Assembly (NCBI RefSeq): GCF_988242995.1
Contig: NZ_OZ547043.1
Strand: one strand, 5' to 3'
DNA: 64,000 bases
Part shown: in pieces, positions 1-64,000 of the stretch
How the letters are laid out: every line of letters starts with the position of its first letter
Position numbering within the stretch: position 1 is the stretch's first letter
Position numbers and translations under genes: made by a program
The notes under the pieces: model-generated
Seen by the model: only the letters and a program-made list of their open reading frames with translations
Told to the model about the DNA's origin: nothing
The model's database searches: none

Positions 1-109
1 GAAAACGGTCAATACTGTTCTTCTTTAATACTGTTTCATCGGTAATTACGCGATCTGCACCAACAATTTCCTTTAGCTGGTCGACAATCGCTGCGCGAGA
101 TAAAGACAT
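1..109 (-). CDS. ygcU: N-terminal part of FAD-linked oxidoreductase (gene continues beyond window start)
   Basis: Minus-strand translation from ATG (complement of 107-109) reads MSLSRAAIVDQLKEIVGADRVITDE...; position upstream of ygcW matches K-12 order. Truncated by window edge. Confidence 0.45.
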   Translation of the reverse strand, partial: MSLSRAAIVDQLKEIVGADRVITDETVLKKNSIDRF

Positions 110-178
110 AGTAATTCCTTCCTGATAATAAAAATGGAATAATCATTAATAAGAGAAAACAGAAACCACCGTTATGGA

Positions 179-964
179 TTAGCGCACTAAATAACCGCCA
201 TCAACCACTAATAAATGTCCGTTGACATAATTCGATGCCGGACTTGCGAGGAATACGGCTGCGCCCATTAAATCCTGAGTATCGCCCCAACGGTTTGCCG
301 GAATATGATCAAGAACGCGCTGGTTAGTTTCTGGATTACTACGGGTCGCCAGAGTGATATCGGTAGCGTAATATCCCGGAGCAATACCATTTACCTGAAT
401 ATTATATTGACCTAGTTCATCACAATAAGCTTTGGTGAACCCGGCAAGAGCATGTTTAGTGGCAGAATATGCAGGTGACCATTGTCCACCTAAGTAAGAG
501 AATAATGAACAGATATTAATGATTTTACCGCTTTTCTGCGGGATCATAATTTTTGCAGCTTCATAGCTTAACTCGAATGCGGCGGTCAGGTTCACATCAA
601 TCATCGGGTCCCAGTCGGCACGACCGAAGTCCAGCACCTTATTCAGCTTACAAATACCGGCATTGTTAATCAGAATATCGACGGTACCGAAACGTTCGCA
701 ACAGGCGGCGATTATCTTCTGCGGCGCGCCTTCTGCGGTGATATCCACCTGCATGAAGTCCACCTCAACACCCTGTTTTTCAATCATTTCCTTTGTTTCG
801 CCGTTATCTTTAACGAAGCTTGGAATAAAGATATTTGCGCCTGCTTTGGCCAGCGCCATGGCAAATGCCTGGCCTAAACCGCTATTCCCGCCGGTAACAA
901 TTGCGGTTTTACCTTTCAGGGAGAAAAAATCCATTGAGAACGCATTGAGAGATTCGATTGACAT
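179..964 (-). CDS. ygcW: Short-chain dehydrogenase/reductase family oxidoreductase
   Basis: ORF track 179..1039; start moved to internal Met (MSIESLNAF...) preceded by GGAG; TGxxxGxxG Rossmann motif (IVTGGNSGLG) and SDR catalytic Y-x3-K (YSATK). The 5' extension in the track translates a hairpin. Confidence 0.85.
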   Translation of the reverse strand: MSIESLNAFSMDFFSLKGKTAIVTGGNSGLGQAFAMALAKAGANIFIPSFVKDNGETKEMIEKQGVEVDFMQVDITAEGAPQKIIAACCERFGTVDILINNAGICKLNKVLDFGRADWDPMIDVNLTAAFELSYEAAKIMIPQKSGKIINICSLFSYLGGQWSPAYSATKHALAGFTKAYCDELGQYNIQVNGIAPGYYATDITLATRSNPETNQRVLDHIPANRWGDTQDLMGAAVFLASPASNYVNGHLLVVDGGYLVR

Positions 965-988
965 AGTTAGCTCCAATTTCCGTAAGGC

Positions 989-1035
989 AAAAAAAAAGAA
1001 AGGTAACTTCCCCCGCGAGAGGGAAGTTACCTTTC
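989..1035 (-). terminator. Perfect 15-bp inverted repeat (gaaaggtaacttccc / gggaagttacctttc, 8-nt loop) followed on the minus strand by a 9-T run; attenuator-like element in the ygcW 5' leader
   Basis: Read directly: arms 998-1012 and 1021-1035 are exact reverse complements; A9 run at 989-997 on + strand is a T9 run on minus strand, about 25 nt upstream of the ygcW start codon. Confidence 0.4.
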
Positions 1036-1088
1036 TCATTATCTCTGGTAACTGGAGATAATTTTTATCATAAGGGCATAATCGCTAA

Positions 1089-1104
1089 TGTGATCGTAAT
1101 CACA
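1089..1104. promoter_or_regulatory. Candidate cAMP-CRP binding site, TGTGA-N6-TCACA
   Basis: Sequence tgtgatcgtaatcaca matches both CRP half-sites with the canonical 6-bp spacer; lies between divergent ygcW and yqcE. Confidence 0.5.
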
Positions 1105-1282
1105 GTGTGATATTCGAATTGTCAAATAATTTTAAAAAGCAGAAGCGTGATTACTCTCACACAACACCACTACTTTCCATGTTATTTCTTATTGCAATTA
1201 CTAGAGACCTGAGAAAAGTAATCCACCTGAAAGGGCGGCTTACTTTTCTCTTTTTTTTGTCTATTACAAATGGGAATACGAT

Positions 1283-2560
1283 ATGCAACACAACTCATAT
1301 CGCCGTTGGATAACCCTCGCGATAATTAGTTTTAGCGGCGGCGTTAGTTTCGACCTGGCTTATTTACGTTATATTTATCAAATTCCCATGGCGAAATTTA
1401 TGGGATTCAGCAATACCGAGATAGGTTTAATAATGAGTACCTTTGGTATTGCGGCTATTATTCTTTATGCCCCCAGCGGCGTTATTGCCGATAAATTTTC
1501 ACACCGCAAAATGATTACTTCCGCGATGATCATTACCGGATTACTGGGTCTGTTAATGGCAACATATCCACCGCTGTGGGTAATGCTCTGTATTCAGGTC
1601 GCCTTTGCGATAACGACGATTTTAATGCTGTGGTCGGTGTCGATTAAAGCCGCCTCGTTGCTGGGCGATCATAGCGAGCAAGGGAAAATTATGGGCTGGA
1701 TGGAAGGGCTGCGCGGCGTCGGTGTAATGTCGCTGGCGGTGTTTACCATGTGGGTCTTTTCTCGCTTTGCACCGGATGACAGCGCCAGCCTGAAAACGGT
1801 CATTATTATCTATAGTGTGGTTTACATTCTGCTGGGCATTTTGTGTTGGTTTTTTGTTAGCAATAACAACAACCTGCGCAATACCAATAACGAAGAAAAA
1901 CAGTCATTCCAGCTTAGCGACATCCTGGCCGTTTTGCGCATCAGCACCACCTGGTATTGCAGCATGGTGATTTTTGGTGTCTTCACCATCTACGCCATTC
2001 TGAGTTACTCCACCAACTATCTGACCGAAATGTACGGCATGTCGCTGGTGGCGGCGAGCTACATGGGGATTGTGATCAACAAAATCTTCCGCGCACTGTG
2101 CGGACCACTTGGTGGCATTATCACCACCTACAGCAAAGTGAAATCCCCTACCCGCGTGATCCAAATCCTTTCCGTACTCGGCTTACTGGCGTTAACTGCC
2201 CTGCTCGTCACGAACTCTAACCCGCAATCGGTCGCGATGGGGATTGGCCTGATTTTACTGCTGGGATTCACCTGTTACGCCTCACGCGGGCTGTACTGGG
2301 CCTGCCCTGGCGAAGCGAGAACACCGTCTTACATTATGGGCACCACGGTAGGTATTTGTTCGGTGATTGGATTCCTGCCGGATGTCTTCGTTTACCCGAT
2401 TATCGGCTACTGGCAAGACACCCTGCCCGCTGCAGAAGCCTACCGCAATATGTGGCTGATGGGCATGGCGGCGCTTGCCATGGTGATCGTCTTTACCTTT
2501 TTGCTGTTCCAAAAAATTCGTACTGCTGATAGCGCCCCTGCTATGGCTAGCAGCAAGTAA
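1283..2560 (+). CDS. yqcE: MFS-family transporter, 12 predicted TM segments
   Basis: 425-aa ORF, highly hydrophobic, MFS-like; divergent from ygcW and followed by sugar kinase ygcE. Confidence 0.85.
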   Translation: MQHNSYRRWITLAIISFSGGVSFDLAYLRYIYQIPMAKFMGFSNTEIGLIMSTFGIAAIILYAPSGVIADKFSHRKMITSAMIITGLLGLLMATYPPLWVMLCIQVAFAITTILMLWSVSIKAASLLGDHSEQGKIMGWMEGLRGVGVMSLAVFTMWVFSRFAPDDSASLKTVIIIYSVVYILLGILCWFFVSNNNNLRNTNNEEKQSFQLSDILAVLRISTTWYCSMVIFGVFTIYAILSYSTNYLTEMYGMSLVAASYMGIVINKIFRALCGPLGGIITTYSKVKSPTRVIQILSVLGLLALTALLVTNSNPQSVAMGIGLILLLGFTCYASRGLYWACPGEARTPSYIMGTTVGICSVIGFLPDVFVYPIIGYWQDTLPAAEAYRNMWLMGMAALAMVIVFTFLLFQKIRTADSAPAMASSK

Positions 2561-2586
2561 GTCCAGAAAATTACAGGAGAAAAATC

Positions 2587-4065
2587 ATGTCGAAAAAATA
2601 CATCATAGGGATTGATGGTGGAAGTCAGAGCACAAAAGTGGTGATGTACGATCTGGAAGGTAATGTGGTTTGCGAAGGCAAAGGCTTATTGCAGCCGATG
2701 CACACGCCAGATGCCGATACCGCAGAACATCCTGACGACGATTTATGGGCATCATTATGCTTTGCCGGTCACGATTTGATGAGTCAGTTTGCCGGAAATA
2801 AAGAAGATATTGTCGGTATTGGTCTGGGATCCATCCGTTGCTGCCGTGCGTTATTGAAAGCCGATGGCACGCCAGCTGCGCCGTTGATTAGCTGGCAGGA
2901 TGCACGCGTTACACGCCCTTACGAACATACGAATCCTGACGTGGCATATGTCACCTCTTTTTCAGGTTATCTGACGCATCGCTTAACCGGCGAGTTTAAA
3001 GACAATATCGCCAACTATTTTGGTCAGTGGCCGGTGGATTATAAGACCTGGGCATGGAGTGAAGATGCCGCAGTCATGGAGAAGTTTAATATCCCCCGTC
3101 ATATGCTGTTTGATGTGCAAATGCCGGGCACTGTTCTTGGGCATATCACTCCTCAAGCCGCGCTGGCGACACATTTCCCGGCTGGGCTGCCGGTTGTTTG
3201 TACCACCAGTGATAAACCGGTTGAAGCACTGGGAGCTGGGTTACTGGATGATGAAACGGCGGTAATTTCTCTTGGCACTTACATCGCGCTGATGATGAAC
3301 GGCAAAGCACTGCCGAAAGATCCGCTGGCGTACTGGCCGATTATGTCTTCTATTCCGCAAACATTGCTGTATGAAGGTTACGGTATCCGCAAAGGCATGT
3401 GGACGGTGAGCTGGCTACGCGACATGCTAGGCGAGTCGTTAATTCAGGATGCCAAAGCACAGGATCTTTCACCGGAAGATTTACTCAACAAAAAAGCGTC
3501 TTGTGTGCCGCCAGGCTGTAATGGTCTGATGACGGTGCTGGACTGGCTGACCAATCCGTGGGAACCGTACAAACGCGGGATTATGATCGGCTTTGATTCC
3601 AGCATGGATTACGCATGGATATATCGTTCGATACTGGAAAGCGTGGCGCTGACGCTGAAGAACAATTTCGACAATATGTGTAATGAAATGAATCACTTTG
3701 CAAAGCATGTGATCATTACTGGCGGCGGTTCGAACAGCGATCTGTTTATGCAGATTTTTGCCGACGTGTTCAACCTTCCGGCACGCCGTAACGCCATTAA
3801 TGGTTGTGCAAGCCTGGGGGCAGCGATTAATACGGCGGTAGGTCTGGGGCTATACCCGGATTACGCAACGGCTGTCGACAAAATGGTTCGCGTGAAAGAT
3901 ATCTTTATGCCTGTTGAGAACAATGCCAAACGCTACGACGCGATGAATAAAGGCATTTTCAAGGAGTTAACCAAACATACTGATGTAATCCTGAAAAAAT
4001 CGTATGAAGTGATGCATGGGGAATTGGGGAATGCGGATTCGATCCAGAGCTGGTCGAATGCGTAA
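2587..4065 (+). CDS. ygcE: FGGY-family carbohydrate kinase
   Basis: 492-aa ORF; N-terminal IGIDGGSQSTK sugar-kinase fold motif; RBS aggaga 7 nt upstream. Confidence 0.85.
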   Translation: MSKKYIIGIDGGSQSTKVVMYDLEGNVVCEGKGLLQPMHTPDADTAEHPDDDLWASLCFAGHDLMSQFAGNKEDIVGIGLGSIRCCRALLKADGTPAAPLISWQDARVTRPYEHTNPDVAYVTSFSGYLTHRLTGEFKDNIANYFGQWPVDYKTWAWSEDAAVMEKFNIPRHMLFDVQMPGTVLGHITPQAALATHFPAGLPVVCTTSDKPVEALGAGLLDDETAVISLGTYIALMMNGKALPKDPLAYWPIMSSIPQTLLYEGYGIRKGMWTVSWLRDMLGESLIQDAKAQDLSPEDLLNKKASCVPPGCNGLMTVLDWLTNPWEPYKRGIMIGFDSSMDYAWIYRSILESVALTLKNNFDNMCNEMNHFAKHVIITGGGSNSDLFMQIFADVFNLPARRNAINGCASLGAAINTAVGLGLYPDYATAVDKMVRVKDIFMPVENNAKRYDAMNKGIFKELTKHTDVILKKSYEVMHGELGNADSIQSWSNA

Positions 4066-4111
4066 GTGAGGAAGACCGGGCGGGAAACTGCCCGGCCTGA
4101 ACATACCTGAA

Positions 4112-4249
4112 TGGTTATCCCCGCTGGCGCGGGGAACATAAGTTCGACAACTTAAAAAATGATAACAAGTCCGGTTTATCCCCGCTGATGCAGGGAACAT
4201 AATAAAAACTTTAACTAGTTCGGTTTATCCCTGTTTTTACAAGGAATAT
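4112..4249 (-). CRISPR. Degenerate short CRISPR locus: three decayed type I-E-like repeats
   Basis: Repeat-like units at 4112-4139, 4172-4200 and 4221-4249 resemble cggtttatccccgctggcgcggggaactc with increasing divergence; first spacing about 32 bp, second only 20 bp. Confidence 0.6.
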
Positions 4250-4700
4250 TAACTACACTCGATGTATTTAGAATAAAAGACAATACGAATCGCACTTTAT
4301 CAATTTTCACTTAAAGTATGAACTGGATATCTTTATTCATAAGAACTATTCATCAACAGCGTATAGAGGCGATTATGTAAAACCACTCATTAGCCTCAAA
4401 ACAAAGACAAATTTCCAGATTTATTACTTAATCAATGAATAACAAGCTTAAAAAATACACTGTTATTCTAAAGAAAAAATTAACAGGCATTAATTAATAT
4501 TAAAAAAATAATATGTTAAAATTTCTTAACGGTTTAAGGATTATACAAATAACACTTTGATTAAATTTTATTTTTTGTATCGATAATTGTGAACTTGTCA
4601 TATATGGAGAGCTATTTTGAACATGAGGTGTTACGTGGATATGTTGCTTAATACGAGTACTGCTAATATAAAAACTTGAGAAAGAGATAACGGGTTATAT
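4250..4700 (-). promoter_or_regulatory. AT-rich tract between the two CRISPR loci; positionally the leader of the degenerate array
   Basis: Strongly AT-rich non-coding stretch on the same side of the repeats as the leader of the main array. Confidence 0.35.
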
Positions 4701-4702
4701 GG

Positions 4703-5219
4703 TGGTTTATTCCCGCTGGTGCGGGGAACTCATCAGTGATATCCAACATTGCGGAGCTAAACGCGGTTTATCCCCGCTGGCGCGGGGAACTCAATTAGCC
4801 CGCCTCGCGCGGGTTTTTTTGTGCCGGTTTATCCCCGCTGGCGCGGGGAACTCTTTACTTATCTGCAAATATTTTTTGTCAGCTGCGGTTTATCCCCGCT
4901 GGCGCGGGGAACTCACGAACGCGGCACACCAGGGCGTCTCATCGTCCGGTTTATCCCCGCTGGCGCGGGGAACTCGAACACGACAGGAGTGATAAATGTA
5001 CGCACATCGGTTTATCCCCGCTGGCGCGGGGAACTCGGCTGATAGTGCTTCTGATTATTCGGCGCAAGCGGTTTATCCCCGCTGGCGCGGGGAACTCTAG
5101 GACCCAATATAAAACCGACTGGTTATTTTCGGTTTATCCCCGCTGGCGCGGGGAACTCTTTCAGTCTGGAACACAACGGCGTTAAATAACCGGTTTATCC
5201 CCGCTGGCGCGGGGAACTC
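4703..5219 (-). CRISPR. Type I-E CRISPR array, 9 repeats of 29 bp and 8 spacers of 32 bp; terminal repeat at 4703-4731 is degenerate
   Basis: Repeats start at 4703, 4764, 4825, 4886, 4947, 5008, 5069, 5130, 5191 with an exact 61-bp period; minus-strand repeat is GAGTTCCCCGCGCCAGCGGGGATAAACCG, the canonical E. coli I-E repeat. Confidence 0.95.
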
Positions 5220-5420
5220 ACTAAACATAACCTATTATTAATTATTGATTTTTTAAGTCAGTCACAATCTACCAACTTAACAGAAACACACAAACAACAC
5301 ATCCATTATGTTAAAGAGCACTTAATTCATTGATTGAAAAGCCAAATATTTAAAGTAATTCTATACCGACTAAAATCCACCAAACTCCGACGTAATAATT
5401 TTCACTCCAACGAAAAATTA
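5220..5420 (-). promoter_or_regulatory. CRISPR leader (AT-rich, adjacent to the newest repeat)
   Basis: AT-rich sequence abutting the intact repeat at 5191-5219, opposite the degenerate end; typical leader position. Extent is approximate. Confidence 0.55.
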
Positions 5421-5558
5421 ACGCCACAGAATTTGTAGATAATGACAATGATTAGTCCGGAATGGGCAAAATGGATGAGTTTTCAGAGGCGACAAAAAAT
5501 ATAAATGAGTGGAAGTCTTTACAGGTTCCACCCATTTATAACGCTTATAAATGTTTAA

Positions 5559-6230
5559 TCAGGCAATATTTAAATATTTATGTGTTTGCATCGACAAACG
5601 CCAGTTGCGCGCAATGCACGTATCGATACATAAACGAGTAGCATCTTCCTTTTGGCTAATCGGCTGCAGCGCAATGACTCGCGGTTTATCATCGGTCAGT
5701 GTTGCCAGTAGTTCATCCAGTGCTTCAATATCACGCACGCGTCCCACTGGATGCTTGATTTCGTTGGCTCGCTCCAGTGCCTGTGACAACACTTCATAGC
5801 CGCCGCGCATGTTCAGCTTTGGCGATACGGTAACCCAGGTATTCGGTGTGCAGCGTACTTCATGAGTACCACTGGTTTCGATCTGGCAGCTAAAACCGTT
5901 CTTTTCGAGCAGGTCAGTCAGTGGCAGCAAATCATGAATGCAAGGCTCACCACCCGTAATCACCACATGCCGCGCGGTGTATCCCTGGCGACCAATGACA
6001 GCCAGCAAGTCTTCACTGCTCGCCGCCCCCCACTTATCACTCTCTTTGGTCTTCGCCAGAATGCTGAAAAGGGAGACTTCCCGATCCTCAAGCTTTTCCC
6101 AGGTGTGTTTGGTGTCGCACCAGGCACAGCCAACCGGGCATCCCTGTAAACGAATAAAAATGGCGGGGACGCCGGTAAAGTAACCCTCACCTTGCAGGGT
6201 CTGGAACATCTCGTTAATCGGGTACTGCAT
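5559..6230 (-). CDS. queE: 7-carboxy-7-deazaguanine synthase (radical SAM, queuosine biosynthesis)
   Basis: 223-aa ORF with CxxxCxxC-type cluster motif region (LQGCPVGCAWCDTKH). Confidence 0.9.
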   Translation of the reverse strand: MQYPINEMFQTLQGEGYFTGVPAIFIRLQGCPVGCAWCDTKHTWEKLEDREVSLFSILAKTKESDKWGAASSEDLLAVIGRQGYTARHVVITGGEPCIHDLLPLTDLLEKNGFSCQIETSGTHEVRCTPNTWVTVSPKLNMRGGYEVLSQALERANEIKHPVGRVRDIEALDELLATLTDDKPRVIALQPISQKEDATRLCIDTCIARNWRLSMQTHKYLNIA

Positions 6231-6523
6231 AGCATTCTCTGTGAAGTGGATAATTGTTAATTATTGCAGATCCTGCCGCAACAATCATGTCTTATTAACA
6301 TTCTGTTACAGGCAGGTTTAAAGAAAAATGAGAAACAGATCGTTAATAATAAAAGGGAGTAACGTATTATGTCAGAAATAAATAAAGCAAATGGATTTAA
6401 TCATGTCAAAAACATTCACCAAAATTATACTTATTTTTTCTGTGTTCGTTTTTAATTATAACGAATCTCAAATTACCGATGTCGCCGTCAATTTATTTAT
6501 CCAGCTTTAATGGGACATTTATA

Positions 6524-7396
6524 ATGCGCTATTTCATACTAATATTCACATTCGTGAGTTCCTTTGTTGCAGCCCAACCAACTATTATCCCACAATTACA
6601 GCAACAAGTTACGGATCTTACGAGTAGCTTAAACTCACAAGAAAAGAAAGAACTGACGCGGAAGTTAGAATCTATTTTCAATAATACCCAAGTACAAATT
6701 GCTGTATTAATTATTCCCACAACCAAAGACGAGACAATTGAACAATATGCTACAAGGGTTTTTAACAATTGGCGTTTAGGAGATGCCAAACGCAATGATG
6801 GGATACTGATCATTGTTGCCTGGTCGGATCGTACTGTCCGCATCCAGGTAGGTTATGGGCTGGAAGAAAAGGTAACCGATGCTCTGGCTGGAGATATCAT
6901 CCGTAGCAACATGATACCCGCATTTAAACAACAAAAATTAGCTAAGGGATTAGAGTTAGCTATAATCGCTTTGAATAACCAACTCACTTCACAACACCAA
7001 TATTCGGCTAATCCTTCAGAAAGTGAATCAGCGTCTTCCAGCGATCATTACTACTTTGCTATTTTTTGGGTATTTGCAGTGATGTTCTTCCCTTTCTGGT
7101 TTTTTCATCAAGGCAGTAATTTTTGTCGCGCATGTAAAAGCAGTGTCTGTATTTCAGCAATCTATCTTTTAGATTTATTCCTGTTCTCCGATAAAACTTT
7201 TTCCATTGCTGTATTTTTCTTCTTTTTTACTTTCACCACCATTATGGTCTTTACCTGTTTATGTGTACTTCAGAAAAAAGCATCTGGTAGAAGTTATCAT
7301 TCAGACAACAGCGGTTCCGGTGGCGGCTCAAGTGGCGGCGGATTTAGCGGCGGGGGCGGTTCTTCTGGCGGTGGCGGCGCGTCCGGTCGCTGGTAA
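6524..7396 (+). CDS. ygcG: TPM-domain membrane protein with Gly/Ser-rich C-terminal tail
   Basis: ORF track 6479..7396; start moved to Met of [13 protein letters not shown] (signal-like); C-terminus is [28 protein letters not shown]. Confidence 0.8.
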
Positions 7397-7404
7397 CTCA
7401 ACCA

Positions 7405-7436
7405 TAAAAAATGCCAGCCCGAAGGCTGGCATTTTT
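7405..7436. terminator. Bidirectional intrinsic terminator between convergent ygcG and eno
   Basis: aaaaatgccagcc-cgaa-ggctggcattttt: 13-bp stem flanked by A-run and T-run on both strands. Confidence 0.75.
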
Positions 7437-7455
7437 AAATCAGATAAAGTCAGAC

Positions 7456-8769
<1,314 letters not shown>

Positions 8770-8841
8770 TCACTAGTTAAACTGAAACTCCAGACAAACA
8801 ACGCGTACCCAGGGTACGCGTTGCCGTTCTAACTTTTTTAC

Positions 8842-10494
<1,653 letters not shown>

Positions 10495-10706
10495 TTAGGT
10501 TGAAAAGACGATGGAATAACCAGGACGGGAAAGCAGTATACCCGAACATGACCTGTGCCACAAACTTTCATTATCCCTCCTCTTCGCCAGCGCACTATTG
10601 AAATCAGGAGTGAGAAAATAGCCCCTTTGGGGTAAATGTTTTTGACGCAAATCAAGCGCTTGTCATTTAAAAAATGACACAAATCGCGCTTGACCACGTA
10701 ATTCCC

Positions 10707-11498
10707 TTAGAGATCAATTTCCTGCCGTTTTACCTGTTGCCAGACTTCTTCCATTGTTTCGAGGTCAACACCTGTCATTTCCAGTCCACGCGCGGCAACA
10801 ATACGCTCCACTTCGCGAAAACGACGCTCGAATTTTTCATTGGCTTTTTGCAATGCGATTTCCGCTTTTGTCCCTAAATGACGAGCCAGATTGACCGTGG
10901 CAAACAGCAGGTCGCCCATTTCCTCCTCCAGTTTAGCCTGGTCGATAACAGCCTGCCGTGCCTCGTACATCACCTCGTCGATCTCTTCGTAGACTTTATC
11001 GACTACCGGACCAAGCGTCGTCCAGTCAAAACCAACGTTGGCGCAACGTTTCTGGATTTTTTGTGCACGCATTAATGCCGGTAAACTACGAGGAATATCG
11101 TCCAGCGCCGAATGCTGCGCTTTCTGCGCGCGCTCTTCGGTTTTGATTTGCTCCCAACGGGCAAGCACTTCACTACTGTTTTCGGCAGAACTGTCAGCAA
11201 AAACATGCGGATGGCGACGTTCTAATTTATCGCTGATCGCGGCGCAAATATCATTAAAGTCAAAGCGCCCTTCTTCCTGGGCCATTTGTGCGTAAAACAC
11301 CACCTGGAACAGCAGATCGCCCAGTTCACCGCGCAGATCGTCAAAATCTTCACGGGCGATGGCGTCCAGCACCTCGTAGGTTTCTTCAAGGGTGTAAGGC
11401 GCAATGGTGGCAAATGTCTGCTCTTTATCCCACGGGCAGCCGTTTTCCGGGTCGCGCAGGCGCTGCATGATGGTGAGCAAACGGTCGATTTGATTCAT
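10707..11498 (-). CDS. mazG: Nucleoside triphosphate pyrophosphohydrolase
   Basis: 263-aa ORF with tandem MazG-type domains (EEXXE motifs). Confidence 0.9.
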   Translation of the reverse strand: MNQIDRLLTIMQRLRDPENGCPWDKEQTFATIAPYTLEETYEVLDAIAREDFDDLRGELGDLLFQVVFYAQMAQEEGRFDFNDICAAISDKLERRHPHVFADSSAENSSEVLARWEQIKTEERAQKAQHSALDDIPRSLPALMRAQKIQKRCANVGFDWTTLGPVVDKVYEEIDEVMYEARQAVIDQAKLEEEMGDLLFATVNLARHLGTKAEIALQKANEKFERRFREVERIVAARGLEMTGVDLETMEEVWQQVKRQEIDL

Positions 11499-11556
11499 TG
11501 AATTGTCCTGAAAATTGCGGGTCTGTCAGGTGTAATACCTTCGAGTAAAAGATATC

Positions 11557-11584
11557 GCTGGATACGGCTGACGCCATATCCAGC
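11557..11584 (-). terminator. Hairpin directly after relA stop (gctggata-N12-tatccagc); possible relA terminator or attenuator
   Basis: 8-bp perfect inverted repeat read from sequence; followed on minus strand by a weak T-tract (gatatctttt). Confidence 0.3.
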
Positions 11585-11593
11585 TATGTAAGA

Positions 11594-13828
11594 CTAACTC
11601 CCGTGCAACCGACGCGCGTCGATAACATCCGGCACCTGGTTGAGTTTACCCAGCACGCGGCCCAGCACTTGCAGGTTGTAAATCTCAATGGTCATGTCGA
11701 TGGTCGCCAGTTGCTGTTTGGTGTCGCTACGGCTGGCAACGCCAAGCACGTTCACCTTCTCGTTGGCGAGAATGGTCGTGATATCACGTAACAACCCACT
11801 ACGATCATTAGCCACCACGCGGACCACCAGCGAATATCCGGCGGAGTAGCTCTCGCCCCATACCGCGTCAACAATGCGTTCTGGCGCATGGGAGCGCAGT
11901 TCCGCCAGTTGCTCACAGTCTGCACGATGCACTGAAATACCGCGTCCCTGGGTAATGAAGCCGACAATCTCATCTCCAGGAATCGGCTGGCAGCAGCGCG
12001 CGATGTGGTGCATCAGGTTACCGACACCTTCAACCACCACACGACCGTTATCTTTACTGCGGTTTTGCGGCGTGTAGCTTTTTTGCTGAAGTTGCTTCAG
12101 CGCGGCGGCGTCCTGCTCTTCGGCACTCGGCTTATTAAATTGCGATTGCAGGAAGTTCACCATCTGATTGAGACGGATATCCCCGCCACCAATCGCCGCC
12201 AGCAACTCGTCGACATCATTGAAGTTGTAACGCGGCAGCAGATGTTTTTCTGCTTCTTTCAGGCTGATCCCCAGATGTTCCAGCTCGTCGTCAAGGATTT
12301 GCCGCCCAGCCAGAATGTTTTTGTCACGGTCCTGTTTACGGAACCAGGCGTGAATTTTCGAACGCCCACGGCTGGTTGTGACGTAACCGAGGTTTGGGTT
12401 TAACCAGTCACGGCTGGGGTTCGGCTGTTTCTGGGTGATAATTTCAATCTGGTCGCCCATCTGCAGCTGGTAGGTGAACGGCACAATGCGCCCGCCAATT
12501 TTTGCCCCGATGCAGCGGTGTCCGACATCACTGTGGATGTGGTAAGCGAAGTCCAGCGGTGTTGATCCCGCAGGCAAATCAACGACATCACCTTTCGGCG
12601 TAAAGACGTACACCCGGTCGTCAAAGACCTGGCTACGTACTTCGTCGAGCATTTCGCCGGAATCAGCCATCTCTTCCTGCCACGCAATCAGTTTACGCAG
12701 CCAGGCAATCCGGTCTTCATGTCCCGAACGTGCGCCGCCAGCTGCCGCGCCCTCTTTATATTTCCAGTGCGCAGCAACACCCAACTCTGCATCTTCATGC
12801 ATCTGTTTAGTGCGGATTTGGATCTCAACGGTTTTGCCACCTGGTCCCAGAACCACGGTATGAATAGACTGATAACCGTTTGGTTTCGGGTTAGCGACGT
12901 AATCGTCAAACTCATCCGGCAGGTGGCGATAGTGAGTGTGCACTATCCCCAGTGCGGCATAACAATCCTGTAAACGCTCGGCGACAATACGTACCGCACG
13001 CACATCAAACAGCTCATCGAAGGCGAGGTTCTTTTTCTGCATTTTGCGCCAGATGCTGTAGATGTGTTTCGGACGACCATACACTTCAGCTTTAACGCCT
13101 TCAGCTTTCATCTCAGCGCGCAGATGGCCGACAAACTCTTCGATATAGTGTTCGCGGTCGAGACGGCGTTCATGCAGCAGTTTTGCGATGCGTTTGTATT
13201 CGGTCGGGTGGAGATAACGGAAGCAGTAATCTTCCAGCTCCCATTTCAGTTGTCCAATCCCAAGACGGTTCGCCAACGGCGCGTAGATATTGGTGCACTC
13301 TTTTGCCGCCAGTACGCGTTCATCTTCCGGCGCGTCTTTTACTTCGCGCAGATGAGCAATACGCTCTGCCAGTTTGATGACCACGCAGCGAAAATCATCG
13401 ACCATCGCCAATAACATCCGGCGAACGTTATCGACCTGTTCGGAGGAAACAGAATCGGTATGCGTCGCTTTCAGCTGGCGGATCGCCGCCATATCACGCA
13501 CGCCGTGAATAAGGTTAACGACCGACTTACCGACGCTCTCACGCAGCACATCTTCGCTGACTACGTTGGCATCCGCCAGAGGGAACAGCAGCGCCGCCCG
13601 CAGCGTGTCAATGTCCATACTTAATGTCGAGAGGATCTCCACCATCTCAACACCACGCCACAATAACAGACTGGCATCCGGATGCCCCTGCGTCTGTTGC
13701 AGACAATACGCCCAGGTTTCGGCTAAGCACTCACACGACTTCTGGCTGGTAATACCCAGACTTGCGATCCATTTTTCCGGATCAAATTCACCAGCCTTAT
13801 TGATATGTGCACTTCTTACCGCAACCAT
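11594..13828 (-). CDS. relA: GTP pyrophosphokinase, (p)ppGpp synthetase I
   Basis: 744-aa ORF with RelA/SpoT synthetase domain, TGS and ACT regions. Confidence 0.95.
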   Translation of the reverse strand: MVAVRSAHINKAGEFDPEKWIASLGITSQKSCECLAETWAYCLQQTQGHPDASLLLWRGVEMVEILSTLSMDIDTLRAALLFPLADANVVSEDVLRESVGKSVVNLIHGVRDMAAIRQLKATHTDSVSSEQVDNVRRMLLAMVDDFRCVVIKLAERIAHLREVKDAPEDERVLAAKECTNIYAPLANRLGIGQLKWELEDYCFRYLHPTEYKRIAKLLHERRLDREHYIEEFVGHLRAEMKAEGVKAEVYGRPKHIYSIWRKMQKKNLAFDELFDVRAVRIVAERLQDCYAALGIVHTHYRHLPDEFDDYVANPKPNGYQSIHTVVLGPGGKTVEIQIRTKQMHEDAELGVAAHWKYKEGAAAGGARSGHEDRIAWLRKLIAWQEEMADSGEMLDEVRSQVFDDRVYVFTPKGDVVDLPAGSTPLDFAYHIHSDVGHRCIGAKIGGRIVPFTYQLQMGDQIEIITQKQPNPSRDWLNPNLGYVTTSRGRSKIHAWFRKQDRDKNILAGRQILDDELEHLGISLKEAEKHLLPRYNFNDVDELLAAIGGGDIRLNQMVNFLQSQFNKPSAEEQDAAALKQLQQKSYTPQNRSKDNGRVVVEGVGNLMHHIARCCQPIPGDEIVGFITQGRGISVHRADCEQLAELRSHAPERIVDAVWGESYSAGYSLVVRVVANDRSGLLRDITTILANEKVNVLGVASRSDTKQQLATIDMTIEIYNLQVLGRVLGKLNQVPDVIDARRLHGS

Positions 13829-13875
13829 CGTCCTCTCCTTTAGGGACCAGACCTGCCGAAATCGGCAAATCGTAA

Positions 13876-15177
13876 CTATTTAACGCGCGAGAAAAGTACC
13901 ATCGATTCCAGATGTCCCGTGTGTGGGAACATATCCAGCATCGCCAGTCGCGCAATGGTATATCCTGCTTTTAATAACGCTTCGCTATCCCGAGCCAGCG
14001 TTGCAGGGTTACAGGATACATAAACTATACGAATAGGTTCCAGTTTTATAATTTGCTGCATAACACCTGCGGCACCTGCTCGCGCGGGGTCCAGCAACAC
14101 TTTATCGAAGCCGTTTTTCGCCCACGGCTGCTTTGTGACATCTTCTTCAAGATTTTCGTGATAAAACGTCACATTGTGTAAGTCATTAAGACGCGCATTC
14201 TGCTGGCCTTTTTCCACCAGCGCCGGAACACCTTCTACACCCACCACACTGGCAGCTTGTGTCGCCAATGGCAGTGTAAAGTTGCCCATACCGCAGAACA
14301 GATCCAGTACGCGATCTTCAGGTTGCACATCCAGCCATTCCAACGCACACGCTACCATTTTTTGGTTCACACCCGCATTGACCTGAATAAAATCGCGCGG
14401 GCTAAAAGTTAAGCGCAACCCGTTTGAGTCATACCAGGGCATCTCACCAGCGACGGTTTCGAGTATCTCACTATCGGGGGCGAGATACAGATCCAGGCCT
14501 TCAGAATGCGAAAAGCGTTCCAGTTTTTCGCGATCAGCCGAACTTAGCGGTGCGGTATGGCGCAAAATCATCAGCGTGCCGCTGGTTGCCTGTACCAGTT
14601 CAACATGACCAAGATGGCGCATAGCTTGTAAGCTGCCCAGGCATGCCCTGACTTTGGGCAGCAATGCTTCAAGTTGGGGCACTAAAATGGGGCATTGTTT
14701 AACGTCGACAATGTCACTGGAGCCCGCTTTGCGAAAGCCCATCTGAAGTTGCTGTGTTTTCGGTAAGTAGTTCAAACTTAAACGCGCGCGACGGCGATAG
14801 CCCCAGGGAACATCGGCGATCACTTCAGAGACCTCGTGTTTCATTAATCGGGCGAGTGCCGCACTTTTGCTTCGCTGCTGTAAATCCTCGCTGGCGTGTT
14901 GTTGCTGACAGCCGCCGCATACGCCAAAATGAGGGCAGCGTGGCGTTTCGCGTTCCGGGCTATCGCTTAACCGGCGCACGACTTTAGCGCGGGCGTATTG
15001 TTTTTTATCTTCAGTAACAGTAACTTCCGCGTTTTCCTGTGGCAATAATCCAGGAATAAATAACGCTTTGCCGTTATGTCGTGCCACGCCCTGACCAAAA
15101 GAGTCGAGGTCGTTGACTGAAACAGTTATGATCTGACGCGTCGTCGTGCGTCGTTTTGCAGAGTAGAATTGCGCCAT
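13876..15177 (-). CDS. rlmD: 23S rRNA (uracil1939-C5)-methyltransferase
   Basis: 433-aa ORF with TRAM domain, Fe-S cysteine cluster ([14 protein letters not shown]) and SAM-binding motif. Confidence 0.9.
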
Positions 15178-15233
15178 TGGCGAGACTTTCTCAATTTAAC
15201 AGTGTGACCTTAATTGTCCCATAACGGAACTCC

Positions 15234-17990
15234 ATGACCAACTACAGCCTGCGCGCACGCATGATGATTCTGATCCTGGCACCGACCGTCCTTATTGGTT
15301 TATTGCTGAGTATCTTTTTCGTTGTGCATCGCTATAACGATTTGCAGCGTCAACTGGAAGATGCCGGAGCCAGCATTATTGAGCCGCTTGCAGTTTCTAC
15401 TGAATATGGCATGAGCCTGCAAAATCGCGAATCTATCGGTCAGTTAATAAGCGTACTGCATCGTCGCCATTCCGATATTGTTCGCGCGATTTCGGTTTAT
15501 GATGAAAATAACCGACTCTTTGTCACCTCCAATTTTCATCTTGATCCCTCATCAATGCAGCTCGGCAGCAACGTGCCGTTTCCTCGCCAGCTCACTGTCA
15601 CTCGTGACGGCGATATTATGATCCTCCGCACACCGATTATTTCTGAGAGTTACTCCCCCGACGAATCGCCCAGTAGCGATGCCAAAAATAGTCAAAATAT
15701 GTTGGGATATATTGCGCTTGAGCTGGATCTTAAATCGGTTCGCTTGCAGCAATATAAAGAGATCTTTATTTCCAGCGTGATGATGCTGTTTTGTATCGGT
15801 ATTGCGCTTATTTTTGGCTGGCGCTTAATGCGCGATGTAACCGGTCCGATTCGCAATATGGTGAATACCGTCGACCGCATCCGTCGCGGGCAACTCGACA
15901 GCCGGGTGGAAGGATTTATGCTCGGCGAGCTGGATATGCTGAAAAACGGTATCAACTCGATGGCAATGTCGCTGGCTGCTTATCACGAAGAGATGCAGCA
16001 CAATATCGACCAGGCGACGTCCGATCTGCGTGAAACGCTGGAGCAGATGGAAATTCAGAACGTTGAGTTGGATCTGGCGAAAAAGCGTGCCCAGGAAGCG
16101 GCGCGTATTAAATCCGAGTTTCTGGCAAATATGTCACACGAGCTGCGTACACCACTGAATGGTGTTATTGGCTTTACTCGCCTGACGCTGAAAACAGAAT
16201 TAACACCAACGCAGCGCGATCACCTGAATACGATTGAACGTTCGGCAAATAATTTGCTGGCAATTATTAATGATGTTCTCGACTTCTCGAAACTGGAAGC
16301 AGGTAAGCTGATTCTGGAAAGTATTCCATTCCCACTACGCAGCACGCTGGATGAAGTCGTTACCCTGCTGGCACATTCTTCTCACGATAAAGGGCTGGAA
16401 CTGACGCTCAATATTAAGAGCGACGTGCCCGATAACGTAATTGGCGACCCACTGCGATTACAGCAAATCATCACTAACCTGGTAGGGAATGCAATTAAAT
16501 TCACCGAGAATGGCAACATTGATATTCTGGTAGAAAAACGTGCGCTGAGTAATACCAAAGTGCAGATTGAAGTGCAGATTCGGGATACCGGCATTGGTAT
16601 TCCTGAACGCGATCAATCGCGCTTATTCCAGGCCTTCCGACAGGCTGATGCCAGTATTTCCCGCCGTCATGGTGGCACCGGGCTGGGGCTGGTGATTACA
16701 CAAAAACTGGTTAATGAAATGGGCGGCGATATTTCGTTCCATAGCCAGCCGAATCGCGGTTCAACTTTCTGGTTCCACATTAATCTCGATCTGAACCCGA
16801 ACATTATTATCGAAGGGCCATCCACCCAGTGCCTAGCCGGCAAGCGCCTGGCCTATGTCGAACCAAACTCCGCAGCAGCGCAATGCACGCTGGATATTTT
16901 AAGTGAAACGCCGCTGGAAGTGGTTTATAGCCCAACGTTCTCCGCGCTGCCTCCCGCGCATTACGACATGATGTTGTTAGGCATCGCGGTGACCTTCCGC
17001 GAGCCGCTAACAATGCAACATGAGCGATTAGCGAAAGCGGTATCGATGACCGATTTTCTGATGCTGGCACTTCCTTGCCATGCACAAGTCAATGCTGAAA
17101 AACTTAAGCAAGATGGTATCGGCGCGTGTCTGCTGAAACCATTAACACCTACGCGCCTGTTACCTGCCCTGACGGAATTTTGTCATCACAAACAAAACAC
17201 GCTTTTGCCTGTAACCGATGAAAGTAAGCTGGCAATGACAGTCATGGCGGTTGATGACAACCCCGCTAACCTGAAACTTATCGGCGCATTGCTGGAAGAT
17301 ATGGTGCAACATGTGGAACTTTGCGATAGCGGGCATCAGGCGGTTGAACGGGCGAAACAAATGCCGTTCGATTTGATCTTAATGGATATTCAAATGCCGG
17401 ACATGGACGGCATTCGGGCCTGCGAGCTCATCCACCAGCTCCCCCATCAGCAACAAACGCCAGTTATCGCGGTAACGGCGCATGCAATGGCCGGGCAAAA
17501 AGAGAAGCTGCTTGGCGCAGGGATGAGCGATTATCTGGCGAAACCGATTGAAGAAGAGCGATTGCATAATTTGTTGTTGCGCTACAAGCCTGGCAGCGGT
17601 ATTTCCTCTCGCGTCGTGACGCCCGAAGTCAACGAAATTGTGGTGAACCCGAATGCGACCCTCGACTGGCAACTGGCACTACGCCAGGCAGCAGGAAAAA
17701 CCGATTTAGCGCGCGATATGCTGCAAATGTTACTCGATTTCCTGCCTGAAGTTCGCAACAAAGTTGAGGAACAGCTGGTTGGAGAAAACCCGGAAGGCCT
17801 GGTTGATTTGATTCATAAACTGCATGGCAGTTGCGGCTATAGCGGTGTGCCGCGTATGAAGAATCTCTGCCAACTGATCGAACAACAGCTACGTAGCGGT
17901 ACTAAAGAAGAAGATTTGGAGCCGGAGCTGCTGGAACTGTTAGACGAGATGGATAATGTAGCGCGCGAAGCCAGCAAAATTCTCGGGTAA
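15234..17990 (+). CDS. barA: Hybrid sensor histidine kinase of the BarA/UvrY two-component system
   Basis: 918-aa ORF with HAMP, HisKA (H-box SHELRTPLN), HATPase, receiver and HPt domains. Confidence 0.95.
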
Positions 17991-18121
17991 CGGACGTCTT
18001 GTCGAGTCAAAATAGGTTCCGTCCAATGCCAATGCTGGGAGCAGCACAGACAGTCCCCTCGCCCCTCCGGGGAGAGGGCGAGGGGGAAAACCGGCCCCGT
18101 AAACCACTTCGTCAGTAATCT

Positions 18122-18160
18122 CAAACCGACTTCTTATGAAGCCGGTTTTGGTTTTCTGTC
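18122..18160 (+). terminator. Probable barA intrinsic terminator
   Basis: Imperfect hairpin (aaaccgacttc-ttat-gaagccggttt) followed by ttttggttttc. Confidence 0.4.
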
Positions 18161-19501
18161 TTAACGCACCATGCACGGGCGCTTGTTATCAAACGTCCAG
18201 CCAGGAATCAGATACTGCATTCCCATCGCATCGTCTCGCGCACCAAGCCCATGTTTCTGATACAGCTCGTGGGCTTTCATCACCTGATCCATATCGATTT
18301 CTACGCCCAATCCTGGTTTTTGCGGCACCTGTACCAGCCCGCCTTTGATCTCAAACGGTTCTTTGGTCAGACGCTGATTGCCTTCCTGCCAGATCCAGTG
18401 CGTATCAATAGCAGTAATTTTACCCGGTGCAGCAGCGGCTACATGAGTAAACATCGCCAGGGAAATATCGAAGTGGTTGTTAGAGTGTGAACCCCAGGTC
18501 AGGCCAAATTCATGGCACATTTGCGCCACACGTACCGAACCTTGCATCGTCCAGAAATGCGGATCCGCCAGCGGGATATCAACGGATTGTAACGAGAGCG
18601 TATGGCCCATCTGCCGCCAGTCGGTGGCGATCATATTGGTTGCGGTCGGCAGGCCAGTCGCGCGACGGAACTCTGCCATCACTTCACGCCCGGAGAAACC
18701 TTGCTCCGCACCACACGGATCTTCTGCATAAGCCAGCGAACCTTTCAGGTATTTACCAATTTTAATCGCTTCGTTCAGCGACCAGGCACCGTTAGGATCG
18801 AGGGTAATACGCGCCTGTGGGAAGCGTTGCGCCAGTGCCACAATAGATTCTGCTTCTTCTTCCCCGGCCAGTACACCGCCCTTCAGTTTGAAATCGTTGA
18901 AGCCATATTTTTCATATGCCGCTTCCGCCAGGCGCACCACCGCATCCGGCGTCATCGCTTCTTCGTGACGCAGGCGATACCAGTCACATTTATCATCCGG
19001 CTGGCTTTGATACGGCAGCGGTGTGGCTTTGCGATTACCGACGAAGAACAGATAACCGAGCATTTCGACTTCGCTACGCTGTTGACCATCGCCCAGCAGC
19101 GATGCCACGTTAACCCCCAGATGCTGCCCCAGCAGATCCAGCATTGCCGCTTCTATCCCGGTAACCACATGAATAGTGGTCCGCAGGTCAAATGTCTGCA
19201 AACCGCGCCCGCCGGCATCACGATCGGCAAATGTATTACGCACCAGCGTCAGAACGTTTTTGTATTCACCCAGCGTTTTACCCACCACCAGCGGAATCGC
19301 ATCTTCCAGCGTTTTACGGATTTTCTCGCCGCCGGGAATTTCCCCTACCCCGGTGTGACCAGAATTATCTTTGATAATCACAATATTACGCGTGAAGAAC
19401 GGTGCGTGTGCACCACTCAGATTCATCAGCATACTGTCATGGCCCGCCACCGGGATGACCTGCATTTCAGTAACAACAGGCGTCGAAAATTGAGAACTCA
19501 T
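18161..19501 (-). CDS. gudD: Glucarate dehydratase
   Basis: ORF track 18161..19525; start moved to [20 protein letters not shown]; enolase-superfamily fold, paralogous to the upstream gene. Confidence 0.9.
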
Positions 19502-19521
19502 CTTTATGTCCTTTTTCAAAA

Positions 19522-20862
19522 TCAATGACGGCCGAAAACGGGACGTTTACAGTCAAAGGTCCAGCCGGGGATCAGGTACTGCATCGGGCCCGCGTCGTTA
19601 CGCGCACCCCCAGGCAGACGTTTATAGGCCTCATGCGCCTTTTGTACCTGCTCCCAGTCCAGTCCCACGCCCAGACCGGGCGCATCAGGAACGGCAATTT
19701 TTCCGTTTTTAATCTCCAGCGGATTTTTGGTCAGGCGACAATCGCCCTCCTGCCAAATCCAGTGGGTATCGATAGCGGTAGGATTACCCGGTGCCGCCGC
19801 ACCCACATGGGTAAACATCGCCAGAGAGATATCAAAGTGGTTATTGGAATGGCAGCCCCAGGTCAGCCCCCAGTCGTCGCAAAGTTGCGCCACGCGGACT
19901 GCACCGGAAAGCGTCCAGAAGTGCGGATCGGCAAGTGGAATATCTACCGCATTGAGCATCACCGCATGGCCCATTTCGCGCCAGTTGGTGGCGATCATGT
20001 TAGTCGCGACGGGCAAGCCGGTCGCCCGTCGAAACTCCGCCATCACTTCACGTCCGGAGAACCCCTGTTCTGCTCCGCATGGATCTTCAGCATAGGTAAG
20101 AACATCATTCAGCCCTTTGCACAGAGAAATGGCTTCATCAAGCAGCCATGCACCGTTGGGATCAACGGTAATCCGCGCATCCGGGAAGCGTTTCTTCAAT
20201 GCACGAACAGTGTCGATTTCTTGCTCGCCAGGTAACACGCCGCCCTTAAGTTTGAAATCTTTAAAGCCGTAGCGATCCTGTGAGGCTTCCGCCAGACGCA
20301 CAACGGCTTCGCTGTTCATCGCTTTCTGATGGCGCAACTGATACCACTCATGGTTGCCCGGCGTATTTTCCAGATAAGGAAGATCGGTTTTGGTCCGATC
20401 ACCGATATAAAACAGATAACCGAGGACGGTAATAGCCTCGCGTTGCTTGCCTGGCCCCAACAGTTCGCAGACCGGAACATTCAGCGCCTTACCTAGCAGG
20501 TCAAGCAAGGCGGCTTCCAGCGCCGCCACGGCATTAACGCGCAATTCAAAAGTCCAGGCACCTTTGCCGAAGGTATCAAAATCGGCTGCCTGATTACCTT
20601 TATGCACCTGCTGAACCACTTTATTCAGGCGCGCAACTTCCTGGCCCAACACCATCGGAATAGCATCGACCAGTGTCTGATAAATCACCTCTCCGCCTGG
20701 CGCTTCACCAATGCCGGTATGCCCGGCGTTATCGGTGAGTACCACAATATTGCGAGTGAAATATGCGTTATGCGCCCCACCAATATTAAGCAACATGCTA
20801 TCGTGCCCGGCGACCGGAATGACTTTCATATCAGTAATAACAGGACTGGATTGTGTCGTCAT
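19522..20862 (-). CDS. gudX: Glucarate dehydratase-related protein
   Basis: 446-aa ORF, paralogous to gudD with long identical peptide blocks ([25 protein letters not shown]). Confidence 0.9.
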
Positions 20863-20863
20863 C

Positions 20864-22216
20864 TTATTGCCCCGCGACAGGTTTCAGCTCGATACGCTTG
20901 ATATCGCCCACCAGCACCAGGTAGCTCAGTACCGCGATTAAGGCATGAACACCAACATAAATCAGCGCCCCATTAAAGGAGCCAGTCGTGCCAACGATAT
21001 AACCAATTGCGATTGGCGTGACGATGCCAGAAATGTTACCGAACATGTTGAACAGGCCACCGGAAAGACCGCTGATCTCTTTTGGCGCGGTATCAGCCAT
21101 TACTGCCCAACCCAGCGCCCCGATGCCCTTACCGAAGAAGGCCAGCGCCATAAAGCCGATGATCATCCACTCAACGTTGACGTAGTTGCAGAACACCATC
21201 ACCATCGACAGCAACATGCCCATTACGATCGGTGTTTTACGCGCAATGTTCAGCGATCCCGTGCGGCGCATCAGCCAGTCGGAAATAATCCCACCCAGCA
21301 CACCGCCGATAAAACCGCAAACCGCCGGAACGGAAGCCACAAAGCCCGCTTTCAGAATCGACATCCCACGCGCCTGCACCAGATAAACCGGAAACCAGGT
21401 AATGAAAAAGTAAGTCAGGGCGTTGATACAGTACTGACCGATATAAACGCCGATCATCATCCGTGACCCGAGCAGCTGTTTGATCTGCCCCCACTTCACG
21501 CTGAACGGCACTTTAACTTTGGTATTTTGCTGATCCATATTGATCAGCGCGCCACCCGCGGCGATGTACTCCAGCTCTTTCTGATTTACACCCGGATGTT
21601 GATTTGGCTCGTGGATGACTTTCAACCAGATAAAGCTGATGACAATGCCCAGACCGCCCATAAAGAAGAAGACGTGTGACCAGCCCACTTCATGCGTCAG
21701 CCAGCCCATAATCGGCGCGAAGATCACCGTTGCGAAGTATTGAGCGGAGTTAAAAATCGACACCGCCGTTCCCCTTTCCTGCGCCGGAAACCAGGCCGCA
21801 ACAATGCGACTGTTGCCGGGGAAAGATGGCGCTTCAGCAAGCCCGACCAGGAAGCGCAGCGTAAACAGGGCAACGATAATGCCGAATCCACTAAAAATAT
21901 CGACGAAGCCTTGCAGCAAGGTAAACATCGACCAGATAAAGATCGACCAGAAGTAGACGCGTTTTGAACCAAAACGATCCAGCAACCAGCCACCAGGGAT
22001 CTGCCCGATAACATAAGCCCATGAGAAAGCAGAGAACACATAGCCCATTCCCACAGGATCAAGGCCGATATCTTTGGCCATTTCCGAACCGGCGATAGAG
22101 AGCGTAGCGCGGTCGCCGTAGTTGAAGGATGTGACGATAAACAACATCACCACTATCCAGTAACGAGCATTCGTGCGTTTTTCCACACTGCTCGCAGCCT
22201 GACTTAAAGAACTCAT
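20864..22216 (-). CDS. gudP: Glucarate/galactarate MFS transporter
   Basis: 450-aa hydrophobic MFS ORF immediately upstream of gudX in the same orientation. Confidence 0.9.
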
Positions 22217-22670
22217 TGTTGCACTCCTGAAAATTCGCGTTAGCCACGCTCACTCTGGACTGCGACATCGCCAGGAAATCAGAGGTGACGTAGGGTGTTT
22301 TTTGCCGTTTTTATAGGTCGTTCGCCGAATACGGCGCGTGTTTATATCTGGCAATAGCAGTATAAAAAGCGCGCCATAGCGGCTCACCGTGCAACAACAC
22401 AACATTAATGCGTTCAATGAGGCCCAATTTTGGCATTAGCCCTGGACGGTGGAATCCACTTCACGGAAATGAAAACAAGAACAAGAAAGGAAGGGTTAAA
22501 ACGAAGAAATAAAGAAGAGTATGAAATGGATCGCTTGACTCCAGGCAAACGCCAGTAAAAATCCGCGCTATGAAGCAGTTTTTACTGGCATTTGCCTGAA
22601 AAGATTCGATTCAGCACCGCTAAAACGGCATTTACACCGCTAAAACGGCATTTACCGCTCGCTGAACGTA

Positions 22671-23120
22671 TCAGGACAACAGCGTGCCCCAATGTTCGAC
22701 CCACGGATTTGATTCCGTTTCCGGTTCCGGGTTCTCACTGGCGTCAATCAACAGCATTTCGCCAACCCGCTGAGCGCTCTGTTCCTGCAACAAGGCATCG
22801 AACTGTTTGCCACCATTGCAGAAATTCACATAACTACTGTCGCCGAGCGCAATCACGCCATAACGCAGATTCGGCTGGAAGCCCAGGGTATCTTTAATTC
22901 CCTGAAAGAGCGGCACAATGCTATCAGGAAGGTCGCCCTGCCCGGTCGTGGACGTAACCACCAGAACATACTTATCCTGATAGGGCAGCCAGTCGCTTAA
23001 TTCAGGATCTTCAAATACCGTTGCTTTGTGGCCCTGCGCGGTCAGAATTGCTTCCGCTTCTTCCGCCACTAACAGCGAATTTCCGTACATAGTGCCGACA
23101 AAAATACCAATTTCCGCCAT
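22671..23120 (-). CDS. yqcA: Flavodoxin-like protein
   Basis: 149-aa ORF with flavodoxin signature ([22 protein letters not shown]). Confidence 0.85.
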
Positions 23121-23137
23121 ACCATTTTCTCCCTGGA

Positions 23138-23920
23138 TTAGGAACTTATCTCTCCATCCTGACCCGATGGCGCACTGAACTCAACCCTTTCATTTTCAGG
23201 AAGCAGACCCCGCCAGCCAAATTGTGATAACGCCTGCATCCAGGTGTCGTCCAGGCCCGCGTGAATAGTCAGCGGCTCGCCAGTAAAAGGATGCGTCAAT
23301 GACAACTGACTGGCATGCAGCATTAACCGCTGAAGGCCAAAATGTTCAGCACCGCTGCGATTCTGGCGTAAATCACCATGTTTGCTGTCGCCAATAATCG
23401 GGTGGCGCAAATGGGCAAGATGGCGACGGAGCTGGTGCTTGCGTCCGGTTTTCGGCTCCAGTTCCACCAGGCCGTAGCGCGTGGTCGGGTAACGTCCGGT
23501 CGCTACCGGCATTTCTACGGTCGCCAGACCGCGATAATGCGTCACTGCTGGCTGTGGGCCTTTATCTTCGCGGGCAAATTTATCAGCGATTTTGTCCAGT
23601 TCTTCCACCAGTGGATAATCCAGAACTGCTTCTTCCATCAACCAGCCGCGCACAATCGCATGGTAACGTTTCTGGATTTGGTGCTGTTCAAACTGTTGTG
23701 CCAGCAGCCGTCCGGCCTCGCTGGATAATCCCATCAACAACACACCAGAAGTTGGTCGGTCCAGACGATGAGCAGTAAACACATGCTGGCCTATCTGGTC
23801 ACGCACGGTTTGCATGACCACTACTTTCTCGTCGCGATCCAGCCAGCTACGGTGAACCAGCCAGCCGGAGGGTTTATTTACCGCAACCAGCCATTCATCC
23901 TGATAGAGTATTTCCAGCAT
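23138..23920 (-). CDS. truC: tRNA pseudouridine(65) synthase
   Basis: 260-aa ORF with RluA-family catalytic motif ([12 protein letters not shown]). Confidence 0.9.
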
Positions 23921-24249
23921 TAGCTCGCATCATCCGCAAAAAGAGCATCCAGTTTTTCCAGCTCAGCCAGAATAAGCGCGCGTTGCGGGTGGTCCGTCGC
24001 CAGCGCCATTTCATAATAGGGAGCAACGGCAAAAGCGCCCGGTAACGGCTGGTTGTTTTCTAACAAATCGTGCATTCGCGGGATCAGCACCCACTGCAAC
24101 CACTCCAGTGGTTCCATGGTGTCCATAAAGAACGGTTGGGTACTATTAAATTGATGCGGCTGGGGTTCATCGTTTCGCCAGTGCTGATGTTCACGCAGTA
24201 ACGCTTCAAGCGCCTGCAACTGGAAACGAACGCGGTCATGAGTGGTCAT
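23920..24249 (-). CDS. yqcC: DUF446-family protein
   Basis: 109-aa ORF with start overlapping the truC stop. Confidence 0.8.
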   Translation of the reverse strand: MTTHDRVRFQLQALEALLREHQHWRNDEPQPHQFNSTQPFFMDTMEPLEWLQWVLIPRMHDLLENNQPLPGAFAVAPYYEMALATDHPQRALILAELEKLDALFADDAS

Positions 24250-24293
24250 AAAGCAACCTCAATAAGAAAAACTGCCGCGAAGGATAGCAGGAA

Positions 24294-24660
24294 TAAAAAA
24301 AGGGAGCACTGTATTCACAGTGCTCCCGGTTCGTTTCGCAGCATTCCAGCTACTTTTGTTGCTCCCTGCTCATCCTTGACAACTTTTCCTCTGGCCTTGC
24401 GGCCAATCGTTCATCCTGAACTATTGCTTCCTGCTCACACCACCCCGATGTGATACTTCATCCTGAAGTGTCCCTGGCCTTCCTGACCCACCGAATCATC
24501 CTGACCGGTTCTCATTCTCCATCCTGGAGGTGTCCTTTAACGCGTCCTGCGTCATCCTCTTCGCTTCATCCAGAAGCCTTTCCCTGAAACACCATCCTGG
24601 TGTGTCCTTCAGAAGTGTCATCATCCTGATGTTCACTTCGTTGTCTGACTCCCTGTCGAC
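24294..24660 (-). ncRNA. csrB: CsrB small RNA (CsrA-sequestering), with 3' intrinsic terminator
   Basis: Minus strand begins gtcgacagggagtc and carries many CAGGA(U/A)G repeats (seen as catcctg on the + strand); ends in hairpin gggagcactgtgaatacagtgctccc plus U-run (24294-24327). Confidence 0.9.
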
Positions 24661-24833
24661 GAAGATAGAATCGTCTTTTTCGCGAAGTCTTACAAGGCGC
24701 TTACAGACAATGCCTTAAGGAAAATTTCATATGAAAGTTAAGGATTAACAAGCAATATATTGATTTTAAATGAAAATAACGATTCTTATCTTTTTAAGTA
24801 TTCGCTTATTTCCTGGCGATCTCCTACAGAGTC

Positions 24834-24851
24834 TGTAAGAGATCTCTCACA
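24834..24851. promoter_or_regulatory. UvrY/SirA binding box upstream of csrB
   Basis: tgtaagagatctctcaca is the exact reverse complement of TGTGAGAGATCTCTTACA, about 175-190 bp upstream of the csrB 5' end. Confidence 0.75.
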
Positions 24852-24870
24852 ACCAGATGGGGTATTTGGA

Positions 24871-25416
24871 TTACAGAAGAGGCTTAAGTTGATTAAGGAA
24901 TTCCGCAAGATTTGAGGCTAAATGCGCCCGTTTACGTGTTCCCAGCGTCTCTTTACACACTTCACCGGAGAGATTACACACCGAGATCACCTCTAACTCT
25001 TCTTCCAGCGTCGCGATAAATAGCGTGGGCGGCAATTTTAGCCTTTTCTGAGTCACCAGATGACCAATCAGATTTTCCTGCACCCGACGGAAGTCGTCTT
25101 CACTCCAGGTTTGCAGCAATGTCAGTTTAATATCGCCAAACTGCGCGTGCATATCCCCGGCAAACTGAGTCGTATAAAAGGTATGAATTGTGGGTTGTAT
25201 CACAATATCAAAAGCGCGTTCAACCGCGTTTACATTTTGTTCCCCGGTAAACGGCTGGGGTTGCCAGTATACGGCGTCTTCGGTGGTTGAAATAATGCAC
25301 GGTGAAGGAACGCCGTACAGTTCCTCACTCAACGGCCAGCTTTTATGCTCTTCATGCCACGCATCGCAGTAGCGTGCAGTAAAATCTTTCAGGGCTTGTG
25401 CGGTCAAATCGTCCAC
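24871..25416 (-). CDS. syd: SecY-interacting protein Syd
   Basis: 181-aa ORF in the K-12 position between csrB and queF. Confidence 0.85.
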
Positions 25417-25483
25417 TAATTTCTCTCTTCACTTAAACCAGATACACTTGTCGTTTAGTTTATCTGGTTTATGACGGTGAAAC

Positions 25484-26332
25484 ATGTCTTCTTATGCAAA
25501 CCATCAGGCACTTGCGGGCCTGACTCTTGGAAAATCAACCGATTACCGGGATACCTATGACGCCAGCCTACTGCAAGGCGTTCCGCGTAGTCTGAATCGC
25601 GATCCGCTGGGTCTGAAAGCGGATAACCTGCCTTTTCACGGTACGGATATCTGGACGCTATATGAACTTTCCTGGCTGAATGCGAAAGGTTTGCCGCAGG
25701 TCGCCGTCGGTCATGTTGAACTTGATTACACCAGCGCAAATCTGATTGAGTCGAAGAGTTTTAAGCTCTATCTCAACAGTTTTAACCAGACGCGTTTTAA
25801 TAACTGGGATGAGGTGCGCCAGACGCTGGAGCGCGACTTAAGCACTTGCGCTCAGGGTAAGGTTAGCGTGGCGTTATATCGTCTTGATGAACTGGAAGGC
25901 CAACCGATAGGTCATTTCAATGGCACTTGCATTGATGACCAGGATATCACTATCGATAACTATGAATTCACTACTGACTATCTGGAGAATGCCACCAGTG
26001 GAGAAAAAGTAGTAGAAGAGACGCTCGTCAGCCACCTGCTGAAATCAAATTGCCTGATCACCCATCAACCAGATTGGGGATCGATCCAAATTCAGTATCG
26101 TGGACGCCAAATTGACAGAGAAAAACTGCTGCGTTACCTGGTTTCTTTCCGTCATCACAACGAGTTCCACGAACAGTGCGTGGAACGCATCTTTAATGAC
26201 CTGTTACGCTTCTGCCAGCCAGAGAAATTGAGCGTTTACGCACGTTATACCCGTCGTGGCGGTCTGGACATTAACCCGTGGCGCAGTAATAGCGATTTTG
26301 TCCCATCGACCACAAGACTGGTTCGGCAATAA
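25484..26332 (+). CDS. queF: NADPH-dependent 7-cyano-7-deazaguanine reductase
   Basis: 282-aa two-domain QueF-type ORF. Confidence 0.9.
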
Positions 26333-26443
26333 ATTTTTTCTCAATTTTGCGTGCTGGATTCACGCAGAAGGTTGTGAAAGGTCATCAGGCAGGGCTATTG
26401 TAATCAAAGGGAATGACGATATTCGTCCCATAAGGAGTTTTTC

Positions 26444-27808
26444 TTGATTACACATATTAGCCCGCTTGGCTCCATGGATATGTTGTCGCAGCTGGAAGTG
26501 GATATGCTTAAACGCACCGCCAGCAGCGACCTCTATCAACTGTTTCGCAACTGTTCACTTGCCGTACTGAACTCCGGTAGTTTGACCGATAACAGCAAAG
26601 AATTGCTGTCTCGTTTTGAAAATTTCGATATTAACGTCCTGCGCCGTGAACGCGGCGTAAAGCTGGAACTGATTAATCCCCCGGAAGAGGCTTTTGTCGA
26701 TGGGCGAATTATTCGCGCTTTGCAGGCCAACTTGTTCGCGGTTCTGCGTGACATTCTCTTCGTTTACGGGCAAATCCATAACACCGTTCGTTTTCCCAAC
26801 CTGAATCTCGACAACTCCGTCCACATCACTAACCTGGTCTTTTCCATCTTGCGTAACGCTCGCGCGCTGCATGTTGGTGAAGCGCCAAATATGGTGGTCT
26901 GCTGGGGCGGGCACTCAATTAACGAAAACGAGTATTTGTATGCCCGTCGCGTAGGGAATCAGCTGGGCCTGCGTGAGCTGAATATCTGCACCGGCTGTGG
27001 TCCGGGAGCGATGGAAGCGCCGATGAAAGGCGCTGCGGTCGGACACGCACAGCAGCGTTACAAAGACAGTCGTTTTATTGGTATGACAGAGCCGTCGATT
27101 ATCGCCGCTGAACCGCCTAACCCGCTGGTCAACGAATTGATCATCATGCCGGATATCGAAAAACGTCTGGAAGCGTTTGTCCGTATCGCTCACGGTATCA
27201 TTATCTTCCCTGGCGGTGTGGGTACGGCAGAAGAGTTGCTGTATTTGCTGGGAATTTTAATGAACCCGGCCAACAAAGATCAGGTTTTACCATTGATCCT
27301 CACCGGCCCGAAAGAGAGCGCCGACTACTTCCGCGTACTGGACGAGTTTGTCGTGCATACGTTGGGTGAAAACGCGCGCCGCCATTACCGCATCATCATT
27401 GATGACGCCGCTGAAGTCGCTCGTCAGATGAAAAAATCGATGCCGCTGGTGAAAGAAAATCGCCGCGACACAGGCGATGCCTACAGCTTTAACTGGTCAA
27501 TGCGCATTGCGCCAGATTTGCAAATGCCGTTTGAGCCGTCTCACGAGAATATGGCTAATCTGAAGCTTTACCCGGATCAACCCGTTGAAGTGCTGGCTGC
27601 CGACCTGCGCCGTGCGTTCTCCGGTATTGTGGCGGGTAACGTAAAAGAAGTCGGTATTCGCGCCATTGAAGAGTTTGGTCCTTATAAAATCAACGGCGAT
27701 AAAGAGATTATGCGTCGTATGGATGACCTGCTACAGGGTTTTGTTGCCCAGCATCGTATGAAGTTGCCAGGCTCAGCCTACATCCCTTGCTACGAAATCT
27801 GCACGTAA
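26444..27808 (+). CDS. ppnN: LOG-family nucleotide 5'-monophosphate nucleosidase
   Basis: 454-aa ORF with LOG motif region ([10 protein letters not shown]). Confidence 0.85.
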
Positions 27809-28364
27809 TCTCCCCTCCCCCGGTGACGTTTGTTGCCGGGTTTTCTCGTTTTTGGTCACTTACTCATCAACTCATTTCATTTGTTATATGAATGTTTCTT
27901 ACCACCCTCACGCAACAAATATCATCACAGTTAATATGTCATACAATTTATATTGCAACGCAAACGTTTCCCTATTTTCATAAACCACATTTTATCGCTA
28001 TGAAAAAGAAATTATCGCCATGATTAACTAAAAGTATTGATTTTTTCAGTTCAACCTACATATATTGCGCGCCCCGGAAGAAGTCAGATGTCGTTTAATG
28101 GGCAAATATTGCCCTTAAATTCTCTTTTACTTTTGATTTACAGAGTAAAGCGTTGGGATAATCTATCTTCCAAGTAGATTATTGTATTTGGGATCAAGAT
28201 CACTGATAGATACATAACTTGTGTGTATCTTTCCGCCCTCAAATTATTACGGCGGTAAATGATTAAGCCATCGCCGATAGACAGATTTCATTTTTACGGT
28301 CAGGCACCTTCCCGGGCTGAACTGGCTAAAAGCTGAATTATTTGCATTCCTCCAGGAGAAATAG

Positions 28365-29654
28365 ATGGAAACGACTCAAACCAGCACGATTGCGTCGAAA
28401 GACTCTCGTAGTGCCTGGCGCAAGACAGACACCATGTGGATGCTGGGCCTTTACGGCACGGCAATCGGCGCGGGCGTGCTGTTCCTGCCAATCAACGCCG
28501 GTGTTGGCGGTATGATCCCGCTGATCATCATGGCTATCCTTGCGTTCCCGATGACATTTTTTGCTCACCGCGGTCTGACTCGCTTCGTACTGTCTGGTAA
28601 AAACCCGGGCGAAGACATCACCGAGGTTGTAGAAGAACACTTTGGTATTGGCGCAGGTAAACTGATTACCCTGCTCTACTTCTTCGCTATCTACCCGATC
28701 CTGCTGGTTTATAGCGTGGCAATCACCAATACAGTTGAAAGCTTCATGTCTCACCAGCTGGGTATGACACCACCGCCGCGTGCGATTCTGTCGCTGATCC
28801 TGATCGTGGGTATGATGACCATCGTTCGCTTCGGTGAGCAGATGATCGTTAAAGCGATGAGTATTCTGGTATTCCCGTTTGTTGGCGTACTGATGCTGCT
28901 GGCTCTGTACCTGATCCCGCAGTGGAACGGCGCAGCACTGGAAACGCTGTCTCTGGACACTGCATCGGCAACCGGAAACGGTCTGTGGATGACCCTGTGG
29001 CTGGCAATTCCGGTAATGGTGTTCTCGTTCAACCACTCTCCGATCATCTCTTCTTTCGCTGTTGCGAAGCGTGAAGAGTACGGCGATATGGCAGAACAGA
29101 AATGCTCGAAGATCCTGGCATTCGCACACATCATGATGGTGTTGACCGTAATGTTCTTCGTATTCAGCTGCGTACTGAGCCTGACTCCAGCAGACCTGGC
29201 TGCGGCTAAAGAGCAGAACATCTCAATTCTGTCTTACCTGGCTAACCACTTTAACGCACCGGTTATCGCGTGGATGGCTCCGATTATCGCGATTATCGCT
29301 ATCACCAAATCCTTCCTCGGCCACTACCTGGGCGCACGTGAAGGCTTCAACGGTATGGTGATTAAATCTCTGCGTGGTAAAGGTAAGTCTATCGAAATCA
29401 ACAAGCTGAACCGTATCACTGCGCTGTTCATGCTGGTAACGACCTGGATTGTTGCCACCCTGAACCCGAGCATCCTGGGTATGATTGAAACCCTGGGCGG
29501 CCCAATCATCGCGATGATCCTGTTCCTGATGCCGATGTACGCAATTCAGAAAGTACCGGCAATGCGTAAGTACAGCGGTCACATCAGCAACGTATTCGTT
29601 GTCGTGATGGGTCTGATTGCAATCTCCGCAATCTTCTACTCTCTGTTCAGCTAA
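28365..29654 (+). CDS. sdaC: Serine:H+ symporter
   Basis: 429-aa hydrophobic ORF followed by L-serine dehydratase. Confidence 0.9.
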
Positions 29655-29662
29655 GTCCTTTC

Positions 29663-29700
29663 GCGCCGCTTTCGGGCGGCGCTTCCTCCGTTTTAACGCG
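29663..29700 (+). terminator. Hairpin plus T-tract between sdaC and sdaB
   Basis: gcgccgc-tttcgg-gcggcgc followed by ttcctccgtttt. Confidence 0.4.
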
Positions 29701-29711
29701 ATGTATTTCCT

Positions 29712-31945
<2,234 letters not shown>

Positions 31946-31949
31946 CGGC

Positions 31950-32035
31950 GTGCCGGATGCAAACGATTATCAACACATTGAATTTAATGAACTTATACGC
32001 CGGATAAGACGCAGCTAGCGTCGCATCCGGCATTA
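31950..32035. repeat. REP (repetitive extragenic palindromic) elements between xni and fucO
   Basis: gccggataagacgcagctagcgtcgcatccggca and a second gccggatgc unit. Confidence 0.7.
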
Positions 32036-32049
32036 TCACATCAGCGCAT

Positions 32050-33198
32050 TTACCAGGCGGTATGGTAAAGCTCTACAATATCCTCAAGCGTTGCTTCACG
32101 CGGGTTGCCACCGGTACAAACATCATCCAGTGCCGCCTGCGCCAGTGCCGGAATGTCTTCCTTGCGTACCCCAACATCACGCAAATGTGGCGGAATACCG
32201 ACATCACGGTTGAGAGCAAACACCGCTTCAACAGCGGCATTACGCGCCTCTTCCAGGCTCATACCTTCCACTTTCACGCCCATAACGCGCGCGATATCGC
32301 GGTACTTCTCACCGGTAAAGTCAGCGTTATAGCGCATGACATGCGGTAACAGGATGGCGTTCGCAACACCGTGTGGAGTGTTATAAAACGCGCCCAGTGG
32401 ATGCGCCATACCATGCACCAACCCTAACCCAACATTCGAGAAGCCCATACCCGCAACATACTGCCCGAGCGCCATTTCTTCTCCGGCATCCTTATCACCA
32501 GCAACCGATCCTCGCAGCGCCCCAGCAATGATTTCAATCGCTTTAATGTGCAGTGCATCGGTTAGCGCCCACGCGCCACGGGTAATATACCCCTCAATAG
32601 CATGAGTGAGCGCATCGACACCCGTCGCAGCTTTCAGCGCTGGAGGCATACCATCCATCATGTCAGCGTCAATAAACGCCACCTGCGGGATATCATGCGG
32701 ATCAACGCAAACAAACTTGCGCCGTTTCTCTTCGTCAGTGATCACGTAGTTAATGGTCACTTCTGCCGCAGTGCCTGCTGTGGTGGGGATTGCCAGAATC
32801 GGTACACTGGGTTTATTGGTCGGGGAAAGCCCTTCCAGGCTACGCACATCGGCAAACTCCGGGTTGTTGCTGATAATGCCAATCGCTTTACAAGTATCCT
32901 GTGGAGAACCACCACCAATAGCGATCAGGTAATCCGCGCCGCTATTCTGGAATACACCGAGCCCTTCTTTGACGACAGTAATTGTTGGGTTGGGCACTAC
33001 GCCGTCGTAAATCGCCCATGCCAGCCCTGCAGCATCCATCTTATCGGTCACTTTCGCCACCACGCCGCATTGCACCAGCGTTTTATCGGTGACGATCAGC
33101 GCCTTCTGATAACCACGGCGTTTCACCTCATCGGTTAAAGCCCCAACAGCACCCCGACCAAACCATGCCGTTTCGTTCAGAATCATTCTGTTAGCCAT
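32050..33198 (-). CDS. fucO: L-1,2-propanediol oxidoreductase (lactaldehyde reductase)
   Basis: Iron-containing alcohol dehydrogenase family ORF; start taken at the second Met (MANRMILNE). Confidence 0.9.
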   Translation of the reverse strand: MANRMILNETAWFGRGAVGALTDEVKRRGYQKALIVTDKTLVQCGVVAKVTDKMDAAGLAWAIYDGVVPNPTITVVKEGLGVFQNSGADYLIAIGGGSPQDTCKAIGIISNNPEFADVRSLEGLSPTNKPSVPILAIPTTAGTAAEVTINYVITDEEKRRKFVCVDPHDIPQVAFIDADMMDGMPPALKAATGVDALTHAIEGYITRGAWALTDALHIKAIEIIAGALRGSVAGDKDAGEEMALGQYVAGMGFSNVGLGLVHGMAHPLGAFYNTPHGVANAILLPHVMRYNADFTGEKYRDIARVMGVKVEGMSLEEARNAAVEAVFALNRDVGIPPHLRDVGVRKEDIPALAQAALDDVCTGGNPREATLEDIVELYHTAW

Positions 33199-33225
33199 CA
33201 TCCTTCTCCTTGTTGCTTTACGAAA

Positions 33226-33873
33226 TTACTCTTCAATCCGTAACCCATAGGTTTTGAATTTCTCCAGCACTACGGCAATCTCTTCATCGCTCAGCACTGG
33301 CACCGGGTCCGTAATCGCCAGGGTCGTCAGGTAAAGTTGCGCCAGCACTTCAACTTCATGCGCCAGCCATAACGCTTTTTCCAGATTCACCTCACAAGCG
33401 ATAAGCCCATGATGTTGTAACAAAGTTGCCTTACGATTTTTGAGAGCCAGCGCAACATGTTCAGAAAGTTCGCGTGTTCCAAAGGTCGCATAAGGCGCGC
33501 AAGGAATAGAATTACCGCCAGCCGCCGCAATCATGTAGTGAATAGCGGGGATCGGTCGGTTAAGAATGGAAACTGCTGTGCAATGAACGGCATGATTGTG
33601 AACAACCGCGTTGGCATCCGGTCTGCTTTGATAGGCCGCCATATGGAAACGCCATTCGCTTGAGGGGAGCTTTCCTTCCTCATGTTTACCGTTGCCATCA
33701 ATAAAGACAATATGCGACTCCGTCAGTTTTTCATATGGAATACCTGTAGGCGTAATCAGCATCCCATCCTGATAACGTACACTGACGTTACCCGCTGTCC
33801 CCTGGTTCAGTCCCAGGCGGGTCATTTCCAGGCAAGTGTCAATAATCTGACGAGCAAGTTTATTTCGTTCCAT
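33226..33873 (-). CDS. fucA: L-fuculose-phosphate aldolase
   Basis: 215-aa class II aldolase ORF. Confidence 0.95.
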   Translation of the reverse strand: MERNKLARQIIDTCLEMTRLGLNQGTAGNVSVRYQDGMLITPTGIPYEKLTESHIVFIDGNGKHEEGKLPSSEWRFHMAAYQSRPDANAVVHNHAVHCTAVSILNRPIPAIHYMIAAAGGNSIPCAPYATFGTRELSEHVALALKNRKATLLQHHGLIACEVNLEKALWLAHEVEVLAQLYLTTLAITDPVPVLSDEEIAVVLEKFKTYGLRIEE

Positions 33874-34059
33874 TAGCTACCTCTCTCTGATTCAAAACAG
33901 GGCAATAATGTTGTTCCTTTCACACTATTGAATTAGCCGTTTAATTACCCACCATCTTCTTCCTGATTAACCAGAAAGAAATTCACAAGCTTATATTTTG
34001 TGACCTGGTTCAACTAATCATAGTAAATAACTGCAAGTTCTCTTTTTATAACCCTATTA

Positions 34060-34101
34060 AAAATGACCGCTCTTAAAAATATTTATCAAAACGGTCATTT
34101 T
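34060..34101. promoter_or_regulatory. 10-bp inverted repeat in the fucAO / fucPIKUR divergent control region
   Basis: aaaatgaccg-N22-cggtcatttt read from sequence; related cggtca / gaccg half-sites recur nearby. Candidate FucR operator. Confidence 0.3.
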
Positions 34102-34419
34102 TCCATTCCCCCTCGCCAGAAATGCCCGTTTTCGGCACAAACAATTAATACGGTCATCGGGTTTGTGTTTTTTATGATTTATTTTCTGAAACGGGCATGA
34201 AATTTCGATTATTAAAGTGATGGTAGTCACATAAAGTCACCTCCCAGCTAATAAGTGTGACCGCCGTCATATTACAGAGCGTTTTTTATTTGAAAATGAA
34301 TCCATGAGTTCATTTCTGACAGGCAAATATTCACTGATATGAAGCCCGAACTCGCTGGTTTTGCACTTTTGAAAACATAACCGATTACGTGCTTAAGCTT
34401 CTGAACCTAAGAGGATGCT

Positions 34420-35736
34420 ATGGGAAACACATCAATACAAACGCAGAGTTACCGTGCGGTAGATAAAGATGCAGGGCAAAGCAGAAGTTACATTATTCCA
34501 TTCGCGCTGCTGTGCTCACTGTTTTTTCTTTGGGCGGTAGCCAATAACCTTAACGACATTTTATTACCTCAATTCCAGCAGGCTTTTACGCTGACAAATT
34601 TCCAGGCTGGCCTGATCCAATCGGCCTTTTACTTTGGTTATTTCATTATCCCAATCCCTGCTGGGATATTGATGAAAAAACTCAGTTATAAAGCAGGGAT
34701 TATTACCGGATTATTTTTATATGCCTTGGGCGCTGCATTATTCTGGCCCGCTGCAGAAATAATGAACTACACCTTATTTTTAGTTGGCCTATTTATTATT
34801 GCAGCCGGATTAGGTTGTCTGGAAACTGCCGCAAACCCTTTTGTTACGGTATTAGGGCCGGAAAGCAGTGGTCACTTCCGCTTAAATCTTGCGCAAACAT
34901 TTAACTCGTTTGGCGCAATTATCGCGGTTGTCTTTGGGCAAAGTCTTATTTTGTCTAACGTGCCACATCAATCGCAAGACGTTCTCGATAAAATGTCTCC
35001 AGAGCAATTGAGTGCGTATAAACACAGCCTGGTATTATCGGTACAGACACCTTATATGATCATCGTGGCTATCGTGTTACTGGTCGCCCTGCTGATCATG
35101 CTGACGAAATTCCCGGCATTGCAGAGTGATAATCACAGTGACGCCAAACAAGGATCGTTCTCCGCATCGCTTTCTCGTCTGGCGCGTATTCGTCACTGGC
35201 GCTGGGCGGTATTAGCGCAATTCTGCTATGTCGGCGCACAAACGGCCTGCTGGAGCTATTTGATTCGCTACGCTGTAGAAGAAATTCCAGGTATGACTGC
35301 AGGCTTTGCCGCTAACTATTTAACCGGAACCATGGTGTGCTTCTTTATTGGTCGTTTCACCGGTACCTGGCTCGTCAGTCGCTTCGCACCACACAAAGTC
35401 CTGGCCGCCTACGCATTAATCGCTATGGCACTGTGCCTGATCTCAGCCTTCGCTGGCGGTCATGTGGGCTTAATAGCCCTGACTTTATGCAGTGCCTTTA
35501 TGTCGATTCAGTACCCAACAATCTTCTCGCTGGGCATTAAAAATCTCGGCCAGGACACCAAATACGGTTCGTCCTTCATCGTTATGACCATTATTGGCGG
35601 CGGTATTGTCACTCCGGTCATGGGTTTTGTCAGTGACGCTGCGGGCAACATCCCCACTGCCGAACTGATCCCGGCACTCTGCTTCGCAGTCATCTTTATC
35701 TTTGCCCGTTTCCGTTCTCAAACGGCAACTAACTGA
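34420..35736 (+). CDS. fucP: L-fucose:H+ symporter
   Basis: 438-aa MFS ORF. Confidence 0.95.
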   Translation: MGNTSIQTQSYRAVDKDAGQSRSYIIPFALLCSLFFLWAVANNLNDILLPQFQQAFTLTNFQAGLIQSAFYFGYFIIPIPAGILMKKLSYKAGIITGLFLYALGAALFWPAAEIMNYTLFLVGLFIIAAGLGCLETAANPFVTVLGPESSGHFRLNLAQTFNSFGAIIAVVFGQSLILSNVPHQSQDVLDKMSPEQLSAYKHSLVLSVQTPYMIIVAIVLLVALLIMLTKFPALQSDNHSDAKQGSFSASLSRLARIRHWRWAVLAQFCYVGAQTACWSYLIRYAVEEIPGMTAGFAANYLTGTMVCFFIGRFTGTWLVSRFAPHKVLAAYALIAMALCLISAFAGGHVGLIALTLCSAFMSIQYPTIFSLGIKNLGQDTKYGSSFIVMTIIGGGIVTPVMGFVSDAAGNIPTAELIPALCFAVIFIFARFRSQTATN

Positions 35737-35768
35737 ACATATTTTCCGAATAAAGTGAGGAATCAGTA

Positions 35769-37544
35769 ATGAAAAAAATCAGCTTACCGAAAATTGGTAT
35801 CCGCCCGGTTATTGACGGTCGTCGCATGGGTGTTCGTGAGTCGCTTGAAGAACAAACAATGAATATGGCGAAAGCTACGGCCGCACTGCTGACCGAGAAA
35901 CTGCGCCATGCCTGCGGAGCTGCCGTCGAGTGTGTCATTTCCGATACCTGTATCGCGGGTATGGCTGAAGCCGCTGCTTGCGAAGAAAAATTCAGCAGCC
36001 AGAATGTAGGCCTCACCATTACGGTAACGCCTTGCTGGTGCTATGGCAGTGAAACCATCGACATGGATCCAACCCGCCCGAAAGCCATTTGGGGCTTTAA
36101 CGGCACTGAACGCCCCGGCGCTGTTTACCTGGCTGCGGCTCTGGCAGCTCACAGCCAGAAAGGCATCCCGGCATTCTCCATTTACGGTCATGACGTTCAG
36201 GATGCCGATGACACATCGATTCCTGCTGATGTTGAAGAAAAACTGCTGCGCTTTGCCCGCGCCGGTTTGGCCGTCGCCAGCATGAAAGGTAAAAGCTATC
36301 TGTCGCTGGGCGGCGTTTCGATGGGTATCGCCGGTTCCATTGTTGATCACAACTTCTTTGAATCCTGGCTGGGAATGAAAGTCCAGGCGGTGGATATGAC
36401 CGAACTGCGTCGCCGTATCGATCAGAAGATTTACGACGAAGCCGAACTGGAAATGGCGCTGGCCTGGGCTGATAAAAACTTCCGCTATGGCGAAGATGAA
36501 AATAACAAACAGTATCAACGTAATGCCGAGCAAAGCCGCGCTGTTCTGCGCGAAAGTTTACTGATGGCGATGTGTATCCGCGACATGATGCAAGGCAACA
36601 GCAAACTGGCCGATATTGGTCGCGTGGAAGAATCACTTGGCTACAACGCCATCGCTGCGGGCTTCCAGGGGCAACGTCACTGGACCGATCAATATCCCAA
36701 TGGCGACACCGCCGAAGCGATCCTTAACAGTTCATTTGACTGGAATGGCGTGCGCGAACCCTTTGTCGTGGCGACCGAAAACGACAGTCTTAACGGCGTG
36801 GCAATGCTAATGGGTCACCAGCTCACTGGTACCGCTCAGGTATTTGCCGATGTGCGTACCTACTGGTCACCAGAAGCAATTGAGCGTGTAACGGGGCATA
36901 AACTGGACGGACTGGCAGAACACGGCATCATCCATTTGATCAACTCCGGTTCTGCTGCGCTGGACGGTTCCTGTAAACAACGCGACAGCGAAGGTAACCC
37001 GACGATGAAGCCGCACTGGGAAATCTCTCAGCAAGAGGCTGACGCTTGCCTCGCCGCTACCGAATGGTGCCCGGCGATCCACGAATACTTCCGTGGCGGC
37101 GGTTACTCTTCTCGCTTCCTTACCGAAGGCGGCGTCCCGTTCACTATGACTCGAGTCAACATCATCAAAGGCCTGGGACCGGTACTGCAAATCGCGGAAG
37201 GCTGGAGCGTGGAATTGCCGAAGGATGTGCATGACATCCTCAACAAACGCACCAACTCAACCTGGCCAACCACCTGGTTTGCACCGCGCCTCACCGGTAA
37301 AGGGCCGTTTACGGATGTGTACTCGGTAATGGCGAACTGGGGCGCTAACCACGGGGTTCTGACCATCGGCCACGTTGGCGCAGACTTTATCACTCTTGCC
37401 TCCATGCTGCGTATCCCGGTATGTATGCACAACGTTGAAGAGACCAAAGTGTATCGTCCTTCTGCCTGGGCCGCGCACGGCATGGATATTGAAGGCCAGG
37501 ATTACCGCGCTTGCCAGAACTACGGCCCGTTGTACAAGCGTTAA
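35769..37544 (+). CDS. fucI: L-fucose isomerase
   Basis: 591-aa ORF. Confidence 0.95.
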
Positions 37545-37652
37545 TACATTACTCCCTGATGTGATGCCCGGTCGCTCCGGCTACCGGGCCTGAACAAGCA
37601 AGAGTGGTTAGCCGGATAAACAATGTTATCCGGCTATATTGCAGGAGCGATT

Positions 37653-39071
37653 ATGAAACAAGAAGTTATCCTGGTACTCGACTGTGGCGCGACCAATGTC
37701 AGGGCCATCGCGGTTAATCGGCAGGGAAAAATTGTTGCCCGCGCCTCAACGCCTAATGCCAGCGATATCGCGATGGAAAACAACACCTGGCACCAGTGGT
37801 CTTTAGACGCCATTTTGCAACGCTTTGCTGATTGCTGTCGGCAAATCAATAGTGAACTGACTGATTGCCACATCCGCGGTATCGCCGTCACCACCTTTGG
37901 TGTGGATGGCGCTCTGGTAGATAAGCAAGGCAATCTGCTCTATCCGATCATTAGCTGGAAATGTCCGCGAACAGCAGCGGTAATGGACAATATTGAACGG
38001 TTGATCTCCGCACAGCAGTTGCAGGCTATTTCTGGCGTCGGAGCCTTTAGTTTCAATACGTTATATAAGTTGGTATGGTTGAAAGAAAATCATCCACAAC
38101 TGCTGGAACGCGCGCACGCCTGGCTCTTTATTTCGTCGCTGATTAACCACCGTTTAACCGGCGAATTCACTACTGATATCACGATGGCCGGAACCAGCCA
38201 GATGCTGGATATCCAGCAACGCGATTTCAGTCCGCAAATTTTACAAGCCACCGGTATTCCACGCCGACTCTTCCCTCGTCTGGTGGAAGCGGGTGAACAG
38301 ATTGGTACGTTACAGAACAGCGCCGCAGCAATGCTCGGCTTACCCGTTGGCATACCGGTGATTTCCGCAGGTCACGATACCCAGTTCGCCCTTTTTGGCG
38401 CTGGTGCCGAACAAAATGAACCCGTGCTCTCTTCCGGTACATGGGAAATTTTAATGGTCCGTAGCGCCCAGGTTGATACTTCGCTGTTAAGTCAGTATGC
38501 CGGTTCCACCTGCGAACTGGATAGTCAGGCAGGGTTGTATAACCCAGGTATGCAATGGCTGGCATCCGGCGTGCTGGAGTGGGTGAGAAAACTGTTCTGG
38601 ACGGCAGAAACTCCCTGGCAAATGTTGATTGAAGAGGCTCGTCTGATCGCGCCTGGCGCGGATGGCGTGAAAATGCAGTGTGATTTATTGTCGTGTCAGA
38701 ACGCTGGCTGGCAAGGAGTGACGCTTAATACCACGCGGGGGCATTTCTATCGCGCGGCGCTGGAAGGGTTAACCGCGCAATTACAGCGCAATCTACAGAT
38801 GCTGGAAAAAATCGGGCACTTTAAAGCCTCTGAATTATTGTTAGTCGGCGGAGGAAGTCGCAACACATTGTGGAATCAGATTAAAGCCAATATGCTTGAT
38901 ATTCCGGTAAAAGTTCTCGACGACGCAGAAACGACCGTCGCAGGAGCTGCGCTGTTCGGTTGGTATGGCGTAGGGGAATTTAACAGCCCGGAAGAAGCCC
39001 GCGCACAGATTCATTATCAGTACCGTTATTTCTACCCGCAAACTGAACCTGAATTTATAGAGGAAGTGTGA
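37653..39071 (+). CDS. fucK: L-fuculokinase
   Basis: FGGY kinase; start taken at [15 protein letters not shown] with AGGAG 7 nt upstream (ORF track starts 30 nt earlier). Confidence 0.9.
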
Positions 39072-39072
39072 A

Positions 39073-39495
39073 ATGCTGAAAACAATTTCGCCGTTAATTT
39101 CTCCCGAACTATTGAAAGTGCTGGCAGAGATGGGGCATGGAGATGAAATTATTTTTTCCGATGCTCACTTTCCCGCCCATTCGATGGGACCGCAGGTGAT
39201 CCGCGCTGATGGCCTGTTGGTGAGCGACTTGCTCCAGGCGATTATCCCGTTATTTGAACTGGACAGTTATGCACCGCCGCTGGTGATGATGGCGGCGGTA
39301 GAAGGTGACACTCTCGATCCTGAAGTAGAACGACGTTATCGTAATGCGCTTTCACTACAAGCCCCCTGTCCTGACATCATCCGCATCAATCGTTTTGCGT
39401 TTTATGAACGGGCGCAAAAAGCCTTTGCGATCGTTATCACAGGCGAACGAGCGAAGTACGGGAATATTCTTTTAAAAAAAGGGGTAACACCGTAA
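39073..39495 (+). CDS. fucU: L-fucose mutarotase
   Basis: 140-aa RbsD/FucU-family ORF. Confidence 0.9.
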
Positions 39496-39552
39496 TCTCA
39501 TACCGGTACGCCCGCATGACGCGGGCGGTTATCGAATGATGGGGTGAAAAAT

Positions 39553-40284
39553 ATGAAAGCGGCACGCCAGCAAGCGATAGTCGACCTGCTGCTGAACCAT
39601 ACCAGCCTGACCACGGAAGCTCTCTCTGAACAGCTAAAGGTCAGTAAAGAAACCATTCGTCGCGATCTCAATGAATTACAGACGCAGGGTAAAATTCTGC
39701 GCAATCATGGGCGCGCTAAATATATCCACCGTCAAAATCAAGACAGTGGCGATCCCTTTCACATCCGGCTGAAAAGCCATTATGCGCATAAAGCAGATAT
39801 CGCGCGCGAGGCGCTCGCGTGGATTGAAGAAGGGATGGTAATAGCCTTAGACGCAAGTTCAACCTGCTGGTATCTGGCACGCCAGTTGCCTGACATCAAC
39901 ATCCAGGTCTTCACCAATAGCCATCCGATTTGCCATGAACTCGGTAAACGCGAACGCATTCAACTAATCAGTTCCGGCGGCACACTTGAGCGCAAATATG
40001 GCTGTTACGTCAATCCCTCGCTGATTTCCCAACTTAAATCGCTGGAAATCGATCTGTTTATTTTTTCTTGTGAAGGGATCGATAGCAGCGGCGCACTGTG
40101 GGACTCCAATGCCATCAACGCTGATTACAAATCAATGCTATTAAAACGTGCCGCGCAATCGTTGTTATTGATTGATAAAAGTAAATTTAATCGTTCAGGG
40201 GAAGCCCGCATCGGGCATCTGGATGAGGTAACGCACATTATTTCTGATGAGCGCCAGGTTGCAACTTCTTTGGTAACAGCCTGA
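39553..40284 (+). CDS. fucR: DeoR-family activator of the fucose regulon
   Basis: HTH plus sugar-binding domain; start taken at MKAARQQAIV. Confidence 0.9.
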   Translation: MKAARQQAIVDLLLNHTSLTTEALSEQLKVSKETIRRDLNELQTQGKILRNHGRAKYIHRQNQDSGDPFHIRLKSHYAHKADIAREALAWIEEGMVIALDASSTCWYLARQLPDINIQVFTNSHPICHELGKRERIQLISSGGTLERKYGCYVNPSLISQLKSLEIDLFIFSCEGIDSSGALWDSNAINADYKSMLLKRAAQSLLLIDKSKFNRSGEARIGHLDEVTHIISDERQVATSLVTA

Positions 40285-40327
40285 CGGAAAGGGTAGCAGG
40301 CCGGAGACGACGCCCCGGCCTTGCCTG

Positions 40328-41428
40328 TTATCGCTCGTCGCGACGACCACCCACCGCAGCCCAGATACGGCGGACGTGCACCGTCACTTCTTCGCGATCG
40401 TGATACAACTGCCGCGCCTGAATCTGAGCATTTATGCCATGTTCATCAAGCTGTGCCTGAATATACGCCAGATTGTGTGACACTTCTTCGTAGCGTTTTT
40501 TCATCGGCAGTTTGAGGTTGAAAATGGTTTCACGGCACCAGCCATTAACCAGCCACTGCGCCATCAATGCCGCAACTTTCGCCGGTTTTTCAACCATATC
40601 GCATACCATCCAGGAGATATTGCTGCGTGTCGGACGGAATTTGAAACCGTCTTCCCGCAGCCACGTCACCTGTCCGGTATCCATCAGACTTTGCGCCATC
40701 GGGCCGTTGTCGACGGAATAAACCCACATGTTGCGCTTCACCAGTTGGTAGGTCCAGCCGCCTGGGCAAGCGCCTAAATCCACCGCCCACATCCCGTTCG
40801 CCAGGCGTTCATCCCACTCATCCGCAGGAATAAACACATGAAATGCCTCTTCCAGTTTGAGCGTGGAACGACTCGGCGCATCTGCCGGAAATTTCAGGCG
40901 CGGAATGCCCATATAGAACGGCGAATTATTGTTGCTGTATGAGTAACCGGTATAGCAGCAGCCTGGTGCAATAAAGAATACATGCACAACCGGACGCTTC
41001 GGCGTTTCATAGTTCGCCAGCACACCCGCATCGCGCAAGGCAGCGCGTAGCGGCACGGTGAATTTACGGCAGAATTTCAGCAACTCTTTGCTTTCGTTGG
41101 TATCGGCAACTTCAACACGCAGTTCACCGCCCTTCTCTACTACACCCTGTAACATGCCGACAATGGGGGTAATACGATCTTCTGGCGGCAAATGCTGCAG
41201 GAGTTCCCCCACCACAAACCACTGGCGGGCAAAAATTAATGAACTGAACGGCAGCTCACGGATTAACTTATCGCCATCATCAGGTTGATAACATTCATAA
41301 ATGACATAACCCGCATTCTCTTTCACGCGGGCAAAACCGAAAATTTCCCGCTGGCCGGCTTTATCGGTAATTTCTGCGGCGCACTCTTTTTCAAAGCCCG
41401 GACGGCACAGCAATACAACCTTATTCAT
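40328..41428 (-). CDS. rlmM: 23S rRNA 2'-O-ribose C2498 methyltransferase
   Basis: 366-aa ORF. Confidence 0.85.
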
Positions 41429-41816
41429 GACTTACGCCCTTGCGCTTTAAACGGATAGCACCAACTAACATTAACGCCCAGCCCGCGAGGAAGCTCACGC
41501 CGCCAACCGGTGTGACAAATGCCCACAAACGCAGATGGGACAGCGCCAGGCAATAAAGGCTGCCGCTGAACAGCACCGTGCCTAACGCGAGGAAAACGCT
41601 ACTCCAGTAAAACCAGATACTGATGCGACGCTGCATTGCCACCGCCAGACCTAAGATCGCCAGCGTATGGAACGCCTGATATTCGAGACCGGTCTGGATC
41701 CAGCCCATCTCAACGGCCCCCATGGTTTTACTTAACACATGCGCGCCAAAAGCGCCCAGAGCCACAAAAATGAAGCCGCTAATGGCGGCGAAAATCAGCA
41801 TAAAACGGCTGGTCAT
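41421..41816 (-). CDS. ygdD: DUF423 inner-membrane protein
   Basis: 131-aa hydrophobic ORF overlapping the rlmM start by 8 nt. Confidence 0.8.
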
Positions 41817-41834
41817 GGTCGTACCCTACGTAAA

Positions 41835-42752
41835 TTATTGTTCATAACGAAAGCGGAATTTTTCTTGTTCAGCAGCGGCTTTCGCCAGGATCCATTGGCG
41901 AAAGGCGGCTATTTTACCCAGTTCTGCCTGGCTGTCATGACAAACCAGATAAAAAGCGTTTTTACTGACCAGTACATCATTAAACGGGCAAACAAGACGT
42001 CCGGCCTCAATTTCAGATTGCGCCATCACGTTATTTGCCAGCGCCACTCCCTGCCCGTGGATAGCCGCTTGCAGCACCATGGCGCTATGGCTAAAAATTG
42101 GCCCTTGCTGAACGTTGATATGATTTAACCCCAACTGTCGGGTATATGTCTGCCAGTCACGGCGCGACGCATCATGTAATAACGTATGTTTAGCCAGATC
42201 TTCCGGGGTCTTCAAGGGTTTTTCGCCAGTCAGTAGTAACGGCGAACACACCGGCAATAAATACTCGGCGTACAGTTTTTCCACCCGTAGCCCCGGCCAG
42301 TTGCCCCGACCATAAAATATCGCCACATCAACATCATCCGCCAGCTTATCTTCCTGACGATCAACCGCCTGGATTCGAACGTCAATTCCCGGATAAGCTG
42401 AATTAAAGCTGGAAAGTCGCGGAACCAACCAATGAATGGCGAAACTGGGGAGTAAACTGACCGTCAACGCCCCCTTGGCGCTACGGGCCTGGAGTTTACG
42501 CGTCGCTTCGGTTAATTGCGAAAATATCTCTTTGATATCGAGGAAATAGCTTTGACCTTCCTCGGTCAGCAGGAGTGAACGATTACGGCGGCGGAACAGT
42601 TTTAGCCCCAGAAAATCCTCAAGAGACTTGATTTGATGACTTACTGCGGCCTGGGTCACAAAAAGCTCTTCTGCTGCGCGAGTGAAACTTAAATGGCGTG
42701 CTGCGGCATCAAAAACTCGTAAGGCATTTAGCGGTGGTAATCGTTTAGACAT
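41835..42752 (-). CDS. gcvA: LysR-family regulator of the glycine cleavage system
   Basis: 305-aa LysR-type ORF, divergent from gcvB. Confidence 0.9.
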   Translation of the reverse strand: MSKRLPPLNALRVFDAAARHLSFTRAAEELFVTQAAVSHQIKSLEDFLGLKLFRRRNRSLLLTEEGQSYFLDIKEIFSQLTEATRKLQARSAKGALTVSLLPSFAIHWLVPRLSSFNSAYPGIDVRIQAVDRQEDKLADDVDVAIFYGRGNWPGLRVEKLYAEYLLPVCSPLLLTGEKPLKTPEDLAKHTLLHDASRRDWQTYTRQLGLNHINVQQGPIFSHSAMVLQAAIHGQGVALANNVMAQSEIEAGRLVCPFNDVLVSKNAFYLVCHDSQAELGKIAAFRQWILAKAAAEQEKFRFRYEQ

Positions 42753-42880
42753 GGCTTTTAAACTTTGATGTTAAATGAATTTAACAATTAGATCACACTG
42801 TGTAACCTATTAGTTTTTTTAATCTGAGCCATTATAAATTGTCCGTTGAGCTTCTACCAGCAAATACCTATAGTGGCGGC

Positions 42881-43086
42881 ACTTCCTGAGCCGGAACGAA
42901 AAGTTTTATCGGAATGCGTGTTCTGGTGAACTTTTGGCTTACGGTTGTGATGTTGTGTTGTTGTGTTTGCAATTGGTCTGCGATTCAGACCATGGTAGCA
43001 AAGCTACCTTTTTTCACTTCCTGTACATTTACCCTGTCTGTCCATAGTGATTAATGTAGCACCGCCTAATTGCGGTGCTTTTTTTT
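42881..43086 (+). ncRNA. gcvB: GcvB small RNA (Hfq-dependent)
   Basis: Begins acttcctgagccggaacgaaaag, contains the GU-rich gttgtgatgttgtgttgttgtgtttg region and ends in gcaccgcctaattgcggtgc plus U-run. Confidence 0.9.
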
Positions 43087-43102
43087 ACCTTGCGATCGCG
43101 AA

Positions 43103-43330
43103 TTACTGATCCAGTTCGACCATCTCTTTCACGTCAGTACGGTTGATCTGCTGTTTGTTGCCATTAGCGTCTTTATACGAAATCATACCGGTATCGTTAT
43201 CAGTCTGTGGTTTGCCGTCAGAGACGATGGTACGTCCGTCATTGGTGTGCATCACATAGTTCGAACCGGAACAGGCGCTCAGGGCAAAAGTCAGCATACA
43301 GGCAGAAATAATTGCGGCAGTCTTTTTCAT
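43103..43330 (-). CDS. ygdI: Small lipoprotein (DUF903)
   Basis: 75-aa ORF with lipobox LSACSG. Confidence 0.8.
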
Positions 43331-43521
43331 CATCTTCTCCTTAAAGCGATTAATAAATCTTAATAGTATTGATTAACAGGCTAAAATTAACGCCTAACAC
43401 TATTCAGCATATGTTACTGACGCGGCTTCGCCAGGATATCCAGATAATTCTGATGGTTAGCACTCTCCTTGTATCAAAGTGAATTTTGCGTCACGATCGG
43501 TGCATCAAGCCGAGGAGTACC

Positions 43522-44727
43522 ATGAACGTTTTTAATCCCGCGCAGTTTCGCGCCCAGTTTCCCGCGCTACAGGATGCGGGCGTCTATCTCGACAGCGCCG
43601 CGACCGCGCTTAAACCTGAAGCCGTGGTTGAAGCCACTCGACAGTTTTACAGCCTGAGCGCCGGAAACGTCCATCGCAGCCAGTTTGCCGAAGCCCAACG
43701 CCTGACCGCGCGTTATGAAGCTGCACGAGAGAAAGTGGCGCAATTACTGAATGCACCGGATGATAAAACTATCGTCTGGACGCGCGGCACCACTGAATCC
43801 ATCAACATGGTGGCACAATGCTATGCGCGTCCGCGTCTGCAACCGGGCGATGAGATTATTGTCAGCGTGGCAGAACACCACGCTAACCTCGTCCCCTGGC
43901 TGATGGTCGCCCAACAAACGGGAGCCAAAGTGGTGAAATTGCCGCTTAATGCGCAGCGATTGCCGGATGTCGATTTGTTGCCAGAACTGATCACACCTCG
44001 TAGTCGAATTCTTGCTCTGGGACAAATGTCGAACGTCACTGGCGGTTGCCCGGATCTGGCGCGAGCGATTACCTTTGCTCATTCAGCCGGGATGGTGGTG
44101 ATGGTTGATGGTGCTCAGGGGGCGGTGCATTTCCCTGCGGATGTTCAGCAACTGGATATTGATTTCTATGCTTTTTCAGGTCACAAACTGTATGGCCCGA
44201 CAGGTATCGGCGTGCTGTATGGCAAATCAGAACTGCTGGAAGCGATGTCACCCTGGCTGGGTGGCGGCAAAATGATTCACGAAGTGAGTTTTGACGGCTT
44301 CACGACTCAATCTGCGCCGTGGAAACTGGAAGCCGGAACGCCAAATGTCGCTGGTGTCATAGGATTAAGCGCGGCGCTGGAATGGCTGGCAGATTACGAT
44401 ATCAACCAGGCCGAAAACTGGAGCCGTAGCTTAGCAACGCTGGCGGAAGATGCGCTGGCGAAACGTCCAGGCTTTCGTTCATTCCGCTGCCAGGATTCCA
44501 GCCTGCTGGCCTTCGATTTTGCTGGCGTTCATCACAGCGATATGGTGACGCTGCTGGCGGAGTACGGTATTGCCCTGCGGGCCGGGCAACATTGCGCTCA
44601 GCCGCTACTGGCAGAATTAGGCGTAACCGGCACACTGCGCGCCTCTTTTGCGCCATATAATACAAAGAGTGATGTGGATGCGCTGGTGAATGCCGTTGAC
44701 CGCGCGCTGGAATTATTGGTGGATTAA
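43522..44727 (+). CDS. csdA: Cysteine sulfinate desulfinase / cysteine desulfurase
   Basis: Class V aminotransferase ORF; start taken at [10 protein letters not shown]. Confidence 0.9.
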
Positions 44728-45170
44728 TGACGAACCCGCAATTCGCCGGACATCCGTTCGGCACAACCGTAACCGCAGAAACGTTACGCAATACCTTCGC
44801 ACCGTTGACGCAATGGGAAGATAAATATCGCCAGTTGATCATGCTGGGGAAACAGCTTCCGGCTTTGCCAGACGAGTTAAAAGCGCAGGCTAAAGAGATT
44901 GCCGGATGCGAAAACCGCGTCTGGCTGGGATATACCGTGGCTGAAAACGGCAAGATGCATTTCTTTGGCGACAGCGAAGGACGCATTGTGCGCGGCCTGC
45001 TTGCGGTGTTGTTGACTGCCGTTGAGGGCAAAACCGCCGCCGAATTGCAGGCACAGTCGCCGCTGGCATTGTTTGATGAGCTGGGATTGCGTGCGCAACT
45101 TAGCGCCTCACGCAGCCAGGGGTTGAATGCGTTAAGCGAGGCGATTATCGCTGTGGCGAAGCAGGTTTAA
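44727..45170 (+). CDS. csdE: Sulfur acceptor protein (SufE-like)
   Basis: 147-aa ORF whose start overlaps the csdA stop. Confidence 0.85.
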
Positions 45171-45184
45171 GCACAGAACCAGGT

Positions 45185-45215
45185 CGGATAAGACGTTCGC
45201 GTCGCATCCGACCTG
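45185..45215. repeat. REP element between csdE and tcdA
   Basis: gtcggataagacgttcgcgtcgcatccgac palindromic unit. Confidence 0.6.
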
Positions 45216-45220
45216 ATTGT

Positions 45221-46027
45221 TTACCCCTGACGGGCCGCTTTCGCCATCATCTTCTTCAGCGCATGAGAAACCGCAACAAAACCAAAGGTGGCGGTCACCA
45301 TCGTCGCGGCACCAAATCCAGATGCACAATCCATCCGCTTTGGCCCTTCCGCCGTAGCTTTCATTGCACAGACCGTGCCATCTGACTGCGGGTACACCAG
45401 CGCTTCGGTAGAGAACACGCAATCCACGCCGAGCTTACCTTTGCTGTTTTTCACTACGCCAAAATCGCTTTTCAGGCGCTCGCGCAACTTCGCCGCCAGC
45501 GGGTCCTGAATCGTTTTCGCCAGATCGGTAACCTGAATCTGCGTCGGGTCAATCTGCCCACCCGCGCCACCGGTTGTGACCAGTGGAATTTTATTGCGCC
45601 GACAATAAGCAATCAGCGCCGCTTTGGGCCGTACACTATCAATGGCATCAATCACGTACGAATAACCCACGCTCATATACTGCGCTACGTTATCCGGCGT
45701 CACGAAATCATCCACCACCGTTACACGGCACTCCGGGTTAATCTGGCGAATACGCTCCGCCATAACTTCCGCTTTTGCCAGCCCAACGTTATCGCGCAGG
45801 GCATGAATTTGCCGATTGGTATTGGTGACGCACACATCATCCATATCGATAAGCGTGATTGCGCCAATCCCCGTGCGCGCCAGCGCTTCCGCCGCCCAGG
45901 AACCGACCCCCCCAATACCCACCACACAAATATGTGCATCGGCAAACAGTTGCAGCGCTTTTTCACCATACAGACGCGCAGTACCACCAAAACGCTGACG
46001 CCATGCATCACTAATTACCACAGACAT
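45221..46027 (-). CDS. tcdA: tRNA threonylcarbamoyladenosine dehydratase (E1-like)
   Basis: 268-aa ThiF/MoeB-family ORF with GxGxxG nucleotide-binding motif. Confidence 0.85.
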   Translation of the reverse strand: MSVVISDAWRQRFGGTARLYGEKALQLFADAHICVVGIGGVGSWAAEALARTGIGAITLIDMDDVCVTNTNRQIHALRDNVGLAKAEVMAERIRQINPECRVTVVDDFVTPDNVAQYMSVGYSYVIDAIDSVRPKAALIAYCRRNKIPLVTTGGAGGQIDPTQIQVTDLAKTIQDPLAAKLRERLKSDFGVVKNSKGKLGVDCVFSTEALVYPQSDGTVCAMKATAEGPKRMDCASGFGAATMVTATFGFVAVSHALKKMMAKAARQG

Positions 46028-46039
46028 AGCACCTCAGAA

Positions 46040-46250
46040 TTAAAAAGGGCGAGGTTATCCCTCACCCTAAACGCATAAATGCCTGATGCGCTACGCTTAT
46101 CAGGCCTACATAACTCCTGCAATATTTTGGATTTGCATGATTTGTAGGCCGGATAAGGCGTTCACGCCGCATCCGGCATGAACAACGCGCACTTAGTCAA
46201 TAATCAGGATGTGAGGTTACCCCTCACCCTGTCATATCCGTAAAAACGGC
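46040..46250. repeat. Composite REP cluster flanked by near-identical GGTGAGGG-type hairpin units
   Basis: REP units gcctgatgcgctacgcttatcaggcctaca and gtaggccggataaggcgttcacgccgcatccggca; flanking repeats gaggttatccctcaccct (46052-46069) and gaggttacccctcaccct (46215-46232). Confidence 0.7.
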
Positions 46251-46265
46251 ATACAGAATATCACA

Positions 46266-47363
46266 TCAGCCGCTAAAGACGTTACCTGCGCCCGGAGCCG
46301 TTTTCAGCACCCAGACACGTCCATAGTGGTTGTACCAACCTGCGCGGTGCCCGGCTTCCGGCCCGATCCCTTGATAGATATCGAAGTGTTGGCCTTTGAT
46401 TGCGCCACCGACATCCAGCGCCACCATCAGACGCAATTCGTACTGACCGTTAAATTTGCCGTTATTATCCAGCAGCGGCACTTCTGCCAGCAAGGTAGTA
46501 CCTGGCGGAATAATTGAACGATCGGAGGCAACAGAAGCACGGCCAACCAGCGGCACCGCACTTGCCCCTTTCACCGGTGCAAAAGATTGCGGTTTAAAGA
46601 AGACGAAAGACGGGTTCTGTTCCAGCAGCTCGCGAACCTCGGCTTCACTGTGTGTTTCGCCCCAGTGACGAATCGCCTGCATCGACATATCTTCTTTTTT
46701 CACTTCGCCACGGTCGATCAGCACCTTACCAATGCTGCGATAGGCATGACCGTTTTTCCCTGCATAGCTGAAAAAGTTAAGCGGACTGCCATCACCAAAG
46801 TCGATATACCCACTACCCTGCACATCCATAATGAAGTTATCCATCAGGGAGTTACTGTAAGCGAGAATATATTTATCACTCAATGCCCCCGCGTAGATCT
46901 CCGCACGAGACGGCAGACGACCACGTTTTGGCGGCATACGGTAAATCGGATACTGGAACTCGCCCTGGCGGGTATGGCGCGCCTGAATTACCGGCGTGTA
47001 ATAGCCTGTAAACTGCACGTTACCATAGTTGTCGGCACCTTCCATCTGCCAGGCATCAATGCCGAACTGGCGCATATTGCGGGTATCACCGCCTGCGCGC
47101 AGCCACTCTTGCACCGCGTTATAAACATTACTCTGGTTGCCATACAGACGCGGTGACGAATTACGGATATGGTTAATTTGCTCGGCAAAATCACCGGCGT
47201 TAATCGGCGCGCCAACGGCATCTGGCTGGTTCACCAGAGAGAAAGGCTGGGTAAATTTCCCGTCTTTATATTGCTGTCCGCGATCGGTTGGTTTGGAAGA
47301 GCAGGCGGCAAGCATTGCCACAACCGTGCCCATAAGAAGGTACTTTACCCAACGTCCTTTCAT
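46266..47363 (-). CDS. mltA: Membrane-bound lytic murein transglycosylase A
   Basis: ORF track extends to 47645 across the tRNA genes; start moved to MKGRWVKYLLMGTVVAMLAACSS (lipoprotein signal), 365 aa. Confidence 0.9.
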   Translation of the reverse strand: MKGRWVKYLLMGTVVAMLAACSSKPTDRGQQYKDGKFTQPFSLVNQPDAVGAPINAGDFAEQINHIRNSSPRLYGNQSNVYNAVQEWLRAGGDTRNMRQFGIDAWQMEGADNYGNVQFTGYYTPVIQARHTRQGEFQYPIYRMPPKRGRLPSRAEIYAGALSDKYILAYSNSLMDNFIMDVQGSGYIDFGDGSPLNFFSYAGKNGHAYRSIGKVLIDRGEVKKEDMSMQAIRHWGETHSEAEVRELLEQNPSFVFFKPQSFAPVKGASAVPLVGRASVASDRSIIPPGTTLLAEVPLLDNNGKFNGQYELRLMVALDVGGAIKGQHFDIYQGIGPEAGHRAGWYNHYGRVWVLKTAPGAGNVFSG

Positions 47364-47530
47364 TGTTCTCTTCTTCAGGTTAAAAAATAAGGCGCAACGA
47401 AGATAACAAACCGCCGCGTTTAATGAAATGAGCAGCCTCTCCCTGACGCAAATTTTGCACAAAAAATAGGCTTTAGTGATTTGTTTTTGTTCAAAATCAT
47501 GCCAGATCCGTGATCGGGGTAAAAAAAAGG

Positions 47531-47559
47531 TTGCATGAAAACGCGAGCGGAGTATAGTG
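47531..47559 (+). promoter_or_regulatory. Sigma-70 promoter of the initiator tRNA cluster
   Basis: TTGCAT -35, 16-bp spacer, TATAGT -10, then GC-rich discriminator, just upstream of the first tRNA. Confidence 0.6.
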
Positions 47560-47571
47560 CGCATCCACGGA

Positions 47572-47648
<77 letters not shown>

Positions 47649-47681
47649 ATTAAAATTTGATGAAGTAAAGCAGTACGGTGA

Positions 47682-47758
<77 letters not shown>

Positions 47759-47792
47759 ATCAAAATTTGATGAAGTAATAGCAGTACGGTGA

Positions 47793-47869
<77 letters not shown>

Positions 47870-47877
47870 ATTATTGA

Positions 47878-47900
47878 ACACCCTAACGGGTGTTTTTTTG
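47878..47900 (+). terminator. Intrinsic terminator of the tRNA-fMet operon
   Basis: acaccc-taac-gggtgt hairpin followed by a T-run. Confidence 0.7.
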
Positions 47901-47943
47901 TTTCTGCTCTCCCATAAAAAAAGCGCCATTCAGCGCCTTTTTA

Positions 47944-49197
47944 TCATCCCCTTCTCGCCAGCGTCGCCCCATCGGCAAAATACGCTTTAATCCCCGCAAG
48001 AATAGACTCCGCAACTTCCTGCTGGAAGGTCGCCGTTTTCAGTTTACGCTCTTCCTCAACGTTACTGATAAACGCCGTTTCGACCAGAATGGAGGGAATA
48101 TCAGGCGCTTTCAGCACGGCAAACCCGGCCTGTTCAACCTGATTTTTATGCAGCTTGTTGATTTTACCGAGCTTATTCAGCACCGCTTTACCAAACTTAA
48201 GGCTGTCGGCAATGGTCAGCGACTGCACCATATCGAACATGGTGTGGTCGACATAGCGGTCACCGCTTTTGCTCACGCCACCAATCAAGTCCGAGGCGTT
48301 CTGGGTTTGTGCCAGATATTTTGCCGCAGTACTGGTTGCACCTTTGGTTGAGAGCGCAAACACAGAGGAACCGCTCGGCTGACGACTGGTAAAGGCGTCG
48401 GCATGGATAGAGACAAACAGGTCAGCACGCTGTTTCTGGGCTTTTGCTACGCGCACTTGCAACGGAATGAAGATGTCTTCATTGCGCGTCATGTACACCT
48501 TCATATTGCCCTCTTTCTCGATCAGAGAGCGCAAACGGCGAGCTATTTGCAATACCACGTCTTTTTCGCGCGTTTTGTATTTCCCCACCGCACCGGAGTC
48601 TTCGCCACCGTGGCCAGGGTCAAGCATAATGACAATCGGACGATCGCGCCCTGCTTTACCTGGTTGTGGACCACTTTGCGCTGGCGGCACCTGCTTTTCG
48701 AGGTCGCCTTTGTTGTAATCCTCCAGCAGCGCCAGCAGCGGGTCCTGCATATCCTGTGCATTGGCCGGATAGAGGTCCATCACCAGACGCTCTTTAAACC
48801 CGGCGACCGGCGCAAGGGCAAACAGCTGCGGTTTTACGTTTTGCTTTAATTCAAAAACCATGCGTACGGTTTGCGGGTCAAATTGCCCGACGCGCGCCGA
48901 CTTGATGAACGGGTCGTCTGCACGAATTTGTGCCGCCATCCCCTTGAGTACCGAGTTCAGGTTTACATCTTCGATATCCACCACCACGCGTTCCGGGTTA
49001 CTCAACGCGAACTGCTTATATTTCAGCTGACGATTTGATTCTACCGTCACGCGGGTGTAGCTGGACGCAGGCCAGACGCGCACCGCCACGACCTGGCTGA
49101 CCGCAGCCAGACTGACCTGACTTACGCTCAATAGCCACATGGCACCCGCGCCTTGCAGTAAACGACGACGGCTGATTGCAGTGTTGGATCCTGACAT
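47944..49197 (-). CDS. amiC: N-acetylmuramoyl-L-alanine amidase (Tat-exported)
   Basis: Start taken at [19 protein letters not shown] (twin-arginine signal); AMIN and amidase_3 domains; 417 aa. Confidence 0.9.
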
Positions 49198-49429
49198 GCC
49201 TCTCCCGAGCAAAAGAAATCTAAGCTGTGTAACAAGTAAACGACTAATTTGACCGGAAACTTTAGCGAAAGACGCATAATCTGTCATCTAATAAACGGTA
49301 AACATTCTTTTTATATTCACGGCATTACTGATAAAAAAAGTCGCTCTCGCATAAAATTTACACTTGCACCCTGCGAAAAAACAGAATAAAAATACACTAA
49401 TTTCGAATAATCATGCAAAGAGGTGTGCC

Positions 49430-50761
49430 GTGGTAAAGGAACGTAAAACCGAGCTGGTCGAGGGATTCCGCCATTCGGTTCCCTATATCAATACCCACCG
49501 GGGAAAAACGTTTGTCATCATGCTCGGCGGTGAAGCCATTGAGCATGAGAATTTCTCCAGTATCGTTAATGATATCGGGTTGTTGCACAGCCTCGGCATC
49601 CGTCTGGTGGTAGTCTATGGCGCACGTCCGCAGATCGACGCAAATCTGGCTGCGCATCACCACGAACCGCTGTATCACAAGAATATACGTGTGACCGACG
49701 CCAAAACATTGGAACTGGTGAAGCAGGCTGCGGGAACATTGCAACTGGATATTACTGCTCGCCTGTCGATGAGTCTCAATAACACGCCGCTGCAGGGCGC
49801 GCATATCAACGTCGTTAGTGGCAATTTTATTATTGCCCAGCCGCTGGGCGTCGATGACGGCGTGGATTACTGCCATAGCGGGCGTATCCGGCGGATTGAT
49901 GAAGACGCGATCCATCGTCAACTGGACAGCGGTGCAATAGTGCTAATGGGGCCGGTCGCTGTTTCAGTCACTGGCGAGAGCTTTAATCTGACCTCGGAAG
50001 AGATTGCCACTCAACTGGCCATCAAACTGAAAGCTGAAAAGATGATTGGTTTTTGCTCTTCCCAGGGCGTCACTAATGACGACGGTGATATTGTCTCCGA
50101 ACTTTTCCCTAACGAAGCGCAAGCACGGGTAGAAGCCCAGGAAGAGAAAGGTGATTACAACTCCGGTACGGTGCGCTTTTTGCGTGGCGCAGTGAAAGCC
50201 TGCCGCAGCGGCGTGCGTCGCTGTCATTTAATCAGTTATCAGGAAGATGGCTCGCTGTTGCAAGAGTTGTTCTCACGCGACGGTATCGGTACGCAGATTG
50301 TGATGGAAAGCGCCGAGCAGATTCGTCGCGCAACAATCAATGATATTGGCGGTATTCTGGAGTTGATTCGCCCGCTGGAGCAGCAAGGTATTCTGGTGCG
50401 CCGTTCTCGCGAGCAGCTGGAGATGGAAATCGACAAATTCACCATTATTCAGCGCGATAACACGACTATTGCCTGCGCCGCGCTCTATCCGTTCCCGGAA
50501 GAGAAGATTGGGGAAATGGCCTGTGTGGCAGTTCACCCGGATTACCGCAGTTCATCACGGGGCGAGGTTCTGCTGGAACGCATTGCCGCTCAGGCGAAGC
50601 AGAGCGGCTTAAGCAAATTATTTGTGCTGACCACGCGCAGTATTCACTGGTTCCAGGAACGTGGATTTACCCCAGTGGATATTGATTTACTGCCCGAGAG
50701 CAAAAAGCAGTTGTACAACTACCAGCGTAAATCCAAAGTGTTGATGGCGGATTTGGGGTAA
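49430..50761 (+). CDS. argA: N-acetylglutamate synthase, GTG start
   Basis: Start taken at GTG ([26 protein letters not shown]), 443 aa; ORF track begins at an upstream ATG. Confidence 0.85.
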
Positions 50762-50769
50762 GCGATGAA

Positions 50770-50815
50770 AATCGCCGGATGCGACATGCGTAACACCCGT
50801 GCGTCGCATCCGGCA
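50770..50815. repeat. REP element between convergent argA and recD
   Basis: gccggatgcgacatgcgtaacacccgtgcgtcgcatccggca palindrome. Confidence 0.7.
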
Positions 50816-50822
50816 ATTACGT

Positions 50823-52649
50823 TTATTCCCGCGAACTAAACAATGCCGCCAGACCACTGCGCCGCTCAGTACGCGTGGCGATTGCCGCACTCAAAATACG
50901 CTCATCGGCATACAGCGACAAACGTCGACGCGCGCGGGTTACCGCAGTGTAAACCAGCTCTCGTGTTACTACCGGCGTGCGTTGGCTCGGTAAAATCAAC
51001 GCCGCATGGTCGAACTCCGATCCCTGCGATTTATGTACCGTCATCGCCCACGTAGTTTCGTGCTCTGGCAAGCGACTCGGTTGCACAGACTTAATATTGC
51101 CGTCCGGCATCGCAAACCAGACGCGCGTCCCCTGCCCACGATCCAGAGCGATACCGATATCGCCATTAAACAACCCAAGCGCGCTGTCATTACGGGCAAT
51201 CATCACCGGTCGGCCTTCGTACCAACGAGAGTGCGGATTACGATGAATTTTGCGCTTCTGTTGCATAAACTGCTCAATTCGCTCATTCAGTCCAGCCACG
51301 CCAAACGGCCCTTCCCGCAGGGCGCACAAAAGTTGGTACTCATTGAACGCCTGAATGATTAAATCCGGCTCGGCACGCGCTTGCAGCAGATCCAGATAAC
51401 GTCCATAACCCGCAAGAGCTTCCTCAAGCATCGCAATATAATCTTCGCCGCTCTGTAAAAGCCGTTTTTCGATATCAGAAAAATCCTGCTGAAAAACGGT
51501 TTTCACTGCCGTTTTATCACCACGGTTGATCGCCGCAGCTAACTGACCAATGCCAGAATCGCTGCCGAAACGATAGCTTTTTTGCAGCAGGCAGAGACTG
51601 TCGCGCAAAGATGCCGCTTCTGTGCCAGTTCCTGCCGGAACGTGAGTTCCCGTCAGGCGGCTTAGCTGCCCGGCACGCTCGGCGGTAAAGCCGGCATTGG
51701 CATAAGCACAAATATCGCCCAGCACAGCCCCAGCCTCAACCGAGGCCAGTTGATCACGATCGCCGAGAAAGATCACTCGCGCATGATCGGGCAAGGCGTC
51801 GATCAGTCTCGACATCATAGGCAGATCGATCATTGACGCTTCATCTACCACCAGCACATCAAGATGCAGCGGGTTACCGGCATGATGACGTAAACGCTGG
51901 CTACCCGGCTGTGCACCCAGCAATCGATGCAAAGTACTGGCATCTTCCGGAATGCGTTCCTTTTGTTCATCGGTCAGCGGTAACTGTCGCAAAGCCTTGC
52001 CGAGAGATTCGGTTAAGCGCGCGGCAGCTTTACCCGTTGGTGCAGCCAAACGGATACGGCAGCGTTCGCCGTCGGCCATTTGAATTAACGCTGCCAGCAA
52101 CTTCGCTACGGTGGTCGTTTTACCGGTGCCAGGGCCGCCGGAAATCACCGAGATCCGCCGCGTCAGCGCCACTGCCGCCGCAACTTTTTGCCAGTTAATT
52201 TCATCGCTTACTGGAAAAAGTTTGTCCAGGGTTTGCGCCAGTAGAGCTTCATCAACCTCAATGGCATGATTCACTTCGTTGAAAAAGCGTGCCACTGTGC
52301 GCTCGTTACACCACATGCGATTCAAATAAAGACGATCGCCACAGAGGATCATCGGCGTTGGTTCATCTCCCCGGCTGACCGCTTGTGAAGCCAGCAAGCA
52401 TTCTTCCCAATTTTGTAGCTCACCGATTTCACTGACACAGGTCGCCAACAGCGGATGCGATGCCTCGTTATTTTCCAGTCGTGAAAGCGGCAAACAAACG
52501 TGTCCCTCTCCGGCATCATGACTTAACAGTGCCGCCGCGAGGGTGACGGCAGGATGTTCATCTCCCGCCACGGTCAGGGCAAACTGCACGTCCAGCGGGC
52601 GTAGCTGTTTGTGCTCCACAGCTTCCAGTAATTGCTTTTGCAATTTCAT
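50823..52649 (-). CDS. recD: RecBCD helicase/nuclease subunit RecD
   Basis: 608-aa ORF with Walker A (GGPGTGKTT). Confidence 0.95.
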
Positions 52650-55600
52650 TACGCCTCCTCCAGGGTCATACCGGCAAACATCTCATCCATCAGGTCAATC
52701 AACCCGGCGTTGGGTCGGGTTGTGTAAATCCCTTGTTGCGGTTGTTCTTTATCAACGCCACGCAGGAACAGATAGATAACGCCGCCAAAGTGACGATCAT
52801 AGTCGTAATCAGCAATGCGATGGCGCAGATAACGGTGCAGCGCCAGGGTATAAAGCTGATATTGCAGATCATAGCGGTGTGCCTGCATCGCCGCTGCCAT
52901 AGCCTGTTGGGTGTAAGCCGAACTGTCTTCACCCAGCCAGTTGGATTTATAGTCGAGCAGGTAATAACGCCCTTCGTGGCGGAATACCAGGTCGATAAAG
53001 CCTTTTAACATGCCGCGTACCTGCATGAACTCCAGCGGCGGGCAGCCAGCGGATAGCGGATCAAACTGGCGAATTAGTGCATCAAGCTGGCTGGCGATGA
53101 GCGGTTCACTAATCGGCAGGTAAAACTCCATCTCCACCTGTTTATCGCGGTCGGAAAGCTGACTCAGGCTAACACCCGTTTCATTGAGAGGTGCCTGGAG
53201 GACTGCCGTGATCCACTCGGTCAACACCGGTTCCCACTGCGATTCAAAGCCGCCGAGTTCCAGTTTTTCCTGTACCCAGTTCGGGTCAACCGGCTGGGTA
53301 AAATCGAGGTCTTCAAACAAACTGTGCAAGAATGTCCCCGGTGACGCACCGCGCGGGAACTGATGCGGTGTTAACGTCGGTTCTTCAACGACGCTGACCA
53401 CGCCTGCGGCATCAACATCCAGCCGTGGCATCAGATCCTGAGCGATACCGTGACCACGCTGCTGCAAACCGGAGTAGCTGGTGACACGCCAGTTATCGCC
53501 GGGCAATCGTTGTAGTGTCCTCGCATTCAGTTCTGCAGTTATAGCATCATTAACCTGCCAGGGCTGGTTATCACCCGTTTGTGCCGTTTGCCAGGCAATA
53601 TCATCATCGCATAACGCTTCAATACAGGTGCGAAGCCCTGCCGCATCTTGCGGTTCCCCTTTTTGCAGCAAACGCCCGAGCGCACTTTGGTGGACGTCGG
53701 TGTCACCTTTTTTATCGCCACGACGGCGCACCAGCGGTGCAACGCCGAGACTGCAATGCCAAACCGAACGCGTCAGCGCCACGTAAAGCAAACGCAGATC
53801 TTCCGCCAGACGTTCGGCCTCCGCGAGATCGACACTTTCTGGCGCAGCGTTAAGATCCAGAACAGCCTCAAACGAGTGGCGATCGTGATAGAACGCCTGA
53901 TCCTGGACGCGGAAATTGGTAATAAATGGCAACCAAACCAGCGGATATTCCAGCCCTTTTGATTTATGGATCGTGACAATCTGCACCAGATGTTTATCAC
54001 TTTCGAGGCGCATTTGTTGGCTGGAGGCATTACTGTCTGGCTCGAGGATATGTTGCGATAACCAGCGTACCAGCGCATGTTCACTTTCCAGCTGCGTTCC
54101 GGCTTCTTGTAGCAGTTCGCTGATATGCAAGATATCGGTAAGACGCCGCTCACCGCCTGCCGTTGCCAGCAAGTTTTCTGCAATCTTACGCGCCGACATC
54201 AGCGCCCGCAGCATCGGCATAACGCCACGTTTGCGCCAGATTTGCCGATAACCATCGAACTCTTCGACTACCGCATCCCACGCATGTTCGTCATTGTTCA
54301 GCGTTTCGATATCCAGCGCGTTCAGCCCCATCATTGACGTTGCCAGCGCACTACGCAGGGTGTTCTCACGTTCGGGCGTCATCACCGCCTGCAACAACCA
54401 AAGCATTTCCTGCGCTTCCAGAGTTTCAAAAACACTGTCGCGGTTCGAAAGGTAAACGGAAGGGATTTCCAGCAACGTTAAGGCGTCGCGCACCTGGGCG
54501 GCCTCCTGGCGGCTGCGCACCAGCACACTGATGTCCGAAGCACGCACCGGACGCACGTCGTCGCCGTTCATCAGCAACGCTTCGCCCCGCTGTCCGGCTT
54601 GTAGCCAGTCGCGGATTTGCGCAGCACATACCTGCGCCATGGTACTTTGATAGTCGCCAACGCCGCAGCTTTCGCCTTCCATCAGCCACATTTTCATCGC
54701 AGGCTGCGTTTCACCTTTAAACACAAAACGTAACGCCTGATTTTTCCCGGCTGATTTCACTGGAATAAAAGGAATTTCGCGAAACATGAACGCGTCATCA
54801 GTCTGACTGAAAAGCTTATTCACGCTGTTCACCATTCCTGGTGCGGAGCGCCAGTTGGTATCTAAAGTGTAGTGGGCGTGAACTTCGCTACGCGCCTTCA
54901 TATAAGTGAAGATATCCGCACCCCGGAATGCATATATGGCCTGTTTCGGGTCGCCAATCAGCAACAATGCGGTTTCCGGCTGATGGTGCCAGATACGGCG
55001 AAAAATTCGGTACTGCTGGGGGTCGGTATCCTGAAATTCATCGATCATTGCCACCGGGAATCGCGTACGGATCGCCGCTGCCAACACCTCGCCGCTTTCG
55101 CTACGCAGCGCGGAATCGAGCCGACTTAACATGTCATCAAAACCCAATTCGCCACGGCGGCGTTTTTCACGCGCTACTGTTTCGCGGATCTCAGCCAATG
55201 CGCGGGTGATCACCAGATCGCGGATCGACAATGGTTCTGCAAGCAGTTGATCGATCGCCTCAAACAGTGGATGTCGCGGGGTTTCCCCCCCGGCTTTCGT
55301 GCGATCTTCTAAGAAACGCTGAGAGAATTTTTCCAGCGACTCTGGCAACTGATAACTGTTGGTCTCTTCTTCTGCCCAGGCGCTGATCTTGTCGATCCAT
55401 TTAGCCTGATTGCTACGGTTAAACTTGCGTCGATCAATACCAGAAGATTCGATCAGCGCATCCAGTTCACCCACTGCGTCGCGCCACTGCTGTTTTACGG
55501 CGTCGATACGCGCCACAATTTGCGCGTGGCGGGAAGCCAGCGTTTCATCATCGGGCGGCGGTGCTTTGATAACCGGTGCTTCGCCTTGCAGATAACGATT

Positions 55601-56191
55601 AATATCGCGCAGCAACGCCTGCGGCCCTTTCCAGGTTTCAAAGACCACCTGGGCAATTTCACGCGGCAGCGGGTAGCAGTGGCGACGCCAGAAATCGGCG
55701 CAGGCCTGGTAGCGTAGCAGAGACTCATCTTCAATCAGCTGCTGCTCAAACAGCATGCCGGATTCAAAGGCATTCAGGTTGAGCATGCGCTGGCAAAAAC
55801 CGTGAATAGTAAAGACTGCCGCTTCATCCATCTGCCGTTCGGCTAACAACAACCACTGCGCGGCTTGCGCTTTATCGTCGATCTCTTCCAGCAGGCGTTC
55901 GTACAGTGGATTGTCGGTGGTTTCACGCAGACAGGCGATGCGCAACTCATGGATATTGCTACGGATACGACCGCGCAATTCTGCCGTGGCAGCCTCGGTA
56001 AAGGTGACCACCAGCAGTTCTTCAACGGTCAGCGGGCGGGGAAAGGCGGCAGAACCGCCTAGTCCAAGTAACAGGCGCAAATAGAGCGCCGCAATCGTAA
56101 AGGTTTTGCCTGTGCCGGCAGAGGCTTCAATCAGGCGCTCGCCCTGTAAGGGCAAGCGCAAAGGATCTAGTGTCTCGGCGACATCACTCAT
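52649..56191 (-). CDS. recB: RecBCD helicase/nuclease subunit RecB
   Basis: Start taken at [15 protein letters not shown] (1180 aa); UvrD-type helicase motifs and C-terminal nuclease domain; stop overlaps the recD start. Confidence 0.95.
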
Positions 56192-59072
56192 TCTTTTCAC
56201 TCATCAGGGGCATTGTTTGCTGCAACGCGCTGACGTTCTCCCACACTTTCCAGCCTTCAGGATGCACATATTCGGCTTTCCCGTTCTGGCTGCCGGAAAT
56301 CTGCGACAGAATAGCCATGCCTTGCGGCTCGACCACCGCCTGATGGAAGAAATCAGCAAGTTTTTGCGGCGTCAGCAGTTTTATCTGGGCCACGATTTTA
56401 TCACGCGAATCGAAGCGCATATTGCCGCGATCGAAATCTTTACTTAACTTCGATGCTTCTTCGCCGAGCGTTTGCGGTGCCTGCAGCATCTGGGTAATTA
56501 CCGCCTGCTGGATTTGCGCAAACTCTTCTGGCTTCATCGTCCGCAATTTTGCCTCTGCGGTTGGGAAAAACGCCTTGTAACGCTCCCACAAGAATGAAGG
56601 CTGTTTATCATTGCTTTGCAACAGGAAGCCCATGCCCCACTGACGTCCCACGCTCATTGGAAACGCAAACACGGCATAGCCCAACTGTTCTTCGGTACGC
56701 AACTGATTGTAGAACCACGGCTGTACGATCTGCCCCAACAGAGAGCTATAGGCTGAGCTGGTGTATTCATCGTAGCCAGTCGGTACAAATACCGCTGCCA
56801 GGGCGGAGTCGGTGCTGTTACCGGCTTTTTCAAAGATGACAGATTGTTTTTTATCAACCACGACATCTTTGTTACGACACCACTCCGAACCATCAGCGCC
56901 CAACTGTTTTTGCACATCGCGTGCCAGCGTTGTTGCCTGGGCTTCGGTCATGTTGCCAATAACCATAAACTCTGGTCGAGCCCCTGATTTTAAGGCGTCG
57001 CGATAGGCCAGCACCTCTTTCAAAGTGATTGAAGGCAAAATTTTGCGCCGTTCATCTCGCGAGAAGTACGGCACTTGCGAGAGCATCTGCGCGGGCATAA
57101 TCGCCTGCTCGAACGCTTTGCCCTTTTCTGCGGAATCCATCATCTGGTTATACCAGGACTTCGCCTGCTCAAGCTGATCTTCCGTAGCGGTATAGCTAAA
57201 GTAGCCCTCCAGCAGAGCCTGGAACAGCTGCGGCAGGCGCTGGGTGTAACCATTGGCATTAACCATAAGGCCGTTGTTAGCATTGGTGGAAAAACTTATG
57301 CCACCAACCGACGCCTGGTTGCTTAACTGATCAAGCGCCAGCCCTGCGAGATAATCATTGAGCGCAAACATCACCTGATTGCGGGCGCTATCCATGGCTT
57401 TCGGATTACGCAAAATCAGGCTGACATCAGCTTTGGGTTCGCTGGAAAAATAACGGCTTGGCGCATAGACCACACGCAGATTCGACTCATCAACAATAAG
57501 CTCTGGATGGTCATATTTCTTCTCTGACTTAATCAGCGAGAAATCGTCAGGAATATAGGGGTTAAGCTCTGGCAAAGAGAGCGCAATGTCGGCGGCTTTT
57601 TTCTGCCAGTCAGCGAAAGTTTGTGCGCTAATTTTATCGACCTGATACGGCGCATCGACAAAGTAAGCCGTTTTGTTGTGCGGCTCTTTCGGGCTGATAT
57701 ACCAGATACGCGCATTCTGCGGCGTCATCATCGCCAGGCGTTCTTTTACTGCTTTAGCGTCGTACCGATCGGCAATATTGACTGCATCCAGCGTATGCTC
57801 AACAGGAACGCGAATCATGGTATCTGCCAGCCATTCGACGTAATCCATATCACGGGTGATTGACGGATAACGAAAGTCGATATCCAGCACATTCGCCAGT
57901 TCATCGAAGTATTGTTTATCAATCCCTTTTTCGCGTAACAGATTGAGGTAGCTAAAAATGGCCGCCACAACCTGATCGCGATTCGCCAGACCTTTATCGG
58001 TTAAAGACGCAGAGATCGCTAATACGCCGCTGTTGCCGTTGACGATAGGATCGGAATTGGCGCTAATGCCCTCAACTAATCCCTGCTTTTGCAGCCAGTC
58101 AGAAAGTGTACCTGGGCTGCGATTACCGATCAGATAGGTAATCAATTCATCCGTTTTACTACGGAACTTCGCTGAATTGTTATCGATGCGAAACTCAACG
58201 CGCAGAACTTTACGCGGCAGCGCCGGGACGTAATGAATGATAATGCCCTTTTGCGCGTCGGTGACTACCGGCACGGTGATTTCCGGTTTTTTGCTCTCTT
58301 TGTTCGGCACGCGACCAAAGGTGTCCGCCGCCATTTTTGCCAACTCCGGCAGCGGTTTATTGCTGTAAATAACCGCCTTCATCAGATTGGCGGAATAGTA
58401 CTTCTCGTGGAAATCTTTCAGCGCCTGCTGTACCGGATTTCCGGGTTTGTCGCTTAAAGTTTCGAGGTTACCACCAGAAAACTTTGAACCGGGGTGTGCC
58501 GGGTTAATGGTTTCTGCGCTGACCTGTGCCATGCGCATCCCGTCACGCGTACGCGCCATGGTTAATTCGGCATTCACTGCATTACGTTCACGTTCGGCGT
58601 ATTTCTTGTCGAGCAAGGGTTCTGCAATAGCGTCCGCCAGGCGGTCTACCGCACCGGGCAAGGCGTCGTTCTCAACTTCCAGATAGAAAGCCGTGCGATA
58701 CGGTGCCGTGCTGGCATTGTGACTGCCGCCGTGCATTTTGAGATATTCGGCCAGACTGTCAGCCTGCGGGTACTTTTTCGACCCCATCAGACTCATATGT
58801 TCAAGGTAATGTGCCAGCCCCTGGTACGCCTCGGGATCTTCCAGCGACCCAACGGGCACCACCAGCGCCGAGAGCGATTTAACCGCCTGCGGATCAGAAA
58901 CCAGCAAGACCACCATACCGTTATCCAGACGTATAGCCTGATACTGGCGGTTATCTTTATCACTTTTACGGATGGTTTCCTGAATCGGCTGCCATCCCGT
59001 TTCTGCCTGACTTAAGGGTGCCCAAAGGGCAACAAACAACAATAATGCTTTGAACCAGGTGCTGCGGGGCAT
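56184..59072 (-). CDS. ptrA: Protease III (pitrilysin), periplasmic M16 metalloprotease
   Basis: 962-aa ORF with signal peptide and inverted zinc motif HYLEH; stop overlaps the recB start by 8 nt. Confidence 0.95.
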   Translation of the reverse strand: MPRSTWFKALLLFVALWAPLSQAETGWQPIQETIRKSDKDNRQYQAIRLDNGMVVLLVSDPQAVKSLSALVVPVGSLEDPEAYQGLAHYLEHMSLMGSKKYPQADSLAEYLKMHGGSHNASTAPYRTAFYLEVENDALPGAVDRLADAIAEPLLDKKYAERERNAVNAELTMARTRDGMRMAQVSAETINPAHPGSKFSGGNLETLSDKPGNPVQQALKDFHEKYYSANLMKAVIYSNKPLPELAKMAADTFGRVPNKESKKPEITVPVVTDAQKGIIIHYVPALPRKVLRVEFRIDNNSAKFRSKTDELITYLIGNRSPGTLSDWLQKQGLVEGISANSDPIVNGNSGVLAISASLTDKGLANRDQVVAAIFSYLNLLREKGIDKQYFDELANVLDIDFRYPSITRDMDYVEWLADTMIRVPVEHTLDAVNIADRYDAKAVKERLAMMTPQNARIWYISPKEPHNKTAYFVDAPYQVDKISAQTFADWQKKAADIALSLPELNPYIPDDFSLIKSEKKYDHPELIVDESNLRVVYAPSRYFSSEPKADVSLILRNPKAMDSARNQVMFALNDYLAGLALDQLSNQASVGGISFSTNANNGLMVNANGYTQRLPQLFQALLEGYFSYTATEDQLEQAKSWYNQMMDSAEKGKAFEQAIMPAQMLSQVPYFSRDERRKILPSITLKEVLAYRDALKSGARPEFMVIGNMTEAQATTLARDVQKQLGADGSEWCRNKDVVVDKKQSVIFEKAGNSTDSALAAVFVPTGYDEYTSSAYSSLLGQIVQPWFYNQLRTEEQLGYAVFAFPMSVGRQWGMGFLLQSNDKQPSFLWERYKAFFPTAEAKLRTMKPEEFAQIQQAVITQMLQAPQTLGEEASKLSKDFDRGNMRFDSRDKIVAQIKLLTPQKLADFFHQAVVEPQGMAILSQISGSQNGKAEYVHPEGWKVWENVSALQQTMPLMSEKNE

Positions 59073-59247
59073 TCACGGACCTCATAATCAACTTTATTTT
59101 CTGGCCAGATTCAACAGGTTAACGCAAATCATCTGCCAGAATTTAATCTTGTGCTGCACGAGTCAGCCTATGTCTATATATCCATCAGTCCGTGACTGGT
59201 GCGCATCATAAAGCAAGCAGATATATTGCGCAATTTTTATACAGCAC

Positions 59248-62200
59248 TCATGACTGATTAAAGCGAAACAGCGGTAACAGGAAACGTTGCGACTGTTCAA
59301 CGATGGCCTCCATTGTCTCTGGTGTTAATTGCCGCCAGAGCCGTTGATACCAGACATCATCACCTTCGCCACGCACCATCATGTTGCCTTCGTAAGCCTG
59401 AAGGAATTTCGTACGGGCTTTTTGTAACGTGGAATCGTCATCCAGCATGGCATCGTTTTGCGCGTCGTAACAGGTTTTTAGCCACGCGCCGCCACTTTCA
59501 GGTAACACCAGCAATGGCGCGGACATTCCTTCACGATACCCCTCAATCAGTTGTGAGAGGTAATGCAAAGCCTGTTCGGCTGCAAGCGGCGGAAAACGCC
59601 ACTCGCCGTCTTTGCGTAGAAAAAGGCGACTTTCACCATTACCACCGCTGGCACAGTAGACAAGGTGTTCCAGCCAAAGTTGCATTCCCTGCGCCACACT
59701 TAATAAAGAGGGACGCCAGCGCAACAGGCCATCCGGCTGCACCTGCGGCAACCAGCCAGTTATCTGCACACCGTTGCAGGCGAGATCAATTTCCATACTC
59801 TGCCCCGGCTGGCGACAGGCAATGACTCTGTCGGCAAGCTGCTGCATCTCCTGGCACTGTGTTTCCCAGAAAATTTCACCAAAAGCGCCATACGGTAAAT
59901 CCCCTGCCGCCCGGAAGCGGCGGAACAAGCGTTCGGCATCATCCTGCTCAACCAGTGCATTCAATAACTGCTGATTGATTTGATAACGGCTAAGCCCTTC
60001 CAGAATAAATGGCTCGGTGTCGGGGATTTCGCTGTCTTCAGTACGGAAGTTCACCTGCAAACGCATCTGGAAGAACGCCCGTACCGGATGTGCCCAGAAT
60101 CGTTGTAGCGTTTCCAGCGGCACGGTTTCCGGTAAGGTAAACGGCAGCGGCTGAACAAATTCAGAATGTGCTTTACCAGCCTGGCTGGCCGCAGGTAGCC
60201 ATTCACGAGCATAGCTTTGTCGTTCGCCTGGCTGGTAGTTTTGCGGATCAAACGGCATCCGGGTATGGAGGCAAGTAAGATGCGCTTTTACCCTTGCCTC
60301 GCTTTCATCACAGTTGAGCGCTTCATCGCCCGGTAGATAATGGCTTTGCCCGATGTAGTCGATCAGTTCCTGCACCAGTACCGACGGGAAACGTTCACTG
60401 TTATCCTGAATAGAACGCCCGATATAGCTGATATAGAGTTTTTGCTGCGCGGAAATTAACGCTTCCAGGAACAGATAGCGGTCGTCATCGCGACGGCTAC
60501 GGTCGCCACGCTTCGGTTTCTGGCTCATCAGGTCAAAGCCCAATGGCGCAAGCTGGCGTGGATAAACGCCGTCGTTCATTCCCAGCAGGCAAACCACTTT
60601 GAATGGGATGGAACGCATTGGCATCAGAGTACAAATGTTGACCGGGCCTGCGAGAAAACGCTGGCTGATACGTTCCTGATCCAGGCGCTGTGCCAGTTCA
60701 TCACGCAATAGTGACAGCGGCACCGCGTCGCCATACTGCGCACCTAAACCTTCGGCGATAATCGCCTGCCATTGTTGTTCGATCAGCGTCATCGCCGCTT
60801 CGGTTTCCGCATCCGGCAGGAAGAAGGCGTTGAGCATATCGCGACAAACCGGCAACCACTCTTCCAGCGGACGCTCCTGCGCCAGCCCGCGACGCCAGAT
60901 GTTTAGCTGCATTAGCAGTGAAGCCAGATGCCCCACCAGTTCTGCAATTAAGCCGCTCGATTCATCATAAGGTAGAACCGATTGCCACTCGCCCTGCGCG
61001 CTCTCCATCGCGTAGCCCAGCAACATACGCGTCAGGCCAAATCGCCAGGTGTGTTGTCCGGTGGCGGGGAGTTCCAGCTCGCGAACGTTGTCGTCATCTA
61101 TCCCCCAACGAATGCCGGATTCGTTGACCCACTGGCGTAAATAACGCAGCCCTTCTTCGGTGATGTCAAACCGCGCCGCCAGCACCGGCACATCCAGCAG
61201 CGCCAGCACATCCTCTGACACAAAGCGACTGTCAGGCAGTGATAACAGGCTGATAAACGCTTCCAATACCGGATGTGACTGCCGCGCCCGACGGTCGGAA
61301 ATGGCGTAAGGTAGGTAACGATCCGCAGGTGCGCTACCAAACACTGCCTGAATAAACGGACTGTAGCTGTCGATATCAGCCACCATCACGATGATGTCGC
61401 GCGGAGTCAGTGTCGGGTCTTCCTCCAGCATTGCCAGCAGGCGATCGTGTAAAACTTCAACTTCGCGCTGCGGGCTATGGCAAACGTGGAAGGTGATACT
61501 GCTATCCAGTGGATCAAGCGGGCGTTTGTTATCGCTACGGGAAAACTCTTCGATGTTTACACCAGCAACGGCGCGGTTTTCCAGTTCCAGAATGTCAGAC
61601 TGAATGTTATGCAGCAGGTTATCTGGCGTAACATCGACAAAAGCATCCAGCTCCTGGCTGCTCTCCAGATCAGAAAGGAGATAAATGTAGTCGCGCCCAA
61701 GCTTGCCCCATGAGGCCAGCAGCGGGTTGCCGACATCCTGTTCACCATCGCTGTTAAAGAGCTGCCCGGCATTTTCGCTGTCGCGAAATAGCGGTAATTC
61801 TCGATCTTCAAAACTGTGTCGGCGCTGGCGAGTCAGTAGTTTCGCCAGATAAGCAGGATCTTTAATGTCGCCCCAGTAATAACGGCAGGGGTTGGTAAAC
61901 AGGAGATGGATTTCAATATGTTTACCCAGCGCCTGGAGTGCCTGGAGATAAACAGGCGGTAACGCGGAAATACCGCATATAAAGACGCGCGAAGGTAACC
62001 CCGGCGGGCAGGTCGTCGCGGACTCCAGCGTTTCGATAAAGCGCTGATAGAGATTGGCGCGGTGCCAGCGCGGTTGCCCGAGTTCATGGGTATATTCCAC
62101 CAGCGCCTTCCACAATGGCGCTTGCCAGGCCTGCGCCTCTCCAAGTCCTTCTACCAGATTCCCGGCTTCCCACTGTGCCAGCCAGTCCGGGCGATAGACC

Positions 62201-62616
62201 AGATACTGGTCAAACAGGTCCGCCGCTTTTGAGGAAAGCTGGAACAGTTTTCGCTTGTCGCTATCGTCAGTCAGATAATGCCGCAACAGGGTAAAGTCTT
62301 CGCGATCCAGCAATTGCGGCAACAGAGTCATCAGTTTCCAGCTCATGCTCTGTTTGTTAAAGGCGCTCTCTTTGGGGATCTCCGGTAACACCCGGACGAA
62401 CATATCCCAGATAAAGCTCGCAGGCAGCGGAAAATCAATGTTTGCCGCAATACCAAACTTTTGCGACAGGGTCATTTGCAGCCACTGCGCCATACCGGTA
62501 CTTTGCACCAGAATCATTTCTGGTTCGAAAGGATCGTCCAGCCGTTCGCGTTCGACGATAAACTCCATCAACGCTTCCAGCACGTCCAGACGATTGGAAT
62601 GGTAGACCCTTAACAT
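59248..62616 (-). CDS. recC: RecBCD subunit RecC
   Basis: 1122-aa ORF beginning MLRVYHSNRLDVLEAL. Confidence 0.95.
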   Translation of the reverse strand: MLRVYHSNRLDVLEALMEFIVERERLDDPFEPEMILVQSTGMAQWLQMTLSQKFGIAANIDFPLPASFIWDMFVRVLPEIPKESAFNKQSMSWKLMTLLPQLLDREDFTLLRHYLTDDSDKRKLFQLSSKAADLFDQYLVYRPDWLAQWEAGNLVEGLGEAQAWQAPLWKALVEYTHELGQPRWHRANLYQRFIETLESATTCPPGLPSRVFICGISALPPVYLQALQALGKHIEIHLLFTNPCRYYWGDIKDPAYLAKLLTRQRRHSFEDRELPLFRDSENAGQLFNSDGEQDVGNPLLASWGKLGRDYIYLLSDLESSQELDAFVDVTPDNLLHNIQSDILELENRAVAGVNIEEFSRSDNKRPLDPLDSSITFHVCHSPQREVEVLHDRLLAMLEEDPTLTPRDIIVMVADIDSYSPFIQAVFGSAPADRYLPYAISDRRARQSHPVLEAFISLLSLPDSRFVSEDVLALLDVPVLAARFDITEEGLRYLRQWVNESGIRWGIDDDNVRELELPATGQHTWRFGLTRMLLGYAMESAQGEWQSVLPYDESSGLIAELVGHLASLLMQLNIWRRGLAQERPLEEWLPVCRDMLNAFFLPDAETEAAMTLIEQQWQAIIAEGLGAQYGDAVPLSLLRDELAQRLDQERISQRFLAGPVNICTLMPMRSIPFKVVCLLGMNDGVYPRQLAPLGFDLMSQKPKRGDRSRRDDDRYLFLEALISAQQKLYISYIGRSIQDNSERFPSVLVQELIDYIGQSHYLPGDEALNCDESEARVKAHLTCLHTRMPFDPQNYQPGERQSYAREWLPAASQAGKAHSEFVQPLPFTLPETVPLETLQRFWAHPVRAFFQMRLQVNFRTEDSEIPDTEPFILEGLSRYQINQQLLNALVEQDDAERLFRRFRAAGDLPYGAFGEIFWETQCQEMQQLADRVIACRQPGQSMEIDLACNGVQITGWLPQVQPDGLLRWRPSLLSVAQGMQLWLEHLVYCASGGNGESRLFLRKDGEWRFPPLAAEQALHYLSQLIEGYREGMSAPLLVLPESGGAWLKTCYDAQNDAMLDDDSTLQKARTKFLQAYEGNMMVRGEGDDVWYQRLWRQLTPETMEAIVEQSQRFLLPLFRFNQS

Positions 62617-62628
62617 AGCGGCTCCTGA

Positions 62629-62952
62629 CTACTGACGATTCGGGCAATGCAGGCGGGTCATCTCGCCTTCTCTGCCCCCGGGTGAAACTAGCGTAACGCT
62701 GATGCTGACACATCCCGCCTGCGATGTCTGCATTCGGTTGACCTGCCAGTTAGCAGGTGGCGAAATCGCGTGCAGTTGCGTTTGCTGCCAGCCATGCCGC
62801 CAGAGCTGTTGGTACTGGTTTCTGCTGGCAAGACTGTTCATTAATGTTCGCTGGAAACCCGATAACGCAGTGACAATCATCACCATCAACACCATCGCCA
62901 ACATTACCTCCGGCAGACTAAAGCCTTGTTGATTCTTCAGGGAAGCTGACAT
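62629..62952 (-). CDS. ppdC: Prepilin-like protein (cryptic type IV pseudopilin operon)
   Basis: Start taken at [25 protein letters not shown] (prepilin leader plus hydrophobic helix). Confidence 0.7.
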
Positions 62953-63344
62953 AACGCCCTCTCTTTCAGCGGACAAAAATCGCTCCAGCCGCGTGGCGAA
63001 AAAACAATGTTTCCATCGATGACTTCGCCTGTTCGCCACAACGAAACGCCTTCATAACCGGCAATCAATAAGGCTTCATTATCTGCCAATAAACGCAGAC
63101 AAACCCGGGCACCGGTGGCAGCGTACAGTAAGCACTGAACTGCGGGCTGCGTCTGCCAGGAGTGCATTTTTCCCCACTCCAGCGCCGACTGAACGATGGC
63201 CTGGCGGCGCAATGACTGACTTTCCATGCTCACGCGAGAGGCAAAACTGCGATCCTGTTGGCTCATTCCTTGTAATAGCAAGCTACCCAAAACCAGCAGC
63301 ATAAGGACCAGAGCCAGTGACGAAACACCCTTTTCGCGGTTCAC
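62937..63344 (-). CDS. ygdB: Uncharacterised protein of the ppd cluster
   Basis: 135-aa ORF with N-terminal hydrophobic segment. Confidence 0.7.
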
Positions 63345-63904
63345 AGGTTGGATCCTGCCACGCTATAGCTGGCATCCACCACGGTTTGCGGATCAGCCTT
63401 GCTGGCAGCGTGCATATTAACCGTCAACACCGGCGAGAAACCGCTGACCTCCTGTCGGGTAACCTGAAAAGTGTCGATAATGATGGCATCCGGATTAGTG
63501 ACTTTATCCCAGCCCTTACCTTCACAGGATGTCGCACCGCGTAGCGTTTCCAGCACATGCTCCTTCAGACGAAATCCAATCTGGTCGGACTCTTTTACCG
63601 GTTCGCGATCCCAGATACCGTTACTGTTCGCATCCCACTGCACAATGATACAGTCACCCTGTCCGACAATTTCCAGCCCTTCGCCGGTACAGATGCCATG
63701 ACAATAACCCGCCCTCTGGAGATGCTTCGCGACGGTAAATACCCGCAGCCAGATTTCATCTTCCAGCGCTAGCTTACGGGTGCTCGTTAAACTGTCACGC
63801 TGTAACGCAGGCAGAAAGCGTGCAGCCCCCAGCAACAATACGCTACTGATCGCCATAGCAATCAACACTTCCAGCAGAGAAAAACCTTGCTCTTTTACAG
63901 GCAT
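63341..63904 (-). CDS. ppdB: Prepilin-like protein
   Basis: Start taken at [26 protein letters not shown] (prepilin peptidase-type N-terminus). Confidence 0.75.
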
Positions 63905-64000
63905 CCTTCTGTTTCTCCTTGCTGACAAAGCCGGAGTCTTCCCCACGGCGAAACCACCAGCCACCACTCGCCCGTTGAGTTTTTGAAGCGAATATGCCCG
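63895..64000 (-). CDS. ppdA: C-terminal fragment of a prepilin-like gene running off the window end
   Basis: Inferred from K-12 gene order only; an open minus-strand frame reaches the window edge, but frame and stop position are uncertain. Confidence 0.3.

What the first reader, a model, noticed from the sequence alone, without database searches (positions are those of the whole stretch)
42881..43088. gcvB sRNA divergent from gcvA; its terminator abuts convergent ygdI
A 206-nt Hfq-dependent sRNA with the GU-rich target-binding region, invisible to ORF prediction. Its terminator hairpin ends 15-17 bp before the ygdI stop codon on the opposite strand, so the terminator may act bidirectionally.
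Basis: partly seen in the sequence, partly recalled or inferred. Interest (0 to 1): 0.25.

Follow-up and report, generated by a model that had tools for sequence, protein, structure and literature searches.

The report
gcvB small RNA; terminator shared with ygdI
This is the well-known E. coli regulatory small RNA gene gcvB, and its terminator hairpin also marks the end of the oppositely oriented ygdI mRNA in published 3'-end maps, so the finding is correct but ordinary.

Summary
Window 42881..43086 (+) is gcvB. It matches the whole Rfam GcvB model (199 bits, threshold 42, E 1e-46). It is 206/206 identical to E. coli K-12 gcvB (b4443), lies divergent from gcvA, and has a promoter-like site placed correctly upstream.

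The terminator is an 8-bp hairpin at 43058-43079 followed by a T-run to 43086. The gene end lies 16 nt before the ygdI stop codon (43103-43105, minus strand). The foot of the stem lies 23 nt before it.

The bidirectional idea is supported at the level of RNA ends. Two published E. coli K-12 3'-end maps place the main ygdI mRNA 3' end 3-8 nt past the same hairpin on the minus strand (window 43050-43055). It was found in three growth conditions, including two where no full-length GcvB end is listed. GcvB and ygdI transcripts therefore overlap by 32-37 nt.

On the ygdI strand the hairpin has no U-tract (3 U in 8). It is therefore not a canonical intrinsic terminator in that direction. Termination at the hairpin cannot be told apart from Rho termination further on followed by trimming back. 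A strongly C-rich, G-poor stretch, the antisense of the GcvB seed region R1, lies 80-160 nt downstream.

Verdict: already known, low interest.

The parts
41835..42752 (-). gcvA, the LysR-type regulator of the glycine cleavage system, divergent from gcvB
   Evidence: 305-aa ORF. Annotated gcvA in K-12 and ATCC 11775 at the equivalent position. Homologues carry PF00126 and PF03466.
42753..42880 (.). gcvA-gcvB divergent control region. It holds the gcvB promoter-like site: -35 TTGAGC at 42846-42851, a 17-nt spacer, and -10 TATAGT at 42869-42874, which ends 6 nt before the first base of GcvB.
   Evidence: Promoter scan. The same TTGAGC/TATAGT or TTGATG/TATAGT site sits in front of GcvB in Serratia and Yersinia. 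GcvA/GcvR control is taken from the literature and was not tested here.
42881..43086 (+). gcvB small RNA gene, 206 nt
   Evidence: Rfam RF00022, 199 bits, full-length match. 206/206 identical to K-12 b4443. Folding z-score -3.6.
42943..42969 (+). R1, the G/U-rich seed region (GcvB nt 63-89)
   Evidence: Read directly from the sequence. Conserved across 11 genera, with an 8-nt insertion in Enterobacteriaceae. Its role as the main target-pairing region is from the literature.
42994..43014 (+). Internal stem-loop GGTAGC-AAA-GCTACC followed by T6. It looks like a terminator.
   Evidence: Terminator pattern scan. Weak hairpin, -8.1 kcal/mol, z -1.9. No 3' end is listed here in Adams et al. supplementary file 1.
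43015..43057 (+). R2 (CACTTCCTGT...) and the R3/SL4 region of GcvB
   Evidence: Highly conserved columns in the 11-genus alignment. G156, G160 and C162, the R3 bases mutated in PMC9299463, fall at 43036, 43040 and 43042 and match the sequence.
43058..43079 (.). Shared hairpin AGCACCGC-CTAATT-GCGGTGCT. It is the GcvB terminator stem-loop, and its reverse complement lies in the ygdI 3' UTR.
   Evidence: Pattern scan. Folds of both strands give -14 to -15 kcal/mol for the hairpin. The stem is invariant in 11 genera. Published 3' ends flank it on both strands.
43080..43086 (+). U-tract of the GcvB intrinsic terminator (8 consecutive T counting 43079)
   Evidence: T8 is invariant in all 11 genera.
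43050..43102 (-). ygdI 3' UTR, about 48-53 nt. The published 3' ends fall at window 43054/43055 (Term-seq) and 43050/43051 (TRS). The UTR overlaps gcvB by 32-37 nt.
   Evidence: Adams et al. 2021 supplementary file 1 gives K-12 2942870/2942869 on the minus strand, classed 'primary ygdI, antisense gcvB', in LB OD 0.4, LB OD 2.0 and M63. TRS gives 2942865/2942866. The coordinate offset of 2,899,815 comes.
43103..43330 (-). ygdI, a DUF903 lipoprotein gene convergent with gcvB
   Evidence: ORF. Annotation. Orthologues carry PF06004.
42898..42977 (-). C-rich, G-poor stretch on the ygdI strand (the antisense of GcvB SL1/R1). It is a candidate Rho utilisation site for ygdI read-through.
   Evidence: C/G = 24/7 in 78 nt, which is in the top 0.07% of 78-nt windows of the 64-kb window. 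Its function is inferred, not shown.

Best explanation
The element is gcvB, the Hfq-associated small RNA that represses amino-acid transport and metabolism mRNAs. It acts mainly through its G/U-rich R1 region and is transcribed divergently from gcvA under GcvA/GcvR control. On the + strand its last stem-loop plus U8 is a canonical intrinsic terminator (and, from my own knowledge, the kind of 3' module Hfq binds). On the minus strand the same hairpin forms the 3' end of the convergent ygdI mRNA. Ribosomes stop 23 nt before it, and the steady-state ygdI 3' end sits 3-8 nt past it. There is no U-tract in that direction. The hairpin therefore most likely works as a pause or weak termination site on an A/U-rich tail and as a barrier to 3'-to-5' exonucleases. 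Polymerases that read through would be caught by Rho on the G-poor antisense-R1 stretch. The net effect is to keep ygdI transcription from running antisense through gcvB, over its promoter and into gcvA. Shown here or in published data: the identity, the geometry and the RNA ends on both strands. Inferred: how the minus-strand end is made, and the insulation role.
For: Identity rests on Rfam GcvB at 199 bits with a full-length match, 206/206 identity to K-12 b4443, the divergent gcvA and a promoter-like site ending 6 nt upstream, and Hfq co-IP enrichment and seed-region roles in the literature. For the + strand terminator, the hairpin is followed by 7 of 8 T and published 3' ends fall at K-12 2942894-2942902. 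For the minus strand, the primary ygdI 3' end lies at K-12 2942869/70 in three conditions with scores 36,630, 1,164,820 and 441,780, and independently at 2942865/6 by TRS. It is strongest in conditions where no full-length GcvB end is listed, so it is not a mirror artefact of abundant GcvB. The tight convergent arrangement (6-43 nt) is conserved in Salmonella, Kosakonia, Klebsiella, Erwinia, Pantoea, Lonsdalea and one unnamed Enterobacteriaceae genome. A rut-like stretch lies downstream on the ygdI strand.
Against: The minus-strand tail ACAUUAAU has only 3 U in 8, and the pattern scan calls no minus-strand terminator. No relative has a U-rich reverse tail. The stem and U8 are just as invariant in Photorhabdus, which lacks ygdI, and in Yersinia and Serratia, where ygdI ends 127 and 279 nt away. 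Conservation is therefore explained by GcvB's own needs and gives no sign of selection for a second direction. 3'-end maps cannot separate termination from trimming. The published bicyclomycin screen lists no Rho region on the minus strand here (file 2), so the Rho backup is unsupported by data.
Confidence: 0.85

Rival explanations
1. The terminator is strictly unidirectional. ygdI transcription runs through the hairpin and is stopped by Rho in the untranslated antisense-gcvB region (rut = antisense of R1). Exonucleases then trim the RNA back to the hairpin, which only protects the end.
For: The ygdI end has the signature Dar and Sorek described for Rho-dependent transcripts: a precise end just after a stable stem-loop that is not followed by U's, with rut sites just downstream. 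A stretch with C/G 24/7 lies 80-160 nt past the hairpin, in the top 0.07% of the window. Another hairpin-type bidirectional terminator released only 9% of polymerases in one direction of unidirectional single-molecule transcription.
Against: Adams et al. supplementary file 2 (Rho termination regions, with and without bicyclomycin) has no minus-strand entry for ygdI or gcvB. That screen uses 800-nt windows, and the downstream window contains gcvA mRNA, so its sensitivity here is poor. The TRS end lies 7-8 nt after the stem, which also fits termination in place.
Confidence: 0.35
2. This is a collision-driven bidirectional terminator of the class described by Ju et al. 2019. Polymerases from gcvB and ygdI pause at the hairpin, meet head-on and are dislodged by trailing polymerases.
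For: The units are convergent, their 3' ends overlap by 32-37 nt, and the overlap encodes a hairpin. That matches the description of this class.
Against: The ygdI end is most abundant in LB OD 2.0 and M63, where no full-length GcvB 3' end is listed and where GcvB levels are reported to be low. Opposing traffic should be scarce in those conditions. The gcvB side is a strong canonical intrinsic terminator that needs no collision.
Confidence: 0.1
3. The ygdI 3' end is produced by cleavage, for example by RNase III, of a perfect duplex between GcvB and the ygdI 3' UTR.
For: The two RNAs share 32-37 nt of perfect complementarity.
Against: The end persists, and is strongest, where the full-length GcvB end is not listed. 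An end 3-8 nt past a stable hairpin is explained more simply by the hairpin itself.
Confidence: 0.03

Closest known systems
GcvB small RNA of E. coli K-12 (b4443; Rfam RF00022)
   Same: Every base of the 206-nt gene is the same. So are the divergent gcvA, the convergent ygdI, the 16-nt spacing, the promoter hexamers, R1/R2/R3 and the terminator.
   Different: Nothing differs within the gene. There are two SNPs in the gcvA-proximal part of the intergenic region, at 42757 and 42800.
Bidirectional terminators between convergent gene pairs (Ju, Li and Liu 2019; for example ynaJ-uspE)
   Same: The transcripts are convergent, and their mapped 3' ends overlap across a hairpin-encoding segment.
   Different: One direction here (gcvB) is a textbook intrinsic terminator with U8. 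The class is described as not resembling intrinsic terminators. Collision dependence looks unlikely for the ygdI end. I could not check whether gcvB-ygdI is in their list because the paper is not held.
[quoted passage not shown]
   Same: On the ygdI strand there is a precise end just after a stable stem-loop without a U-tract, and a C-rich, G-poor stretch lies downstream.
   Different: Rho dependence of this end is not shown. The published bicyclomycin screen does not list it.

Membership tests
GcvB RNA (Rfam RF00022) | Covariance-model score at or above the curated gathering score, over the full model | tested here: met
   199 bits against 42, model positions 1-204 of 204, E 1.1e-46.
GcvB RNA (Rfam RF00022) | Located next to gcvA and divergent from it | tested here: met
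   The gcvA ORF is at 41835..42752 on the minus strand and gcvB starts at 42881 on the + strand. The same arrangement is seen in 10 other genera.
GcvB RNA (Rfam RF00022) | G/U-rich R1 and conserved R2 (CACUUCCUGU) single-stranded regions | tested here: met
   R1 is at 42943-42969 and R2 begins at 43015. The core is invariant or nearly so across 11 genera. In the centroid fold most of R1 is unpaired.
GcvB RNA (Rfam RF00022) | Rho-independent terminator with a long U tail | tested here: met
   8-bp stem with 6 G-C pairs, followed by T-run 43080-43086.
GcvB RNA (Rfam RF00022) | Hfq binding and repression of amino-acid transporter mRNAs | not testable with these tools
   Literature only. Hfq co-IP enriched it 33.5-fold in Salmonella, and the regulon is reviewed in PMC9299463. 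The sequence is identical to the gene studied.
Intrinsic terminator, ygdI (minus) direction | Stable G+C-rich hairpin | tested here: met
   The hairpin folds at about -15 kcal/mol on the minus strand.
Intrinsic terminator, ygdI (minus) direction | U-tract immediately after the hairpin | tested here: not met
   The tail is ACAUUAAU, 3 U in 8. The pattern scan gives no minus-strand hit. Tails have 1-3 U in 8 in all 11 genera.
Bidirectional terminator of a convergent pair (Ju et al. 2019) | Convergent transcripts whose 3' ends overlap across a hairpin-encoding segment | tested here: met
   Published ends place GcvB at window 43079-43087 and ygdI at window 43050-43055, with the hairpin at 43058-43079.
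Bidirectional terminator of a convergent pair (Ju et al. 2019) | Independence from Rho | tested here: inconclusive
   No minus-strand Rho region is listed here in Adams supplementary file 2. The 800-nt windows include gcvA mRNA, and a rut-like stretch exists.
Bidirectional terminator of a convergent pair (Ju et al. 2019) | Termination (release of polymerase) rather than RNA processing, enhanced by opposing transcription | not testable with these tools
   This needs in vitro transcription or promoter-knockout experiments. The ygdI end persists where no full-length GcvB end is listed, which argues against a need for collisions.
Hairpin-protected Rho-dependent 3' end (Dar and Sorek 2018) | Bicyclomycin-sensitive read-through, and an end that depends on exonuclease trimming | not testable with these tools
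   Only the sequence signature could be checked, and it is met. The paper's supplementary tables are not held.

The most novel reading that the evidence does not exclude
The shared hairpin means every ygdI mRNA carries a 32-37-nt perfect antisense to the 3' terminator module of GcvB (a presumed Hfq-binding module). ygdI belongs to a reported sigma-S-controlled set of small proteins, and its 3' end is most abundant in stationary phase and minimal medium. The ygdI 3' UTR could therefore pair with residual GcvB, or interfere with gcvB transcription, and add a cis-antisense layer to the known SroC-driven shut-off of GcvB. Separately, the antisense of the GcvB seed R1 may act as a built-in Rho loading site that insulates gcvB and gcvA from ygdI read-through.
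Probability: 0.1. Interest if true: 0.4.

Novelty: already known. Interest (0 to 1): 0.1.

Why it matters
It matters little beyond correct annotation. gcvB is one of the best studied enterobacterial small RNAs, and automated pipelines can omit it. The one point of some use is that the gcvB-ygdI junction is a clean, conserved natural case. A single hairpin serves as a canonical intrinsic terminator in one direction and as a U-tract-less 3'-end former in the other. That makes it a convenient test bed for separating true bidirectional termination from Rho termination followed by trimming.

Tried and rejected
- **Genome-collection scan.** I scanned for TTTNCACTTCCTGTA to collect gcvB loci. I reached relatives instead through GcvA homologues and exact-protein look-ups.
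- **Ju et al. 2019.** The paper (PMC6814526) is not held, so I could not check whether its list of bidirectional terminators includes gcvB-ygdI.
- **Supplementary tables.** Those of the 2016 RIL-seq paper and of Dar and Sorek 2018 are not held. A RIL-seq-derived table lists the nodes 'gcvB.ygdI.IGR' and 'ygdI.EST5UTR' but says nothing useful about them.
- **Variation within E. coli.** It is too small to inform on the terminator: 5385 of 5425 genomes are at least 99% identical over 701 nt.
- **Mirror artefact.** I considered that the minus-strand end is a strand artefact of abundant GcvB. I rejected this because the end is strongest where no full-length GcvB end is listed.
- **Internal hairpin at 42994-43014.** I considered it as a real second terminator. 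Adams supplementary file 1 lists no 3' end there. From memory, the original gcvB paper reported a shorter transcript.

Full report
**What is there.** The window is an E. coli chromosome segment. A 701-nt query around the finding is 100% identical to many complete E. coli genomes and occurs in 5425 of 5426. A scan of the whole window against Rfam gives GcvB (RF00022) at 42881..43086 on the + strand. The score is 199 bits against a gathering score of 42, E is 1.1e-46, and all 204 model positions are matched. In K-12 MG1655 the annotated ncRNA gcvB (b4443) occupies 2942696..2942901, between gcvA and ygdI. An alignment from the gcvA start to the ygdI stop shows the window is identical to K-12 over all 206 nt of gcvB and the downstream spacer. 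There are only two SNPs, both near gcvA, at 42757 and 42800.

**Anatomy.**
- gcvA is at 41835..42752 on the minus strand and is divergent.
- A sigma-70-like site (TTGAGC, 17 nt, TATAGT; 42846..42874) ends 6 nt before the first base of GcvB. The same hexamers precede GcvB in Serratia and Yersinia.
- The G/U-rich stretch R1 is at 42943..42969, and R2 (CACTTCCTGT) starts at 43015.
- The R3 bases mutated in PMC9299463 (G156, G160, C162) fall on matching bases at 43036, 43040 and 43042.
- The full RNA folds better than all 200 shuffles (z = -3.6).
- The last stem-loop is AGCACCGC-CTAATT-GCGGTGCT at 43058..43079, followed by T's to 43086.
- An internal hairpin followed by T6 at 42994..43014 also looks like a terminator. 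It is weak, and no 3' end is listed there in Adams supplementary file 1.

The literature read here describes GcvB as about 200 nt, divergent from gcvA, controlled by GcvA/GcvR, induced by glycine, acting mainly through R1, and degraded after pairing with the SroC sponge. It was enriched 33.5-fold in Hfq co-IP in Salmonella, where its neighbours are also gcvA and ygdI.

**Geometry with ygdI.** ygdI runs from 43330 to 43103 on the minus strand, and its stop codon is at 43103-43105. The gcvB T-run ends at 43086, which leaves 16 nt between them. This matches K-12 (2942901 against 2942918). The foot of the stem is 23 nt from the stop codon.

**Does the terminator work in both directions?** From sequence alone the answer would be no.
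- On the minus strand the hairpin folds equally well.
- It is followed there by ACAUUAAUCACU, which has 3 U in the first 8 nt, against 7 of 8 on the + strand.
- The pattern scan reports no minus-strand terminator.

Published experiments say more. I used the offset window = K-12 minus 2,899,815.
- Adams et al. 2021 (PMC7815308, supplementary file 1) list a minus-strand 3' end classed as 'primary' for ygdI and antisense to gcvB. It lies at 2942870 in LB OD 0.4 (score 36,630), at 2942869 in LB OD 2.0 (1,164,820) and at 2942870 in M63 glucose (441,780). That is window 43054/43055, 3-4 nt past the hairpin foot.
- An independent method, TRS (PMC10687069), puts the primary ygdI terminus at 2942865/2942866, which is window 43050/43051, 7-8 nt past the stem. 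It puts the GcvB terminus at 2942900-2942902.

The two transcripts therefore overlap by 32-37 nt centred on the hairpin. The ygdI end is strongest in conditions where no full-length GcvB end is listed and where GcvB is reported to be low. It is thus not a mirror artefact of GcvB, and it does not need opposing gcvB transcription.

**How the ygdI end is made is unresolved.** Two known mechanisms fit.
- **Termination at the hairpin.** Hairpin-type bidirectional terminators between convergent genes are described as unlike intrinsic terminators and independent of Rho. However, the model example released only 9% of polymerases in one direction of unidirectional transcription and needed collisions. 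Collisions look unlikely here.
- **Rho termination downstream, then trimming.** Dar and Sorek showed that Rho-terminated transcripts end precisely just after stable stem-loops without U-tracts, with rut sites just downstream. On the ygdI strand the antisense of GcvB SL1/R1 (42977 down to 42898) has 24 C and 7 G in 78 nt, which is in the top 0.07% of such windows in the 64 kb. This is an unavoidable by-product of R1 being G/U-rich, but it would be a good Rho substrate.

Against the second mechanism, the bicyclomycin screen of Adams et al. lists no minus-strand Rho region here. Its 800-nt windows include gcvA mRNA, so the test is weak. I rate the two routes as roughly equally likely, and they may act together. 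In either case the hairpin defines the ygdI 3' end. Because gcvA lies on the same strand as ygdI, stopping there keeps ygdI transcription from running antisense through gcvB, over its promoter and into gcvA. That last step is inference.

**Comparison across genera.** I obtained loci through GcvA homologues and exact-protein look-ups, then located GcvB with Rfam.

| Genus | Gap from GcvB 3' end to ygdI stop (nt) |
|---|---|
| Pantoea | 6 |
| Erwinia | 9 |
| Kosakonia | 13 |
| Salmonella | 15 |
| E. coli | 16 |
| Klebsiella | 16 |
| Lonsdalea | 26 |
| Unnamed Enterobacteriaceae | 43 |
| Yersinia | 127 |
| Serratia | 279 |

- The order csdE-csdA-ygdI-gcvB-gcvA-ygdD-rlmM is kept in all ten genera in the table.
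- Photorhabdus has no ygdI.
- The stem GCACCGC/GCGGTGC and T8 are invariant in all eleven genera, the loop varies, and the sequence diverges immediately after the T-run.
- The reverse-strand tail has 1-3 U in 8 everywhere.
- The scan found no separate canonical terminator on the ygdI strand in the longer Yersinia and Serratia gaps.

The close abutment is therefore old and conserved in Enterobacteriaceae and Erwiniaceae. The conservation of the hairpin itself is explained by GcvB, since Photorhabdus keeps it without ygdI. There is no sequence sign of selection for reverse-direction termination.

**Verdict.** The observation and the interpretation are both right. The element is a known gene, identical to the K-12 reference, and the dual use of its terminator hairpin is already visible in published 3'-end tables, though I found no paper discussing this pair. 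Novelty: already known. Interest is low, at 0.1. The most novel reading not excluded is that the ygdI 3' UTR acts as a cis-antisense partner of GcvB in stationary phase, and that antisense-R1 serves as a built-in Rho site. I give it about 10% probability and moderate interest if true.

Noticed in passing
window 24292-24651 (-): Full-length CsrB small RNA, Rfam RF00018, 382.9 bits against a gathering score of 71.
   Followed up: no
window 47572-47645, 47682-47755, 47793-47866 (+): Three tandem tRNA genes with identical scores, about 110 nt apart. The first one, which is the only one shown as an alignment, has anticodon loop CUCAUAA (CAU).
   Followed up: no
window 46102-46144 (-): Short hit to Rfam ES036 (CssrF) sRNA, 46.5 bits against a gathering score of 37.6. 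Published tables list a minus-strand 3' end near K-12 2945853-2945855, upstream of tcdA.
   Followed up: no
window about 43319 (+), antisense to ygdI: Adams et al. supplementary file 2 lists a Rho termination region at K-12 2943134 on the + strand (Rho score 10.25, p 2e-71). This suggests that transcription reading through the gcvB terminator, or starting within antisense ygdI, is stopped by Rho before csdA. The 800-nt windows make the source ambiguous.
   Followed up: partly
window 42948-42953 (+), inside R1 of gcvB: Published internal GcvB 3' ends at K-12 2942763, 2942765 and 2942768 in M63 (Adams), in the TRS data and in LB OD 2.0 (Adams) respectively. In Adams et al. they are listed in the two conditions where the full-length end is not. 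They may be decay intermediates.
   Followed up: no
L133 1779-2987 (E. coli OkiPb01677, NZ_AP042483.1): One complete E. coli genome has an IS4-like ISVsa5 element inserted in gcvB. The match to the window breaks at the equivalent of about 42997, which makes it a natural gcvB disruption.
   Followed up: partly
L002 (E. coli ATCC 11775 RefSeq), equivalent of window 42881-43086: The PGAP annotation has no gcvB feature at a locus identical to the window, whereas K-12 carries ncRNA b4443.
   Followed up: yes
window 42951-42958, alignment A2 columns 85-92: An 8-nt insertion (TGTTGTGT) lengthens R1 in E. coli, Salmonella, Kosakonia, Klebsiella and an unnamed Enterobacteriaceae genome. It is absent from Erwinia, Pantoea, Lonsdalea, Serratia, Yersinia and Photorhabdus.
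   Followed up: no
L129 (Photorhabdus) 1947-2501 and 3421-3872: Photorhabdus lacks both ygdI and ygdD at this locus. It keeps GcvB with the same terminator stem and T-run, followed co-directionally by csdA 235 nt downstream.
   Followed up: partly
window 42757 and 42800: These are the only two differences from K-12 between gcvA and ygdI: T for A at 42757 and G for A at 42800. Both lie in the gcvA-proximal part of the divergent control region.
   Followed up: no

What the first reader, a model, noticed from the sequence alone, without database searches (positions are those of the whole stretch)
46040..46250. Composite repeat island between tcdA and mltA, plus a related palindrome between barA and gudD
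Two classical REP palindromes are bracketed by near-identical 18-bp units (gaggttatccctcaccct / gaggttacccctcaccct) that can each fold as a short hairpin. A related G/C-rich palindrome (cccctcgcccctccggggagagggcgaggggg) sits at 18053-18084 between barA and gudD. Such BIME-like structures bind gyrase and IHF and can mark transposition or recombination hot spots.
Basis: seen in the sequence. Interest (0 to 1): 0.25.

Follow-up and report, generated by a model that had tools for sequence, protein, structure and literature searches.

The report
BIME-1 repeat bracketed by duplicated terminator
The "repeat island" is an ordinary E. coli BIME-1 (two REP palindromes plus a linker), but the 18-mers around it are two copies of the local mltA terminator hairpin, and this hairpin duplication recurs at many other BIME-1 sites.

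Summary
The sequence features are real. The window is E. coli. Between tcdA and mltA lies a 142-bp BIME-1: a Z1 REP, an L linker, an inverted Y REP and a tail motif. The 18-mers extend to 20 nt. They are not a repeat family, because each E. coli genome carries them only at this locus. They are two copies of the mltA intrinsic-terminator hairpin. About half of 5,426 E. coli genomes lack exactly 162 bp here and keep one perfect hairpin plus a T-run. Citrobacter, Enterobacter, Leclercia, Phytobacter and Salmonella also have one hairpin. Divergent Escherichia, including E. albertii, carry the insert.

The pattern is general. Nine of 20 other full-length BIME-1 loci are flanked by a duplicated local hairpin. 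Three of these loci have "empty" alleles with a single hairpin. Unrelated inserts in Cedecea and Kosakonia show the same duplication at this terminator.

The barA-gudD palindrome belongs to a different known family, BoxC/PIT/TMECO. It lacks the third block and looks like the collapsed remnant of an inverted BoxC pair. This allele class occurs in about 3% of genomes.

The hairpin-length target duplication may be an under-described clue to how BIME-1 inserts.

The parts
46036..46068 (-). tcdA-proximal copy of the mltA terminator. The hairpin AGGGTGAGGGATAACCTCGCCCT occupies 46068-46046 and the T-run TTTTTAATTC follows directly, 8 nt upstream of the tcdA start codon.
   Evidence: The terminator scan calls it. 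The fold is -17.2 kcal/mol, z -4.8. The same hairpin plus T-run sits at this position in Citrobacter, Enterobacter, Leclercia, Phytobacter and Salmonella.
46069..46080 (+). Truncated left end motif of the BIME-1 (AAACGCATAAAT). Full-length copies begin GAGACTGATGACAAACGCAAAA, so about 12 nt are missing here.
   Evidence: Alignment to the entD-fepA paralog shows homology starting exactly at 46069. The consensus comes from about 50 BIME-1 contexts.
46081..46109 (+). Z1-type REP / palindromic unit, GCCTGATGCGCTACGCTTATCAGGCCTAC.
   Evidence: Inverted repeats I2 and I4. An exact 27-mer of it hits at least 120 metagenome stretches. Z1 + Y composition defines BIME-1 (PMC3333891).
46110..46143 (.). 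L linker of the BIME-1. Its best IHF-consensus match, ATCCAAAATATTG on the minus strand, has 2 mismatches. It also matches the Rfam ES036/CssrF sRNA model.
   Evidence: IHF pattern. (RF02751, 46.5 bits against a gathering score of 37.6, 46102-46144 minus strand).
46144..46177 (-). Y-type REP, inverted relative to the Z1 REP: GTAGGCCGGATAAGGCGTTCACGCCGCATCCGGC.
   Evidence: Inverted repeat I3. It is identical to the paralog in the alignment.
46178..46210 (+). Right end motif of the BIME-1, ATGAACAACGCGCACTTAGTCAATAATCAGGAT. The family consensus is GAACAAAGCGCACTTTGTCAGCAATCTGA.
   Evidence: Paralog homology runs to about 46205-46209. Consensus.
46211..46230 (-). mltA-proximal, partial copy of the terminator hairpin (GTGAGGTTACCCCTCACCCT on the plus strand). 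It lacks the T-run and the outer 3 nt of one arm.
46049..46210 (.). The 162-bp block, one hairpin copy plus the BIME-1, that is absent from about half of E. coli genomes. The coordinates are one of several equivalent placements within the repeat.
   Evidence: 2,751 genomes are filled and 2,670 are empty. The alignment of empty alleles shows one perfect hairpin.
45221..46027 (-). tcdA (ygdL) coding sequence, downstream of the terminator.
   Evidence: ORF list. RefSeq annotation of matching genomes.
46266..47363 (-). mltA coding sequence. Its terminator is the duplicated hairpin.
18050..18092 (+). BoxC/PIT/TMECO-family element with only two of the three blocks: ACAGTCCCCTCGCCCCTCCGGGGAGAGGGCGAGGGGGAAAAC.
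   Evidence: The two-block pattern matches once, at 18056-18078, and the three-block pattern not at all. It is 96.6% identical over 29 nt to a BoxC sequence modelled on the ycjD-fabI copy. Paralogs are shown and the allele comparison.

Best explanation
**The tcdA-mltA island.** It is a BIME-1, a roughly 140-bp non-autonomous REP doublet of Z1 REP, L linker and inverted Y REP with terminal motifs. It sits inside the intrinsic terminator of mltA. The two 18-mers are the target itself. When the element entered, the whole terminator stem-loop was duplicated. One copy now lies on the mltA side without a T-run. The other keeps the T-run just upstream of tcdA. The mltA transcript should therefore run through the first hairpin and the BIME-1 and end at the second hairpin (inferred).

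**Age and loss.** The insertion is old, because it is shared by E. albertii and other divergent Escherichia. Its ends are eroded. Because the BIME-1 is a long inverted repeat flanked by 20-bp direct repeats, it can be lost cleanly by replication slippage. That would restore one hairpin and would explain why about 49% of E. coli genomes are "empty" (inferred).

**Generality.** The same hairpin-length duplication, symmetric about the hairpin axis, flanks many other BIME-1 copies. I infer that integration involves cuts at the foot of the hairpin on both strands followed by fill-in. This model is not shown.

**The barA-gudD palindrome.** It is unrelated. It is a BoxC/TMECO element lacking the third block, most likely the collapsed remnant of an inverted BoxC pair.
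For: **Identity as BIME-1.**
- It has a Z1 REP, a Y REP and a long linker, 142 bp in all.
- The closest paralog, in the entD-fepA spacer, aligns over positions 1-137 at about 90%. Homology starts exactly at the junction with the hairpin.
- The family definition is in PMC3333891.

**The hairpin is the local target.**
- It occurs only at this locus in 5,425 genomes.
- Empty alleles read GAATTAAAAAGGGTGAGGTTAYCCCTCACCCTGTC, which is one perfect hairpin.
- Most non-Escherichia outgroups that carry this hairpin have it once, followed by a T-run, directly before tcdA. The exception is Kosakonia sp. S29, listed under "Independent inserts" below.
- Genera with a different hairpin still have a hairpin plus T-run at this position.
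- The terminator scan and the fold support a terminator.

**Age of the insertion.** E. albertii (L012), Escherichia sp. E1V33 (L011) and a lineage 6-7% divergent from E. coli (L010) are all filled.

**Loss rather than gain within E. coli.**
- The indel state does not follow the flank haplotype. Filled PI7 and TW14425 differ from empty strains by 5-6 per 1000 in mltA, but from filled K-12 by 21 per 1000.
- There are two empty types with different loop and spacer haplotypes.

**Generality across BIME-1 loci.**
- Nine of 20 distinct full-length BIME-1 loci from metagenome contigs have left and right flank similarity above the 99th percentile of mismatched-pair controls.
- Empty alleles with one hairpin were verified at tkt-prohibitin, metE-ysgA and artJ-rlmC. 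These alleles lack 170-174 bp.

**Independent inserts at the same terminator.** Cedecea-group loci L049, L051 and L065 carry 22-26-nt duplicated hairpins. Kosakonia L025 shows the same by eye.

**BoxC.**
- The palindrome region has a median of 12 places per genome.
- Paralogs include the ycjD-fabI copy.
- The window allele equals the ETEC1701 inverted pair minus its interior.
- PMC4666352 describes the consensus and this "palindrome effect".
Against: **Gaps in the insertion model.**
- No insertion event was observed, so the link between insertion and duplication is inferred from end states.
- Eleven of 20 full-length BIME-1 loci show no clear flank duplication, and many have a hairpin on one side only.
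- The transposase family thought to move REPs, the IS200/IS605-like RAYT, makes no target duplication (PMC2817692). The proposed cut-and-fill step therefore has no known enzyme.

**Irregularities at the focal locus.** One element end is truncated by about 12 nt. One hairpin copy lacks 3 nt plus a 2-nt irregularity. The focal locus is therefore the least clean example.

**Polarity within E. coli.** It is not proven. Recombination could move an ancestral empty allele between lineages. E. fergusonii and E. marmotae were not sampled.

**Prior description.** I could not read Bachellier et al. 1997, so the flank duplication may already be described there.
Confidence: 0.8

Rival explanations
1. The 18-mers are outer modules of a composite BIME-like repeat family, and the barA-gudD palindrome is a member of the same family.
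For: The hairpin arms (GGGTGAGGG / CCTCACCC) have the same block type as BoxC/TMECO blocks. In Pseudocitrobacter (L069, L079) a full three-block BoxC directly abuts the orthologous hairpin and shares its arm.
Against: - The hairpin is found only at its own locus, with 1 or 2 places per genome.
- Paralogous BIME-1 copies lack it, and their homology stops at the junction.
- Other BIME-1 loci carry different, locus-specific hairpins.
- The shared 12-mer has E = 0.12 in the window, and two of its bases come from the BIME end.
Confidence: 0.04
2. The duplication was not made by the insertion. Either the terminator hairpin first duplicated in tandem and a BIME-1 later landed between the copies, or a second hairpin was selected afterwards to restore termination.
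For: Short tandem duplications are common. The T-run-bearing copy is under obvious selection, since a hairpin plus T-run is conserved before tcdA in many genera.
Against: - No sampled genome has two adjacent hairpins without an insert.
- The same architecture recurs at 9 of 20 other loci and with four different inserts at this terminator.
- At the three clean loci the duplicated stretch is symmetric about the hairpin axis and abuts the element ends exactly.
Confidence: 0.08
3. The empty alleles in E. coli are the ancestral state kept as a polymorphism or re-imported by recombination. On this view they are not secondary precise deletions.
For: - The empty allele is identical in structure to the outgroup state.
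- E. coli recombines freely, and the window's tcdA is itself 3.5-5.5% divergent while mltA differs by about 1%.
- The E2 empty type cannot be made from the K-12 filled allele by a single crossover.
Against: - All three divergent Escherichia lineages sampled are filled.
- Empty type E1 has the loop and spacer of the filled allele's mltA-side copy. It is 5 per 1000 from filled PI7 in mltA.
- The E2 type can be derived from a filled allele like L010, in which both copies read GTGAGGTTAT.
- BIME-1 presence/absence among isolates is a known pattern. My recollection of the Bachellier 1997 abstract, which I could not check, is that it is read there as excision (PMC1187871).
Confidence: 0.25
4. The flanking hairpins travel with the BIME-1 as part of the mobile unit.
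For: They always abut the element ends.
Against: The hairpin sequence differs at every locus and matches the single hairpin of the empty allele at that same locus.
Confidence: 0.02

Closest known systems
BIME-1, also called RIP or RIB (Gilson, Bachellier and Hofnung; Oppenheim 1993; Boccard and Prentki 1993)
   Same: - It has one Z1 and one Y palindromic unit in inverted orientation with a long L linker.
- It is about 140 bp, single-copy at its site and extragenic, at the 3' end of a gene.
- It is present or absent among isolates (PMC3333891, PMC1187871).
- The element upstream of ygdL (= tcdA) is already listed among BIME-derived candidate attenuators (PMC2965389).
   Different: This copy has a truncated left end motif and a linker with a weaker IHF-consensus match. 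I did not find the bracketing by a duplicated host terminator hairpin stated in the papers I could read.
REPIN / RAYT (TnpA_REP) systems, IS200/IS605-like
   Same: It is a REP doublet with GTAG/CTAC tags, of the kind thought to be mobilised in trans by a single-copy Y1 transposase.
   Different: That transposase family makes no target duplication (PMC2817692). Here the flanks carry 17-26-nt duplications whose length follows the target hairpin. Inserts with the same CTGACAAA...TTTGTCA ends but no recognisable E. coli-type REPs (by eye) exist in Cedecea.
MITEs (terminal inverted repeats plus target-site duplication)
   Same: It is short and non-coding, forms a long inverted repeat overall, and is flanked by direct repeats of target sequence. 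Clean empty sites exist.
   Different: The duplication is much longer than usual and varies in length because it matches a whole stem-loop. It is not a fixed stagger.
BoxC / PIT / TMECO intrastrand-triplex repeats (Bergler 1992; Hoyne and Maher 2000; Holder 2015, PMC4666352)
   Same: The barA-gudD element matches the family over ACAGTCCCCTCGCCCCTnnnGGGGAGAGGG and the trailing AAAA. It is intergenic and strain-variable. Its collapse to a hairpin fits the published "palindrome effect".
   Different: The third purine block is missing, so it cannot form the three-block triplex motif.
Precise excision of transposons by replication slippage between target duplications (for example Tn10, from my own knowledge)
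   Same: The element is an inverted repeat flanked by short direct repeats, and its loss restores the original target.
   Different: Excision was not tested here. The repeats are 20 nt rather than 9 and are themselves palindromic.

Membership tests
BIME-1 (RIP/RIB) | One Z1 and one Y palindromic unit in opposite orientation | tested here: met
   Z1 at 46081-46109 and Y at 46144-46177 in inverted orientation. Both are identical to the units of the entD-fepA BIME-1.
BIME-1 (RIP/RIB) | A long, conserved L linker carrying an IHF binding site | tested here: inconclusive
   A 34-nt linker homologous to the paralog's is present. The best match to WATCAANNNNTTR has 2 mismatches, against 1 in the paralog. 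Binding was not tested.
BIME-1 (RIP/RIB) | A single unit of about 140 bp, not a tandem array, in an extragenic position | tested here: met
   It is 142 bp, occurs once, and lies between the mltA stop codon and the tcdA start codon.
BIME-1 (RIP/RIB) | Dispersed paralogs in the same genome | tested here: met
   In genomes lacking this copy, the best other place covers positions 1-137 at 88-90%. About 50 distinct Z1-containing contexts, mostly BIME-1, were recovered with the Z1 pattern.
BIME-1 (RIP/RIB) | External end motifs on both sides (consensus GAGACTGATGACAAACGC ... CACTTTGTCAGCAATCTGA) | tested here: inconclusive
   The right motif is present in diverged form. The left motif is truncated to AAACGC.
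Gyrase-binding BIME (BIME-2 / atypical) | Tandem Y/Z2 units with short linkers, and gyrase binding or cleavage | tested here: not met
   There is no Z2 unit and no tandem array. Binding itself cannot be tested here. The literature assigns strong gyrase binding to BIME-2 (PMC2817692).
Intrinsic (Rho-independent) terminator | A G+C-rich stem-loop followed by a T-run on the transcribed strand, downstream of a gene | tested here: met
   A 9-bp stem with 6 G-C pairs followed by TTTTTAATTC, 198 nt past the mltA stop in the window and 36 nt in empty alleles. A hairpin plus T-run is kept at this position across genera, even where the hairpin sequence differs.
Intrinsic (Rho-independent) terminator | Transcripts actually end there | not testable with these tools
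   This needs 3'-end mapping.
   There are 1 or 2 places per genome, all at tcdA-mltA, and only the two copies in the window.
BoxC / PIT / TMECO | Three blocks, CCCTCNCCC N3-6 GGGNGAGGG N3 GGGNGAGGG | tested here: not met
   The first two blocks match at 18056-18078. The full pattern has 0 matches in the window. The third block is replaced by CGAGGGGG.
BoxC / PIT / TMECO | Sequence similarity to family members, including flanking ACAGT and AAAA, with many copies per genome and an intergenic position | tested here: met
   Median 12 and maximum 21 places per genome. Paralogs at yihR-yihS, gntP-fimH, argE and ycjD-fabI align. The match to a BoxC sequence modelled on the ycjD-fabI copy is 96.6% over 29 nt.
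MITE-like transposable element | Terminal inverted repeats and a target-site duplication with clean empty sites | tested here: met
   The ends CTGATGACAAA and TTTGTCAGCAATCTGA are inverted relative to each other. Empty sites exist at four loci.
MITE-like transposable element | Mobilisation by a transposase | not testable with these tools
   No insertion event was observed and no enzyme is assigned.

The most novel reading that the evidence does not exclude
BIME-1, and a wider enterobacterial set of small elements with CTGACAAA...TTTGTCA ends, integrates specifically at intrinsic-terminator stem-loops, between stem and T-run. Integration duplicates the whole stem-loop, giving a target duplication whose length (17-26 nt) is set by the hairpin and is symmetric about its axis. 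That would imply structure-directed cutting at the hairpin foot on both strands, for example at an extruded hairpin or cruciform. This differs from the duplication-free single-strand "peel and paste" mechanism assumed for REP/RAYT elements. It would also explain why BIME-1 sits at 3' ends of transcription units and excises cleanly.
Probability: 0.35. Interest if true: 0.6.

Novelty: already known. Interest (0 to 1): 0.35.

Why it matters
The elements themselves are textbook E. coli repeats, so the finding as written is ordinary. How REPs and BIMEs spread, however, is still unresolved. No in vivo transposition of an E. coli BIME has been shown, and the associated transposase family leaves no footprint. 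A reproducible footprint therefore gives a concrete, testable signature of the insertion step. The footprint here is a duplicated host terminator hairpin, with matching empty sites at four loci and in several genera.

The architecture also predicts how it affects expression. Both convergent transcripts would carry the BIME-1 in their 3' UTR and still terminate. In addition, it explains the roughly 50:50 presence/absence polymorphism at this locus.

Tried and rejected
- **K-12 annotation.** The RefSeq annotation of K-12 at this locus lists no repeat features, so I found no official REP/RIP name.
- **Bachellier et al. 1997.** The paper (PMC1207841) is not held. Six literature searches on BIME, REP or RIP terms found no statement that BIME-1 is flanked by a duplicated terminator. 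This is absence in the held library only.
- **Rfam.** Besides the ES036/CssrF hit on the linker, it gave only sub-threshold naRNA4 (REP) hits.
- **Flank-haplotype distances.** They did not cleanly polarise gain against loss within E. coli, because the locus is recombinant.
- **Microhomology.** I looked by eye for microhomology at the junctions that would support template switching and saw none.
- **RAYT-type C|T sites.** I considered that cleavage sites at both element ends (GAGAC|TGA ... AATC|TGA) define the mobile unit. Excision there would leave hairpin-GAGACTGA-hairpin, which no empty allele shows.
- **Gapless repeat finder.** It missed the diverged hairpin pairs in E. albertii and Kosakonia, so those rest on reading the sequences.
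- **First boundary detector.** It handled only 19 of 50 loci. A second version handled 48.

Full report
**What is in the sequence.**

The window is E. coli. It is 99.5% identical to strain 118UI over the locus. tcdA (45221-46027) and mltA (46266-47363) both lie on the minus strand. They are the only two matches in the window even at 3 mismatches, where shuffles give 0.01.

The repeat extends to 20 nt: GCGAGGTTATCCCTCACCCT against GTGAGGTTACCCCTCACCCT. Between the two copies lie four parts:
- a Z1-type REP at 46081-46109;
- a 34-nt linker;
- an inverted Y-type REP at 46144-46177;
- a 33-nt tail.

The palindrome between barA and gudD is also present.

**The insert is a BIME-1.**

One Z1 unit, one Y unit and a long linker is the published definition of BIME-1 (PMC3333891). 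I searched with the 142-bp insert alone. Every genome that lacks it at this locus returned another copy covering positions 1-137 at 88-90% identity. That copy lies in the entD-fepA spacer. In the alignment, homology begins exactly at 46069, the first base after the left 20-mer, and fades at about 46205-46209. The 20-mers are therefore outside the repeated element.

Naville and Gautheret already listed the element upstream of ygdL (= tcdA) among BIME-derived candidate attenuators (PMC2965389).

**The 18-mers are the mltA terminator, duplicated.**

Only 2,751 of 5,426 complete E. coli genomes contain the whole region. The others match in two pieces that lie about 162 bp closer together, which equals the spacing of the repeats. 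Their sequence reads GAATTAAAAAGGGTGAGGTTA(C/T)CCCTCACCCTGTC. This is one perfect 9-bp hairpin. On the mltA-sense strand it is followed by TTTTTAATTC and then the tcdA ribosome-binding site.

The fold results are as follows:
- In the window, the copy next to tcdA is called terminator-like. It folds at -17.2 kcal/mol with z -4.8.
- The copy next to mltA has no T-run and folds less well, at -14.1 kcal/mol with z -2.6.

A 46-nt query made from the empty allele finds one place in empty genomes and two in filled ones. A few genomes have up to four places. 2,670 genomes match it in full. The 18-mer is therefore unique to this locus.

**Polarity.**

I fetched the tcdA region from 80 species representatives. 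Citrobacter amalonaticus, C. sedlakii, Phytobacter massiliensis, Enterobacter mori, E. asburiae, Leclercia and Salmonella enterica subsp. arizonae each have a single GGGTGAGG..CTCACCC hairpin plus T-run directly before tcdA. Genera with a different hairpin, such as Kosakonia and Cedecea, still have a hairpin plus T-run at that position. One hairpin is therefore ancestral and it behaves as a terminator.

Three divergent Escherichia lineages all carry the BIME-1 between two hairpin copies:
- E. albertii (L012);
- Escherichia sp. E1V33 (L011);
- a record labelled E. coli that is 6-7% divergent (L010).

The insertion therefore predates E. coli.

Within E. coli I compared five filled and five empty strains. 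The indel state does not follow the flanking haplotype. Filled PI7 and TW14425 are 5-6 substitutions per 1000 from the empty strains in mltA, but 21-25 per 1000 from filled K-12 and 95-3192.

There are two empty types:
- **E1** has the loop (TTAC) and spacer of the filled allele's mltA-side copy.
- **E2** has TTAT and a spacer haplotype shared in part with the divergent filled lineage L010.

I read this as at least two precise deletions between the repeats. Retention or re-import of an ancestral empty allele is not excluded, and I give that about 0.25. Presence/absence of BIME-1 among isolates is a known pattern (PMC1187871).

**The pattern is general.**

This result goes beyond the finding as given. 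An exact Z1 pattern recovered at least 120 metagenome stretches, which resolve into about 50 distinct contexts. Full-length copies share this architecture:

[local hairpin] (T)GAGAYTGATGACAAACGCAAAA - Z1 - L - Y - GAACAAAGCGCACTTTGTCAGCAATCTGA [same hairpin] TTTT

The evidence is in two parts.
- **Flank similarity.** Twenty distinct loci have both end motifs, not counting the focal locus. In nine of them the left and right flanks are similar above the 99th percentile of mismatched left/right pairs. The scores are 10.5-17. The control mean is 5.5 and the control 99th percentile is 9.0.
- **Empty alleles at three tested loci.** Empty alleles exist and hold exactly one hairpin.

| Locus | Filled among complete E. 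coli genomes |
|---|---|
| tkt-prohibitin | 1,366 |
| artJ-rlmC | 3,176 |
| metE-ysgA | 0 (filled only in a metagenome contig about 92% identical) |

In these three loci the duplicated stretch is 17-22 nt. It covers the stem-loop symmetrically and excludes the T-run. The element therefore lies between the stem and the T-run.

At the mltA terminator itself, other genera carry different inserts with the same signature:
- Cedecea-group loci L049 and L065 share one insert, and L051 has another. All are flanked by 22-26-nt duplicated hairpins. Their relatives L040, L056 and L062 have one hairpin.
- Kosakonia sp. S29 (L025) has a REP-type insert between two diverged copies.

All these inserts share CTGACAAA ... 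TTTGTCA termini with BIME-1.

**How it most likely works.**

Three points are shown:
- The element sits inside a terminator.
- The terminator stem-loop is present twice.
- Alleles with one stem-loop and no element exist.

Three points are inferred:
- The duplication was made at insertion. A cut at the foot of the hairpin on each strand, followed by fill-in, would give a duplication equal to the stem-loop and symmetric about its axis.
- The mltA transcript passes the first hairpin and the BIME-1 and ends at the second hairpin. At convergent gene pairs, both transcripts would carry the element in their 3' UTR and still terminate.
- Loss occurs by replication slippage between the direct repeats. 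The long inverted repeat between them should favour this, as in precise excision of transposons (from my own knowledge).

The weak point is the enzyme. The REP-associated Y1 transposases belong to a family that makes no target duplication (PMC2817692). In addition, 11 of 20 loci lack a clear duplication.

The focal copy is an eroded example. Its left end motif is cut back to AAACGC. The mltA-side hairpin lacks three outer bases and has a 2-nt irregularity.

**The barA-gudD palindrome.**

A 71-nt query around it finds a median of 12 and up to 21 places per genome. Copies at yihR-yihS, gntP-fimH, downstream of argE and ycjD-fabI share ACAGTCCCCTCGCCCCTnnnGGGGAGAGGGTTAGGGTGAGGGGAAAA. This is the BoxC repeat, also called PIT or TMECO. 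Its consensus is CCCTCNCCC N3-6 GGGNGAGGG N3 GGGNGAGGG (PMC4666352).

The window copy matches the first two blocks but not the three-block pattern. After GGGAGAGGG it reads CGAGGGGG.

The locus has three alleles:
- K-12 and most strains carry a BIME-1 there.
- ETEC1701 carries an inverted BoxC pair.
- The window allele equals that pair with its interior removed, leaving a strong hairpin of -28 kcal/mol.

Holder et al. describe exactly this collapse as a "palindrome effect". Only 187-189 genomes carry the window-type or ETEC1701-type allele.

**Are the two sites related?**

They are not members of one family. BLAST of the terminator hairpin finds only its own locus.

They do share a block type, because the hairpin arms are GGGTGAGGG / CCTCACCC. 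In Pseudocitrobacter (L069, L079) a full three-block BoxC directly abuts the orthologous hairpin and uses its arm as the third block. This may hint at a historical link. The evidence is thin, since the shared 12-mer has E = 0.12 in the window.

**Novelty and score.**

BIME-1, BoxC and BIME-1 presence/absence polymorphism are all known, so I rate the finding itself as already known. What I could not find in the accessible literature is the statement that BIME-1 is bracketed by a duplicated host terminator hairpin. The key 1997 paper was not available.

If this signature is both real as an insertion footprint and unreported, it bears on the open question of how REP/BIME elements spread. I give that combination about 0.35. 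I therefore set the overall interest above what the finding as written would deserve.

Noticed in passing
L101 (E. coli GPEC1209), orthologous to window 46028-46600: This is a third allele. About 300 bp of the mltA 3' end, plus spacer and hairpin, is duplicated. The junction ...CAGATT|TGTAGGCCGG lies exactly at the GTAG tag of the Y REP. RefSeq annotates the fragment as a partial '3D domain-containing protein'. It looks like a tandem duplication ending at the REP followed by hairpin-to-hairpin deletion.
   Followed up: partly
window 45221-46027 (tcdA) versus 46266-47363 (mltA): The window's tcdA differs from other E. coli by 3.5-5.5%, while its mltA differs by about 1%. This suggests a recombination boundary at or near the BIME-1.
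   Followed up: no
window 46102-46144, minus strand: The BIME-1 linker matches the Rfam sRNA family ES036 (CssrF, RF02751) above its gathering score, 46.5 against 37.6 bits. That 'sRNA family' therefore appears to be the BIME-1 L motif.
   Followed up: no
window 45185-45210: A lone REP-like match (23 of 26 bases to the Y REP) lies in the csdE-tcdA spacer.
   Followed up: no
window 17990-18160; L090 (K-12), L091 (ETEC1701): The barA-gudD spacer has three unrelated fillings in different strains: a BIME-1, an inverted BoxC pair, and the collapsed palindrome. All lie next to the same shared terminator, AAACCGnCTnnnnnnnnAGCCGGTTTT. In K-12 a possible decayed second copy of that hairpin lies on the far side of the BIME-1.
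   Followed up: partly
L049 1302-1476, L065 1304-1476, L051 1294-1477, L025 about 1290-1480: Cedecea-group and Kosakonia genomes carry non-E. coli inserts at the mltA terminator. These have CTGACAAA...TTTGTCA ends and a duplicated terminator hairpin. The Cedecea inserts contain no recognisable E. coli-type REPs.
   Followed up: partly
L094 (gntP-fimH) and L095 (downstream of argE): BoxC copies sit inside the same kind of shell as BIME-1: a hairpin, then AGACTGATGACAAAG, then BoxC. L095 also ends in TTTGTCAGCAATCTCA. In L094 the BoxC lies directly next to a REP.
   Followed up: no
L069 1423-1455, L079 1368-1455, L031: In Pseudocitrobacter and an uncultured enterobacterium, the mltA-tcdA spacer holds full three-block BoxC/TMECO elements. 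In L079 they form an inverted pair. In the two Pseudocitrobacter loci the last block doubles as the 5' arm of the terminator hairpin.
   Followed up: no
L010 (record titled E. coli strain SCPM-O-B-8794): This species representative labelled E. coli is 6-7% divergent from the other E. coli in both tcdA and mltA. That is about as far as Escherichia sp. E1V33 in tcdA (5-6%) and a little nearer in mltA (about 8-9%). It is probably a cryptic Escherichia lineage.
   Followed up: no
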